Source of the DNA: Bugula neritina
Taxonomy: Eukaryota > Animalia > Bryozoa
Assembly (NCBI GenBank): GCA_964035545.1
Contig: OZ037766.1
Span: forward strand, 19,642,767 to 19,706,766
Direction of reading: 5' to 3'
Length of the DNA stretch: 64,000 nucleotides
Part shown: piece by piece, positions 1 to 64,000 of the stretch
Layout of the letters: each line of letters begins with the position of its first letter
How positions within the stretch are numbered: the stretch's first letter is position 1
Notes under the pieces: generated by a model
The model's input: only the letters and a program-made list of their open reading frames with translations
Database searches by the model: none
Told to the model about the DNA's origin: nothing
Made by a program: the position numbers and the translations under genes

Positions 1-274
1 CTAGGTCCTAAGTTGTTGTTAAAAGCTTTCCCATAAATGGTTTTAGAGAAATATTTGATGAAAAGCAATGAGTGGTAGAAGTTTTTAGACATAAAACCTG
101 ACATTTTTAGGTGCTTTAGGAGTAACACATTTTCTTTGAGGCTTTAGTTTTATATGGGTGTTATAGGCTATTAAATTATCTAAAATTTATTAATGATTTA
201 TTCAACTTTTTTGAAATGGAATGGAGCATGTAGAATACTTTCGAAGAATTATTGATATTTTTTTAGATTAGCTT

Positions 275-3200
275 ATGATGTCTGAACAAACTGGTATGGT
301 AAGAGACTCATTAGAGGAAGAAGGTGAAGGAGTAGTTAATGGTGTAATCAAAGTTAACCATTCCCTATTGTCTCAACTTACGACCAGCTCACCTTTGGAT
401 GTCTACAAGCCTACCAACACATATAGGTATATAACTGCTGAATTTTCTTCTGTTCTACCTTTTTGTGTTTGTAGTATGTGCTGCTTGATTTTTAAAATCT
501 AAATACACCTTATTTGGTCTTTGCAATAATTAAAATTCCACCTTCCTTAGTAATTGTTTATACTTTATATCATAGTAGAAGACTTTGAAGCTAAAATAAT
601 GCAAAACTGTTCTTTCCCAAATTATTGCAACAAATATGATATTATTATGATGTTGTGATGGTTACAGAGACTAGCTATTATTTTCACTATTGAAATTGAA
701 AACTATCAGCAATGGTGCATTTAGTTTTTCTGTAAATTGCAGTAAGCTAACTTTATACGACAGATCATTTATTGGCTGTTTGTGAACATGTATGCCATTA
801 GCATGTACTATGATTTTGATGAAATTTCTTATAATGATTTTAATATAAGTCTTAAATATAAATTGATTAATGATTTAGTAAAGTAGACAATGTTTTATCT
901 AGCTGTGTAAATTACTGCCCATTTCTGCAGAAATTATTGTATAATGCAGAAATAACCAACATCTATAGCAGTGACTTCTCTAATAAAACACTTTTTAAGC
1001 ATAACCATAATATTTCCGTTTCTATTGGCATTTCATACTTAGATCAATAGTTAATGATTTGAAAAAGCTCTGTTCCGTGATTATTTATTGAAACATAGTG
1101 AAATTATATTGCATCAATAGCAATTATATTGGGTAAAAGTTCATATTTATCATATTTAGCAGGCCTACCTATAGCTATTGGGTGTGTAGCACTGGCCACA
1201 GAAGAAAGCTACTTTTAATACACCCAACTCATTATTAACTAAACTTATCATTCACCCATCAACATCCTTTAAAGTAAACTTTGTGAACTTCGTTATTACT
1301 ATTTAGTGAAATTAGATGTATATGTGTGTATTATTTTCTTAACCAGTAACTCAAGCTCTAAACTATAAAGTAATCTTTAGTCACCATTAATGAAAAGTAC
1401 CCAAAATGTTTATGTAGGACACGACTGTGTATGTGAATAGTTGTTGTCTGTTTGACACCCATTGTTTCTGCTAACTTCCTGCCCCAGCCAATGACCTCTG
1501 TGAAAACTACAAGATTTGACTACCATTGCTATAATTATTAGATAATGTACTTTACACGGGACTCTTTTGTAGAGCCAATAATGGTTATACTGATGAGTTG
1601 AGAAGAGATCACGGTGACTATCAGTATGTCAGCTCAGATGTGGAGGATGACCTACCTCCATCAGACTTTCTGCATGATTCTCTCTCTTTCAGTACAGCAG
1701 CTAACGATACACATCTCTCAGGTAATGGAGAGACAGACTCACTCTCGGCTGTTGGGAGGTACGCTTCTTCTGGCCCTTTGCAGTCACATAGTCCGAATAT
1801 GGTCAAATCAAAGCAGCCACCAGATCCCAAGATGCTGTCAGTTGAAAAGTAAGCTCATTGATGGCTTTTATTAAGCTAAAAACAGTTACATTTTTGGAAT
1901 TTTGGTTATAATGAGCTAGCATTTATTTAGATAGTATTTCAAATAGATTACAAAATTTCAGGAAATTACTAATTATTGTGCATTGTGACTTTTTAGTCTA
2001 TTTATGGAGACGATTTATATGCTGCTATATATAATTTTTGCAAACTTGAAAGTCAACAAATATCTAAGAGTTCTACATCATGCACCTGCTGCAAGTTTCA
2101 TTTAATCTGTTAGGATCTATTTGCTCATGAAAGTTTCTGGTGTAAACAAATCAATTAAATTCCTAAGCAGTCTATGCTGTTGGTCACTACGTCACATGTT
2201 ATCAACTGTAGAACCGTACCACCCCTAGCACTTACAGACAGCCTTCTGTGTGATGATCCTGACCCATCCACTGCTAACGTAGTTACAGACTCCCTAGACT
2301 TCTCTATGAATGACGAAGATCTTCAAAGAATAGAAAACCTAATGACGAGCAAAAATTCACTGCCGAATCCGTTTCATATCCAAGGAGGGCACACGCCCAA
2401 TACTCAGCATGAGCTTAGCATTTCATTGGCACTAATACAGAGCGCAACTCCTCGCCCTGTCTACAGGTTATCATTTAAGTTGCTAAACCTTGGTTTGTAG
2501 AAAGTGCATTAGCAATGATAACATGATGAAATTGGCTGATTAGCATTGAGCAAGATGTCCAAGTAAAGTATTGTTAAAGAAACTTTTGCCTTATGCTGAG
2601 TATAATTATTGTAGGTTAAGGAAAAAAGTACCTGCTTTAGATTGGTTTGATTCAGCTATTGAATCTATTGAATTTATTGACTTTTCTTCAGCTAGTCATA
2701 ATAATAATATCAAAACTATCATCTTTTGGTTTGTAGTCAAAGTGATTATGACACTAGCGTCATGTCATCCTATGCTGACAGAGAACTGGAAACTCCTCGG
2801 GTGTCTGTTGGTGACACAAGACATCTGCCACAGCAAAATAAGTATCAGAAGCAGCAGAATTCTGGTCAATTACCACATCAGGCAGTTCAGCTGACACCTC
2901 AGCAATTGAATCCCTGGCCGAGTGAACACTCTGGCTCTATGTACAATATGCAAAACCAACATTTATTTGGGCAACAGCCCACTGGCAATCAGAAGGTTAT
3001 GAAACACCAACCGAGCTCTCCTAAACATGCAGTAAGTTCTCAAAATACTAATAATAGCGCAGTGAGTGAACCTGGCCGACAGACACACCTTCATCACACT
3101 TCTGCTCAAGCGACAGGTCCTGCCTTTAAGATGACACCTAGCAATGGTCTACTCAGTCATCCAGGCCAGGTGTTGCATCCACTAACTTCTTCACCACCTC

Positions 3201-6200
3201 AGTCATTTCGAGCTCAGCACTACAACCTACCTGATCAATACATGGCACAGCAGCCACCTGCTCAACACATGTCATATAGGCAGCCACCTGATCAGTACAT
3301 GTCACAACAGCAACCTGATCAACACATGCATAGGCAACCACCTGATCAGTACATGGCACAGCAGCCACCTGCTCAACACATCTTGTATCAGCAACGACCT
3401 GATCAATACATGGCACAGCAGCCACCTGCTCAACACATGTCATATAGGCAGCCACCTGATCAGTACATGTCACAACAGCAACCTGATCAACACCTGCATA
3501 GGCAACCACCTGATCAGTACATGGCACAGCAGCCACCTGCTCAACACATGTCATATCAGCAATCAAGACAGCTCATACAATATCCTGTAGAACACCCAAT
3601 GGGTACACAGTACACCCCTCAAAATACTAACGATTCAAGCAAAATTCAAGGTCGTTCTTCTTCACAAAGCTGCGAATCAAAATCTTTCTCAAAAAATGCT
3701 TTTCCAAGTAAAGATTATGCCGTCAGTACTCAAACTGGAGTAGTTAGAACTGTGGCTCCTAAACCGGAAAGACCAGCTAAAGACTTTATTGAAAGAAATA
3801 TAAATCGGGCGAGAGGCGTAAGCTCTGCTAAGAGTGGCTATGCTACTAGAAGATTGCAAAGTAAGCAACAGCAGCTTGACCTGAAAAACTGGGCACCTGG
3901 TATGGTTGTTCCTCGAAAAAAGGCTGCCTCAGCAGACATGGCTACACGAACAACGGAGTCATCATCTCCTATAATTGAAAACCAGCCTCTATTCAACACT
4001 GTACCAAACCCAAACTCATCTGTACAAAGTGTGTGGGAAAATAATGCTGCTCAACTTTCACACACCAAAAATATTTCATCCTCCAAGCCGAATCCACATA
4101 CTCAGCGTAGTGATCGATCACATACAACCGGAAGGCAATCCTTACCGGAATCTCGAGTGAAAGTGGATGTGAACTTAAATGCTAACAGTGAAGGGCACAC
4201 AGATTTTGGTGGCATGAGATTGATAGGTCCAATAGCACAGCAGCACTTTAATGGTTCAAGGTCGTCTAATTTTGGCTATGCTAATGGATTGTATAATGAT
4301 GAATCAGATGCTGGGCCACCCCTTTGCTATCCTACCTCTGCTGTAACTAGTCATGGAGAGGTGAAGGACACAACCGGTGTTACAACTGTTGATAATAACA
4401 GCCTCTTCTATTATGGGCAGCAAACGTCATTTCAAGCTGGTCATGATGCTGCAAATGATTCGTACAGAGAACAATATAAGTATCTGATAGACTCCAATAG
4501 TTCTCATGCAGCTGTGCATTCTCAGTCCAGGTGGAATCCTCCACAAAAAGTAAGTATATTACTATATAGACAGTTATTCTCATGTTTTTGTATGGCTTCA
4601 AGTTCTTCATAGTAAAATTTTGTTCTGGGAATTTATTGTAGCCTCCAAACTTTGTACCCGACACATCAGATTTCACTATAGATGATGTCATTGCTCTGGA
4701 GGAAGAGAAGTTAAGGCGTATGTCACCGCAATCTTCACATTCAGAGCTAAACCCGTATCAAACTGTGCCACCAATCACACAGCAGGCTCAGAAGCAGTTG
4801 TTGGAGGGTGAAGCAGTTGCAGAGGAAAGTTCCTACTCTCGAATACATAAGGTGACTGATTGTTGGTGAAACTTTCTCTGCTAAGCAGAATAAAGAGAAA
4901 ACTGTAGCTTTAGTGATTTCATAGATGGTGCTTTTTTATACACATTTACCTCATTAGAAAGCATAATATTCTTGGCCATAATGACTGTATATTGACATCA
5001 GGTAAACGTGATAAATATCACTGCTTAATTAGTTGGATCACTTGTAGTTTTGGCCTTGTTTGACACCTTGTGGTGTAGAGCTAAGTAGGCTATGCAAGCT
5101 CTGAAAATTGATTACAAGTGTTGAATAGTGCACTGTCCGAAACTGCCAGAGTTAAATTTTACCCATGATGTCTGCTAGCAGGGTTCACAAAACTGCAATT
5201 AAAGGTTGCTACTTTTTTGATAAGCTAAGCCAGTCAAAGCATTCTCTTTAATGATTTCTTTCTGTGATGTTGAATCACATGAAACTTCAGTTTAAGTTAA
5301 AAAGTAGTCAGCTAGTTGAAAGGTGGTTTACAGTGTTGCAATGGCAATTGCCAAGCTCCCCATTTTCTGTGAAGGCTTTTAACCATATTTTATATAGTAA
5401 GAAGACTGATTAGTTGGCAGATAGTCACTTATATTGCTCCACTTACCCTCAGTAGATGAGAAATTGCAGCAGCCATATGTCTTAATAAGATCTGGTGTAT
5501 AGTGTACAGTATATGTCACTAACTGCTTTGCAGGTAGTTTTACTGGAATCCAAGATATTCCAATATTCTCTGACTGTACAACAGCCTGCATTGTATTTTC
5601 TTAATACTCCGAATATGACAGTCAATGTGCCTGGTTTACTCTATATGCAGTATGTTGATGAAAACACCGTGAAGAGCAAGTTATTTTCTCTTGTTGTAAT
5701 TGTTGCCTCAGATACAAAAAGAAAAAGAAGATAGAGCGGCTTCCTATAAAAAATATACCTTAAAAGATTACAAGCAGCTGAACAAAGAAGTAAAGCTAGG
5801 AGGACTTGGGCCTAGTGCAGATCCGGACGTTCTTAAAGAGAAGGTACTGTGTACATGTATTCTTGATTTCAAACAGTCAAGTTTTAATGTGATGATATCA
5901 AAGCAAGATAATGGTTTTCATACTGAAAGACCTGAATGAAACAATTGCTAGTATTCTATCAACCAGTTGCTTCAACTTATCCTCTACAATGTACAGTATC
6001 AGGCTTGTCATTTAGAGTATACTACCTGCACCACACTGCTAAGGGAAGAGGTGCTGCAAGGCATGTCCTTTTCTTTCACATAACATATAGCTAAAAAGTC
6101 TCGCCGTGTATATAACTAATATTATGCATATTACACATATCATTTAACATTAGAAGGATGCTCTCTACATCATAGACATGTCCCAGTTCCCTCACTGAGA

Positions 6201-7987
6201 CTTGTGAGTCATATTGAAACTACAGCAGTACATCTCAAAGCCATGATACCTGTACAGTGATTTATGTGTTGCAGCGGGAGTTGAGGCAGAAACAACTACA
6301 GATAGCTAAACAAGCCAGAGAGCTAGAGGCAAAGAGGGCCTCTGCTAAACAGAAGAATTCTGATGCTACAAGAGACCTGAAACCAGCTCCACCATCAGGA
6401 CGCACACTGGTGAGTGGCAGGATAATATCTTCACACACCTACAATTAATCTTTTGATAGAAAAAAATTCATTATTTAATTTGAAGTATCATAGTAAGCCA
6501 CTAATGCTAGATATAACAAATGACCAGCTGTTCTATTAGTTTTCTTAAATTCCAACCATAAATTCCTGGTAAAGAAAAAATGTATACAATCAATATTTAT
6601 TTATTTAATAAATTGCAAGTAATAAGAATTATAATTAACCATGTAAACAACTGTAAACTTATCTGCAAGAAAGTAAAAAGTTAAATGCAATATTATGTAC
6701 ACTAGTTGAAGTGTGTGAGGTATTGTGGTAGGACTTTCATGATTTGTATTTATAGCCTTAGATAATATAATATTGGGACAACTCAAAGTAATTAGTTAAA
6801 AACCAGATGCCAATTTACCTACACAACAAAGGGGCTTGTTGCGGTTTCTGTGTTCTTGAAGTTAACATTCTTTGTACAGCAAGCCTTTAATTTTATTTAG
6901 CTTTAGCTGGAAGTACAACTCGTTGCACATAACTGGACATATACTTAACATGCAATTTTATTAACATATTATAACCTACATATACTTTTGAACAAAATTA
7001 GACATTTTTGCAAGAAAGAGAACTGTCTACATGTCTGCAATAACTTGATGTAATTTACCTTTGTATTTCAACAGTGATTGTTGATTAAATTATTTTTCAA
7101 ATAAAGATTTATCTCAACCTGTTGGCTATGAAAACTTGCATACTTGTTGACATAATATTATTATATAGATTTTGAATATTTAGATTAGCTAGTTTACTGC
7201 TATTGTGGTTATAAACAAGGAGCCAAAACTCATAAATTATACTTTGCTTTGACATAATCAATAGCAACATTTGAGACATTTTTATGCATCAGTGAAGAAT
7301 TTTAAAAATCAAGATGTTCATATGCAATTTCTCTTAAATAAAATGATCCTAAGTGTTAAAATGGGAAAAGTCCAACATTTTAGCATATTTTTTGATTTTT
7401 CAATGAAAATAAATGCTCAAAGAGGCCTCTTCTTATTCAAAATTGATAAAATTGCTTTAAACTCAAGGCCAAATTGTTAAAAGAAAATAGGGCTTAAATC
7501 TTGTTGATTATTTTAATACAATAGTCAAAATAGTTAGGCAGTTTATAATACTTATTCAATATTTATATACCTGATTATACAATTGACTGTGAGGAAGGTG
7601 CACGTACATTTGTAGGCAAATGAGTATGCTAAGACTGTTCCAAAACCTAAAGTTACACCTAAAAAGCAAATCCAAGCAACAAGTCTACCAGCAAGCTCGG
7701 CAAGGAGTTATATACCACAGATGGATGAAGTACCAAATGACAGTCAAATAACTTACAGAACTAACAATGTCAATCTAACTCAGCTAAACAATTTTAGACC
7801 ATTTAAGAATTTATCTACCCATGGTTCTACAGGACAAGAGAACATAACTCTACATAGCCCTACTTCACCTGCTCCTATCCAAAATCAGTTTACTGAAGAC
7901 TTTGGTCACTTTGATACTATTGACATCTTGCATAAAAGACATTTAGCAGAAAAGCGTTTGGTGGCAGACCTCAGACAAAAGATATGA
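275..7987 (+). CDS. JHY: Jhy protein homolog (ciliary), 8 coding exons, ~1114 aa
   Basis: Phase-consistent GT-AG exons: 275-426, 1573-1848, 2212-2466, 2737-4549, 4642-4851, 5712-5843, 6275-6409, 7616-7987 (3345 nt, open frame). The C-terminus has JHY-domain motifs recognised from memory: YKKYTLKDYKQLNKEVKLGGLGP, ANEYAKTVPKPK, LHKRHLAEKRLVA. An acceptor at 265-266 implies an upstream 5'UTR exon outside the window. AATAAA at 8431. Confidence 0.85.
3230..3565 (+). repeat. In-frame coding tandem repeat in JHY exon 4 (57/54/57-nt units forming a 168-nt higher-order unit x2)
   Basis: Units PDQYMAQQPPAQHMSYRQP / PDQYMSQQQPDQHMHRQP / PDQYMAQQPPAQHILYQQR, then repeated almost identically from 3398. 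Confidence 0.95.
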
Positions 7988-10900
7988 TTTTTGACATGCT
8001 ATTACAACCAGCATGGCTATGTTATATTATATTTATTGCAAATACTTATTTTTTTATTACTATTGCCTATATAATTAGTACTCAAAAAAGTATTTCTAAA
8101 CCTACTAGTATGTGAGCAGCCTTGTAAAAAATTCTTCCTTCGATGGAAAGATTTGCTTAGGCTTGGAAAACCTTGTAAAATTATTGCATAAACCATACAG
8201 CTGTTGCTATACGATAATGTGAAGCATGCTAAAGCTTGGAATTTAACTGTTATAGTGCATATCGGTGTAAGTACTAAAATGTAATGATGAATGTGTGAAC
8301 AGGTATGCTTATACTTTTTCTGAAAAAGTGCGTCGCTGAGCCCGCTTGTATAGCTGAGACTCCTTGAAATCAAATTGATGCACGTAAGCAGTGAAATGGG
8401 ACACATTGTTGACCTTTTCAAGTCTTATTCAATAAATTTACATTATTCTATACTTGAAATAAAATGTTTACTAAATCTTACACTTAGTCCTATTCTGATT
8501 TAGCAAAGTTTTTGATGTTATTTATAATAGCTAAATCCATGAAAAACCTTCATTGCTGTTTTGTCTTTGTTTTTCTTAGTTATTCATTCACTTGGCACTT
8601 TGAAAATTCCCCAAACACATCAACATTTAAAGATAAAATTTTTCACCAAACATACAATTCATATGCCTTGTAATCTACCTGACGGGATCCTTCCCCTACT
8701 AATATGCTGTGTGGAACAAGTAAACATATAGAAGCTTGAATAACAATTTGATGAGATGTGTTTTAGCATTCTATGTATGCATTCACCTTCAGGCTGAGAG
8801 CTTATGACATGGCGATAGAATATAAACTAATATACTGTTACACTGCTGTATAGTCCAAAGTTTGCTACTCCCTACACTATGCAGCAAGCGGCTTTCAAGT
8901 GAGTTTGTAGTTATCAGATCTAGTCATACATGAGTTTGGTCAGTAATTATTGACAAATAAATTCAGTTATCTTATCTTCTGTCCATAAGTCCATGCCACC
9001 GGAATCTAGATTAGTGATATTCAATCAAAGTATACAAAGTAGAGGCATTTATTCACTAACATATTCAAAGCCGGCTCCTCATAATAGACTGACTAACAGC
9101 TGATTTGACAAGGAACCAGGTATGAGCAGTACTCTATTCTAAATGCAAAGTTATATATATTGTTACTCATTTTATGTTTGGGTTTGAAGTAAATTTGCAT
9201 GAGTTGAAGACCAGCAATGATAGAAAAAGCTACTGTTAAATGCAGCGATGTAAACCTGAGCTTCAGTTTATTATGTTTTGGTTTTTGCTTGGTTTTGAAA
9301 GGTGCTTGTTATATTTTGTGGCTGGACAAGCTAGTACCAATGCTGCAGCAATTTCCTAAAACTAGAGTTGCTATAAAACTGCAATTCCATACCAGTCTTG
9401 AAGACCGACATTGAACCAAATATAGTCAATAGAATTTAATTGAAATACTGCAGTTTAAAGCAAACCTAGTAGAAAAAAGTTTAGCTAGGAGCTGATTTGC
9501 TAGAGTTATTGGGTTAGTTGAGTTCTGCTCATACTAATATATTGTGACCACAGTGCACTGTTTCCCATATAAAGGCCTATACCAAGGCCCAACATTTTAC
9601 GGAGACTTAAAAAAAGACTTATATGAATGTTTTAAGCTAAAGATACATTATGTAGATCTTAAGCAGTTTTTTATGCGTGATCTCATGATATTATATTACA
9701 TATTGGGGATCCTTTTACCATTCAAATAAGCATCCATTATGATTTTTGTTGCTTGGTTTCTCAAAAAGCTAACGCTCCATTCTGAACTATGAATTTGGTA
9801 AGTTACAGGATAACAACATTTATTTCTTTGGCATGCATGCCTTTGAGCTAAAGAAATTATTTGTGTCCCTTATTTGCCAAATAACTAGGCAGTCAGACTA
9901 TTTTCAGTAATAGAAAACAATTACCAAACAATACTGTAGACATTCATATTGACCGAGTTGCAATATTATTAAATCTCACTACTATCAGTGCTTGCCTATA
10001 TTCTCTGTAGTATACTGTATTATAGCATGCAGTGACTGTTTAGTTAGAAATATGGCAGTAGATTGTATAAACCACATCACCCAAGTATTGATTGCACAAA
10101 ACAAGCTGCAGTAATATAATTATTATAATTTATTATAGACCGTGCTAGTTGTGAGTAGTTATTAGAATAGTCCCCCATTGAGCTCAAAATTTTAATTTGT
10201 GGTAGCACACCACTGCCTCTATAAACTGTAGCTTGGATTTTGTGAACAGGTAATAAAATAACTGCAAAAATAATAGTTTGCTTACTGTCCTGAGTGTACC
10301 TGTATCTTCAGAAGTGTAATTTTTTGAGTAACCAAATAGAAGTTTTCCGAAATCTAGTTCCCGATGCTATATTTACCATAAAAACTATCCCATTTTTTAT
10401 TGTGAATGTAAAACATATAGGTATAGGCCTACTATAATCTGATCAAGTATTTTTTACAATAGGTTTATATTATGTGCAACATGTTTTAATTTTAAAATTT
10501 TACAAGTCAAATGAAATTTTTGTTTGTTTTAAGTACAGACAATGTGAGGCCTCAGCCCTGCTAATGTGTTTTCTTAAAGGTTAAATTAAATTGTTTCTTC
10601 AATATATTATATTGCTCTGTGTCTAGATAAAAAATCAAACTAGTTGTTTCAGGTAGAGAAGATTTACTAATGATTTAATTTTGATTTAGTAACAAACAAT
10701 CTAACGGGAGTTTTCATCTCTCTCCCACATGTGTCATGATATACTTCCAATAAACCACCTGCTAGCTCTTGCTGACGTGTAGACTTTGTCTGTTGGTGTT
10801 GAATGTTCTTGGCACCCTGAGTTGTGGTTATAGCATGACTGATATAGACCTGATCAGCTGACAGAAACATATGAATCCAGCAAAATATGATTTCTGTGTA

Positions 10901-13062
10901 GCAAATCTACTAATAACTATCTAGTTAGTTTGATATGAGCAATGTAAAAGAGAACATAATTCTTGTCAAATAATCAAAACCTATAAGATATGGTAAGCAT
11001 TATATTTTAATGAAGACAGCACGGAGGGCAGGCATTGTCGACATCTTGACTCCTGGTAGGGTCATTCGAAATGTGTTGATGATTCACCATTAATTTATTA
11101 TACGTTCATAATTTAATGGTAGCCTCAATGTGCTGCTAACAATTAATAATTGTCAACTTAAATAAGAGAAAATATTGAATTTTTCATACTTATAAAAACT
11201 ATTATTGTGGGATTTCTAGTGTCTCTCAACTTAGTGCTGGTATCTATTATAAAGAATGCAGTGTTTTATACACAATAAGCTGGTAGAAATGGAATGTTTA
11301 AGTCCTATTAGCTAGCTGACAGTGCAATACTTGCACCTTCAGACCCCTGATAACTTCAACAAAAGCAGTTGTAAATATTGCAGTGGATTTTGACCTATAG
11401 AAATACATACTCAATATAATAGATCTATATTGTTGAAACTCTGTAACATTTGATGAAGATAGCTTGATATGAGTAGTGAACAAGCTTCAATAACACAGAC
11501 TATAATATTATTATTGATTATATTATGTTGCACTAAGCATGCACTTTACAAGAGCCTGACACTTACTGCTGTAGCATTTGCATGCAGTGCTTACTAACCA
11601 GCCAAGTTTCTGGAAGCACATGCTCATTTAATAGGCAGTTGGATTGGCTTATGATGTTCTCAGAAAACTGTATTTCACAGTAGAGGAATAAATACAGCTA
11701 TTCTAATAGCCCTAGAGTTCCATCATAACGTAGTAGCATAAGGAGTTGCCCCATTATGAAATAAAGCTACATTGTTTCAATTCCGAATGCTAAACTGAGA
11801 CTCATAAACCCAAGCTAAGCAAATAAGTATGCCCTGTACTCTAACTTCAACAGCTGCTAGTTACAATAACACGATGAATCACCAGTACTGCTGTAGCGAG
11901 TTGCCACGCGGTAGAGAATCAAAACTGGTTTAAGCCTGTTCAAACTAGTTTACGCAGTGGAATTTCTGGATATATCAGGCTATTGTCATGCTATAAACGT
12001 CGTGCCATGTCACGTCACCTCGTTATAATCGGTACTAACAACAATCATCTATCACAGTTCATGGTTTTGAAATATAATCTATATCAAGCTATTCAACTGG
12101 TTCTCTAGATGAAGCAAGTTGGTAGGTGATGATGATTTGATCTTGCTTCCTATGTATTTTAGGATTTGCAAACTTGAAGTTCGGTTATTACTGCTTTAAG
12201 GCTGGAAACATTAGTTATCCTATAAAGTCTCATGTATGTTTACAACAATGAATCATCCCGTAACATGCACCTGAGAGAATTTCTTGGTTTTGTCTCTTTT
12301 GTCAAACTAGGTTTCAGTTTAATAGGCTGTTCACTTACTAAAATTTTGAGTATAATCATGTATAAGCTCCTTTACAAATGTAAACCGATTTCTCATTACT
12401 CATTAGGTAATATCTTTCGATTACAGTAGCGCAAATAAAGGCCATCAACTAGTTACTAGTCAGATGCAAGTAGAGTAAGCAACGTATTGATGCTTAAATC
12501 TCAATAAGTTCTTCAAATGTCTATGAGTTTTGGTTTGGAGTTGAAACTCATGTGAAAATATAAGTGCTATATTGCTATAATTCTCATTTAGAACACAGGC
12601 TTTTCTGATTTCTCCATTATATTTCTTTTAACTAGATATTGCCCAGGAAGTAGAATCAACTATTATGCTTGATATTGCACAATGTACTCTTCATACAGAT
12701 AGATAACTTATAAATAAAACAGAATTATCTCACTTTAACAAAAACTTTTGGCAATGTGCCCAATACCGCACATATATCTGTCAAGTTTGACCTTTTTGGA
12801 TCAGTTCCAACATATAACAGTAACTGCTCTTGCAACTGTGTCATCTGAAAGTATTTATGCAGGGCATTGTACTAAGCAATGGTATTGGACTCTAGCAAAC
12901 CACACATTATAAAATGCAATCTCAAGTCATATATTTTCACAAAGATGATAGAATTACTTTATAATTATGTTTTTGATATAATCTTTATTAAGGGAGGAAA
13001 ACATCAAGATTTTTACAGCTATTATTGTCCTGCTGTAAGTGGTTGACTTTAAAACCAGTTGA

Positions 13063-13107
13063 CCAATCAGAATAAAATAACATTTGACTTTGAAAATAGT
13101 ATATAAA
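13063..13107 (+). promoter_or_regulatory. CCAAT box plus TATA box upstream of the choline kinase gene
   Basis: gaCCAATcag at 13061-13070 and TATATAAA at 13100-13107, about 140 nt upstream of ATG 13246. Confidence 0.6.
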
Positions 13108-13245
13108 CAAGCTGCACACCCGCAGCTAGTTCTTACAAAAGCGTTGCTCAGCTACGAAGAATAACAATACATCCTCACTCAATAGCTTACCTTTTTGAAA
13201 AAGTTACTACTATATAGTTGGAAAGCTTGTTCACTATTACCTGTG

Positions 13246-16200
13246 ATGGAAACGATTATGGCTTCTGTTGTAGCAAGACTGTATGAAATTATTTACAGTA
13301 AAACTATACTAAACTTGGTACCAGTGGCTGCAACAATAAAGATGACCACTCAACAGGAGCAGATGAGCAAATGTGTTGTCTTGTGCCAAGAACATTTTGG
13401 AGGGGCGTGGAACAGAGTTTTGGGCGGCATGATTGATGCAACAGTTAAACCATTGAGGTGAGAATCTTTCTAGCAGCTAAAACTCACACCCTAAAAGTAA
13501 ATGTTGGTGGCGATCTACTTTTTATTTTGCTATAAGTCAACAAAATTATTAAGTATACTGGATTTTAAAGTATTAATTGAATTGCTTTTAGCTTAAATCA
13601 CTAAAAGATTTGTTTTCGAGTATGAAGTCTCTGGTTTTTATAAATACTCATTCTGATTCTGTAACCTACGCTAGCTTATTACTTTCTCTGTATTTCTTAA
13701 ACTGATCCTTATCACCACAATGTGTTTAAACATCTTTGGATTTAGAAACAGCTCTGTTCAAATGTCTAACTTTGAACTAATAAAAGTACGTCATTTTATA
13801 CATGGGAAAGCAATTCCAGTTAACAAATGCTGGATTTCTAATATACAGTTACATTATTCACCCAAGCTATACTTTGTTATGCAATATGTAATGCAATAAC
13901 TTGCTAAGTTATAAGATAAATGTAGGAGGTATATTTTTACATGATAATGTGCGCGGCCATGTACTTAAATAACTTTGTAATTTCTTTTTATTAATATTTT
14001 GTTCTGTAATAGTGGAGGTCTCAGTAACTACCTGTACATAGCTAGTCTACCAGATAACCTACAACTTGAAGGCAAGGAACCAAGGAAAGTTCTGCTGAGG
14101 TTTTATGGCACAGCTCAAGGAGATCACAGTACAATACTCAAAGACAGTCTTGTGTTTGCTCTTCTGGCAGATAGAGGCCTTGGACCAAAGTTTTATGGCT
14201 GTTTTGCCGGAGGCCGATTTGAGGAGTACATTCCTGTATGTAAACCATGACGCTTTATGTTGTTGTTCCTAATACATACATATATGTGATTTTTCGCTAA
14301 TTTTATGTTGATTTTGATCAAAATTATTAGCTTCAAGTTAAGTTCAAGAAACAGTGGTGCCATTGTTTGAGTCTAGAACAGAACTATGTTCAACATTACA
14401 GAATTAGTCAAGACTTGTGGGTGTGATTTTGAAGTTTTTGCTCCCCAAAGTTTACTTAAAACTTCTGTTTCAATCTCCTACCAATTTTATTTTTATTCTT
14501 GGAAATAATTCCATAAAAGGGTGATATTATATGATCAATTGAAGCGTAATCTGCATAACCCTGAGTTGAGTGTTAGTAGCCACACCAAACTCAGTTGTCA
14601 CTTATTTTGAGAGAGATTTTTAAAGGAAAACTTTAGGAATTTTATTAAAATCATTTTCTAAAAGAATGTTTGAAATAGTGAAATTAGAATTAAAATTTTG
14701 AAGGCAATAAAAGAAAAAAACCATGTAAATCGTACATTAGTGTTAGTTTTACCTTCAGCAATAGTGTATTGATTTCATTCCGGTCCATTTTTAAGCTAAG
14801 TTCTGATTTTTCTGCCCCTTTATGCTAGTAAATGTTTGCTTGGTATTGTTAAATGCAATTCTAATTTGTAATCAGTAAAACTAAATTGTTATTTTAAAAG
14901 CTTTTCTATAACAAACTCTTTTCTAAAAAGGTAATTTTGTAACTTGACATAAATAGTTTTAAAAATGTTTATCCACTTTTAATTATATTTGTTTCTAACA
15001 TAAAATGTTTAAAATCAATGCTGAGAACATTTTGTTGAACTCACTTATAGCTTATTGTAGACCAAAACAATATTGCAACTTTGACAGTCATGTTATTCAT
15101 TTAATCCAATTGTCTACGTTTGACAGCAAATTTTCTGTTATTATAGACAACCAGTTTAAAGACACATGAGCTTGCATACCCAACACATATGATGAAAATA
15201 GCAAGTGCCATGGCGAATTTCCATCTTCTAGATATGCCCTTGTGTAAAGAACCCAACTATCTCAGTGTTAAAATCACAAAGTAAGGGAAACAACTCTACT
15301 CTCCAATGCATATCATGTGTGATCAAACTTAGTTGACCCACCTAATTATGACTTCATACTCTCATTATACTCAGATGAAAGTTTAGTTTTGCTTAGCAGA
15401 CAAATAGTTTTGCTATATTGTAAAAGTAACTGGTCAGAACTATTGTCTTGCGCTGACTTACACAGCACATTAAATCTTTGAGACATGGTATATGAATGCA
15501 CTTCTAAACAAATTTATATAGCTGATTAGGCTATATGATCTGATTGTGAATGACTTTAATAACTCAAAAAATCTTCAATATGATATGGCAGTCTGTGTAC
15601 TTTGCCATAAACTTCCTGTTCAACTTTAGACATATTTTCCTAGTGCATAAAGACTGATTGTGTTGGAATGATTATTGCAGGTCGAGGAAAGAAGTTGACA
15701 AACATATGCAAGCTCTTAGGCAAAAGCCACTGTGGAAAGACATTACTAGTCTAAACTTGGACTTTGATAAAGAGTTGCATTGGCTGACGTAAGTAATGTT
15801 TATTACTAGTACTATATTGCCTAATACTATGTTATGTATACCAGCTTAATCAAAGTCTCGGTAAGTACACTATTACTCGTAGGATTGGCATTATTCCTGC
15901 AAAAACTAATTACTCATTAGGTATGTTTGTCAAAGTGATCTAATATAATGTTGTATAACTATAATTTATAGCTTCAATGCATTTAAATGTTAAACAAATT
16001 TCTAACTCAATAATGCACACTGCTGCTAGATTATCAGCCATCAAATTCTGTTGAACCCTACAATACATAATTCTATAGATTACTGAAGAATGTGACAACA
16101 TAATAATGACTCAATGCTAATGACCGTGATTAACTGCAGGCAGTCTGCTTTATGAATGCCAACATTCTTAGTAATCAAGTATTTTTTGCTTCCCACAAGA

Positions 16201-19200
16201 TACATTTAGATGGAAAAATTATCGTTTGTTCTTCTTTGAATCTGTAAAGCATAATAATTGTTTAATTTCAAATAAACTTAAATTACTGCCAAGACAAATT
16301 CTAGCTTAGCCATATCTAAAATTTATTTTATGAATTCAAATGAAACATAATGTGTATTAGTACTTCAAGAAAAACGGTTTCTTTTAGCTAAAAGCAGTTA
16401 CCTTGGATTAAATTTTCTAATAGAATCAGTCGTGTAAAACCAGTAATACTCTCACTTGATTTAGACTGGATCAAACCCTTTGAATCTCCACCACTGATGA
16501 ACTAGTGACTTGACTATTATATTTAATTATAAACTACATGATTTAAATATTTTATATAGTCACATAGTCATAGTTAGAAGTGTAACAGAATTTGGAAAAA
16601 ATTCTGTCAGACAGAAGACATAAGGATATTGATTGCAATTAACAAGATCACATTTGCAAGGTGTTCGTTTTAGTTATTAATCTAAAACTACTTTTGCAAA
16701 TGTGATTAAAATATGTTGGAGTCCATAAACCTATAAAATTTGTCAAAGTTGTAGAATAGTATTTGAAATAGGTTTAAAATGTGCTTGAACTAGTGCAAAG
16801 CTAGAAGCATAGTAATGGTGGAAGATACAGTAATTTGAAAATTTGGAAAAGCCTGTATTCTAAATAAAAATTATTACAACTGTAGTTGTGTTTTTGCAAA
16901 TTTTTCAACTCTAGTCTAAATCAATCTTGAAATAACAATCAAAAAGCTCAATCTATTGAAATTTCTTTGTTACTGCACCAAAATAGTAGTGCCAGGTTTA
17001 TGGACTTCCATATCACTGCAAGTATAACAATAATTTGGCCGGAAAGTCAATAAAATCAACTGTTACACTTCTAAAATCCTTCCCTGTATTCTGACTGGTG
17101 ACTCTTATTCCAGAACCTTTGGTTGAACATCGGTTGATGCAGGTTACACTCACTGTGTATCCAATCAAATGTCTCTAAGAATAACACCATCTCACCATGA
17201 TCGTCTGCCCTTATTGGTTGGGCCTTGGACAGCTTGCTGCTGTTCACTACAACGCAGTATATGAAGACAGATATGTGGATTGAAGGTCTGAAGATACTGA
17301 GTAGAAATCCCTGCATTCATCATGTTGATTTGTGTGTCAGTTTGTTGAACATTATTCAGAGCCTCTATTGGAAGTACCCAGCATACTAAATGTTGAAAAC
17401 TTCTAATGCTAAACATTGTTTTGTTTTGTCCTAGCTAGGAATTCTTGTAATTTTGATTCAATATTTTATTCACTAGTACACGTGTTATTAGAACAAGATA
17501 ATACTATAAGCTTAAAGGTATTTATTCATAGTGTTTCTTTTTACAGCAAAGTCTTTTCAAACTCAGACTCAAGTGTCCGTTTCTGTCACAATGATGTGCA
17601 AGAAGGTAGGCTTAGCATTCTTGTGAAAAAACTCTTTGGTTGATATTTGTTTAGAATGTAAACTATTGTACAAAAACTTTTCATGTAAAGAAGTTGACCT
17701 ATAATTTAACCAAGATTTGAAATTTACACAAAATTATAGTCCATTAAAGTATTTTTATTGCGTAGCAGTTCATATTTAAAGTTCCATATAAAAGATATAG
17801 ACAATATCTTGGTGAAATATTTGTAGTTCTTTATTGCTCCAGTATTTCTTAATGCATTTACTTGTGTCATATATAATAGTTATGTCTTACAACAGGGAAT
17901 ATATTGAGAGGTTCAGAGGCAGGAGAGCTATTGTTAATAGACTTTGAATATGCAGCATACAACTACAGGTATATGTTCTCTTGTATTTCACTCAAATAAC
18001 TATAACGTTCTTCTCAAATTGTCATCTTGTTTGAGTAATAAAATAGAAGCTTGTGTGAAAGTGTTCGGTACTCACTATTATATCAGCACTGAAAATGTTG
18101 TTCCTGTATATCAATATAAAATATGTAAAAATACTTCGATTAGGCTGAGCTCTCCTCTCTTTGTAATGTTGCTTAGATACATTCTGATGGAGCTAAATTT
18201 CTTTTTAGAGCTTTTGATGTTGCTAACCATTTCCTAGAATGGTGCTACTGCTATGATATCTCTGAACCTCCATATTTTACTCAGAAGCTTGAGAACTATC
18301 CAAAGATGGACCAGCAAGTTAGTGGGGAAACAGCCCAACATAGAGCTTTTATTGACTTAATTTACAAAGTGAAATTATAATTTTCTTTAATTATTTCTGT
18401 CTACTGTTTATGTTTATAGCACAGGTTGCCCATTAATTATTTAAAAGGAATGTTTGAAATTGAACAACTATAGTTTCTTTATATTTTCTAGAAAGTGTTT
18501 TTTCACCACTATCTGGAAGCCTGTGGCGTGGAACCCACCGAAGCTGAAATACAGAAATTATACTTGGAAACACAACTCTTTATACTGGGACCACATTTTG
18601 TATGGGCCTTCTGGAGTTTGGGTTCAGCCATCACATCTGATATGAATTTTGGTTATCTGGTAAGTGACAATGCAAATCTATACAAACTCCTTACTACTTC
18701 CCTAAATAACAAAAATGATTTGAAAATTACATAATTTACAAGGTAATATGAAGTTTTTGGCACATCGTATAACGATATGTATATATCAGTGCACCCTCGC
18801 CCACCACAGCAAACTAAGGAGGACTCCCAAGGCTGCGTGAACTGTTAAAAACTTAACACATATTAAGCAGGACTGGTGAAGTCTAGTAAGAATACCCTGA
18901 TAACATATTTTTATTCCATGTGAAATTTTCAAATGTTTATAGCTTGCAGCAGCCAGTACCTACAGCTAAGTATACCTAAAAGTTTACTTTGTGTAGGTAC
19001 TCCATGTATGTAGGTTAGAGTAGGCATATAAGAAGCTAGCAGCTTGATCATCCCATCTTGGGTTTATCTGGTGGAACCTTAACTCCAGACTACTTGTCTA
19101 TTGGGTACCCTGATATTCCACAGTATATTATTTGTACTATTCACCAACAGTCATCTTTGTATCCTGATATTCCACATTTGTACTATTTTTAGCAGGATCA

Positions 19201-19504
19201 TTGTTTTCCCATGATAACATACTGCGAAGCAATATTTTTTCTAAGCTGATGAGTTTGCAATATTACTTTAATTCATGAATAACCTGCTAATGACAGATCC
19301 CTTCTTTAAAACCTATTGCAAGGGATTTTCTGCTTTGTTGAAAATAATGTTATGTCAAAGAGTTACTTCTATATTAACAATGTGTTATCACAGGAATATG
19401 CCCTTGTGAGGCTTAAAGCTTACCAGGAGCAGAAGGAATTCTTACAGAAAGAGTATCCATTCCTGCTCCAAACAGATAAACACATGAAAGATGGTGAAAT
19501 ATAA
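13246..19504 (+). CDS. Choline/ethanolamine kinase (CHKA/CHKB family), 9 exons; 398 aa from ATG 13246 or 366 aa from ATG 13342
   Basis: Exons 13246-13457, 14013-14235, 15147-15280, 15681-15788, 17547-17605, 17896-17968, 18209-18317, 18492-18659, 19394-19504, all GT-AG and phase-consistent. Motifs: SGGLSN, VLLRFYG, GLGPKFYGCFAGGRFEEYIP, Brenner motif [50 protein letters not shown]. Start codon uncertain. Confidence 0.93.
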
Positions 19505-21323
19505 ATATTTTCAATAATAAAGGGATCAATGGCAATAAAAGTCTAGTAAAAATTATACTTATTAGGAATTTTTCTTTATTAAATGCAGCACATATTTGTA
19601 AGAACTGTTATTATATTGCTCAACCTTGTAAGCTTATTTTGCAACATTTTATTTCTTTTGTTTGAAATTTAAATTGTTTATCTATCTTCCATTTTCAATT
19701 TATCTACTGCATATTTAACAAACATAGTATATAAAACTGAGAAATTATTTTTTGGTCCTCATGTAATGGTCTGCATATAATAATGGCCTGGATAAAAGTA
19801 ATTACAAGTAAGTGTAAATAAAAGATGATGCAGTAATCTATGTATATACCTTTTCATTGTGAGCTATTAAACAATAAAGGATGTATCCCATTCAAACCGT
19901 ATAGATCTATGTTTTTAGACTATCTTTCTGTCTGCTTGAGTATTATGAATTACAGCATGCAGATTTTGTCAGTTGAGATTTGCATACAACTCCAAAATAA
20001 TATCATAGATTCTAGTAAAACAGCTACTGGCTTGAGAATTGGTGATAACAATAAAATAAAATCTTTCAAAGCCTGTTATGGACTCTGAAGGTGTTGGGGG
20101 GGGGGAGGAGGGGGCAGCACAATAATTGGTTGTGAAAGAACTAGACTTCGACCAGAGTAACAAGCCAATAAGTGTGTGTGTCAACTAGTGTCACAGAAAT
20201 CTGATTGATGAAGGTATCTGAAGTGCAACAGACTTCTTGATATAACCATATGGTTGAATTAATATAGCCTCATCCTTTGAAGGAAAGGTTGTTCAGCGGT
20301 GTTGTAGCAACATTTCTAACTTAAGTTTGTAGCTTCGGGTACTGTTTATAGAACTGTTCTAATTTTAAACCTACCACTTCGAATAGGCATTCTCTTAGTA
20401 TATGACCATTTTTATTAAGATTATCATTAGTCTTCATGCAAACTCTGGCAGTAGAAAAGGTAGAAAATTCTGTTGACTTTTAACCATTTGTAACCATGAA
20501 CTAGCTACAACTTGATATATCTAAATATGCGCAGCTAATTGGTGAATATTCTGAACTATTATTTTACACTGGTATAGTACAAAATAGTGTTAGATTTAAT
20601 TTAATTTAGAAAAGTTCACCATGTCGTATAGGAGGCTTTGAAAGCAGCTGCAACTGCATTATTGTTGAATTGCTGGCTGTGTTTACTGTAAAGGACAAAG
20701 TATAAAACAGTTAGACTATTCTGTTGCTCTTTATTGCTCATTATATTTATGATGTTGTATGTTAAGTTTCATTTATACAACTAAAGCAAAGTTGGACCTT
20801 ATAAGCAGATACAAACGAGCAGGGAGGTATATATTTAAAGTATGTAGCAATTGGTTTTAAATATTATCAAGTCTTTAATTTTGAATTAGGTTTAGAAATA
20901 GAAATTTTCACATTGCTCAAATTTCATATCTTGAATTCGAGTTCAATTAATTCCATGAATAGACAACTTCTAATAATGAATACAGAAGGATTTAAAATAA
21001 TTATGTGATAGGAGGGTTTTTAACTTACTTATAGTTATCTTCTCTTGCTATTACGTGTACAAAGAGTGCACAACTCTATTAAAGTATTACAGTTGTGTAG
21101 TATAAATGTAATGTAGGTGTGGCCTGCATGAATGTAACAAGCATTGAACCATATAAAATTGAATTACAACTTTAGTTCAGTTGTAACGAGTATGAGAGTG
21201 TGTTTGGAGTTAGGGACATAACTTACCCCACTAACAAAAAACTTTGATACAACGTTTTATAAACGTTGAAAAAAACATTTCGGACTCATACAACGTTTAG
21301 GAAAAATGTTTTTCTTAAGCCTA

Positions 21324-21656
21324 GGGCCACACGGTGCGTATTTTCGCATGCGAAAATTGAAATCACAAGTAGCAAAGGTGTCCACTGTGCGCGTTGAGAA
21401 AACCTTCGCACTTGTCGCTCTGCATTTTCAACGCAAGTGCGAATCGTCTCTGTCGTCGTCACCTAATTGGCTGGTAGCTATTCAGCGAGCCCAATTTCTT
21501 TATTTAGTGCTATATTCCAGTAAATTGCGTTTTATTGAAAGCGAGTGCGATTTAAAAATGAAAGCTTTATTTATCACGCATCACTGACGCTACAGTGGAC
21601 ACCTTTGCTACCCGTGATTTTAATTTTCGCATGCGAAAATACGCACAGTGTGGCCC
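21324..21656. mobile_element. Non-autonomous DNA transposon (MITE) with ~70-bp TIRs and TA flanks
   Basis: GGGCCACACGGTGCGTATTTTCGCATGCGAAAATT... at the left end and its near-perfect reverse complement ...AATTTTCGCATGCGAAAATACGCACAGTGTGGCCC at the right end; TA on both sides. Confidence 0.9.
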
Positions 21657-21706
21657 TAGGCTAACTTTTCATGAACAAATGATAGGAATGTTGCCATAAC
21701 GTTGCA

Positions 21707-21851
<145 letters not shown>

Positions 21852-24351
21852 TTAATGCATTCTTTGTTTAAAGCAATTTTTATACAAGACCAAAATATCT
21901 AACTCACTAAAAACTTGTACATTTAAACTTTAACGTCACTCAATTATTGGGCCTCATGCATCCTATTACTTTTTGAATGTACTTTATATTCTTTCTTGAA
22001 TGTTGTAGATAAACTGTAGTCTACATACCGTGGTGGAGCAGATATAATAATTTATAATTGCATCAACCTGCTGCAGCAGCCATCTTACTGGAAGTCTCAG
22101 GCAAACCTCAGCATCGCCGAAGCCATATTTTAGTGAGCTGGCAGAGTATCTCAGAAACATAACTTGTGAAGTACAGAAGTAAAAATTAACATAAAAGAAC
22201 AGTATATGTACAATCCTGCATCCTACCGAGAATATAGCTTTTTTTAAGAATTTTCCCGAGAATAATGGTAATATATATCAATACTTTAGTTTAATCACTT
22301 ATGACATAATTTATAGAAATTCTGCTTCTAACTTCATTGTAAAATATTCCCCACAGTCCTTTCAAGCTTTATAGTAATGAGGCTATTTGACATTTCTATT
22401 ATTTACATTAGTAAATAGTTTCAGTCTTGATGTCAGTCTTAATGAGGATGCAACTGTTTTGACACTTCTTTCTTCATCAATAAAATAAGAATTTTCTATG
22501 TAGAAAACTATTTCTATTTACCTGGTAAATTATTTTGCAAGACTATGATGGAGTTTGACCTCGTAAATTATTTTGCAAAGCCTGATGAAGTTTGAATTTC
22601 TTCTCCACTACTTTACTAAAACTTTTAAGCTATACATATATATTCAAATCATTAGTTCCAATCATAATCACTATTACTATTAGCATATCACTCTGTAAGT
22701 ACATCAAGTTGCTGCTCAGTATCTGCTCTGCAAAATATAAAGTACTGTGTATTTCCTGATCTGACAATATATTGTAGCTTAAAGCACTTCTTCTGGTATC
22801 AATTAACTAAATATGCTTTGCAGTTTTCTCCGTAGCTAAAATCGATGGAATGAATATCATTCGAGCGTCTTAACTTTGTTTCTTGTTTTATGCGTAAAAA
22901 CGATATAAATTCACACATAAAAAGTACGTATAAGCATTATTTGATAATCTTTGTCTATTTTGCTGCATTAACAACAAGATGAAAACTTTGCTTCAAGTTT
23001 ACTTCAACACTTTGAAATGTTACATGCAGACTAGTTTAGCATAAGTATACAAGTAGGCAAAGTAAATTGTTTTTGTTGAAATGGCATAATATACTTTGGA
23101 AACAGAATAAATAGAATATATATAAATAGAATAACAAAAGTGGCAACATTTTCACTTTATAACTTATATAAACTCGCGGCACAGTACGCGGCATAACGAT
23201 GTCTCTATGATTTCCTAAAGTCGCCACTCTGAATAGATCTCGCTAATAAGACGCATAGCGTCATATTTTCTTCTAAGTTAAGATAACGTTGCGAAGTGCG
23301 GGTTAGGTACCTCTTTGTCCTGATCCAGTGTAGACCTTTTGAGAGACTAAGGCTTGTTTCCTGACGACAAAATGTAAACATAACAAGAATGCTAATAGTA
23401 AAACTCTAAAAGTAATACTAATCTTATTGCTTATTACTATTAGTATTAGTATTATAGAGTATTTTACTGATATTTTAAACTGAAACATGAGTTAAACCAA
23501 CGCAAAATATAACATTATTCACTACTATTAAGGAAGAACAATAATAAATTCCAATTATCAAGTAGCAAATACCTTTACTGTAAGTCACTAACTCTTAGTC
23601 TAAGTGTAGGTTGTCGCGTTCGTAGACTCAGACTGAGACTTACCTTAGAGTTAGACTTAGAGTGATACTCATACTCATAGACATGGTCATACTGATAGAC
23701 AATCACAATGACATATGCAATAGTCAGTGAATAGGGAAATTGGGTTAATTATTATATTTATGATTGTTATGTTTATTGATTATTTGTTATTTCTTTACAT
23801 TTAGTCATTGTCAAGTAATTATCTATAACTATAAGACTAAGGATAGTACTAATAATAATAGTAAGTCACCAAATGGCTAATTTACTAATCAATATTTACA
23901 TTCATACCAAATAGTCCTATAAATTGTAACTCAATTAATTGATATTGCTATGTCCATATTCATATCAATATATTGATTATTATTGACCATTGCCGTCACA
24001 TTAAATAACATTTATTATAATTATGAATTACTATTATCATTATAATTATTCTGATTATGCTATATCTTAAAATATTTATTTTTGAGTAGCTAGTTAAATA
24101 CCATTGCCATTTTTTAACTCTAAAATTAATTGTGTTGCTATTGTGATAAACTTGTGGGTCGAATGAAACTTAAGTGCTGACATATCTCTTCGTAAGAAAA
24201 AACAAGATGGATGGTATTCTTCAGTAGTAGCAATATTTATTTGTAGCATAAAGTAGTGGTCTTCAGCAGGCAAGCTCCAGTGGTAGACTGAACTACACTG
24301 GAACTTGCTTGCTTTTATATACATGGAACAAAGAAACGATTCTTTTGTTGT

Positions 24352-24441
24352 TCGAAATGCCAACTTCGGCATTTCAGGAGTCCGGAATGCCGATCTTTGG
24401 CACTTCGGCATTTTGGGAGTTCAAAATGCCAATTTCGGGCA
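24352..24441. repeat. CpG-rich imperfect tandem/inverted repeat (AATGCC...TTCGGCATTT units)
   Basis: Three degenerate units, each with a self-complementary AAATGCC/GGCATTT pair, in otherwise AT-rich DNA. Probably a TE fragment. Confidence 0.55.
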
Positions 24442-25016
24442 ACAAAATTTAGTACAAGAAAATCATTACATAACTTCAAATTCATATTCAGTGCAATTAC
24501 ATTATGCTGAAAGCTTTAACAACAATCACAATACTTAGTTAGGCATTAGAAAGCTACCTTACTTAGGTATAAAATTACAGCATTCAAAACGATACGCATC
24601 AAGTAATTACAATACTGACGCACACAGTTACTAGGGGATGGAAATCTATTACACTATCACTATTAGTATAGCTAGTCTGTAGCTGTAAGTATATAACTAT
24701 TATATCTATACATAATATAATAATATAGTAAATGTAATACGCTTGTCAATTTGCTTGACTACAAATCACAATAATAAATATAATGCTATTTATAACTCAC
24801 TTTTTTCATTAAACTCAACAATAAATTTTACATAAATCTGTTAAGCAGTTACAACTAATGACATTGATCTTACTATTTCTTATTATTTATTTTAAAATCA
24901 CGATGAATATAAAATATAAGCGTCAACAGTGTAAATTTGATTAAAACGCTTTACCCATGTTAACATTGAATATTTGGATACTAGTATTTATATTAATAAT
25001 AATAAGCTGTGACTGT

Positions 25017-25110
25017 TGTTGGATTGTTGAACAGGAAGTGAAGTTTTATTTGGTTTGCTACAAACTCCAAAGTATAATTATATCGGTAATAATAGTAAAG
25101 TAATAAAACA
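25017..25110 (-). repeat. 3' LTR (94 bp)
   Basis: Direct-repeat partner of 29264-29375. Immediately preceded on the - strand by polypurine tract AAGAGAGAGA (25111-25120). Confidence 0.92.
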
Positions 25111-25289
25111 TCTCTCTCTTTAGATTTTGTACAAAAAGTTAACAGTAGTATAATGAACTGATGTGGAAAGAAACTTATTCGTGTAACATAGTGAGAATAC
25201 AAACAGTGAACAAAAAAAATGTTTACATAAAGCATGATACAACAAAACAAAAACTTTGAATTGCTTGGTATAGGTGCCAGTGAAGCAAA

Positions 25290-28200
25290 TGGCCGGGTTA
25301 GGGAGAATATCGCTCTGGTGCTTTGACTACGCGTTCGGAACTAGTTGTACGGCGAGCGACGTTGATTGGGTTATTGTCCGTATTGTCACTGACGTTCACT
25401 GGAGGTAATTAGCTGGTGTTAGCATTTGCTTCTTTGATAGCTAGAAGTAACTGGCGTCTGTTGCGTCTAAATGTGTGTTTAAATGTACGTTCAGTTTTCT
25501 TGTTGAGTACGATGTATGATCTGGGTGTGCTGGCGTTTCCAACTACCTTGTACGTCTGTTCACTCCAGTGATTATCTTTTCAAACTCGTATAAGGGTTGT
25601 TGGTGTCAGTTGACTAAGTGGCTCTTGGAGAGCTGTTTGGTTGTGATGGGTTTGGGCTGCCAGCTTGGCATGTAGGTCGCTCTCAAGCAGCTTGTCGTGG
25701 TTGACGATAGTTGCTGGTGCTCGCTTGGGTAGATCAGTAGGCACATCGGTTCCTAGCATTACCTCGTTAGGGCTATATCCGGTAACTGTTTTTCAGCATC
25801 TGTATAACATCAGAGCCATTGCGGGTTCGTCTTGAGACAGTAGTTTCTTGGTGGTCTGTACGGCACGCTCGGTGGCACCGTTGGATTGTGGATAGTATGG
25901 ACTGCTGGTTATGTGTTCTATACCACAGTCACCAATAAACTTTGTGAACTCCTGACTGCTAAATGGAGGTCCATTGTCGCTAAGTAAACGGAGAGATATT
26001 CCCCATCTGGCGAAGATTGATTTGCTTTTCTGAATGATGATATTAGTTGTCGTACTGTGTGTGCGTACGATTTCCAAATATCTACTATACAGATCGACAA
26101 TGACTAACTACTTGGCACCTTTGTGTTCTAGCAAATCTGTAGCGATGGTGTGCCATGTACTCTCGGATATCTCATGTGTTATCATCGGTTATTTACGGTT
26201 CGCAGGCCTATTCTTGTTGCATTATTCACATGCGGAAATGTGAGTGTTAATGTCTCGGTTTATGCTGGGCCACCAAACTGATAGTGCTGCGCGAGATTTA
26301 CATTTCTCAGCACCCCAATGGCCTTGGTGTATTGCTGTTAGAATGTCTGGTTGTAACGTTTCCGGTATGACAATTCTGTTGTTGTATAGTAGCATATTTT
26401 CGGCGACGGATAGATTGAAGCAAACGTGATAGCAGAGAAGAAGCGGTTCTGGTACATCCTTGACATATCTTGGCCAACCCTCTATGGTGTATACTACAGC
26501 TCTTCGTATTTCTGTTATTTCTCTGATTCGATTGTTCGATATGGGAATGTTGGTCCTTGCAGAGGTAAAATGTGATTCAACCTCTTCTGTGAACTTATGG
26601 TCGGATTCACAGCGGGTGTTAGGCAACCGGGATAAGGTGTCTGGTACTGTCCTTTGTACACCTGGTACATATTTGGTTATAGGGTTGTAGCGCATTAATC
26701 TCATCAGTAGGCGTTGACAACGAGGGGATGCACTGTTTATATTGTTTCCATTAATCATCGGTACTAGAGGCGAATGGTCGGTTGACAGCTCGAACTTGTT
26801 CAGGCCACGGAGGTATTGGTCAAATTTTTCACAGCCCCATACAAATGCGAGTAGCTCTTTCTCTATGTTAGAGTAGTTCTTCTCTGTGTCATTGAGTGTG
26901 CGTGATGCAAACGGTATGCATTTGCCCTCCTGCTTTAGCATTGCTCCGATACAATTCTGCGATGCATTTGCGTGAAGACATGTAGGTGCGTTTTTGTCAT
27001 AGTATCTCAGTCCTGGAGATTGTTTGAGCTGGGCTATAATGTTCGCGACTGCCTCCTCCTGATAGCTTTCCTACACCCATTGTGTATCTTTTTCAGTAGG
27101 TGATTGAGCGGGCTTGCAAGTTCTGCTAGGTGTGGAATGTAGCGTTGCATGTAGTTCACCATGCCTAGGAAGCGTCATAGTGATGGTATATCTGTCGGTC
27201 TGTTTAAGGCTTTGATGGCTTGCATCTTGTCGGGGTCTGGCTGAGTTCCTTTAGAGTCGAACATGTGACCCAAGAATCTCACGCTGGCTTGTCTGTATTT
27301 ACACTTTTCATCGTTGAGCTGCAAGCCATGTTCAGCAATTTTCTTCAGTGCGATCTGTAGCCTGTTGTCATGTTCTTTGATGTTTGGTCCATACACCAGA
27401 ATATCATCTTGGTATACTACAATGCGTTCGCAACCTTGCAGTATTGCTTCCATTTTTCTTTGGAAAATCTCGCTGGCACTGGTGATGCCAAACAGCAGGC
27501 GATTGAAACAGAATCGGCCACGGTGAGTTATAAAGGTAGTATATAGACTAGAGTCCTCATCTAACGCTATTTGGTGATAACCACTACGGGCATCTAGAGT
27601 TGAGAAGGCAGTTGCCCCGTTGAACTTAGAGGTTAATTCTTCGAACGACAGAATAGGGTATGGTTCTCTCAGCACTGCACGATTAACAGCACGTAGGTCG
27701 ATGCAAAGCCTAACTTGACCAGATTTCTTTTCGATGGGCACTAGCGTCAAACACCATTCAGTGGGTTGCGACTGGCCTGATTATGCCCTCATTTAGCATG
27801 CAATCTATTTCCTTGTCCACTTTTTCTAACATAGGGAACGAGATACGGTTTGCAGTTTTGATGCACGTTGGTTCTACGTCGTCACGAAGCTTAATTACTG
27901 CTGGGCTTCCTCCGACCATGGCTAACTTGTCGCTTGTCTTGGCGCCTAGGATGGCCATTTGTTTTACTGCCCCTCTAGATAAAAGATTAGAATGACAATT
28001 GGCAACATGACAATTCATATTATATGCATTATCACAATAAAAAGTGTTAAAGACAAAATAACCATGTACAGTAACATTGGAATTTACAGATTTGAGAGTG
28101 ATATTGGTTTTATTCAGTAGAGGTTTATCAGGCAATAAATCATAGCTCTTTTTTGACAATACTGTTGCGTCTGCCCCAGTGTCTACTTTAAATTGTACAT

Positions 28201-29163
28201 TGGAGCCATTTATAGGAATGTTTACATACCAAGGTTTGCCATTTTCACATATGTTGGTAACTGCATTCAGATAGAAAACATCAGTTGACGGCCCATCTCC
28301 GGAGTTGACTAGTTCTGATGCGTTTTTTTGTTGTGCCATCTTACGGGTCTTGCAGACTTTTGAGAAGTGATTCTGCTTTCACAATAGTGGCACTGTTTGC
28401 CATATGCAGGGCACTGTTTACGTTTATGACTGGAATCACAGTTATTGCAGTTGACTACATGGTGATGGTTAGGTGTTTGTGTATTATTACTACTAGAACT
28501 AGTGTTATGCTGGTAATTGCTCTGGCTTCTTACTTCTCGAGTGTGTGAGTGTCTGTGCTGTCTGCTGTGATGTGATGGTGTGGTAGTACTAGTTAGGTTA
28601 CGGCATTGTCGAAATGGTATTGCATCGACCTGCACTTGCTTGGCAATCTCTTGCTTTATCTCCTCATGTTGTCGTGATATTGATATTGCTTTAGTTAGGT
28701 CTAAATCATCTTGTAATTGCAGCTTGGTTGATAGCTCTTTATCGGTCGAACCAACTACTAGCCTATCCCTTATGGTATTATCTTTCTCTGCACCAAATTC
28801 ACAGTGTTCACTTAATCTGTAGAGTTCTCTAATGAAAGTTTTAATAGACTCTTCAGGTTTTTGTGTTCTTGCATGGAACATGCTACGTAAATGAATGACA
28901 TTTTTCTTTGGTGTAAAGTATGCTAAAAACTTGTTACTCACAATGTCAAACTTAGCTTTCTGATCTTCCTGCTCGAATGTAAATGTCTCATACAGCTGCT
29001 CAGCTTCCCCTCCCATGGTATACAGAAAGGTAGCCAGCTGCACTTCACCACTTTTGTGTGTCAGGCCACTAGCCATTCTATACAGTTTGAACCGTTTTAG
29101 CCATTCAGAGAACTGCGATGGCGTTAAAAAGTCAAATTTTGCTGGAGGTCGTAGTTGAGACAT
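25290..29163 (-). pseudogene. Disrupted gag-pol polyprotein (gag with two zinc knuckles, protease DTGA, RT YQDD, RNase H, integrase)
   Basis: ORF fragments 28309-29199 (gag; ATG at 29163), 27758-28339 (FKVDTGA), 27175-27750 (LDARSGYHQI, VVYQDDILVYG), 26222-26941 (YSNIEKELLA, TDHSPL, HQGHWG), 25793-26077 (SDNGPPF, YPQSNGATER). Separated by frameshifts and premature stops; the 3' end is approximate. Confidence 0.9.
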
Positions 29164-29249
29164 GTTTGAATTCGATAATGATAGTGAATGGGCTGTCACA
29201 AAGTCACAATATGTGGATTAAAACTTTAAGTTAATTTGTTAATAGAAAA

Positions 29250-29263
29250 CACTGCTGCCACCA
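29250..29263 (-). promoter_or_regulatory. Primer-binding site, probably tRNA-Leu
   Basis: TGGTGGCAGCAGTG directly after the 5' LTR. Near-complementary to the 3' end of metazoan tRNA-Leu(AAG/TAG) (...CACCGCTGCCA-CCA, recalled). Confidence 0.75.
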
Positions 29264-29375
29264 TGTCGGATTGTTGAACAGGAAGTGAAGTTCTATTTGG
29301 TTTGCTTAAAAACTCATATGTTAACATAACTCCAAAGTATGATTATAATAGTAATAGTAGTAAAGTAATACAACA
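29264..29375 (-). repeat. 5' LTR (112 bp)
   Basis: TGTCGGATTGTTGAACAGGAAGTG...TAATACAACA on the + strand. Followed on the - strand by the PBS. Confidence 0.92.
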
Positions 29376-30291
29376 ACTGTGAGTATTTAAGTGAGATGAC
29401 TATCACCAAGTGTGACTATTGCACGAAAGGCAAGTGCAACTTTTAACTTTTAATCTGCCTAAGAGTGTAGCCCACATATGAATGTACCCTATAAGAAATA
29501 CTATTCATTTAGGTGCAATGATTAAGAAAATCAATGCTTAAACATTTTTAGTCTTGTATGTATGTTTACCATTTGCAAAGTGATTATTCTGAATATTTTT
29601 AAGCATTGTAAACTTAGTTTTTATTTGTATTGAATTCTACACACTGAAGTTAAGTAGTATGACAACAATTGGATTAGTCTAACACAGATGTGATAACTGT
29701 GGCAAATACTCAAGTCTTCTTTAATCACTTGGCTTCAGTCATGACACTACGGTGGCAAATTTCAGCTTATATACAATTAAGTTTACTTCTATACAATTAA
29801 ATCACTTTTAGGTCGTGCCTGCAAATTACTGTGTTTGTTTGGTGCAATCTAAGCTAAAAGTTGTAGTCTAAAATAATGGTACATTCAAATGAAATATCAC
29901 TAGTATTAGTACAAAATATGCTAGTACTGAATATCACTATAAGCATAATTTGTTACTAAAATTGTAATTATGAGCATGCAGTCACAGTAGCCAGTATGTT
30001 AAATAAAGTGTGTAAGTTTAAATAAGCTTGATAATCAAATTTGTGCTATGGGTTCAAAATAGTTATTTGCAACAGAGTGGGATAGATTGATATCGCCACA
30101 TAATCATTACTGATAGTGTATTCTTATATGACAAGCATATCAAGTTTTTGATTTCAACAAAATATTTAAACCTTTGAAAGATTCTATCTGATTTTTTAAA
30201 CCAATCCTCAGTAAAGTGGAATTTTTAAATTGTGTTTAACATGCTTAATAATATTATAGTGGCATTTACAATCTAGAAAAAATTAAGGTAT

Positions 30292-30789
30292 TGTGGTAGA
30301 TTTTGAGATTTATCATCGTATTATTATGATAATCTATTTGCATAATTTTCTTTGTTCAGTTTTTCTTTGTTCAGTTTTGTAAGTTTGATTTTGATCAAAT
30401 TCGGACACCCCAAAATTCGTGATGCCCGATTCAGAAGAATTCGAACGTCCAAACTGGGTTCAGAGCTCAGGTATCTACTTCCGTCTGATTCGGACTTCGA
30501 CTCGGAACCAGATTTCCGATTCGATTATTTTGAACGCTCGAATGCCATCCGAACCCTTTGATTCAGAGATCCCGAATATATAAGCACAAGCTTTTCAGTA
30601 TAAATTCTGTCTACTGCTGGAGCTTGGCGGCTATGCTATACTATCTTTGCCTACCAAGATTGATTGTATAAGACCACACCTGGGTCTCTTTTGCTGCAGG
30701 TGTATAAATAAAGATATTTTCAACCGGAAAGCTGTCTTCTCTCTAAATACAAAGCTTAAGTTCTATTGACAACCCACAAGATTATCACA
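30292..30789 (+). mobile_element. Probable solo LTR (~498 bp) unrelated to the neighbouring gypsy LTRs
   Basis: Starts TGTGGTA and ends TATCACA (imperfect inverted TG..CA ends); flanks GTAT/ATAT (4-bp TSD, one mismatch). CpG-rich U3-like core, TATATAAG at 30577-30584, AATAAA at 30707-30712. Confidence 0.65.
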
Positions 30790-30891
30790 ATATTATGAAT
30801 TTTTATCAAAGCCTTTGCTAATTTATTTCTGTATCTTTTTAGGTTCCAGTAACACTCTTTCAAATTGGTTTCTCTATCACTCTGCACTGTT

Positions 30892-33800
30892 ATGGATCTT
30901 TTAAATCAGCCATTAGATGAAGCGGTACTTGAAGATATATACTCCTGGATAGATCAAATTCCACTTTCACGAGCTAAAAAAAATTTTGCTCGAGACTTTT
31001 CGGATGGAGGTAGATAATAATCATGTATAAGAAAAATTGATGGCTAATACAGATCGAGTGCATAAAACTTGCTAGTTAAATATGAAATGACAGAATTTAA
31101 TGCTAATACTAAATTCTGCTGCTCATGTTTTTTTCAGTTTTAAAATTTGCAAAAATATATAGAAATTGAAGCAAAAAATGATGGTTAAAAAGTGGCATGG
31201 TTTTATTTGTTCAAGTTCTGTCAGTTTTAGGCTATAGACACAAATATTAAGAGCTATAATTGTATAACATAGGCGGAAGACAAGGGAATTTTGTGTGCAA
31301 TGAAGTGACCCATTCGTACAAATAGTTTATAAATATGATATTCTAAAACTGTCTCAAAAAGGTCAACTCAAAGGGGTATTTAAACTAGATAGCTTTTTCA
31401 ACTCTTTTCTCTTTTGATTAAACGTGAGGTTATTATTTGGTCAAATTTGTTTCAAGGCCTATAATGACATTAACTTAATTTGTTCTGGCAACTGAATTCA
31501 TGGGTATATTTAACTATCTACTTACTTCAAAGTGAATACAATTTAATGGTGCGTGCTTTCTTGTCTGTGTTGCTAAGGTTCGTAAAGCAACTTCTTTTAA
31601 TCCACAATGAGCAAACACAAACAGTTGACATTAAGTCAACATTCAGAGCCTATCAAAGACACTGCCTACATGGTAGAATGTATGGAAATGCAGTCCAGTG
31701 TTTGAGGGCTACAAAATTTCTGGTTCTGGTACATGTATTCCGGGTTCACATGTTTCGTTAAGTTGACTTGAGCTTATTTAGAATGAACCAACGATTAGAA
31801 TATGCTATGCGGCTAGTGTAAATAATAATAACTTGATGGTGTGCCCATAGTAATATAAATTTACTATCTCTAGGATTTAGTGTAGGGCCACAGCCCACAT
31901 GGTACGTATTTTTGCAGGCAAACATTTGCACTACAAGTAGAAAAAGATGTCCACTGTACAACGTTCCGCCAGTGAAAGCGAAAAACTATTAGCTAATAAT
32001 ATTTGCATTTAACTTTACTGCTCGTCTTGTTTCTATGGCTACATGTTCGGGATAAATTAAATTTTTATTTTCAATTCTCACTCGCTTTTAATAAAACGCA
32101 ATTTAGTGGAATGTAGCACTAAACTAAGAAAAAGGGGCTCGCTAAATAACTACCAGCCAATTAGGTAACGACGACAGAAAATATTCGCACTTGTCGTTCA
32201 GTATTCTCAATGTGTGTAAATTTGTGTATAGTGGACATCTTTTTCTACTTGTGGCACGAATTTTTGTCTGTGAAAATACACACCGTGTGGCCCTACGCTT
32301 ACTGTATTCTTGGTGTTAATTCAAGCACTGTTTTTAATGTTTTAGGTATGGCTGCAGAAGTCATAGCTCATTATTTTCCGAGATTAGTTGAGCTGCATAA
32401 TTATCCTTCAACTACTTCTACCAAGACAAAAGTAGAGAGTTGGAAAACTTTAAACAGGTAGTATGTATTAGAAAAGACAACTCTAATAATTACAATCCTA
32501 TTTTCTATACCAATTGTATGTATGTGTACATAATTAGCACTTTGCAGGTCCAAAATGCCTATTACTTTAGTCAAATCTTGTTGTTTAGCATTGAGTTTGT
32601 TTTTAAATTTGTTACTAACCTCATTGGATAATGCTATTATTTCTTTCTACTGTTTCGTACTGTTTTAGGAGTCTATTCATTAGATTTTGTTATTCAAAAT
32701 GCCGGCTTTGTGTCCATTTTCTTGTTAATTAGGTAACTATTTTTTACAGAAAAGTGTTGAAGAATTTGAATTTTCAACTATCAGATGAAGCAATAAGAGA
32801 CATTGTGAACTGCAAGCCGTTTGTTGTGGAACGAATGCTGTTGGAACTTAGGCAAAGTATAGACTTGATACTCTGGGAGAAAAAGAAGCAAAATACACAG
32901 AAAGATGTGCCAGAGTCTGACCAGTATATTCGTATGTTTAGTTTTTAAAGCATTTCATATCTCTTCAACGTGGCTTACATCTTCTTAGTTGACAAAACCT
33001 GTTAACTTGCTAATCTTTAAGCTTGTTTTATGTTGTATATTCAGCTGTAATGTCATTGCCATTTGGAGTTTTGCTATATTGCATTATTTCAGTTAATTTC
33101 AGATTCAATTCTTACCAAAGCATTTTACAGAGGTTTTTCTTTTAGCAAGTCCTCGAACAAATGTAAAGATACAAAAGTTCCCACCAAAACAATCCAAGAC
33201 TAAGGTGGAAGACACAGGCACACAAAATGTTTCTTCAGGTGCTGCTGCAGTACAGAAATCGTAAGAAATGATTTCATTTTCTAATTTTCTATATTTTTTT
33301 TCTTGAAAATTTATAACGAATCACCATTCATCTATTTTATACTCCACTTGCTACAGAGCTGTTGAAAAATGATTTCTTACATTACGAAATATATGCGTCT
33401 GGTGTAACTCAAAACAGTGTAAGCTCTTTACAACCAGCTTCTTGTTCAGAGGCTATAAGTAACTTCTAAATAGGGCGACAATAAAAGTTTTACTTTAAAT
33501 CTATACACTGAAAGCTCCTAATGTCATAGGCAGCCTTTGTACCGCTTTTTAAAACTCAGTTTAGCTGCAATAATGAATTTTAGTTGAAACCATGCTTAAA
33601 TATCCTAGGATAAAACTCCTTTAACCTTGTTATAGATTAACTATTTGTATAATTATTTGCTATGATACCTTTTTACCTACAAAATAATATCGTTACAATA
33701 TTATTAGACTGCTACTGGCTTTAAATATTTTTGCAAAGTTACTGAAAACATATTTTCCTTTACAACCTTTGTGCAAAATAACATAATGATGAAGGTTTAA

Positions 33801-36800
33801 CTCTTTTTGTAAAGTTTTGATATATACCTGGTTTAATTACTTTATAAATTGTATGCAGTCTTGTTGCAAAAAAAGCAATATCTACTGTAGAAGTAAAGGA
33901 AGATTAGTGTTTAGTGTTTGACATTTCTAGTGGTATTTTAGTGATTGCATAAATTTTTTTGACATGTTTTTGGATGACTATAAAGTATATAGTGTGTTCA
34001 TGTTTGCGATATAGTACATGTCATGATCCTATCTTGTCTTTTACTACCTTGCAGTATGAAGCCTGTAGTAAGTACCACTGGTTCTAGTGTGGTACCAAAG
34101 TGGCAGTATGAAAATAAAGAGCAAGAGTGTAATGACAAGGATCAGACTATCATGGTATGTATAAATCACATCTTACCAGTTACTCTAAATATCTGTAGAC
34201 TTTAAAATAGGCATTGTCTAAATTTTACACCGAAAACTGGGCAGACAACTCCATTGGTTTGTTGGTCATTTATTGCAGCATCCGAGTACTCAAATAATTG
34301 ATTAATCAATCTCTATGCTTAAGTGTTATGAAGAATTAAAAGGCCTAGATCAGTGTGTCCAACCTTTTCAGAGCGAAGGCCACTGAAATGGAATATTTCA
34401 TGGCAAGGTCGACATTGTAAAATTTAGTTAGTGCTGGGGGCCACAGCATCAGGAATTTTCAAATAACTTCATTCCAAATTCCTATAAATCATTACATAAT
34501 GAAATCCCAATAGTACTGCAGGCTGCATGTTTTAGCATATATAAGAATAAGACATTTAAAAGGTGGTTTTTTACACTCTAAAACCATATGCATGTGCAAA
34601 GTCATTTTATCTGTTATGCCTTCGAGGTCCACGTAATTGTAGGTTGGGGGCCACAGGTGGCTCTAGGGCCGCCCGCTGAACAGCTCTGGCTTAGCTTTTC
34701 TAATTCATCATACAATTTTTATTATTCTGAAAATAGTTTAAATATGCTTTACACTTTAGGTTGCTAAAAATAATTATTTTGGCTAAATTTGGTCACATTT
34801 GATGTTGACTATTTTGAAGTAATATTTTTGTGATTGCAAGCTTTCAAAAGTTAGTAAATGTTGAAACAAAATACTTCAAAAATTATATTTTTATAATGCT
34901 AAAAAACAACTAAAAGTTGAGCCTAAAACTGACAATACTTGTAGTTGAAGTGCCTTTTATTGCAAATTCCAACTAAGTAAAACAAGGTGCAAGTAGATGA
35001 AAGTTGGCTTGATTCTGGACAGAGTAGACAACTTGTACGATTTTATTTTATATGCAAGTACTTGACAACAGATGGTCCGTTAACACTGGTATATACTTTG
35101 CTCTGTTCTCTGTTGTGTTGCAGTTACTCAGCTGTTAAGTGCTCATTTTATTAGCCTGGTTTGGGACTTCTGAACTAATGCATGCAGCACCAAGTTGGCT
35201 AACTTACTTCAGAATGACTAAAAAATTGTGGAGGAATTATTTTTGTAAAATTTTACCCAAATAGCAACTCTTTAAAACAGCTGGTTTTGAATAGTAAAAA
35301 GTATGATGTGTTCAAATATCCAAAACCTATAGTTGGGTCAAGCTGCTAAAACAAAATCTAAAATGGTTTACTTTAAAAATTATAAAACCTACTTTGTATG
35401 CTCATCCTGCTAGTTCAGCGTTCAATATATTTGCCCTGTTTGGGTAAAGTTTTCTAGTTCCATGAAACTTCTTCATTTGATTTTGGCTTTCGAATTTTGT
35501 TTGTTTAGATAAGATTAGCCATTCAAGGGGAGGGGTTTTATTGCTTTCAACTACTTTTGGGTAGTCTCTAGGTCTACAATCTGCCGCTCCTATCGCAATG
35601 ACACTGGTAGTTTCATGATCAGCTGACATTCCCCTGATCACGTTTAGTTTTTCAAATCATCAGGTCATTTATTGACCTAAAAGTTGTTTTGCTGTTAGGT
35701 TTTTTATTCCTCTTGTCTCATTCTATTTAATCATGCAAAGTTTAAATAATGGTGCAGGTTTCTTTTATGTATTGCTACATAGTAATGTTTGGTTGCAGAT
35801 TTTATCAGTGAAAATTTTCAGCTTTGATGGTGGCTTTTCATTGCAGAAAGCACATGTCAGTTCTTGCCACACCCATTATTAACATTTGGTCAACATTCTC
35901 TATTCCCCATCACTGTATTTCTTCATTGAGGCTTTTTCAAGTTTTCAGCAGTTTATACAAGTATCAGATTTTCTGGTACTAATTAACTTAAGTAGCTACC
36001 TGTCTTCTCCAGATCTATAGCCTTCTACCTAGCTCCTTTTTTTAACATCAAAGTGAGAAAATCATTAGTAAATAGCATTGTTCAATGTATATCGTTATTG
36101 ATATCTGTAATGGCATGATTTTGATGAATCACAGAGCCTTATTGCAGGCCCCTGATTTGGGTCAGCTTCAATGTGAATTTCAGCGGTTAGAACGAAGCTT
36201 GAATTTTCTTCTACCTAGCATCTTATGCATGTCTTTGGTGTTGATTTAATGCTTAAAACTTAATCCCTTTCTCAAACAAAACCAGTCAGCACACACAGGT
36301 TGATCTGTAAGTTTGTTCACGGTTGATAAAAACATATTTGAATTTCTGTTATGTTTTTTAAATATCCATAGAGTATTATGAAGAAACAGAAGGTAGGTTC
36401 TGAAGTTGATGTGTGTCATCTTAAAGGAAACCATAATTTGATTCAGCTAGATAAAAACAATCTTTCTAATTCTGCCTTCTGACTTAACAGAGTTTGTGTA
36501 GCAGCTTCTTCTAACGGTGAAGTAGGGATTCTTCTCTGTTATTCTTGTTGCTCAGCAGGTCTTCTAACTCGTATTTTGTGCCCTTCTCATCTCACCCTCT
36601 CTCTTCATGTTACTGTGCATGGCAAATGGTATTGTTGATGTCTTGTAAAATTTGGTGTCTCTTTTTAGCTTATTGGCAGTAGATGGTATTTAGAGCTAGC
36701 TTCTGGTATAGTTTTCAGATACTTTTTTCCCTATTGCCACCTTTTCTTTATCTCTTAGCCTTTGTGAAGCACATAAAAATGAAGTCATAAATTGAAAATC

Positions 36801-37398
36801 AATAACTTTATTGCATTTTGTGATCAGTTACATTTTATTGGGCTCATATTTTATAAAAATCAATGAACAAATTTCAACCTTGCATGGTTTATCAAAATTA
36901 GGTTTGTCTGGTAAAAATGGCGCCGGTGAAAATAGCATGGTAAAAATGGCACAGGTAGAATTTGCAAGATAAAAGTGTCACAGGTACTAATGGCACAAAT
37001 GGCTAAGTAGGTAGAAATGGCAAATTTTCAATATTAAGGTTTGGGTGAGTGGGTTGAGAGCTTGGAATGGAGGTTTAGGTTTGGGGTTGGAGTTTAAGGG
37101 TCTGGGTTTGGGAAAATTTAAGAATATTGTACCATTTTTACCTGTGCCATTATTACCTGTGCCATTTTCATCTAAAATTGAATTAGGCATTTAACTTACC
37201 TGAGCCAAAATCTACATACTTTGTAAATTAATTTATTGTAAGTAATTTTTTTTTTTACAGTTTTTACAGACTAAAGTATACAAACTAGAACAGCTGCTAC
37301 AATTAAAAGATGTCAGAATTGATGAACTGACGCAGGAAAACATGCAGTTGAAGAAACAAAACAAGCTGAAGGTGAAGTCTAAGCCCAGAGGTTTCTGA
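30892..37398 (+). CDS. SPEF1: Sperm flagellar protein 1 (CLAMP)-like; N-terminal CH-like domain plus C-terminal coiled coil; 6 exons, 254 aa
   Basis: Exons 30892-31009, 32346-32457, 32750-32931, 33146-33260, 34055-34154, 37261-37398 (765 nt, phase-consistent). Motifs DIYSWIDQIPLSRAKKNFARDFSDG, AEVIAHYFPRLVELHNY, WKTLNRKVL, and C-terminal QTKVYKLEQLLQLKDVRIDEL. Confidence 0.92.
31885..32293. mobile_element. Diverged MITE of the same family as 21324-21656, opposite orientation, in SPEF1 intron 1
   Basis: TA|GGGCCACA...GTGTGGCCC|TA ends; long TIRs (CAAGTAGAAAAAGATGTCCACT / AGTGGACATCTTTTTCTACTTG). Internal TACCAGCCAATTAGGTAACGACGACAGA is the near reverse complement of 21449-21476. Confidence 0.85.
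34351..34688. mobile_element. hAT (Charlie-like) non-autonomous element in SPEF1 intron 5
   Basis: CAGTGTGTCCAACCTTTT start and TGAACAGCTCTG end; repeated GGGCCAC/GGGCCGC subterminal motifs; degenerate 8-bp TSD GCCTAGAT/GCTTAGCT. Confidence 0.65.
36910..37172. mobile_element. Small foldback-like element with tandem GGTAAAAATGGCACA subrepeats
   Basis: Tandem GGTAAAAATGGCAC(A) units at 36910-37025, inverted TGTGCCATTTTTACC-like units at 37128-37172, and a G/T-rich GGGTTT/GGTTTA spacer. Confidence 0.7.
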
Positions 37399-38703
37399 TG
37401 GAGTAACTTTGAACTCAACAGAATAAGGAGTTGATGGAATACTTCCTAGCAATGTCTTCCATCAGTTATTGCATAATTTTTGATAACATTATTTCTGTAT
37501 TTATTGAATTTCCAAGAGAGAAAATTGTAAGCATCATTTTATTTTAAATGATACATTGTGTAGTGGTTGGAACTTATCCTAAAGTGATGTGTTTCAGCGT
37601 TACAAATTAATTTATTTTCAGTCCCAGTATTTATGCAAAATCGTTTACTGCCTTCCAGTGTATTTTTAGTTACTTTGCTATATATTGCTTTATATTATAT
37701 TGTATATTTCAAGTTTGTTGCTTGATATTAAAAGTTCTTAAGGGAAAATTTCTCGTTTTTATCAGATTCTCTACTTGCCTAAATCACAGTAAGTCATGCA
37801 CTTACAGTCTCCGAAATGTTGACAATGTACCAGATTCTACTGGTGGGCTTTCAATGGAAAACCAGCTCCTTCTCTAGAGATATAAGAGAAGCTGGGTTTG
37901 ACTAGATATCAGGTTTAGGCTCCAAGTGAGCTCGTAAAACTCAACCTTAACAAACAAACATATACTACTTGCTCATGAGTGGCTGATTCAGATGCTATGA
38001 CTTCTACTAATTGCAAAATTAATAAAATAATTTGTGTTTTGTAATGCAAGCCCTAAGATTGCTGTTTAGAAATATTCTGTTAGTAACTTTATTGTAGACA
38101 AATTTGCATACATGCATGTTAATTTTCACAAAGCATTTATACTACATTTGTTGAGAAAGCATGATTCCTGATATGAGGTTTTCACATTGATAATATTCAT
38201 TAAGATTTGAGAGCTGTTATATTTTTAAAATTACACTTAGGGTATTACTTGACCATGTGCCATATAGCTTTTGTGTGATTTATCAGACCCATGACCAGCT
38301 CCTTCATAGAGAAGCTCATCTAGTTTAGTAGAAAACAAAGCAAGTATTATCAGAAATTAAAAGATTAATAATCAACAGATAATGAAATCTATCAACATCT
38401 AAACCATTATAAACAATGATTCAGGGGCTGATAAAATGCCAATCAATCAAACTATACACATTCTGTAAAAACAATTTTTGTGTAGTTATCTTGACATTCT
38501 GGCTATGTACAGCAAATAATATTACACTGCTATCTGCAGTATAGATGTTAATCATATTAATATGGAAAACAAATTATAGCAAAATAATAGTGTTATTGAG
38601 TCATGAATTGGTTTGCATATACACAGTTTCTCACTACTTGGACATCACTGTAGTTCACAGCATTACCTACTCCAGCTCACTCTTGTTACTATAATACCAA
38701 GAC

Positions 38704-40124
38704 ATGAGACAGACCTGCTGCAGTCAGTTATTCCTACTCAGCGTAGTGGTGACTATGCTTGTCTCCAATAAATATGTGGGAGCAGCTCCTTCACTAACCA
38801 GTGCTCCACAAAACGGTGAGTACACAAAGAGAACTAGGTCTATTAATAATATTCTGCTATTATACTAGTAGTGAAGGGAGGCACATGTTTAGAAATGAAT
38901 GTATGTGTTAGAGTTGAAACCTAATTTCGCACACTAGCCATAAAACAAACCCTGTAATTTTCATATTTTAATCGGATATTAGTTATTTAGTAACATTTAC
39001 GTATGCAGTAGCTGATTGATCATCAATACCCCACACACTATTGAGCATGCAGTTACTATAGTTACAATTTATAAAGCACTGAGATATGGGTTTTTGCTTG
39101 GCTTGGGTTTATAATTTTTAGTTTGAATTATGTGATCCATGATTACTTTATTTTGTAGCATATGACAAAATTTTTCAACAAAAAGTAAAACTAAAAATAC
39201 TGCAATTTACTGCGATATCACAACACACATAAGGGTACTATTAGTCAACTAGAGAGTAAATTGTAAAAGCATGTGTTTTGTTTTCTCCGTAAATCCAGTT
39301 GAGAGTTGTGTGTTATCAATGTGTGTATTTTGCTTGAATTGTGATGTAATAACATACTGTTCTGATAACACAATGTTAAAAAGAAGTTGTTGTAGTCATA
39401 CATGAACTGAGGACTGAGTAAGAACAATAGCTACGCTAATGGAAACACATCACTGGTTATTCACTATATACATGATTTATAATCCGCTAGCTAACTGGGG
39501 GCAAAGTTTTGTTACTATAAATTATAACATTCTCTGGCCCAGGCCTTTGGTGTCTATATGACAACAGAGTTTATTATGAAGTTACCTCCCCAAAAAGTTA
39601 CAATTTTTTTCAGTTGCTGATGTTTCTTAACAATTATAATTTGAAATTAATTTAGTGTTGTATGTGTGCATATATGTAGCCTATAGTTTTCATTAAATGG
39701 TCAATAGCATACTATTAATGTATAATTAACCAGCAATAGTTAAAAATTGCTATCAGTGTCTGAACTTTGTTTTCTTTCAGTCTAGTAACTGTTGATGGCA
39801 GTTTCATTTCCTAATTTCAAACGCATTTTACATAATTTATATATTACTTATACCTGTTATTCATTTGTTTGAGTTACAGAAGTGACCCCACAGCAGCAGC
39901 GAGTCTGGTCCAATGGATGTGGATACTGTCACCCAACACCAAACAGTATTATGTCACAGTCTCCAGATTCAAATTGTACCAAATACATTTGGATAACAGC
40001 AACCGATAGAGTCTACACCATGCCCTGTGGTCCAGGAACAAAGTTTGACTTTGTTACTTGCACCTGCAACCATGCTTATGCTGTGGATTGTAAATGCAAC
40101 TCCAATTTCATTCCTACTAAATAA
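38704..40124 (+). CDS. Small secreted chitin-binding type-2 (CBM14/peritrophin-A-like) protein, 118 aa
   Basis: Exon 1 38704-38815 (signal-peptide-like MRQTCCSQLFLLSVVVTMLVSNKYVGA, donor G|GTGAGT), phase-1 intron, exon 2 39880-40124 containing PDSNCTKY...YTMPCGPGTKFDFVTCTCNHAYAVDC. Confidence 0.8.
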
Positions 40125-41513
40125 TCACTGCAACTAGTGAGGAATGTGTTGAATTTTATTGAGTAGTATGATTTGTTCTAATATATGTAGCTACTATACC
40201 TACAAACTCTAAGTGTTTGATGTATCTATACTTGTGTTAAAATGAACTATCCCATTAAAATAATACCCATGAAGTCAATAGTTATAGCATGATTGTTTTG
40301 TCGTTATATATTATGTATAATTGATATAAAATGTATTTAACAATACGTAAAATTACATGGTCAGCAGTTCCAAGGTGCAGTTGACAGAACTTGGCAGCTC
40401 CATAATTCATGCTACACCACGGAGAGTTATTGCATTCTACGCGATTTCATGAGACGTATGATGCTAGCTGCTATTTGACCATGTTATAATTATTGTTACT
40501 ATTTATATATTCCTGCCTGTTTACATTGGAACCTGGAAGTTGCACAATCAGCTATGAGTTTATGGTACTCACTTGAAAATTTCATCCAGTAAGTTGTCTG
40601 GTGTCACAATCTAATGACCACTATTTATTAGCATGTGAAAGAGATTTTGGCGGAAATTTCCCTCAAGAAAAAATGATATTTTATATTAAGTAAGATACAA
40701 GGATGGTTAAAGTTAAATATACTTTAGTTAATAAGTATGAACAGCAATAATCTGAAAATAACAGCAATTTTTATAACTTTTCTAATTGACATTGTTTCAC
40801 TGCATTTGACTAAAATTAGTAAGACAATAGTGCATGGCATTTATGAGATGTACATTACAGTCTGGGAGACAAATCTACTGTTCTATGTGTTATAAGTCTG
40901 CGCTAAAACAGAATGAAATAGGTCAGCACCAAATAAACAGTTTGACATGTTGGCAATATAATAATGTATAAAGTTTTAGCCAGTAAAGAAAAAAATGAGT
41001 GAAGATGACATTTTCACCTATAACAAGTAAAGCTATTGAAGTTGCTGTTCCATGTTTTATTGCTTATCTTGCGCTTGTTGAGGCAAAGTGACTTGTAATT
41101 TTGATCATCAAAACGTCATCACTGTTCTCCTCTAGGCTAATTTTACAATTGCGTTCTTTATTGAAGTGTATTAGCTTTTTGCTTACTCATGATATTTCAG
41201 GCTATATAATTTACAACCAACAAAAATTCTATATAAGCATCTCTAAACCCCTTTAAAGTAGTTCCAGTATAAACCTTATAATGTTATTAGTTCACTGAAA
41301 TATGAAAAGTTTTCTAAATGTGAGAGAGATAGCTTACTGATTACAAAGTAAAATATTCATTAAAATGTTAATTAGAAACAAATTAAAGCCAAAGGCAACA
41401 GATTGAGATTGGTTAAGAGAACGGAAGCTGGTAAAAGCCATGTTACATATGTGAGAAAGATCATTATTATAGTGTACACATATTCAACTTTAATAGCAAT
41501 CAGCTTGAGAAAG

Positions 41514-42284
41514 ATGGAGTTTGGAAAAACATTTTTAAGATTTTTTGTTTTTATTACTCTAATTTTTTCAACGCAAGGAGAATTAAATCATACAACTTAT
41601 GATTTATCAGTTGAACAACAACAGACCTACCCTCAAGATGGTATGTAATTGAAATACAAAATATTTATATCAAATATTTATGTATAATTTGATCAACTTA
41701 TAATGTTTTGTTGGTTTAGATCAATAATGTATTAAATAATCCACTAATTTCATAGTCTATATTTTTAGAAAAAATCTTAAGATCAACACAATAAATAGGA
41801 ATTTCACTTAGGCACACTTTGACTGTGTTGAATCAAAAGTATTTCTGGTTTTAACAACAGTGTTGAAAAGGGAAATGAATAGGTTTTCATCCACTAACTG
41901 TGCTTTTATTTCAAAATAATTCATTCAATGCAACACAAGTAAACGGAATAATTCACCAAAAAGCATTGGACATCAATAGTAACTATTGCAAAACAATTAT
42001 TTATGAATACTATATATTCATACTTATCTTATGAAGGCAATAGTTAGAGTTAAATTACCAGTAAAATAGTATATGTAGAAGCACTTGTTTATAGTTTTGT
42101 TATTGAACTTTGCTATTAAACGCTGTAGTTCACTGCTTCAGCTATTATTTTAGCTAAAGTTATAAATATGCACAAGAAATATTGGAAAAGTGGAGGGTGG
42201 CTCAGAGTCAACCGCTTTCTCCAAAAGGTTTGGGGGAAAAGAAGCAAAAGCTTATCTGCGTATAAAAGAAATCCTACAAGCTAA
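41514..42284 (+). CDS. Putative secreted prepropeptide (85 aa) yielding an amidated Trp-rich cationic peptide
   Basis: Exon 1 41514-41640 (MEFGKTFLRFFVFITLIFSTQG|ELNHTTYDLSVEQQQTYPQD, donor G|GTATGT) splices in phase 1 to exon 2 42154-42284 (AKVINMHKK-YWKSGGWLRVNRFLQKVW-GKR-SKSLSAY-KR-NPTS*). An alternative in-frame acceptor lies at 42142. AATAAA at 42437-42442. Confidence 0.72.
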
Positions 42285-45200
42285 AGCTATATGTAGAAAA
42301 CCCTCACATTAATATTATAAGAAAAAATACAAGGCCTAATTGTAATACAGTGAAGCTTGAAGTTTCTCACTCACATAACATACTTTGCTTTAAACACTTT
42401 TGGTGTGAGGTTTAGTTAATTTTTATAACTACTCAAAATAAAATATATTCTGGTATACTTTACTTTTGAAATTCTGTATGGTGTTATGTTCTAACCTTAC
42501 TCCTTATTATTTTTCCAAAGTAATTGGCGATGTAGGTTTATAAAGACACAAATATTTTTTCAACAAAACTTAAAATTTCATCTATTCTGTAGAATTGACC
42601 TACTTTTTGTTTCAGTGCTTTTGAAATTTTGTAAATGCATGTGCTTGTTTATTACAACTTAATATGTATTGTATTAATGCTATTGTTTAAAGTGCAGCCA
42701 CTATAATTGTATTAGGGTTCCTATATTTATATAGCGCGATTAGCATAAAAAATACACTACAGAATCCACAAATGTCTTTTACATAAACACTGGATAGATG
42801 CTAAAGTGATTTATATTTTATATATGCTCTGTTTTGTTTTATAACTTAAACAAAAAACATCTATTATTTGCAAAATTTTGGATGTTACATATACATGTAG
42901 TAATAAAGAAAGTGAGTTTTGAAAGTCACAAGGCAATCAAATACACATATTTGACATTAAAGAAAGAGCAACAATTATAATACTGAGGTCTAAATTGTGA
43001 GAAATGAAGGGAAATTTCATCTTTTAGTTGAAAACTCAAAACATGCGCCCTTGAAGTAGAACAGGTGCTAATAATTGATCTGCTGGTTATATAATGGAAG
43101 ATTCTGTTAACAGAGCCTTTGACCCAACTGCTTTGATAGTAAAATGATGACTTGTGTTCATTATTATACTCGATGGTGGGTAGTGAAACTAAAATTAGTT
43201 ACAAATAATTGCAATTAGTCTCTACTTTCTTAACTCCCATTAGCTTGCATCCTGTATTCACAGTGCTAGGCGTACATGTTATAGACTCCATAGTATAGAC
43301 TATAGAGTATAGACTGCTGCATTGTTCAATATTCAATATTCATTAGCTGCTGTAAGTTCGCCTTTACAAAACATTAAATAAATTACAAACAGCCCGACTA
43401 AGGCTTACTGCCCAATCAGCTATTCACTTTACTATATTAAGCTACTGTATTATGCTTCAAGTATTAAATTATAATTTTTTGTTTAGTGCTTATCCATACA
43501 AACTTTGAGTTATTGAAACAACGACTCAGTGCGCTGAGGCACATGTGCAACTTTTTCTTTATGCAAACACTTCAAGTTCACATGCTGTGGCAAGTTTAGC
43601 AGAGCAAATGATTTTCTGTTTGCTTTGATTTAACCTGTGTGCAGTCAAGCTAGAGTTGGCAACCATCAGAGCTTTAACATTGCCTGAATGTTCAGTCTGC
43701 ATCTATTAGACTGTTGATAGCTACAGTACGGTCAACATTGTCAGTAAAATCTTTCTAACTTGTTAGTACCAGCCTTTCAAGAAGGAATATTGGCCAGACT
43801 TGGTAAGTTTGGAAGAAACCAGTAGTTAAATTCAATTTAAATGTCACAGGGATAGACTATGCTATTTATTATCAATAGATAAATGTCTAGAAAGTAGGTT
43901 ATGCAATCATAATTGATATATTAAGTTTACTTGAAGAGCAAATTTGTTTGCTACAGCAAAGATATCCAACACTTTGCTGACCACTAAAACATAACCCAAA
44001 ACTTCAATTAAAAATAAGATTATCAATTTCACACTAATCTTTATTTTTTAGACTTTCTTGTATGAGCATTTTAATAATTAGAATAGGAACCTTGAGAGCT
44101 ACTTTTAAAATCATCTTCCATGCAAAACTTTAGACAGTCCTGTATAGTAAGAACTACAATATGGGTGCAGTATCTATTCAATCAAAACATTATTAGTTTT
44201 GGTACTTACCGAAAAAAAGAGTTTAAAACATGAGCCTTATGAGGGTATTCCTCAGCCGCTGAATCTACATTAAGTAAGTTTTTGTGTTTCTCACAGCTTC
44301 AATGTTCGGTGCTATAGAAGGCTTGCAAGATGTCATTTTTATTTCTTGTCTGAAGAATACCATGTTACAAGTAGACATATTAAAACTCAACACATCTGCT
44401 TTACTTTTTATTCTTTTTAATATTTTATTACAAACATTGCACTAGAATAACTGCTCACGGTTTTAAACCTGAATTCAAATAGATTTAAGTAAGCTGTCGG
44501 TGTTTACATCCATTCCTTTTATCACAGAGCTACCACTTTATTATCACCACTACTTTTAGTTATACCAAAGCACTTTAAGGTACTGCATAGTAATGTCTAT
44601 TTTGTTACAAGATTGGATAGTTTTCAAACACTGGTAGCTTGTGCAAATATTTGTGCTTTGAATTCGGTGCATACTTACTGAAGTAATTTCATGGTTCAAC
44701 TTGTGGACATTGCCTAATATCTACAATATCATTTTTCTTTTAGTAAACAATCTTAAGAATGACTTTTTATGGTATGTATTTCACTAAGTTATAGAAAGAT
44801 AAGTCACAAAGCCCCAATCACTGCAGGCATTTGATGTTATAGCCAAAAGCATTGTAATAGTATGTGCTATCTAGGCTGACACAAAATGTGTTGCAGCAAT
44901 TTCAAACTTCACTATATATCATTGCTTGACTTGACAAGCAATAGGTGGAGATATACTAACCCTACTTTAAATAAGCATATGAACATATGAAATAATATGA
45001 CGTTAAAAGAAGAAGACGATTTATCATTTGGGTAATGATACCTGAACTGTGCTTTTAAAAGTACTTTTGTCTCTCATAGTAAACTACGTTGTTACAATGT
45101 AACCAGGTTAAACAACTCTTTGCATAGTCATGTAAGGTAAGCTCTTGTGTACAATGCACTGCCAGATTTACGGATCTACCAATTTTAAAAATTTTATACA

Positions 45201-46469
45201 GTCGTACTTAGCAAATTTATTATTTGGTCTTCCAATTTAGTAGTGGTAGTTATCCTTGAAAGCATTGTTATTTTCAAATTATGCAACCTTGCAAGTTGCA
45301 TTTGTTCTTTGAATAGCAAAAAAAATTTCTACGGGTAAAACATTTCGATATGCAAAATTTTTACGACCAAATTTTGATTTGCAATGCCTAATTGTCGGAG
45401 ACTCTATGTATCACATCTAAAAATATGTTTTCTTGTGCAATTTTAATAACATGAAAATGTTACTTGAGGCAACAAACCAGACTTGCTATATGTGTACTAA
45501 TGAAGATTAGTGTAGTGTATTGCACAAAATTAATTCAGCTATTGAATCTCTTGCATAGCTATACTAAAACTGTTGAAACTTTAAATCATCATCTCTATCT
45601 TATTCCAAAGCGCTTCAATCTATAGCACATACAAGATATGGCAGATTAATTTCAGATCAAAGGGTTTTTCATAGAAACTAACCCGCACTTCTTTTTACTA
45701 TAATTATGTTTTTCAGAGTTGCATGCCATGGCAATTTGGCAGTAAATTCCAAGAATCTAATTGGATAATTTTATTAAGTTGTATAGTATAAATAATAAAG
45801 CAACCAACTGGTGTACTTTAATGCTATATAGTTAAGAGATAAAGAGGTAGCCTTGAATAAAATTATTTTAGTTTAGACATGCTCAAACCAATGCAAAAAA
45901 ACACATAGACATCTGTGATAAAAGCCAAGCTATTATTGTATGTCAACGCTGTATTCTTTCAGTTTCATTCCTCTGGCAATGATTTTATATTGATTGGTTT
46001 TAATTTCTGATTAAATGAAAGTCTGATAACTTTCTTCCTATTTGTTTGCACATTTGAGTTGGTTGTTTGACTCCACACTAATACAAGAGCTTACAACTTG
46101 GTTTTGGTTCCATGCCTTGTTATATTGCAGTGCACAAGTTGTGTTTACTTGCAAGAATTTAAAAATCTATGCAAAATATTATACTTCCAGAATTCTCTTA
46201 CAACTTTTGTTGTCAATTGAGTGAATATTGTAATGAAACACAGCTAATATAAAGAGATCCCTTCCTTATAGCTGTATTTTATTGCAATATTCTTTATATT
46301 CTTCTACATATTTTAGTGTTGGTGCGCCAATACTGAAATATGTAGCAAACAATTCTTAAATCAGTTTCTGCAATAATGCTATGGTTCAGAAAATTATAAA
46401 AAGTGAAATACAATGAAAATGTTTTGTTAAATACTAGTTATTGAATTATTGCTTATATGCAGTCTAGAA

Positions 46470-49400
46470 ATGCCTTCAAAGGCAACCAGGAAGATAACAT
46501 GGCGCCCAAGCTCTGTTGGTATTGGATCATCATTAACACTGAGTAGAGCCAAGCCAAATTCATTCACAGACAGTGAGAAGACCTCCTTTCCCAAAGTAAC
46601 ACATAATGTCAAACGGACGACACAGTCTGCAGCTTCTCCGAGGCATCAGCAATACTTTCACTGCGGTAGGTGAATGAAAGCACTAACCCGCAGTTTACCA
46701 AGTAGAGCAGCTATATCCTACTTTGACCCAACACTTGGATACTTTGCTATACACTAGTCAAAATATACTTTTTATAGCTATATACATACGTACATGTGTG
46801 TTATGGTGAAAGTAACATCACCTTCATATACAGCTATTGTTGGTGCAATTGCATAAAAGTAAGATCCTAATTTGTTAAAAAACTTTTACAGCAACAGACA
46901 GTTGCCAATTAAAACTTGAAATAAAATTCATTGCAAGATGTTTGAAGCCTCATTAAAAGCTCTGTTGTGAAAATGTTTTAAGTTGCATTTATACCTCTAC
47001 TGGAAAAAGTTCCGAGTTTCAGTTAACTTTACAATTTTTTTCTTCAATATCATTGCTAATGTGAATCTTACAGTGGTAATATGTCATCTGCAGAAATCAT
47101 GGGCAGACGTGGTTCTTAAGAGTCACATAAGCACTCTTTAGTTTCACTAATTTGCTATTTTGTCTCAACTTGTCACTTGAATTATCTCTGCATAAATGCA
47201 ATCTTTATAGTATGAAAAATTATGCACTCTAAATATTTATTCAGCTTCTTTTTTAATAGTTATATAATGACTTTCAGTATTAGCGATTTAGTAAAAGTTA
47301 TTCCTGATATGGTTGGGATAGTTGCTATAGCTTATATGTCTGTTTTTAAAGAAATTAAGAACCAGTTCTAATCATATGCAAGTAAAATTAATGTAAATAT
47401 TACAATTTATCTATAAGAAGGTGTGAGATCAATTTTTAATTAGCACACATGTTTATAATTTTAGAACCTCACATGCTGGAAAACAATTCAACTAGCACTG
47501 GTAGCTGGAACAACAGAAGTATTCCTTATGATAGGAGTGAGAGTCATGAGAAGACAAATGCAACTAGTCATTATAAATTCATCACAGACAAGTATGTTTA
47601 GGTATTATGAGTTATGACCTCATGTTTGTAATTCATATCCCAATGCTATAAGCATCTTAGTAGCAGTTGGACTTTTTATGCAAAGAAAAGAATGTAAACA
47701 TTTTCTTGTTCAACAAAATTCATGTTTGAAGTGTCTACTACATTATCTACTATATATATTATACTATAATATAACACACCTAAAACTGCAAACATCATTA
47801 GCTCCATAAACTTTTATTATTTTGACGATTTCAATGACATTTATTTTGTGTAGCAATTAAGAATAATTTTAAATAAATGAGTTGACCAACAGAATGATAA
47901 TGACTCATCTGAATGCTATTGTACACATGTAGTAATATGCTAAGAGATATTTCTCTATTAACCAGCTGGTGATCTTGTCATTATTTATAGATGGAGCAGA
48001 AGGTCAGCTCACTGCTCGGAGCTGCTGTTTTATAACAAGCAACATCTACAAGATTCTAATGAATGTTTGCTTACTGAACTTGGTGTTGGCAGACAACATG
48101 TCCAGACAAGTCCTAGTCAGCTCATTCAGTCTATCAAATCAGTGATGTCTGGGCAAAGAAGTGGGTAATACATCCTGCAGTAGGCTGTTTATATGTTAAT
48201 ATGACTTTCTAGCTTTTGTCCTTGCTGAAATGTCATGACACCTACTGCATTGTACTTAAAGTGAGTGAATAGGCAATATCAGCACCCAACCTATGCAAGT
48301 GAATTCTGAAGATTTGAGTTTAGCTGAGCACCTGAGTTCAGAAAGCAACAAAATTAAGGCATTCACTTTTCCATCAACCATGCAAGTTTATGGAACTGTT
48401 ACTGTAGTAATCTTTTAATTTATTACAAGCTGCAATATAAGGACAGGCTGCATATTATATGCTTTGTATATAAAATAACTTGTAGCATAAATATTTTGCA
48501 TTGCAGTGTAATAAAGAAATTTATAATGAATATTTATATTTTTATGCTACGACTTACCTTAGTTTAAAATTAAGCTGGTTCAAACAAGTATTTCTTATCT
48601 TAATTCTTAGAGAATCTGACGGCTACATCTGAAAAATCTGTAGATGTAAAGGAAGAAGCAAACACTGATGTATCTCATTCTCTATGCCTTCCAATGTCAC
48701 CTAACCGAATACACAGCGTAGCAGGGGAAGAGAATTCATCTAATATAATCTCCTACCACTCACTCCTCTCTGCTGCTATTACCAGTAGTCGGTTAGTACG
48801 CTCTACCACCTTTACTGTAGAGTATTCTCATTTTAAAACTTTGATACAATTTTATTTCATAGTTAAATGGCACGTCATCAATACGCAGGAGCAATGAGAT
48901 ATAAGAGGTCTATTCTCTTCATATCAGTTTTTCTTCAGGTCAGCTTTGATTTGGTGAAATTTAGTTCAACATAATTAGTTTGGTTATAGGAAGATTGTTT
49001 TGAGGAAGTATTAGATAAGGCCAAGATTCTGTCAAGGGAATGGGGTATGTGCCTTGGCTGAAATCCTTTAGCTTCAGTTGATCCCTCTTCCAAATACCTT
49101 GTTATTGCTGTCACCATAATTTATGTCAAGTAGATCATTGTAGATAACTGTCTACACTTATATAACAATAGTAGTTGATAACAAGTATATAAGGTACAAA
49201 AAGAAACTAGCTGCCGTGAACTATCCCTTAATGCAGTGCATGCAGCGATGTTGATCAGTTTCCTCAATTAATTGACCTCAGCATATGCTCCTGTAGCAGT
49301 TATAAAGAAATAAAAATATTCAAATATAACAAAACAAATATGACAATAAATAAGGCACTATCACTGCACCATAATACCATCTACTCTTAATGCTACAAAA

Positions 49401-51769
49401 GTTCATGGCTGTCACTTAGAAATAGAAGTTAGCAAACAAATATTTTACTTAGATAGCGAAGGTTGTAGAAGCTACAAGCTCAATAATTATCAGTTAAACG
49501 TAAAGAAGTTATGCTGTGGAAATCAAGCATACTTAAACAGAATTGAAAAATTATAACTGTAAAAATATAAATAGAGCAGACAACTCTAACTGATGCTGTA
49601 AACAATATGACATGACTATTAAATTGCCACCATGTACTTTCTATTTCTACTGAGCAGTTATTTCTGTAGCTTTTTGCATAAAATTACAAAACTTGAAAAT
49701 CATTGCTTACTGCAGTCATTAGCTTTATACGACGAGGTTAGAACTTACATGAATATGTTCTGTGCCCACCACTACGCTTACAATGCAGGTGTAGTTTACA
49801 GTAAGCTATAATTGAGGTCTAAAATAAAGCAGTCCTCAGAAGCTCTTGGAAAAAATAATTTGAAAAAAAATCAATGAGCAATCCAGAATATCTTATTTTA
49901 TAACCTCAGTTTTGCATATAGGCTTTAGCTAGAAAATTTTAGTGACTGCATGCTGGTTTTGGGTATAAGTTGCAGAACTGCACTTACATTGAAATGCCTG
50001 GTGCTAAAACTATCGGTTGGAATAAATACCTATTCACCTTAGCCAAGCTTAGTTTTTGGCTTATATGAAGAACTTGCATGTATCATATTATATTGCAACT
50101 ATATACTTGTAAATATTAGTACAGCCTTTGTTTTACCTTCTATTCACTATTGTTGCGATTAATAAAAAACACTACAGTGTTTATCAATAGCAATTTGAAT
50201 AAAAATATTAATAAATTAGGCTAATTCCCAGCTGGCAATGTTTTGTGTAGGCAGAGCATGTAATGAATAAACTAATGAATGTGATTTGTGTATTGCTACT
50301 GTTTTCTTAATAACAATATTGATTAGTACTAGCTCAGTTGTGCTATTCTTCTACGTTATGCAATTTATGCCAATGCATTTATTGAATGAATTGAAAAATT
50401 GAAACCCGGCTGGTGAGCTAGGCTACTTCATAATCATTACCTGCATAAAAGATTGCTGTAGCTGCTGCATGTAGAATTTATATCAACTTTATAGTAACCT
50501 GCAAGTTGTTAATTCAACTTAATTTTGTTTTTTAATTGCTTGACTAACAAAGCTCTGCTGGTAAGTTTTTTAAAGTCTCCCTTAAACTCAATAGTTTTAT
50601 ATTAATAGACCTAGACATTAAATAAAAAACCATTTAAGAATCTTAGCAACTTTATGAAAACTAATACCACTATTCACAAGGCTTATTAATTGACCTAAAC
50701 ATAATATCTGATAGAAATTATGAAAATCCCGCAACTAATTTCAAGCTATTGGTTTTTTAATTCACATTTTTAGATATGAGAATGAAATCGGATCTTACTA
50801 TAGATACTTAAAGTCACTCTCTGCTATATAATACTAATTAATCTATAGTAGTAGAACTTCTATGATGTTTCATGAAATATGCAGCCCGCATATGGTGGTG
50901 AATGGTTACAAATAAATCATATTGATAAACCACTTACAAACATAAAATCTCTTGAATAAATAAAAGATCTTAAATGTCAACCAGTGAACACAGTAGATTA
51001 GAGATAAATCTGGCCAACTATAATAGCATGTTATTAGAACTTGAGTGCTGCTCTGCTAATAATACTGCTTGCAAGTAAGTGTATAGTATGTTATATAAGT
51101 CCACTCTGGGGTTAGTTGAAGCAAGCTAGTTTAGTTATAACTAGATTTAATGTAAGTGTATTAATTGTTTACAAATTATTGTTTTTACTGCTAGCAGAAA
51201 TACCTCCCTAGCATTATAATTATAGTTACATATTAATAAAATAAGGAATTGCTAATAGAGCTCTCTATTCGTTTAATGCAATACACATCTAAATAATTAT
51301 CTAAGAATTTTTGTGGGTCATCCTTTGTGAAATTGCCTGTTGTGTGCTTTGACACCACTTGTAAACATTGTAGCCTAGTTATAGGCAAAGCAGGGCAGTC
51401 TGCATGTATTATACACAGCTTTTATGGAAGCGTCTTAAACATTCTCGAGTGTTTGGTAATAAAAGATATATTATTCCTGGTTGCAGTGAGTTTTAAAAAT
51501 GCCTTGAACATAGGGCTTTAAGATTCCAACAAACTACACACGGCTGTTGCTATGACAACTCCAAAAAGGCTGATTTCTAGACTGAATACAGAAAAAGCTA
51601 CAGCAGTGTATAACACCTCACTAGGTGAAGGTTACAATGTCAAGGTTACAATGGTACTCCATAAAGATAGTCCACGGCGTACTCCGTCCATAATAGCTTT
51701 GTGTGATCGAATTGCCAAGAAACAAAGGCAGTTACTATATTCTTCCCTAAAACAGAGTCAGTATTTGAG
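46470..51769 (+). CDS. Uncharacterised Ser/Thr-rich spliced ORF (>=287 aa, 3' end not located)
   Basis: Five phase-compatible GT-AG exons: 46470-46665, 47465-47591, 47991-48160, 48611-48791, 51581-51769. No recognisable domain. A possible 4-nt coding tail at 52167-52170 would close the frame. Confidence 0.55.
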
Positions 51770-51947
51770 GTATGTTTACTACTGCATGACAGTCTGTAGC
51801 TTCTTATATACTTTTATATTTCTCTATATTGTCCAGGTCTCTTTGTATCTTCCTGTACCTACAAAATGTTTTTCCATTTCTGCAACTGCATGATTGATGC
51901 ACTGCAGTTTATTATTTGATAGAAACCGGTTTATTTTTCACAATATC

Positions 51948-52063
51948 CAGTATCATTACAAGTTTCTACAGTATCATCATACATTTCTACAGTCTCATTA
52001 CAAGTTTTTGCAGTATCATTACAAGTTTTTACAGTATCATTACAAGTTTCTGCAGTATCATCA
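51948..52063. repeat. 21-bp minisatellite, about 5.5 copies (CAGTATCATTACAAGTTTCTA)
   Basis: Direct tandem units visible. They explain the spurious ORFs 51894-52094 and 51916-52170. Confidence 0.93.
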
Positions 52064-54699
52064 GAAATCTTTCAGATTTAGTTTTATTCATTAGACAACT
52101 GGTTACAGTTATAACTATACGTGTGATACTTATTAATAAGTTTCCTGGAGATTTGTGTTTATACAGTTGATGAGGATTTTAGTAGCTAGATAGCATAAAT
52201 TTGACTTTGTCATGTAATTGGCATGTCCTGAATTTAACACTAATATTTTACTCTGAATAATGCTACATTTTGTGCTTTTGACTTTCATAACAAATCTTAT
52301 TAGTGCTGTTCCTTGAACGTTATAACTCTCGCACTCGACCTTTATAAATCCGGTATAGTCTTCCTTTATATGATTCTATTACTCTATCTTTATAGCTTCA
52401 GTACTCCATCCTTATATAGCCTCAGTACTCCATTTTTATCAAACTAAAGAAGATATAAGGTTTTCATTTACTTTGGTATATTTATTAGTATAGAAAGAAT
52501 TTCTCTTTTATTTTCGGAAAGTTATCTGTTTTTTTATAACTTTCCATGCACCATATTGTAAACCATGATTTGTATAATAGAGCCAACAGCTAAACTAATC
52601 TAGTCTTCATCAATGAAACTAGTTCTTTGTATTAGAATACAGAGTGTTGTTAGCACCTTGACTGGAAATTGTTGAGATAATTGCATTAATTTTCAGTGAA
52701 CTACACATGTACTATATACAAATGGTATTTTATCCTTTTCATGCAGAACAATAGCAGTTGAATGTAAATTGTATTTGACAATAATTATATTATTTTGCAT
52801 CCTATTACGCTAAATCTCTTCTAAAAACCAGGAAATGTTATTGCAGTTTTTAGAAATTGTTACAGCTAGTCAGCTTTTATACTATCTATGATACAGGAAG
52901 TACTTTGCATAAGTACTATGAATGTTCAGGGCTTTTGCATATGGTGCACGTCTTAAGCACGGCCTATACTGATACTGGAACCCTGCTGTTGCTACTTCAA
53001 ATAATTTCTGTTAATTAAACATGCAATCTTTTTAGCATGTGACCTTATACAGACATACTTTTTTTTAAAACTTATTGCAAGTACAAAGTACATTCCGCAG
53101 TTTGATTTAGGTTTCCTTAGTTTACAAGATTCTATTAAAATAATATGACAAGCTAGGTTAAAAGTATGGCTTATAGTGTACTATTGATATTATATTGTAG
53201 CCTAGTTTAACAAATGCTCCCAATGGAGCTTTACTTACCACATATTACAAGTATGAGTATTTGTGCTTACAGCCTATGAGCTGGCCATTGAAGAAGAGAA
53301 GTATAAATTATTTGTATTTAGATAAGTTACCAGCACTTTGACTAGGTTGAGATTTGAAATCTTTAAAATATAAGCATATTTTAGAGATTTCAAAGTAGTA
53401 AATTTAGTAGAGGCCTAAACTTGTAACTGTAATGGTACCTCTGTGATCTCCCTGTGGTGCTCCTGTGATAGCTTGCGATGCCCTGGTAATGCCCCTGTAT
53501 ACAGCCACTTATATCACAGCTAAATGTGAGGGTTGATAATCTATGGATTCATCACCTGATAATTGATATCTGATTTTATATGCAGTAATGGAAGGATGGA
53601 TATGTGGTTTTTAGTTTAAAACTGTAAGTGGCAGAATAGATTTCTTCTTTTGCAACACGTTGATGAATGTCCTCTTACTATATAAGATGAAATCTAAGAG
53701 ATAATAGGAGTAAGTCGCAACAATCAAGCAATCAAAGCCAAAGGCCAGTAGCCGTTACCACATGCAGTACTGTCAACTATAAAGCAGGTTCATAATATTA
53801 TATGTTATAGTATTTTTATAAAAGCACAGAATTATCACAGACTAGATAAAATTTATGATGCTGAGATATCGTGATGATATATAGTTTTCTGCATGTACTT
53901 TGCTAGTGCAGCAATTAGCGCCTCTAAAGAAGGAGTTGGACATGTCAGTATTTGATTGAAAATTGAGTCCTGTATAATAATACTAAATAATACTAAATAA
54001 TACATATATGATATTGTACTAAGCAATATAAGTAATATACAAAGACTTTGATTCATATATAATATTACATATGTTATGTACACTGGTCATATACATACTG
54101 TATATACATACTATATACATATATTAGTAACTTCCGAATCAAATTTATATATCTGCTAATATACTAGGTGTCAATAAACAGAAACTGTGATTAGAGTCAC
54201 TGGATATAAGTATTATATTTTTAGTAAATTCTTCATGTATATTGAACACATGGTAAGATATTAATTCAACATTTTAAAAGCTACTGAATGCCTTATCAGA
54301 ATCTAAATTTGCACTTTCTTCAAAAACTTCAATACCGTCATATTTAGGGTAATAACTTCTGTATAATAGAAGTGGCAATTGTAAAAATAAAATGAAAAAC
54401 TACATAATATTTTTTGGGTTGTACAATAATAATGATAATTCTGAGCAATTAAGTTAAAAAGATAACACTTATCAATGTCTTCAGTTGTAAACGCAGAACA
54501 ACTAAATTGAAATTTATAGCTTTAGCTACCAATATCAATTATCAATACAAAATGGGAAATATCAAATAGATTGTCGCTGTTTGTAAAAACAGTACATTGG
54601 TGGTACTTGCAATATTATTCAAATAATTGTTATTAAAATCAAATTGAGTAAAATATTTTTCATGCATTTATAGTCATTATCCCTGTGAGAAGCTCCTGA

Positions 54700-54876
54700 T
54701 GGAAAGGAGTTTTTAAAGCCTGCTAAGGACTTATTCATATTCATAAGAGGCACAGGAGCAATTATAACTGGATGCTCTTCCTAACATCACCAAGTAACAT
54801 GGTTTTTACTTGAGACCGAACCCATGATTTCCGGTTTACTTGGCCATCACTTTAACCCCTATAGACCACAGCTGCT
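54700..54876 (-). mobile_element. Degenerate tRNA-derived SINE
   Basis: On the - strand: A-box-like TGGTCTATAGGGG and B-box-like GGTTCGGTCTC, followed by GGTGATGTTAGGAAGAGCATCCAGTTATAA, which resembles a widespread invertebrate SINE core (recalled). The 3' boundary is approximate. Confidence 0.6.
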
Positions 54877-57699
54877 ACGCTCATTTAATAAATATTCACA
54901 TTAGAGATTAAAACATTTAAAACAGATCACTGCGTTTTAAAAACCCTATTTTAACGTTTTGTAAGGTTGGGGGGATAAGAGGGGGGACTAGTTAGCCAGG
55001 AAACAGCAATACACATTGGAGTACAAAATCAGAATTCATAGCCCTGCTTTACGGCCTATTTATTGCTGATGTTAGTTGATGGCTAATTACATGCATCCGC
55101 TGTCAGCATCTCAACACCTATATGTTGTATCTGAACAAGTCTACTGAGAATTGTTCATACTACGACCACTAGAAATAAGAGGGCTATGATTCTACAAGTG
55201 AGGTTGTATCTTGCAATCTTATACTATTAGAATGTGTCTTGTACATATACAAATGTATTCCCATTGTGTGCTTTAACCTATAAGAAAAATATCACCATTC
55301 AATTCAAATATTGATTATAGAAACTATATCTAAAAAATATTTTAAGCTTTCAAATAAATTATATGTAATTATTTGCAATTAAAATAACTATCAACTATGC
55401 CGATTTATTTATTGGTGAAATAAAACTTGTTGAAGTGCAAGCTACCAGTTTCAACTGTCCAAACATAACTTCTATTGCTCTTACACTTTTTCTATTACTA
55501 AGTAAAACTCTTAATTTTATAGTATAATTATAAAAAGTGACAACGATTATATGTTTGAAATATATATTGGAGCAATTAAGTAGTAAGCTGTTGAGGTTGA
55601 TAAGTTCATGGAACAGAAGTATGCACATATGCATATTGCATGTTTTTATTGTAAAACTCCTTGTATAGATGTAGCTAATAAAATTAATAAATTACCACTG
55701 TCTAATTTCATACAGTGAGCTACAGGTAATACTTCAGAAATAGAAAACAGGTTTTTGAAAAAAGCTTACTTTATAGAATAAAGCATAATCATATAAAAAA
55801 GCAAATATTATATTATTTAGAAAAGTAAATACCCAAAACTATAGCCGTTTTACATTATATATTATAAATAATACGTATGTATATATAATATATATGTAGG
55901 TTGTATAGTTTTTCTTCAAAGATGATTACGTGTATGAGAGTGTGTGGGAATTATTTTAGGATTTGTCTCCTCATCAGTAAATTTCACTTAAACCTTCTCT
56001 TCAACACTGCAGAGTGAAGCTGGATTGCCAGAATTTTACAAAAAGTAAATGCAACTAATATCTAAAGTATACCAAAAATGTGTTTTTATATCAACTTGTT
56101 TAGTGGTAACATTTTCCTTAACCCTCTCCTTCTTCACATGCTCATTTTTCCCCCCAGTTCCTAATACACCCGAGTGATTAAATGAATGATTGAATAGCAA
56201 GCTTCTATATATAAGCTTATCTTTCCAAATTATTTATGTAACTAACTAATGCTTCAAAAATTTTTAGTTTCTATTCAAATTTTCATATAGGTACGTAAAA
56301 AAGTTTTTAGAAATTAATTATTTTAGCAAATTGCTATTATGTGGGCTGAATATGTATGACATACATATATGTTTGCTGTTTGCTGTTATATACAATTACT
56401 AAATACCTATCATTATTATTTCATAGATTTTGGTATTGCTACAAGCTTGCTCGCTTGTTTTCAAAACTTTACAAAGCAGCAAAGATATGGTGATGATACC
56501 TGAAGCTTGTGTTTTGCTTGATAACATATTGATGATGAGTCAACAACAAAAATACTTTATATAACTTGTAATATCTACTTGGTTGTTTATTTATTGCTAG
56601 CAGGACTTGTATATTTGTGAACAAGAAATTTGAATAAAAGTTAGATGACAATATGTTGAATAATGGCTGAACCTGGGTTAAGTTGAGAAACTTTAAAAAA
56701 GTGTTAAATACTTGTGGTTTGGAGACTAGATGAAACACGAATTTAAATGTATACAAGTTAGGCTTCACCATACAGACGATACTTGTACAACATTTGCAGG
56801 TGAAACCTATAATACAATTGAGTACTATGAGGTTATAAATAATAACAATTTGAAAAATGAAAATTCTACTTTTAGCATGGGGCACATGTTTGAGCAGCTT
56901 CACCCTAATACTAAAGCTCTTTTGTATTCACTGAGTTAAGTGTACAAAAGACCTCATGCAGCGTAATTCATGATAATTGCACTGCAGCCTATAATCTTGC
57001 AGCAGCTATTACAAACTTTTGTATTAACTCATTTAAAAACATAGCTTGGCTTCATTAAAACTGCTCGTTTCGTTTTACATTCCTGATTTAATTCATTATT
57101 AGCCTATCCTGTTAATTAGAGTATAGCTTGTACACAACAAGTACTGTGTAGAAATTGAAAATGTTTGAATGTTGATTAATTGAGTTGCTAATATTTATAG
57201 GGAGGTCAGATAACATTTCAAGAAGGTATCCGTAATATTATAACTTTACATCTTGTAAGAGTAATTCTCAAAGGAGAATTGATTTAGAGATTTATTTTTG
57301 TTGGTTTTGTTTCAATTTACATTATCGTCAACACTTGTTGGAGCTGCTTATTTACATTTGAGGATGCAATAATCGCCTATGGGGATATAAAAGAGCATAA
57401 TACACTTTATAATAAATCATCAATATTAATGGACTTAGCAAGCAGCTCATTAGTTGATCACTACAACTACTTTACAGCTGTGAAATATTCTTTGTTGATA
57501 TCCGAGACTGATCAAAGGCAGCAACGTAAGTACTAACTTTCGTTTTGCTGTACATTCAGTTAGAGCAGCATTTTCTTGCTCAGCAAATTTGATCTCACAA
57601 CTTTAAAGCAATTAAACCCACCATCTACAGAGTCATCTTTGAAATTATACGTAAACAGCAGTTGGATTTGAAGCCTTTCACAAGGAGAAAGATTAAGCT

Positions 57700-60258
57700 A
57701 TGATACCAGTCTGGGTGAATCCATTTACACGGCTTTATTCTGAAGAGAAAAAGTTATTACGAACTGAAATCATAACCTCAAAAAAGATCAACCGGACTAC
57801 GGTTGAAGTTGAAAGAAACTCTGTTCCTCTAAAAGTAGTCAATACTGCGAGGTATGATGATGGGCCTTTGCCTTTTCTTGCTCCAGCGCAGCTTCGAAAT
57901 ATATCTACGGCTCCAGCCCGGTCAACTAGACCTCCATCTTATGCTAGGTGAGTACGTCATTGTATTATGGTGGACAAGAAGCTGATTGCTTTGGACTCTG
58001 AAAGAACACATTTGTAGTTTAGTTAGGTATATTCATCTTTTTGCTACACAGTTAGTTTAAGGTCATTACTTTCCAGATTCAGGCACTGCTTTACGTTATA
58101 TATAAACGGTTTCCAGGGGATAGCTCGAACAGTTTTTGTCTCACACTAATAAATTTTACATGAAAAGATAGCTCTTGCATTCCTCTTTCATATACTTTTT
58201 TGATTTTTCAATAAAAAAATTTCTGAGAAAGTTGTTGCATGATAAGTAAAATTTTACACCCTCCATGTTCCACTGCTGTAGCACAGGGGATTCATTTTAT
58301 AAAGTCTAAAAGTTAAACTTGACGTTCCTTGATATGTTTTCTCTAATATACTTTCTTTGTTTTTTGAAATTCTGTTTATGCTCTTCACAATTTGGTAAAA
58401 ACATACACCATTTTGCAAGTTTCACTGCAATTTTCTAAATTCTTCATATGGTGGTTCTAGCTACGCTCCTGTGACTAATTATAACATTCCTAGTACGTTT
58501 GCCACTCTGCGCGCTATCACAATAACATATTATAGTACCCTCTCGCACAAATTGGCAATCTATTGGATTTCTGCCAATATAATGTTCCCTGTTTTACATT
58601 AGCACTTAGCTGAAGCATCTCACTATGTTACAACCTATTGAAAATGCCTCAGCACAACATAATTCCTTGTTTGTTTGGCAGAGTTAATTTCAGCTAAATT
58701 ACTTCACTTTGCAGTCTTGTCAGTAAAGGTCTGTTTATAGTGCAGCAGTTGTACTTTCCGTTTCTCTAATTCACATATGATTATTTTAAGTACATTGTAT
58801 TCTATAAGATCAATTTAAGGTTTAACCCAGTGTTCAGTATCTAATTATTATGCGTGTATGTTGTCTGACTGTTGAACAAAAGTTAAAAAAAACTTACAAT
58901 TATAGCCATATTTATTATACATGTGTAGGATTTGCATAAGTTGACAAAAAAATTGCAACAAACTAGGGTTGAACCATGACCAACCAACTCCTCGCCGACG
59001 CCTTTAACCTCTGGACCACTCAGTCATCGTACATACGACGCGCACTATATGAGTGACTATTATTAAATAAATATTTCGCGTGCAAATGGGTTATAATTAT
59101 TAGGCTGTCAATTCATGTTGATTAGCAGTGAACTGTTGCAATAGCCTCGGGTTACTAGCAGAGGTAATGGTTTTAAACAAATAACCCAAAAGTTTAAAAA
59201 TAAGTAGCTTGCGTATTGCTAGCTACAAAAACAGGTCTGAAATAGACTGGTAAAGCAAGCTCTTATTGTAGAGTTTGCAGGTGTGCTCTAAAATAAAACT
59301 TAAACTGTATGCTATTACATAAGTATTTGTATGCAAGAGATAAATGGACAATACTGAGTTTCTGAAAACAACATACTTGAAGTTAACTTTGACAATGGTG
59401 TGTTATTTTCATCATACACTAGCACAGGTAGGGCCTATGCCCTATAGCATAAATCTCTAATCATATGAATCTTTATGAAGCCCACAGCTCATGTAAGGGT
59501 TGCAATGTAATTTGAAACTAAAAATTATGTTGCTGCATTGTGTCTAAGGTATATTAGAGAGCAGAATTTGGTTTTACTAGCCTACCCCAATGGCATTCTA
59601 CAATGCAGCTTATATGCTGGCAGTTGTAATAAGTACTGTCAATAGCAAGGTTACTATCACTGCTAGCTCTGTGCAGTATGTAACCTCTTGAATAATTGCG
59701 CCAATTTTAAACTCTTGGAAGTTGGCCAAGTTATCATATCGCAGCCAGCCACCGGAGACAAAGCATCAGAGCTATTCATATAATATTATACTGATGCACT
59801 TGGTAGCAGAGTGGCTAATCTAATATAGTTCATAGTTCAACATCCTTTACTTTGGGAATACAGCCTCTTTTTTTAGGTTTACCTAACAAAGCATGAAAAT
59901 ATCTAAATTGATATTCTGATAATTTAGAGGTACATTTTGAAAACTAGGTTAGTTGCACTTGTTTGCACAACAATAATAAAATATATATTATGCAGTATAA
60001 TAAAAACACACTTAATACTACATAATATATTATAATGATAATAATATAATATTATAAATACTATTACTGCATTTTATATCTCGGATGGTTTCCAAAAAAA
60101 TGTATCACAAGTTCTGTAATTATACATAAAAAAAACTAGCTAGGCAGCAGGTTAGAATTGAGTAAATTTTTAAAACATGAAATCATGATTTGAATATTGT
60201 TTTATTTAGGCCAACCAACCTAGGAATACTAGATCGGGTTTTAGCTGACAGTTTATAA
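57700..60258 (+). CDS. Short uncharacterised spliced ORF (~98 aa); second exon tentative
   Basis: Exon 57700-57947 (in-frame stop just upstream of the ATG, strong donor AG|GTGAGT), preceded by probable UTR exons (57478-57525; acceptor at 57630). Phase-2 join to 60210-60258 gives ...RPPSYARPTNLGILDRVLADSL*. Confidence 0.4.
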
Positions 60259-60623
60259 CATTTAGCTTTTGAGCCAGCAGCACCAGCACTTGTGAAGTAT
60301 AGGCAGAGTTAGTGAAGCGAGACTAACGAGCACTCAAATACAAGGCATATTGAGATATACAATAACAAGTCAGGAGCGTATAAATTACAAAGAATGTGGA
60401 AGGGGGACTATGTTTTTCAACAAGCTATAACTTAAACATTAATTGGCTTTTGAAAAAAAGAAAAAAGTATATTGGAGAACATAAGTTTCTTTATCTTTTC
60501 ATATTTTTTTTGTTCTTGTGACATTCAACCTGTTCGAGCTATCAGTGGAACATTGTTCATATAGAACATAAAGCACCTGGCAAAGAGCCAGAAACTGAAA
60601 AGCATGACCTTAAAGTAACTGTG
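58047..60623. mobile_element. Element (or inverted pair of elements) with long imperfect inverted repeats and TA flanks
   Basis: TA|CACAGTTAGTTTAAGGTCAT... at 58047 versus ...ATGACCTTAAAGTAACTGTG|TA at 60623. Inverted similarity continues through GATAGCTCGAACAG and ATGAAAAGATA...ATATACTTTTTT for roughly 170 bp. Confidence 0.65.
58962..59025 (-). mobile_element. tRNA-like (SINE head) relic
   Basis: On the - strand: GACTGAGTGGTCCAGAGGTTAAAGGCG...GGTTCAACCCTAGT. A- and B-box-like motifs are present but there is no clean cloverleaf. Confidence 0.45.
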
Positions 60624-62572
60624 TACTTATTATGTAGGAGAATTAGGCTACCACATTATACAGAAACAAAACTGTAGTTATAGACATAGTTTCATCCTAA
60701 TTGGACGCTTTCCAGTTGGACGATATTTTTTATTTTGGTACCATATATAATAATATACCTATATATGCCTATATAAGCGGTGTGTCGACTGCCAAATAGA
60801 GCTAGTATGCTAATAGTAATAGCTATAATAGCTAATATAAATTATTTTAATTAATAGCCCAATTTTCACGGATTTGCGTAGAAAAAGAAAATGGTGATAC
60901 ATTAATAATAGACATCATCTTCAACGAACACTTATTAACAAAATATCTTTTCAAACAACAAAAAGTATAGAAAATGCAAAATTAATAAGTTAATGCAAAG
61001 CAAAAGAACTTATTTATGTGCTAAATAACAAGCAATTGGTCCAAGTTTATTTTAATATACATATATTTCAATAATATTCAAATAAATTGCACAAAAAAAG
61101 ATATATTGTACTAAAATAAATAAATAGTGTCTAACTGGGAATCATTTATCTAGGATGACACCATAGACATCACTTTGAATGTACAATTACTTGTATTTAA
61201 GCTGTGATAGCATTGTGAAGCAGCATTGTTTTCCACAGTACTACTGAATGTTATAGTAAACTCATACTAGATGTAGTAAAATTTGACTCATTGTATTGCA
61301 TGCACTGGGGATTTTGGGGGTACTTTTTAACAGCTATTGGTGTGAAGATGTAAACATGCTAGTAAACATCAGTGCAAATTTATTAACACCAAAAAACTGA
61401 AATACAACAAATAATGAAGGCAGCTATCATTAGTAAAGGCATATTATATATGCTGAAAGGAAAGGTTGAAAGTATTTATTTTAGATGCCTCTATTACAGT
61501 CTGGAGACCAAAAAAATATAATTACTGTATACTGTATTTCTTTTTCCTCGTAACGTGCAAAAGTATATATTGTAGTATGCAGCTGGGTTCCATAAAAGTG
61601 AAATTAGTTTTGTTCAGGCCAAAATAGAAGTGTTAGGGAAAAACAAAGTTAAAGTCTGTTTTCCATTTTGTCATTGTGCACCTGAACTACAGCAAGAATT
61701 ATTATAATATTGAATATTTCACCAACATGTAACAGAGAAATGGAGCAACTTGTTACTGGTGGCACTTCACTTTACTAGTTTAATTAAAATGTATTATGGG
61801 TAGCAAATCACCATTATACTATCTTGCTACTGCTTAAGCACCTGAGGCCTATTCAAGTTACAAGTACGTGTTTGAACATAATTTGTAGTCCCCTAGGGCT
61901 CTTTTGACACATGTGAAAACTTATGTTGGCATTGAAAATGGTGTACTTAAAGGCCTAATGATGTTATTCTTCTGACTAGTGTTGAGTTCTTCTCTTCAAT
62001 TTATTTAGTTGCCTTGAAATTTGCCATTAAGCAATAGGTAATTAGACTAAATATTAAGCAATCAGGACTAATTAAAATAATCATTTGTATTATTTTTCAG
62101 TTTCATGATACTTTGGATTATGTATGACATCATAAGAATATGCAGTTAAAAGCTGTTGCATATTTACACTCGTCATGTTCACTTTTTGTGAATACAGAGT
62201 TTTAGTAATTGCTCTCAAATAAAAATAAGAACCATTAAACATTGCAAAATTTGAACTAAAGCACTTATTTTCCTTTCATCTTGGCATTGTTTATTTATTC
62301 TTCATAGAAGTAATTGAAATGAAATTCTTACCGCGTCAACAGTTTGAGAGATGTGCCAAGCTGTGGCCTTTTTAGTAGCAAAGAAAAGTCATGATGGAAC
62401 AAATGTTTTATATGAACAAAAGTCAACCTTGAATTCATGACTTAAACTAAGAACAACCAGTAAAACACTGTTTGCATATGGTATCTACAGAGCTGGGCCC
62501 AAGTCACAGTAGCTCAAGTCAAATCATAATTTAAAACAAATTCAAGCCAAAAAATTATTTGATTCAATTTAT

Positions 62573-63855
62573 GGGTGGGGCTAGTTGAAACATAAATTGC
62601 GTTTTTGAGCATAAGTTTTGAAGGAAGTTTTGGCCAATTCAAAAACCACCACCATGAAAGTCAGCCATATGTTGTTGTCTTTGTTCATTAAAACTAAATA
62701 CATAGATATTTTACTCTCTGAGATGGAGCCAATTTTTTACCTGTAATTTTTTGGCACACTGCCATTTGTCTTATAATATAAATTGTTTTACCTATTTTGC
62801 AAGTTGAAGAACAATTTATCAAAGATTAAACATAAAAATCATTAAAAAACGTCAGAATAAATTGGCATAAACAAATAACAGAAACTCTGGATGTGATCTG
62901 TTATTGTGACCATCTAACATCTCAAAGATAAGCAATGCAGAAGACTCTTTAAAACCCAAGCAGCTGCAGCAAAGTGGTAGGAAGGCTTTAAAAAGTTGTT
63001 TTCTTGTAATTCATTCTTAAACAAATTGCAGTTCAGATGAAATAGGGTCGTCTCATATGACATCAGAAAATGCAAGGTATGCTTGAGCATAACCAACATT
63101 TTTTGAGGGCTGTTTGAAGGCTCTCAACAATGGCAAATGAGTTACATCACTGCCTTGCTTTACCATATTTATCGCTGTAGTTAAGCTTTCCTTATCTGTT
63201 CCCCTACTTGTTTTCAGCATGTAATTTTGCACCATTCTAGAAACATTTGCAGATAAATAGATTAATTGCATTGTTGACCTACAGTTTCATTTGTTCTAAG
63301 ACTAAATGTATGTTTGGATTTATATATTGCGTGAAGAAAAATTTTAATTGAGAAAATATAAACTTATAAATGTGAAAATTGGTGTGCCCAATTACAATGA
63401 ACATAGTGAAAATAATTAGCGGGACAAGTTGTACATACTCAGCTCGCCTCACTTGTTATGTGGTTCAACTAGCCCCACACTGTGACGCTACAAATTATTG
63501 CCGATGTCTGCTGTGAGTGAGATATCTCTGTAACTTTAATTTATTGCCCAGCTTTGAGATCAAGTTGACAATACATGCCTGAACTTACTAGACTGGTCTA
63601 CAAAAACTTGAGAAGGTATGCAATTTTTCATGAAAAAAGGAATTTTTAGTTTGATCATTTTTTATGAAAAAAAGGTGAAAAATACTCGATCACCTGAACA
63701 ATTCTGCTTTGATTTTATATATTTCCATATGTTTGTTAGTTCACCTAAAATGCTCTTAAGTAAGAGAGAAAAAAATGGTGCAATGATTTAAAGGAAAAAA
63801 TTTAGAGCATGTGGTTCAAATAGCCCTGTGATTCAACTATCCCCACCCTTCCCTA
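62573..63855 (-). mobile_element. Decayed pogo/Tigger-like DNA transposon with a psq-HTH transposase fragment
   Basis: Inverted repeat GGGTGGGGCTAGTTGAA (62573-62589) versus TTCAACTATCCCCACCC (63832-63848), 16/17 match, with internal copies near 63460 and 63811. The - strand ORF 63053-63271 contains MVQNYMLKTSRG...SLTTAINMVKQGS...GY...AFSD, resembling the N-terminus of pogo-type transposases. Confidence 0.6.
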
Positions 63856-64000
63856 TAACTTTTAAGTTTTTTATACTTTTTTTTGAAACATTTTATGTTT
63901 TATGTCTTCTTTTAACTGTATAATTGTCCCATGCAGTGCTGATTTTCAACCAGTCAGGAAGAATAGACATCTACTGGTTGGTGGGTTTTATAACCCTGGC

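Follow-up and report, generated by a model that had tools for sequence, protein, structure and literature searches.

A predicted two-exon gene for a lineage-restricted amidated peptide in the bryozoan Bugula neritina

Introduction

Do two short open frames in an AT-rich part of the Bugula neritina genome together make up one gene for a secreted, amidated peptide, and, if they do, would that peptide serve in signalling or in defence? B. neritina is a major fouling animal and serves as a model in studies of larval settlement, of biofouling and of the bryostatin symbiosis. The stretch of DNA analyzed here (hereafter the window) comprises 64,000 nucleotides of AT-rich animal DNA with a GC content of about 32%, and several lines point to its genome belonging to the B. 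neritina sibling-species complex of cheilostome bryozoans. The assembly from which it was taken measures 216 Mb in 321 contigs; the published draft genome of B. neritina has a size of 214-221 Mb and made use of Illumina data of 2016 that came from the symbiont project (PMC7576161). The initial annotation, drawn from the letters of the window, had described a hidden prepropeptide at this locus and offered two roles for it, that of a host-defence peptide or that of a divergent Wamide neuropeptide.

Our main reading, to which we assign a probability of about 0.75, is that the locus is a real, unannotated, single-copy two-exon gene predicted to encode a lineage-restricted amidated peptide. The fuller statement, in which the precursor of this real gene would be processed at KK and GKR to an amidated 18-mer with an orphan signalling role, is more tentative, and we place it slightly short of even odds.

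Gene architecture and predicted precursor

All the features of the locus lie on the forward strand. The predicted start codon (ATG, 41514-41516) has A at -3 and G at +4, a good initiation context, and opens a signal peptide of 22 codons (41514-41579) with a predicted cut after STQG. This call is a heuristic one based on the translation and its hydropathy: a basic n-region (K5, R9) is accompanied by a hydrophobic core of 9-10 residues, whose Kyte-Doolittle 9-mer maximum is 3.06, and by T at -3 and G at -1 of the cut. The first part of an acidic pro-region follows (41580-41640), with a net charge of -4 and an NHT sequon, and ends one base into a codon that the intron splits. Exon 1 comprises 42 codons plus one extra G at 41640, immediately before a GTATGT donor at 41641-41646. 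The predicted phase-1 intron (GTATGT...TTTTAG) takes up 513 nt (41641-42153), or 501 nt with the CAG acceptor at 42139-42141. The two in-frame acceptors, AG at 42152-42153 and AG at 42140-42141, would start exon 2 at 42154 and 42142, respectively, and both restore the frame of a short ORF at 42168-42284.

Exon 2 starts with the remainder of the pro-region and KK (42154-42179, with KK at 42174-42179), which lead into the predicted mature peptide of 18 residues (42180-42233). The peptide is followed by GKR (42234-42242), which supplies the Gly amide donor and a dibasic convertase site, and by a C-terminal stretch (42243-42284) made of a 7-residue spacer, KR (42264-42269), four residues and the stop codon TAA (42282-42284). 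The mature 18-mer has Trp at positions 2, 7 and 18, contains no acidic residue and has a computed net charge of +4 (+5 with a free N-terminus). The initial annotation had claimed that a signal-peptide exon with a phase-1 donor joins in frame to a short exon, that the product runs from signal peptide and acidic pro-region through KK, 18-mer, GKR and spacer to KR, and that the 18-mer is cationic with three Trp and no acidic residue, all of which we recovered. As for the gene end, its feature positions were correct, but two corrections were needed: coding ends at 42281, ahead of the TAA, and the AATAAA that had been cited as following the gene lies at 42437-42442. This possible poly(A) signal, 152 nt past the stop, is weak evidence at 32% GC. 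It falls inside a 44-nt stretch that is absent from the sibling lineage described below, whose contigs carry ATTAAA 108 nt past the stop, where the window has TTTAAA. Because it is not conserved in that lineage, the AATAAA was rejected as support for the gene.

Together, these two exons would encode a prepropeptide of about 85-89 residues destined for secretion. Its signal peptide would be removed after residue 22, a prohormone convertase would cleave at KK and after GKR, a carboxypeptidase would trim the basic residues, and a PAM-type enzyme would turn the exposed Gly into a C-terminal amide, yielding YWKSGGWLRVNRFLQKVW-NH2 with a monoisotopic mass of 2321.27. At the family level, the genome contains 24 exon-level matches to Cu2_monooxygen (PAM-type, PF01082), a family that also covers DBH-type enzymes, and 12 matches to the convertase P-domain (PF01483). 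The amidated 18-mer would then act through its receptor as an orphan, lineage-restricted neuropeptide or hormone.

To estimate how often such a layout arises by chance, we used a script that requires an ATG exon resembling a signal peptide, with a GTRWGT donor, an acceptor rich in pyrimidines no more than 1.5 kb away, and a dibasic...G-dibasic motif in the same frame. Applied to the real window, the script returned one locus, the present one; applied to 1000 order-2 Markov copies of the window, it returned two cases. About seven chance layouts are expected over the whole 216 Mb genome, and the criteria were set after the finding had been seen. Therefore, the layout alone is not decisive. Since the initial annotation came from a whole-genome scan, this expectation counts in favour of another reading of the locus, in which the two exons would be chance frames in partly conserved non-coding DNA (e.g., regulatory DNA near 43300-43650) that are never spliced or translated. 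The comparison with a related genome bears directly on this reading.

Conservation in a sibling lineage

Two contigs of a sibling lineage (L003 and L004) were retrieved via P0001, an unspliced exon-1 ORF of 44 residues predicted both from a Logan contig of SRR4020083 and from a JGI scaffold (L004) with AY690838 in its name. AY690838, which occurs three times in the paper on the complete B. neritina mitochondrial genome (PMC2678162), is taken to be the accession of that genome. There is one difference between L003 and L004 in 1.1 kb and, because they are nearly identical to each other, they count as one independent lineage. Their background divergence from the window is 12.2% (188 of 1546 aligned non-coding sites), which suits such a comparison well. 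The flanks and intron show 22 indel events in 1546 nt, compared with none in the 258 coding nucleotides (P 0.025). L003 and L004 retain the start codon, the GTATGT donor and the two acceptors as well as KK, GKR, KR and the stop. The initial annotation had named loss of the frame and of the GKR site in sister species as an argument against the gene; both are conserved in the two contigs.

Divergence is unevenly spread over the non-coding parts of the alignment. The interior of the intron differs from L003 at 13.8% of sites and holds five indel events, and the 3' flank differs at 13.2%, whereas only 7.1% of sites differ in the 5' flank (41203-41513), compared with 13-14% in the intron and 3' flank; 49 of the 50 positions at 41400-41449 are identical to L003. 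This low divergence is as would be expected of a promoter, and the interval 41350-41513, non-coding and of low divergence from L003, is best described as a putative promoter with the 5' UTR. The open frame that extends upstream of the ATG is broken in L003 by indels of 1, 2 and 3 nt, and this interruption supports 41514 as the start.

The coding sequence is itself heterogeneous. Relative to L003, the signal peptide differs at 7.6% of its sites, with no synonymous and five non-synonymous changes, all of which keep hydrophobic or small residues, while the exon-1 pro-region differs at 8.2% of sites, with four synonymous changes and one non-synonymous (pS 0.33, pN 0.02). From the acceptor through GKR, 2 of 89 nt have changed, against the background of 12.2% (binomial P 0.0009). 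The first 26 nt of exon 2 show no difference, and between the start of exon 2 and GKR (42156-42242) there are no non-synonymous changes and two synonymous ones, both within the 18-mer, so that L003 and L004 encode the same 18 residues as the window and GKR is invariant. The tail after GKR, although its KR and stop are kept, has changed at 6 of 42 sites (14.3%), five of the changes being non-synonymous and one synonymous (pN 0.16, about neutral). The signal peptide and the post-GKR tail change at about the neutral rate. The pro-region and peptide taken together have six synonymous changes and one non-synonymous (Fisher P 0.0002), a partition that was picked after seeing the data; the entire coding sequence has 7 synonymous and 11 non-synonymous changes (P 0.06). 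Judging from the one sister lineage compared, purifying selection falls on the pro-region, the peptide and GKR.

Other open frames of the same region provide a control. Among the ORFs of at least 38 codons in the 4.8 kb aligned region, 32 of the 36-37 others are broken in L003, 29-30 by an indel and three by a stop, and the indel-broken frames include the upstream extension of exon 1 beyond its ATG. The four control frames that are still open in L003 (exon 2 aside) have pN/pS values of 0.76-1.5. Within the 4.4 kb downstream of exon 1, exon 2 is the sole plus-strand frame that is both open and indel-free in L003, and the search for an alternative partner exon retrieved no other conserved open plus-strand frame in that interval. 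A minus-strand ORF that runs across exon 2 was also considered and was dropped, as it has a stop in L003.

The reading as chance frames in non-coding DNA can draw on more than the expected number of layouts. No RNA evidence was found in the indexed runs or among transcript-derived proteins, the test on the whole coding sequence gives a P of 0.06, the AATAAA is not conserved, and nearby non-coding DNA is as conserved as exon 2, with 95% identity at 41353-41452 and 98-99% at 43301-43500. Nevertheless, the constraint at the locus tracks codon positions and the predicted parts of the precursor, with six of the seven changes in the pro-region and peptide being synonymous and with the tail and signal peptide relaxed. 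Moreover, neither exon has acquired an indel or a stop in the sibling lineage, unlike the great majority of the other frames, and every splice and processing signal is retained. On this balance, we regard the non-gene reading as unlikely and favour the predicted two-exon gene.

The same comparison touches on which part of the precursor would be active. As a convertase site, KK is weaker than KR or RR, and the constraint on the pro-region equals that on the peptide, so that the whole chain is also a possible product. If KK were left unused, the product would be the entire conserved amidated peptide of 47-51 residues. The active molecule could be this whole chain, or the pro-region could have a role of its own.

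Searches for transcripts, copies and homologues

None of the indexed sequencing runs that hold the stretch is an RNA run. The sole run holding it (X1) is genomic DNA, in unspliced contigs without joints that differ from the window by about 1%. X1, which belongs to the same lineage, has AC>GA at 42172-42173, its only coding difference, by which the His before KK becomes Arg, giving R-K-K. In a collection of 5.8 billion proteins, searched with the two exons separately, neither exon 1 nor exon 2 was present in any annotated protein or any protein derived from a transcript. Eleven neuropeptide and hormone precursors of B. neritina have been cloned, with GKR and KK sites in use; the RYamide and FMRFamide transcripts were not recovered and 8 of 11 in situ attempts failed, which the authors explained by the very low abundance of neuropeptide transcripts in whole-larva transcriptomes (Wong et al., 2016; PMC4990251). 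Because neuropeptide transcripts are reported to be so scarce in this species, the missing RNA weighs less against the predicted transcription of the present locus.

Searches for homologues were similarly restricted in their outcome. Exon 1 retrieved P0001 of the sibling lineage only, even by profile search. For exon 2, a word-index protein search and the JGI metagenome contigs yielded no homologue, the ESM Atlas offered nothing usable, and phmmer gave no real homologue among 1.84 billion representatives. The only phmmer match to exon 2 was P0002, a ShK-repeat protein, whose E-value of 8e-6 sums six matched stretches in near-identical repeats; a single repeat of P0002 reaches 24 bits against exon 2, with 10 identities in 34 positions. 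Because the E-value is a summed one, and because exon 2 contains no cysteine and has no Pfam ShK match, the similarity to P0002 was taken as chance. A ShK toxin-like origin of exon 2 (PF01549, a six-cysteine family) was rejected on the same absence of Cys and of any Pfam match at E <=1.

In its own genome, the locus is single copy and not a repeat, with no paralogues at E <=10, and no Rfam family was detected at 40000-46000. No homologue was found outside the species complex in these searches, and the gene is probably lineage-restricted.

Genomic neighbourhood

The window holds several other features. An interval downstream of the gene (43300-43650) is 97-100% identical to the sibling lineage, against a background of about 87%, and contains a CCAAT-like motif, with no conserved ORF or Rfam match. 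It may be a conserved element with a regulatory function or serve as promoter for a gene downstream, with a possible first exon whose GGTAAGT donor lies near 43803. Upstream by 1.4 kb and on the same strand, an 80-residue frame (39882-40124) with at least six Cys has a weak match to the chitin-binding Peritrophin-A family (CBM_14) of 19.3 bits, below the cut-off of 22.1; it probably belongs, as an exon, to a different gene for a secreted protein. Farther away, a Ty3/gypsy-type LTR retrotransposon occupies 26222-29199 on the minus strand, where four ORFs cover gag, an aspartyl protease, RVT_1, and RNase H with an integrase zinc domain, and the position of this copy matches that of the GC-rich DNA at 26-28 kb. 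A plus-strand frame of 628 residues at 2726-4612, in a stretch with 42% GC, consists of Gln/Pro-rich tandem repeats (QPPDQYM.. units) and matches no Pfam family.

Candidate roles of the peptide

The first of the roles to be weighed is that of a divergent MIP/allatostatin-B/Wamide, which would act, for instance in the settlement of larvae, via the MIP (sex-peptide-type) receptor. The predicted C-terminal Trp-amide (VW-GKR) speaks for it, as activation of MIP receptors depends above all on the C-terminal Trp (Williams, 2020; PMC7270403), and MIP triggers settlement of other lophotrochozoan larvae (PMC11027379). However, a W-amide C-terminus is also found in unrelated families, and MIP precursors are repetitive, with peptides of 9-12 residues in which the N- and C-terminal Trp are conserved (PMC7270403). 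The present precursor, in contrast, holds one W-G-K-R unit and one 18-mer, in which 10 residues separate W7 from W18 (W-x10-W), and it has no sequence match to any protein in the searched collections. It is because of the one copy, the 18 residues and the W-x10-W spacing that we do not file the locus under the Wamides. The contrast with MIPs in copy number and Trp spacing that the initial annotation had itself drawn is borne out, while the divergent Wamide that it had nevertheless kept open departs from the family in precursor repetition, peptide length and Trp spacing, and we consider it very improbable. A better family candidate also exists in the same genome, a multi-copy GW-amide precursor (L006) whose first copy reads W-x8-W-amide.

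A tandem W-G-K-R pattern was not enriched over control in the genome. The same W-G-K-R search gave one real multi-copy GW-amide terminal exon, on another chromosome than the present locus. This exon lies on the minus strand of L006 (1455-1721), corresponding to about 29708600-29708880 of C3 of the genome, and ends ...SWLTNLFNAGW-GKR, SGKGW-GKR, SGLGW-GKR. On these features, L006 is a candidate bryozoan MIP/GWamide gene and a better fit to that family than the present locus.

Given a real gene, two candidate roles are to be compared for its product. A signalling peptide (neuropeptide or hormone) has, in our estimate, a somewhat better than even chance, and a defence peptide a distinctly smaller one. 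If the gene were antimicrobial, its acidic propiece would neutralise a cationic, Trp-rich, amidated peptide that would be secreted and would disrupt microbial membranes. The net charge of +4 (+5 with a free N-terminus) facing a propiece of -4, the three Trp in 18 residues and the lack of acidic residues fit this role, as does the C-terminal 12-mer, with a helical hydrophobic moment of 0.72 that is reached by 4% of shuffles. Clavanins and styelins of ascidians are likewise laid out as a signal peptide with an anionic propiece and an amidated cationic peptide (PMC10608444). However, the whole 18-mer is no more amphipathic than shuffles (its helical moment of 0.36 is reached by 25% of them) and is interrupted by a GG pair, and the locus is single copy without paralogues. 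Gene-encoded antimicrobial peptide families typically present the reverse of an invariant mature peptide with a changing signal peptide, whereas here, at a neutral divergence of 12%, it is the signal peptide that varies and the mature peptide that stays invariant. Such peptides are, in addition, usually abundant in transcriptomes, and the indexed runs and transcript-derived proteins gave none for the locus.

We consider signalling likelier than an antimicrobial role because the mature peptide is invariant, with a drifting signal peptide, and because the gene is single copy. Transcript abundance appears to be low, which was also counted toward signalling, as was the finding that the full 18-mer is not unusually amphipathic. 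As an account of the locus, the combination of a real gene with an antimicrobial product is unlikely. Of the alternatives offered by the initial annotation, the underlying gene model stands, the Wamide falls on three defining features, and defence ranks below signalling.

A further step, possible though doubtful in our view, would be that the locus founds a new bryozoan-restricted family of amidated neuropeptides, unrelated to Wamide/MIP and with its own receptor, possibly recent, possibly involved in larval behaviour or settlement, and with a pro-region that may itself be active. If the predicted gene is real, it would add to the 11 published B. neritina precursors (PMC4990251) either a lineage-specific signal or the first linear defence peptide for the phylum, and it would illustrate how short two-exon peptide genes escape annotation in the B. 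neritina genome, although the present gene by itself opens no new kind of biology.

Comparison with known peptide systems

The predicted precursor shares single traits with several known systems. With MIP/Wamide precursors it has in common the predicted C-terminal Trp-amide and a second Trp upstream (Williams, 2020; PMC7270403). It differs from them in being single-copy, in its 18-residue peptide, in the 10 residues between the Trp pair and in showing no detectable homology.

With styelins and clavanins, it shares the signal peptide, the acidic propiece and the cationic C-amidated peptide, here with an amphipathic C-terminal segment. The comparison with styelins made in the initial annotation therefore stands for the layout but not for kinship, as styelins belong to a different phylum, being peptides of chordate hemocytes, and are described as 31-32 residues long, Phe-rich and heavily modified (PMC10608444), whereas the present peptide has 18 residues and comes from a bryozoan, not an ascidian. 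Unlike styelins and clavanins, moreover, the present peptide is invariant between sibling lineages and is encoded by a single-copy gene.

The predicted precursor also resembles the single-copy amidated precursors of lophotrochozoans, including BnVP-like and BnNPF of B. neritina, in which a signal peptide, a propeptide, a single dibasic-flanked peptide and GKR are likewise found (PMC4990251). The small size of the gene, its expected low transcript level and the concentration of selection on the mature peptide are also shared with these precursors. In contrast to them, the present gene is without a sequence relative in the searched collections and absent from the published set of 11 B. neritina precursors, and its predicted peptide, instead of directly following the signal peptide, is placed toward the C-terminus, after a conserved acidic pro-region.
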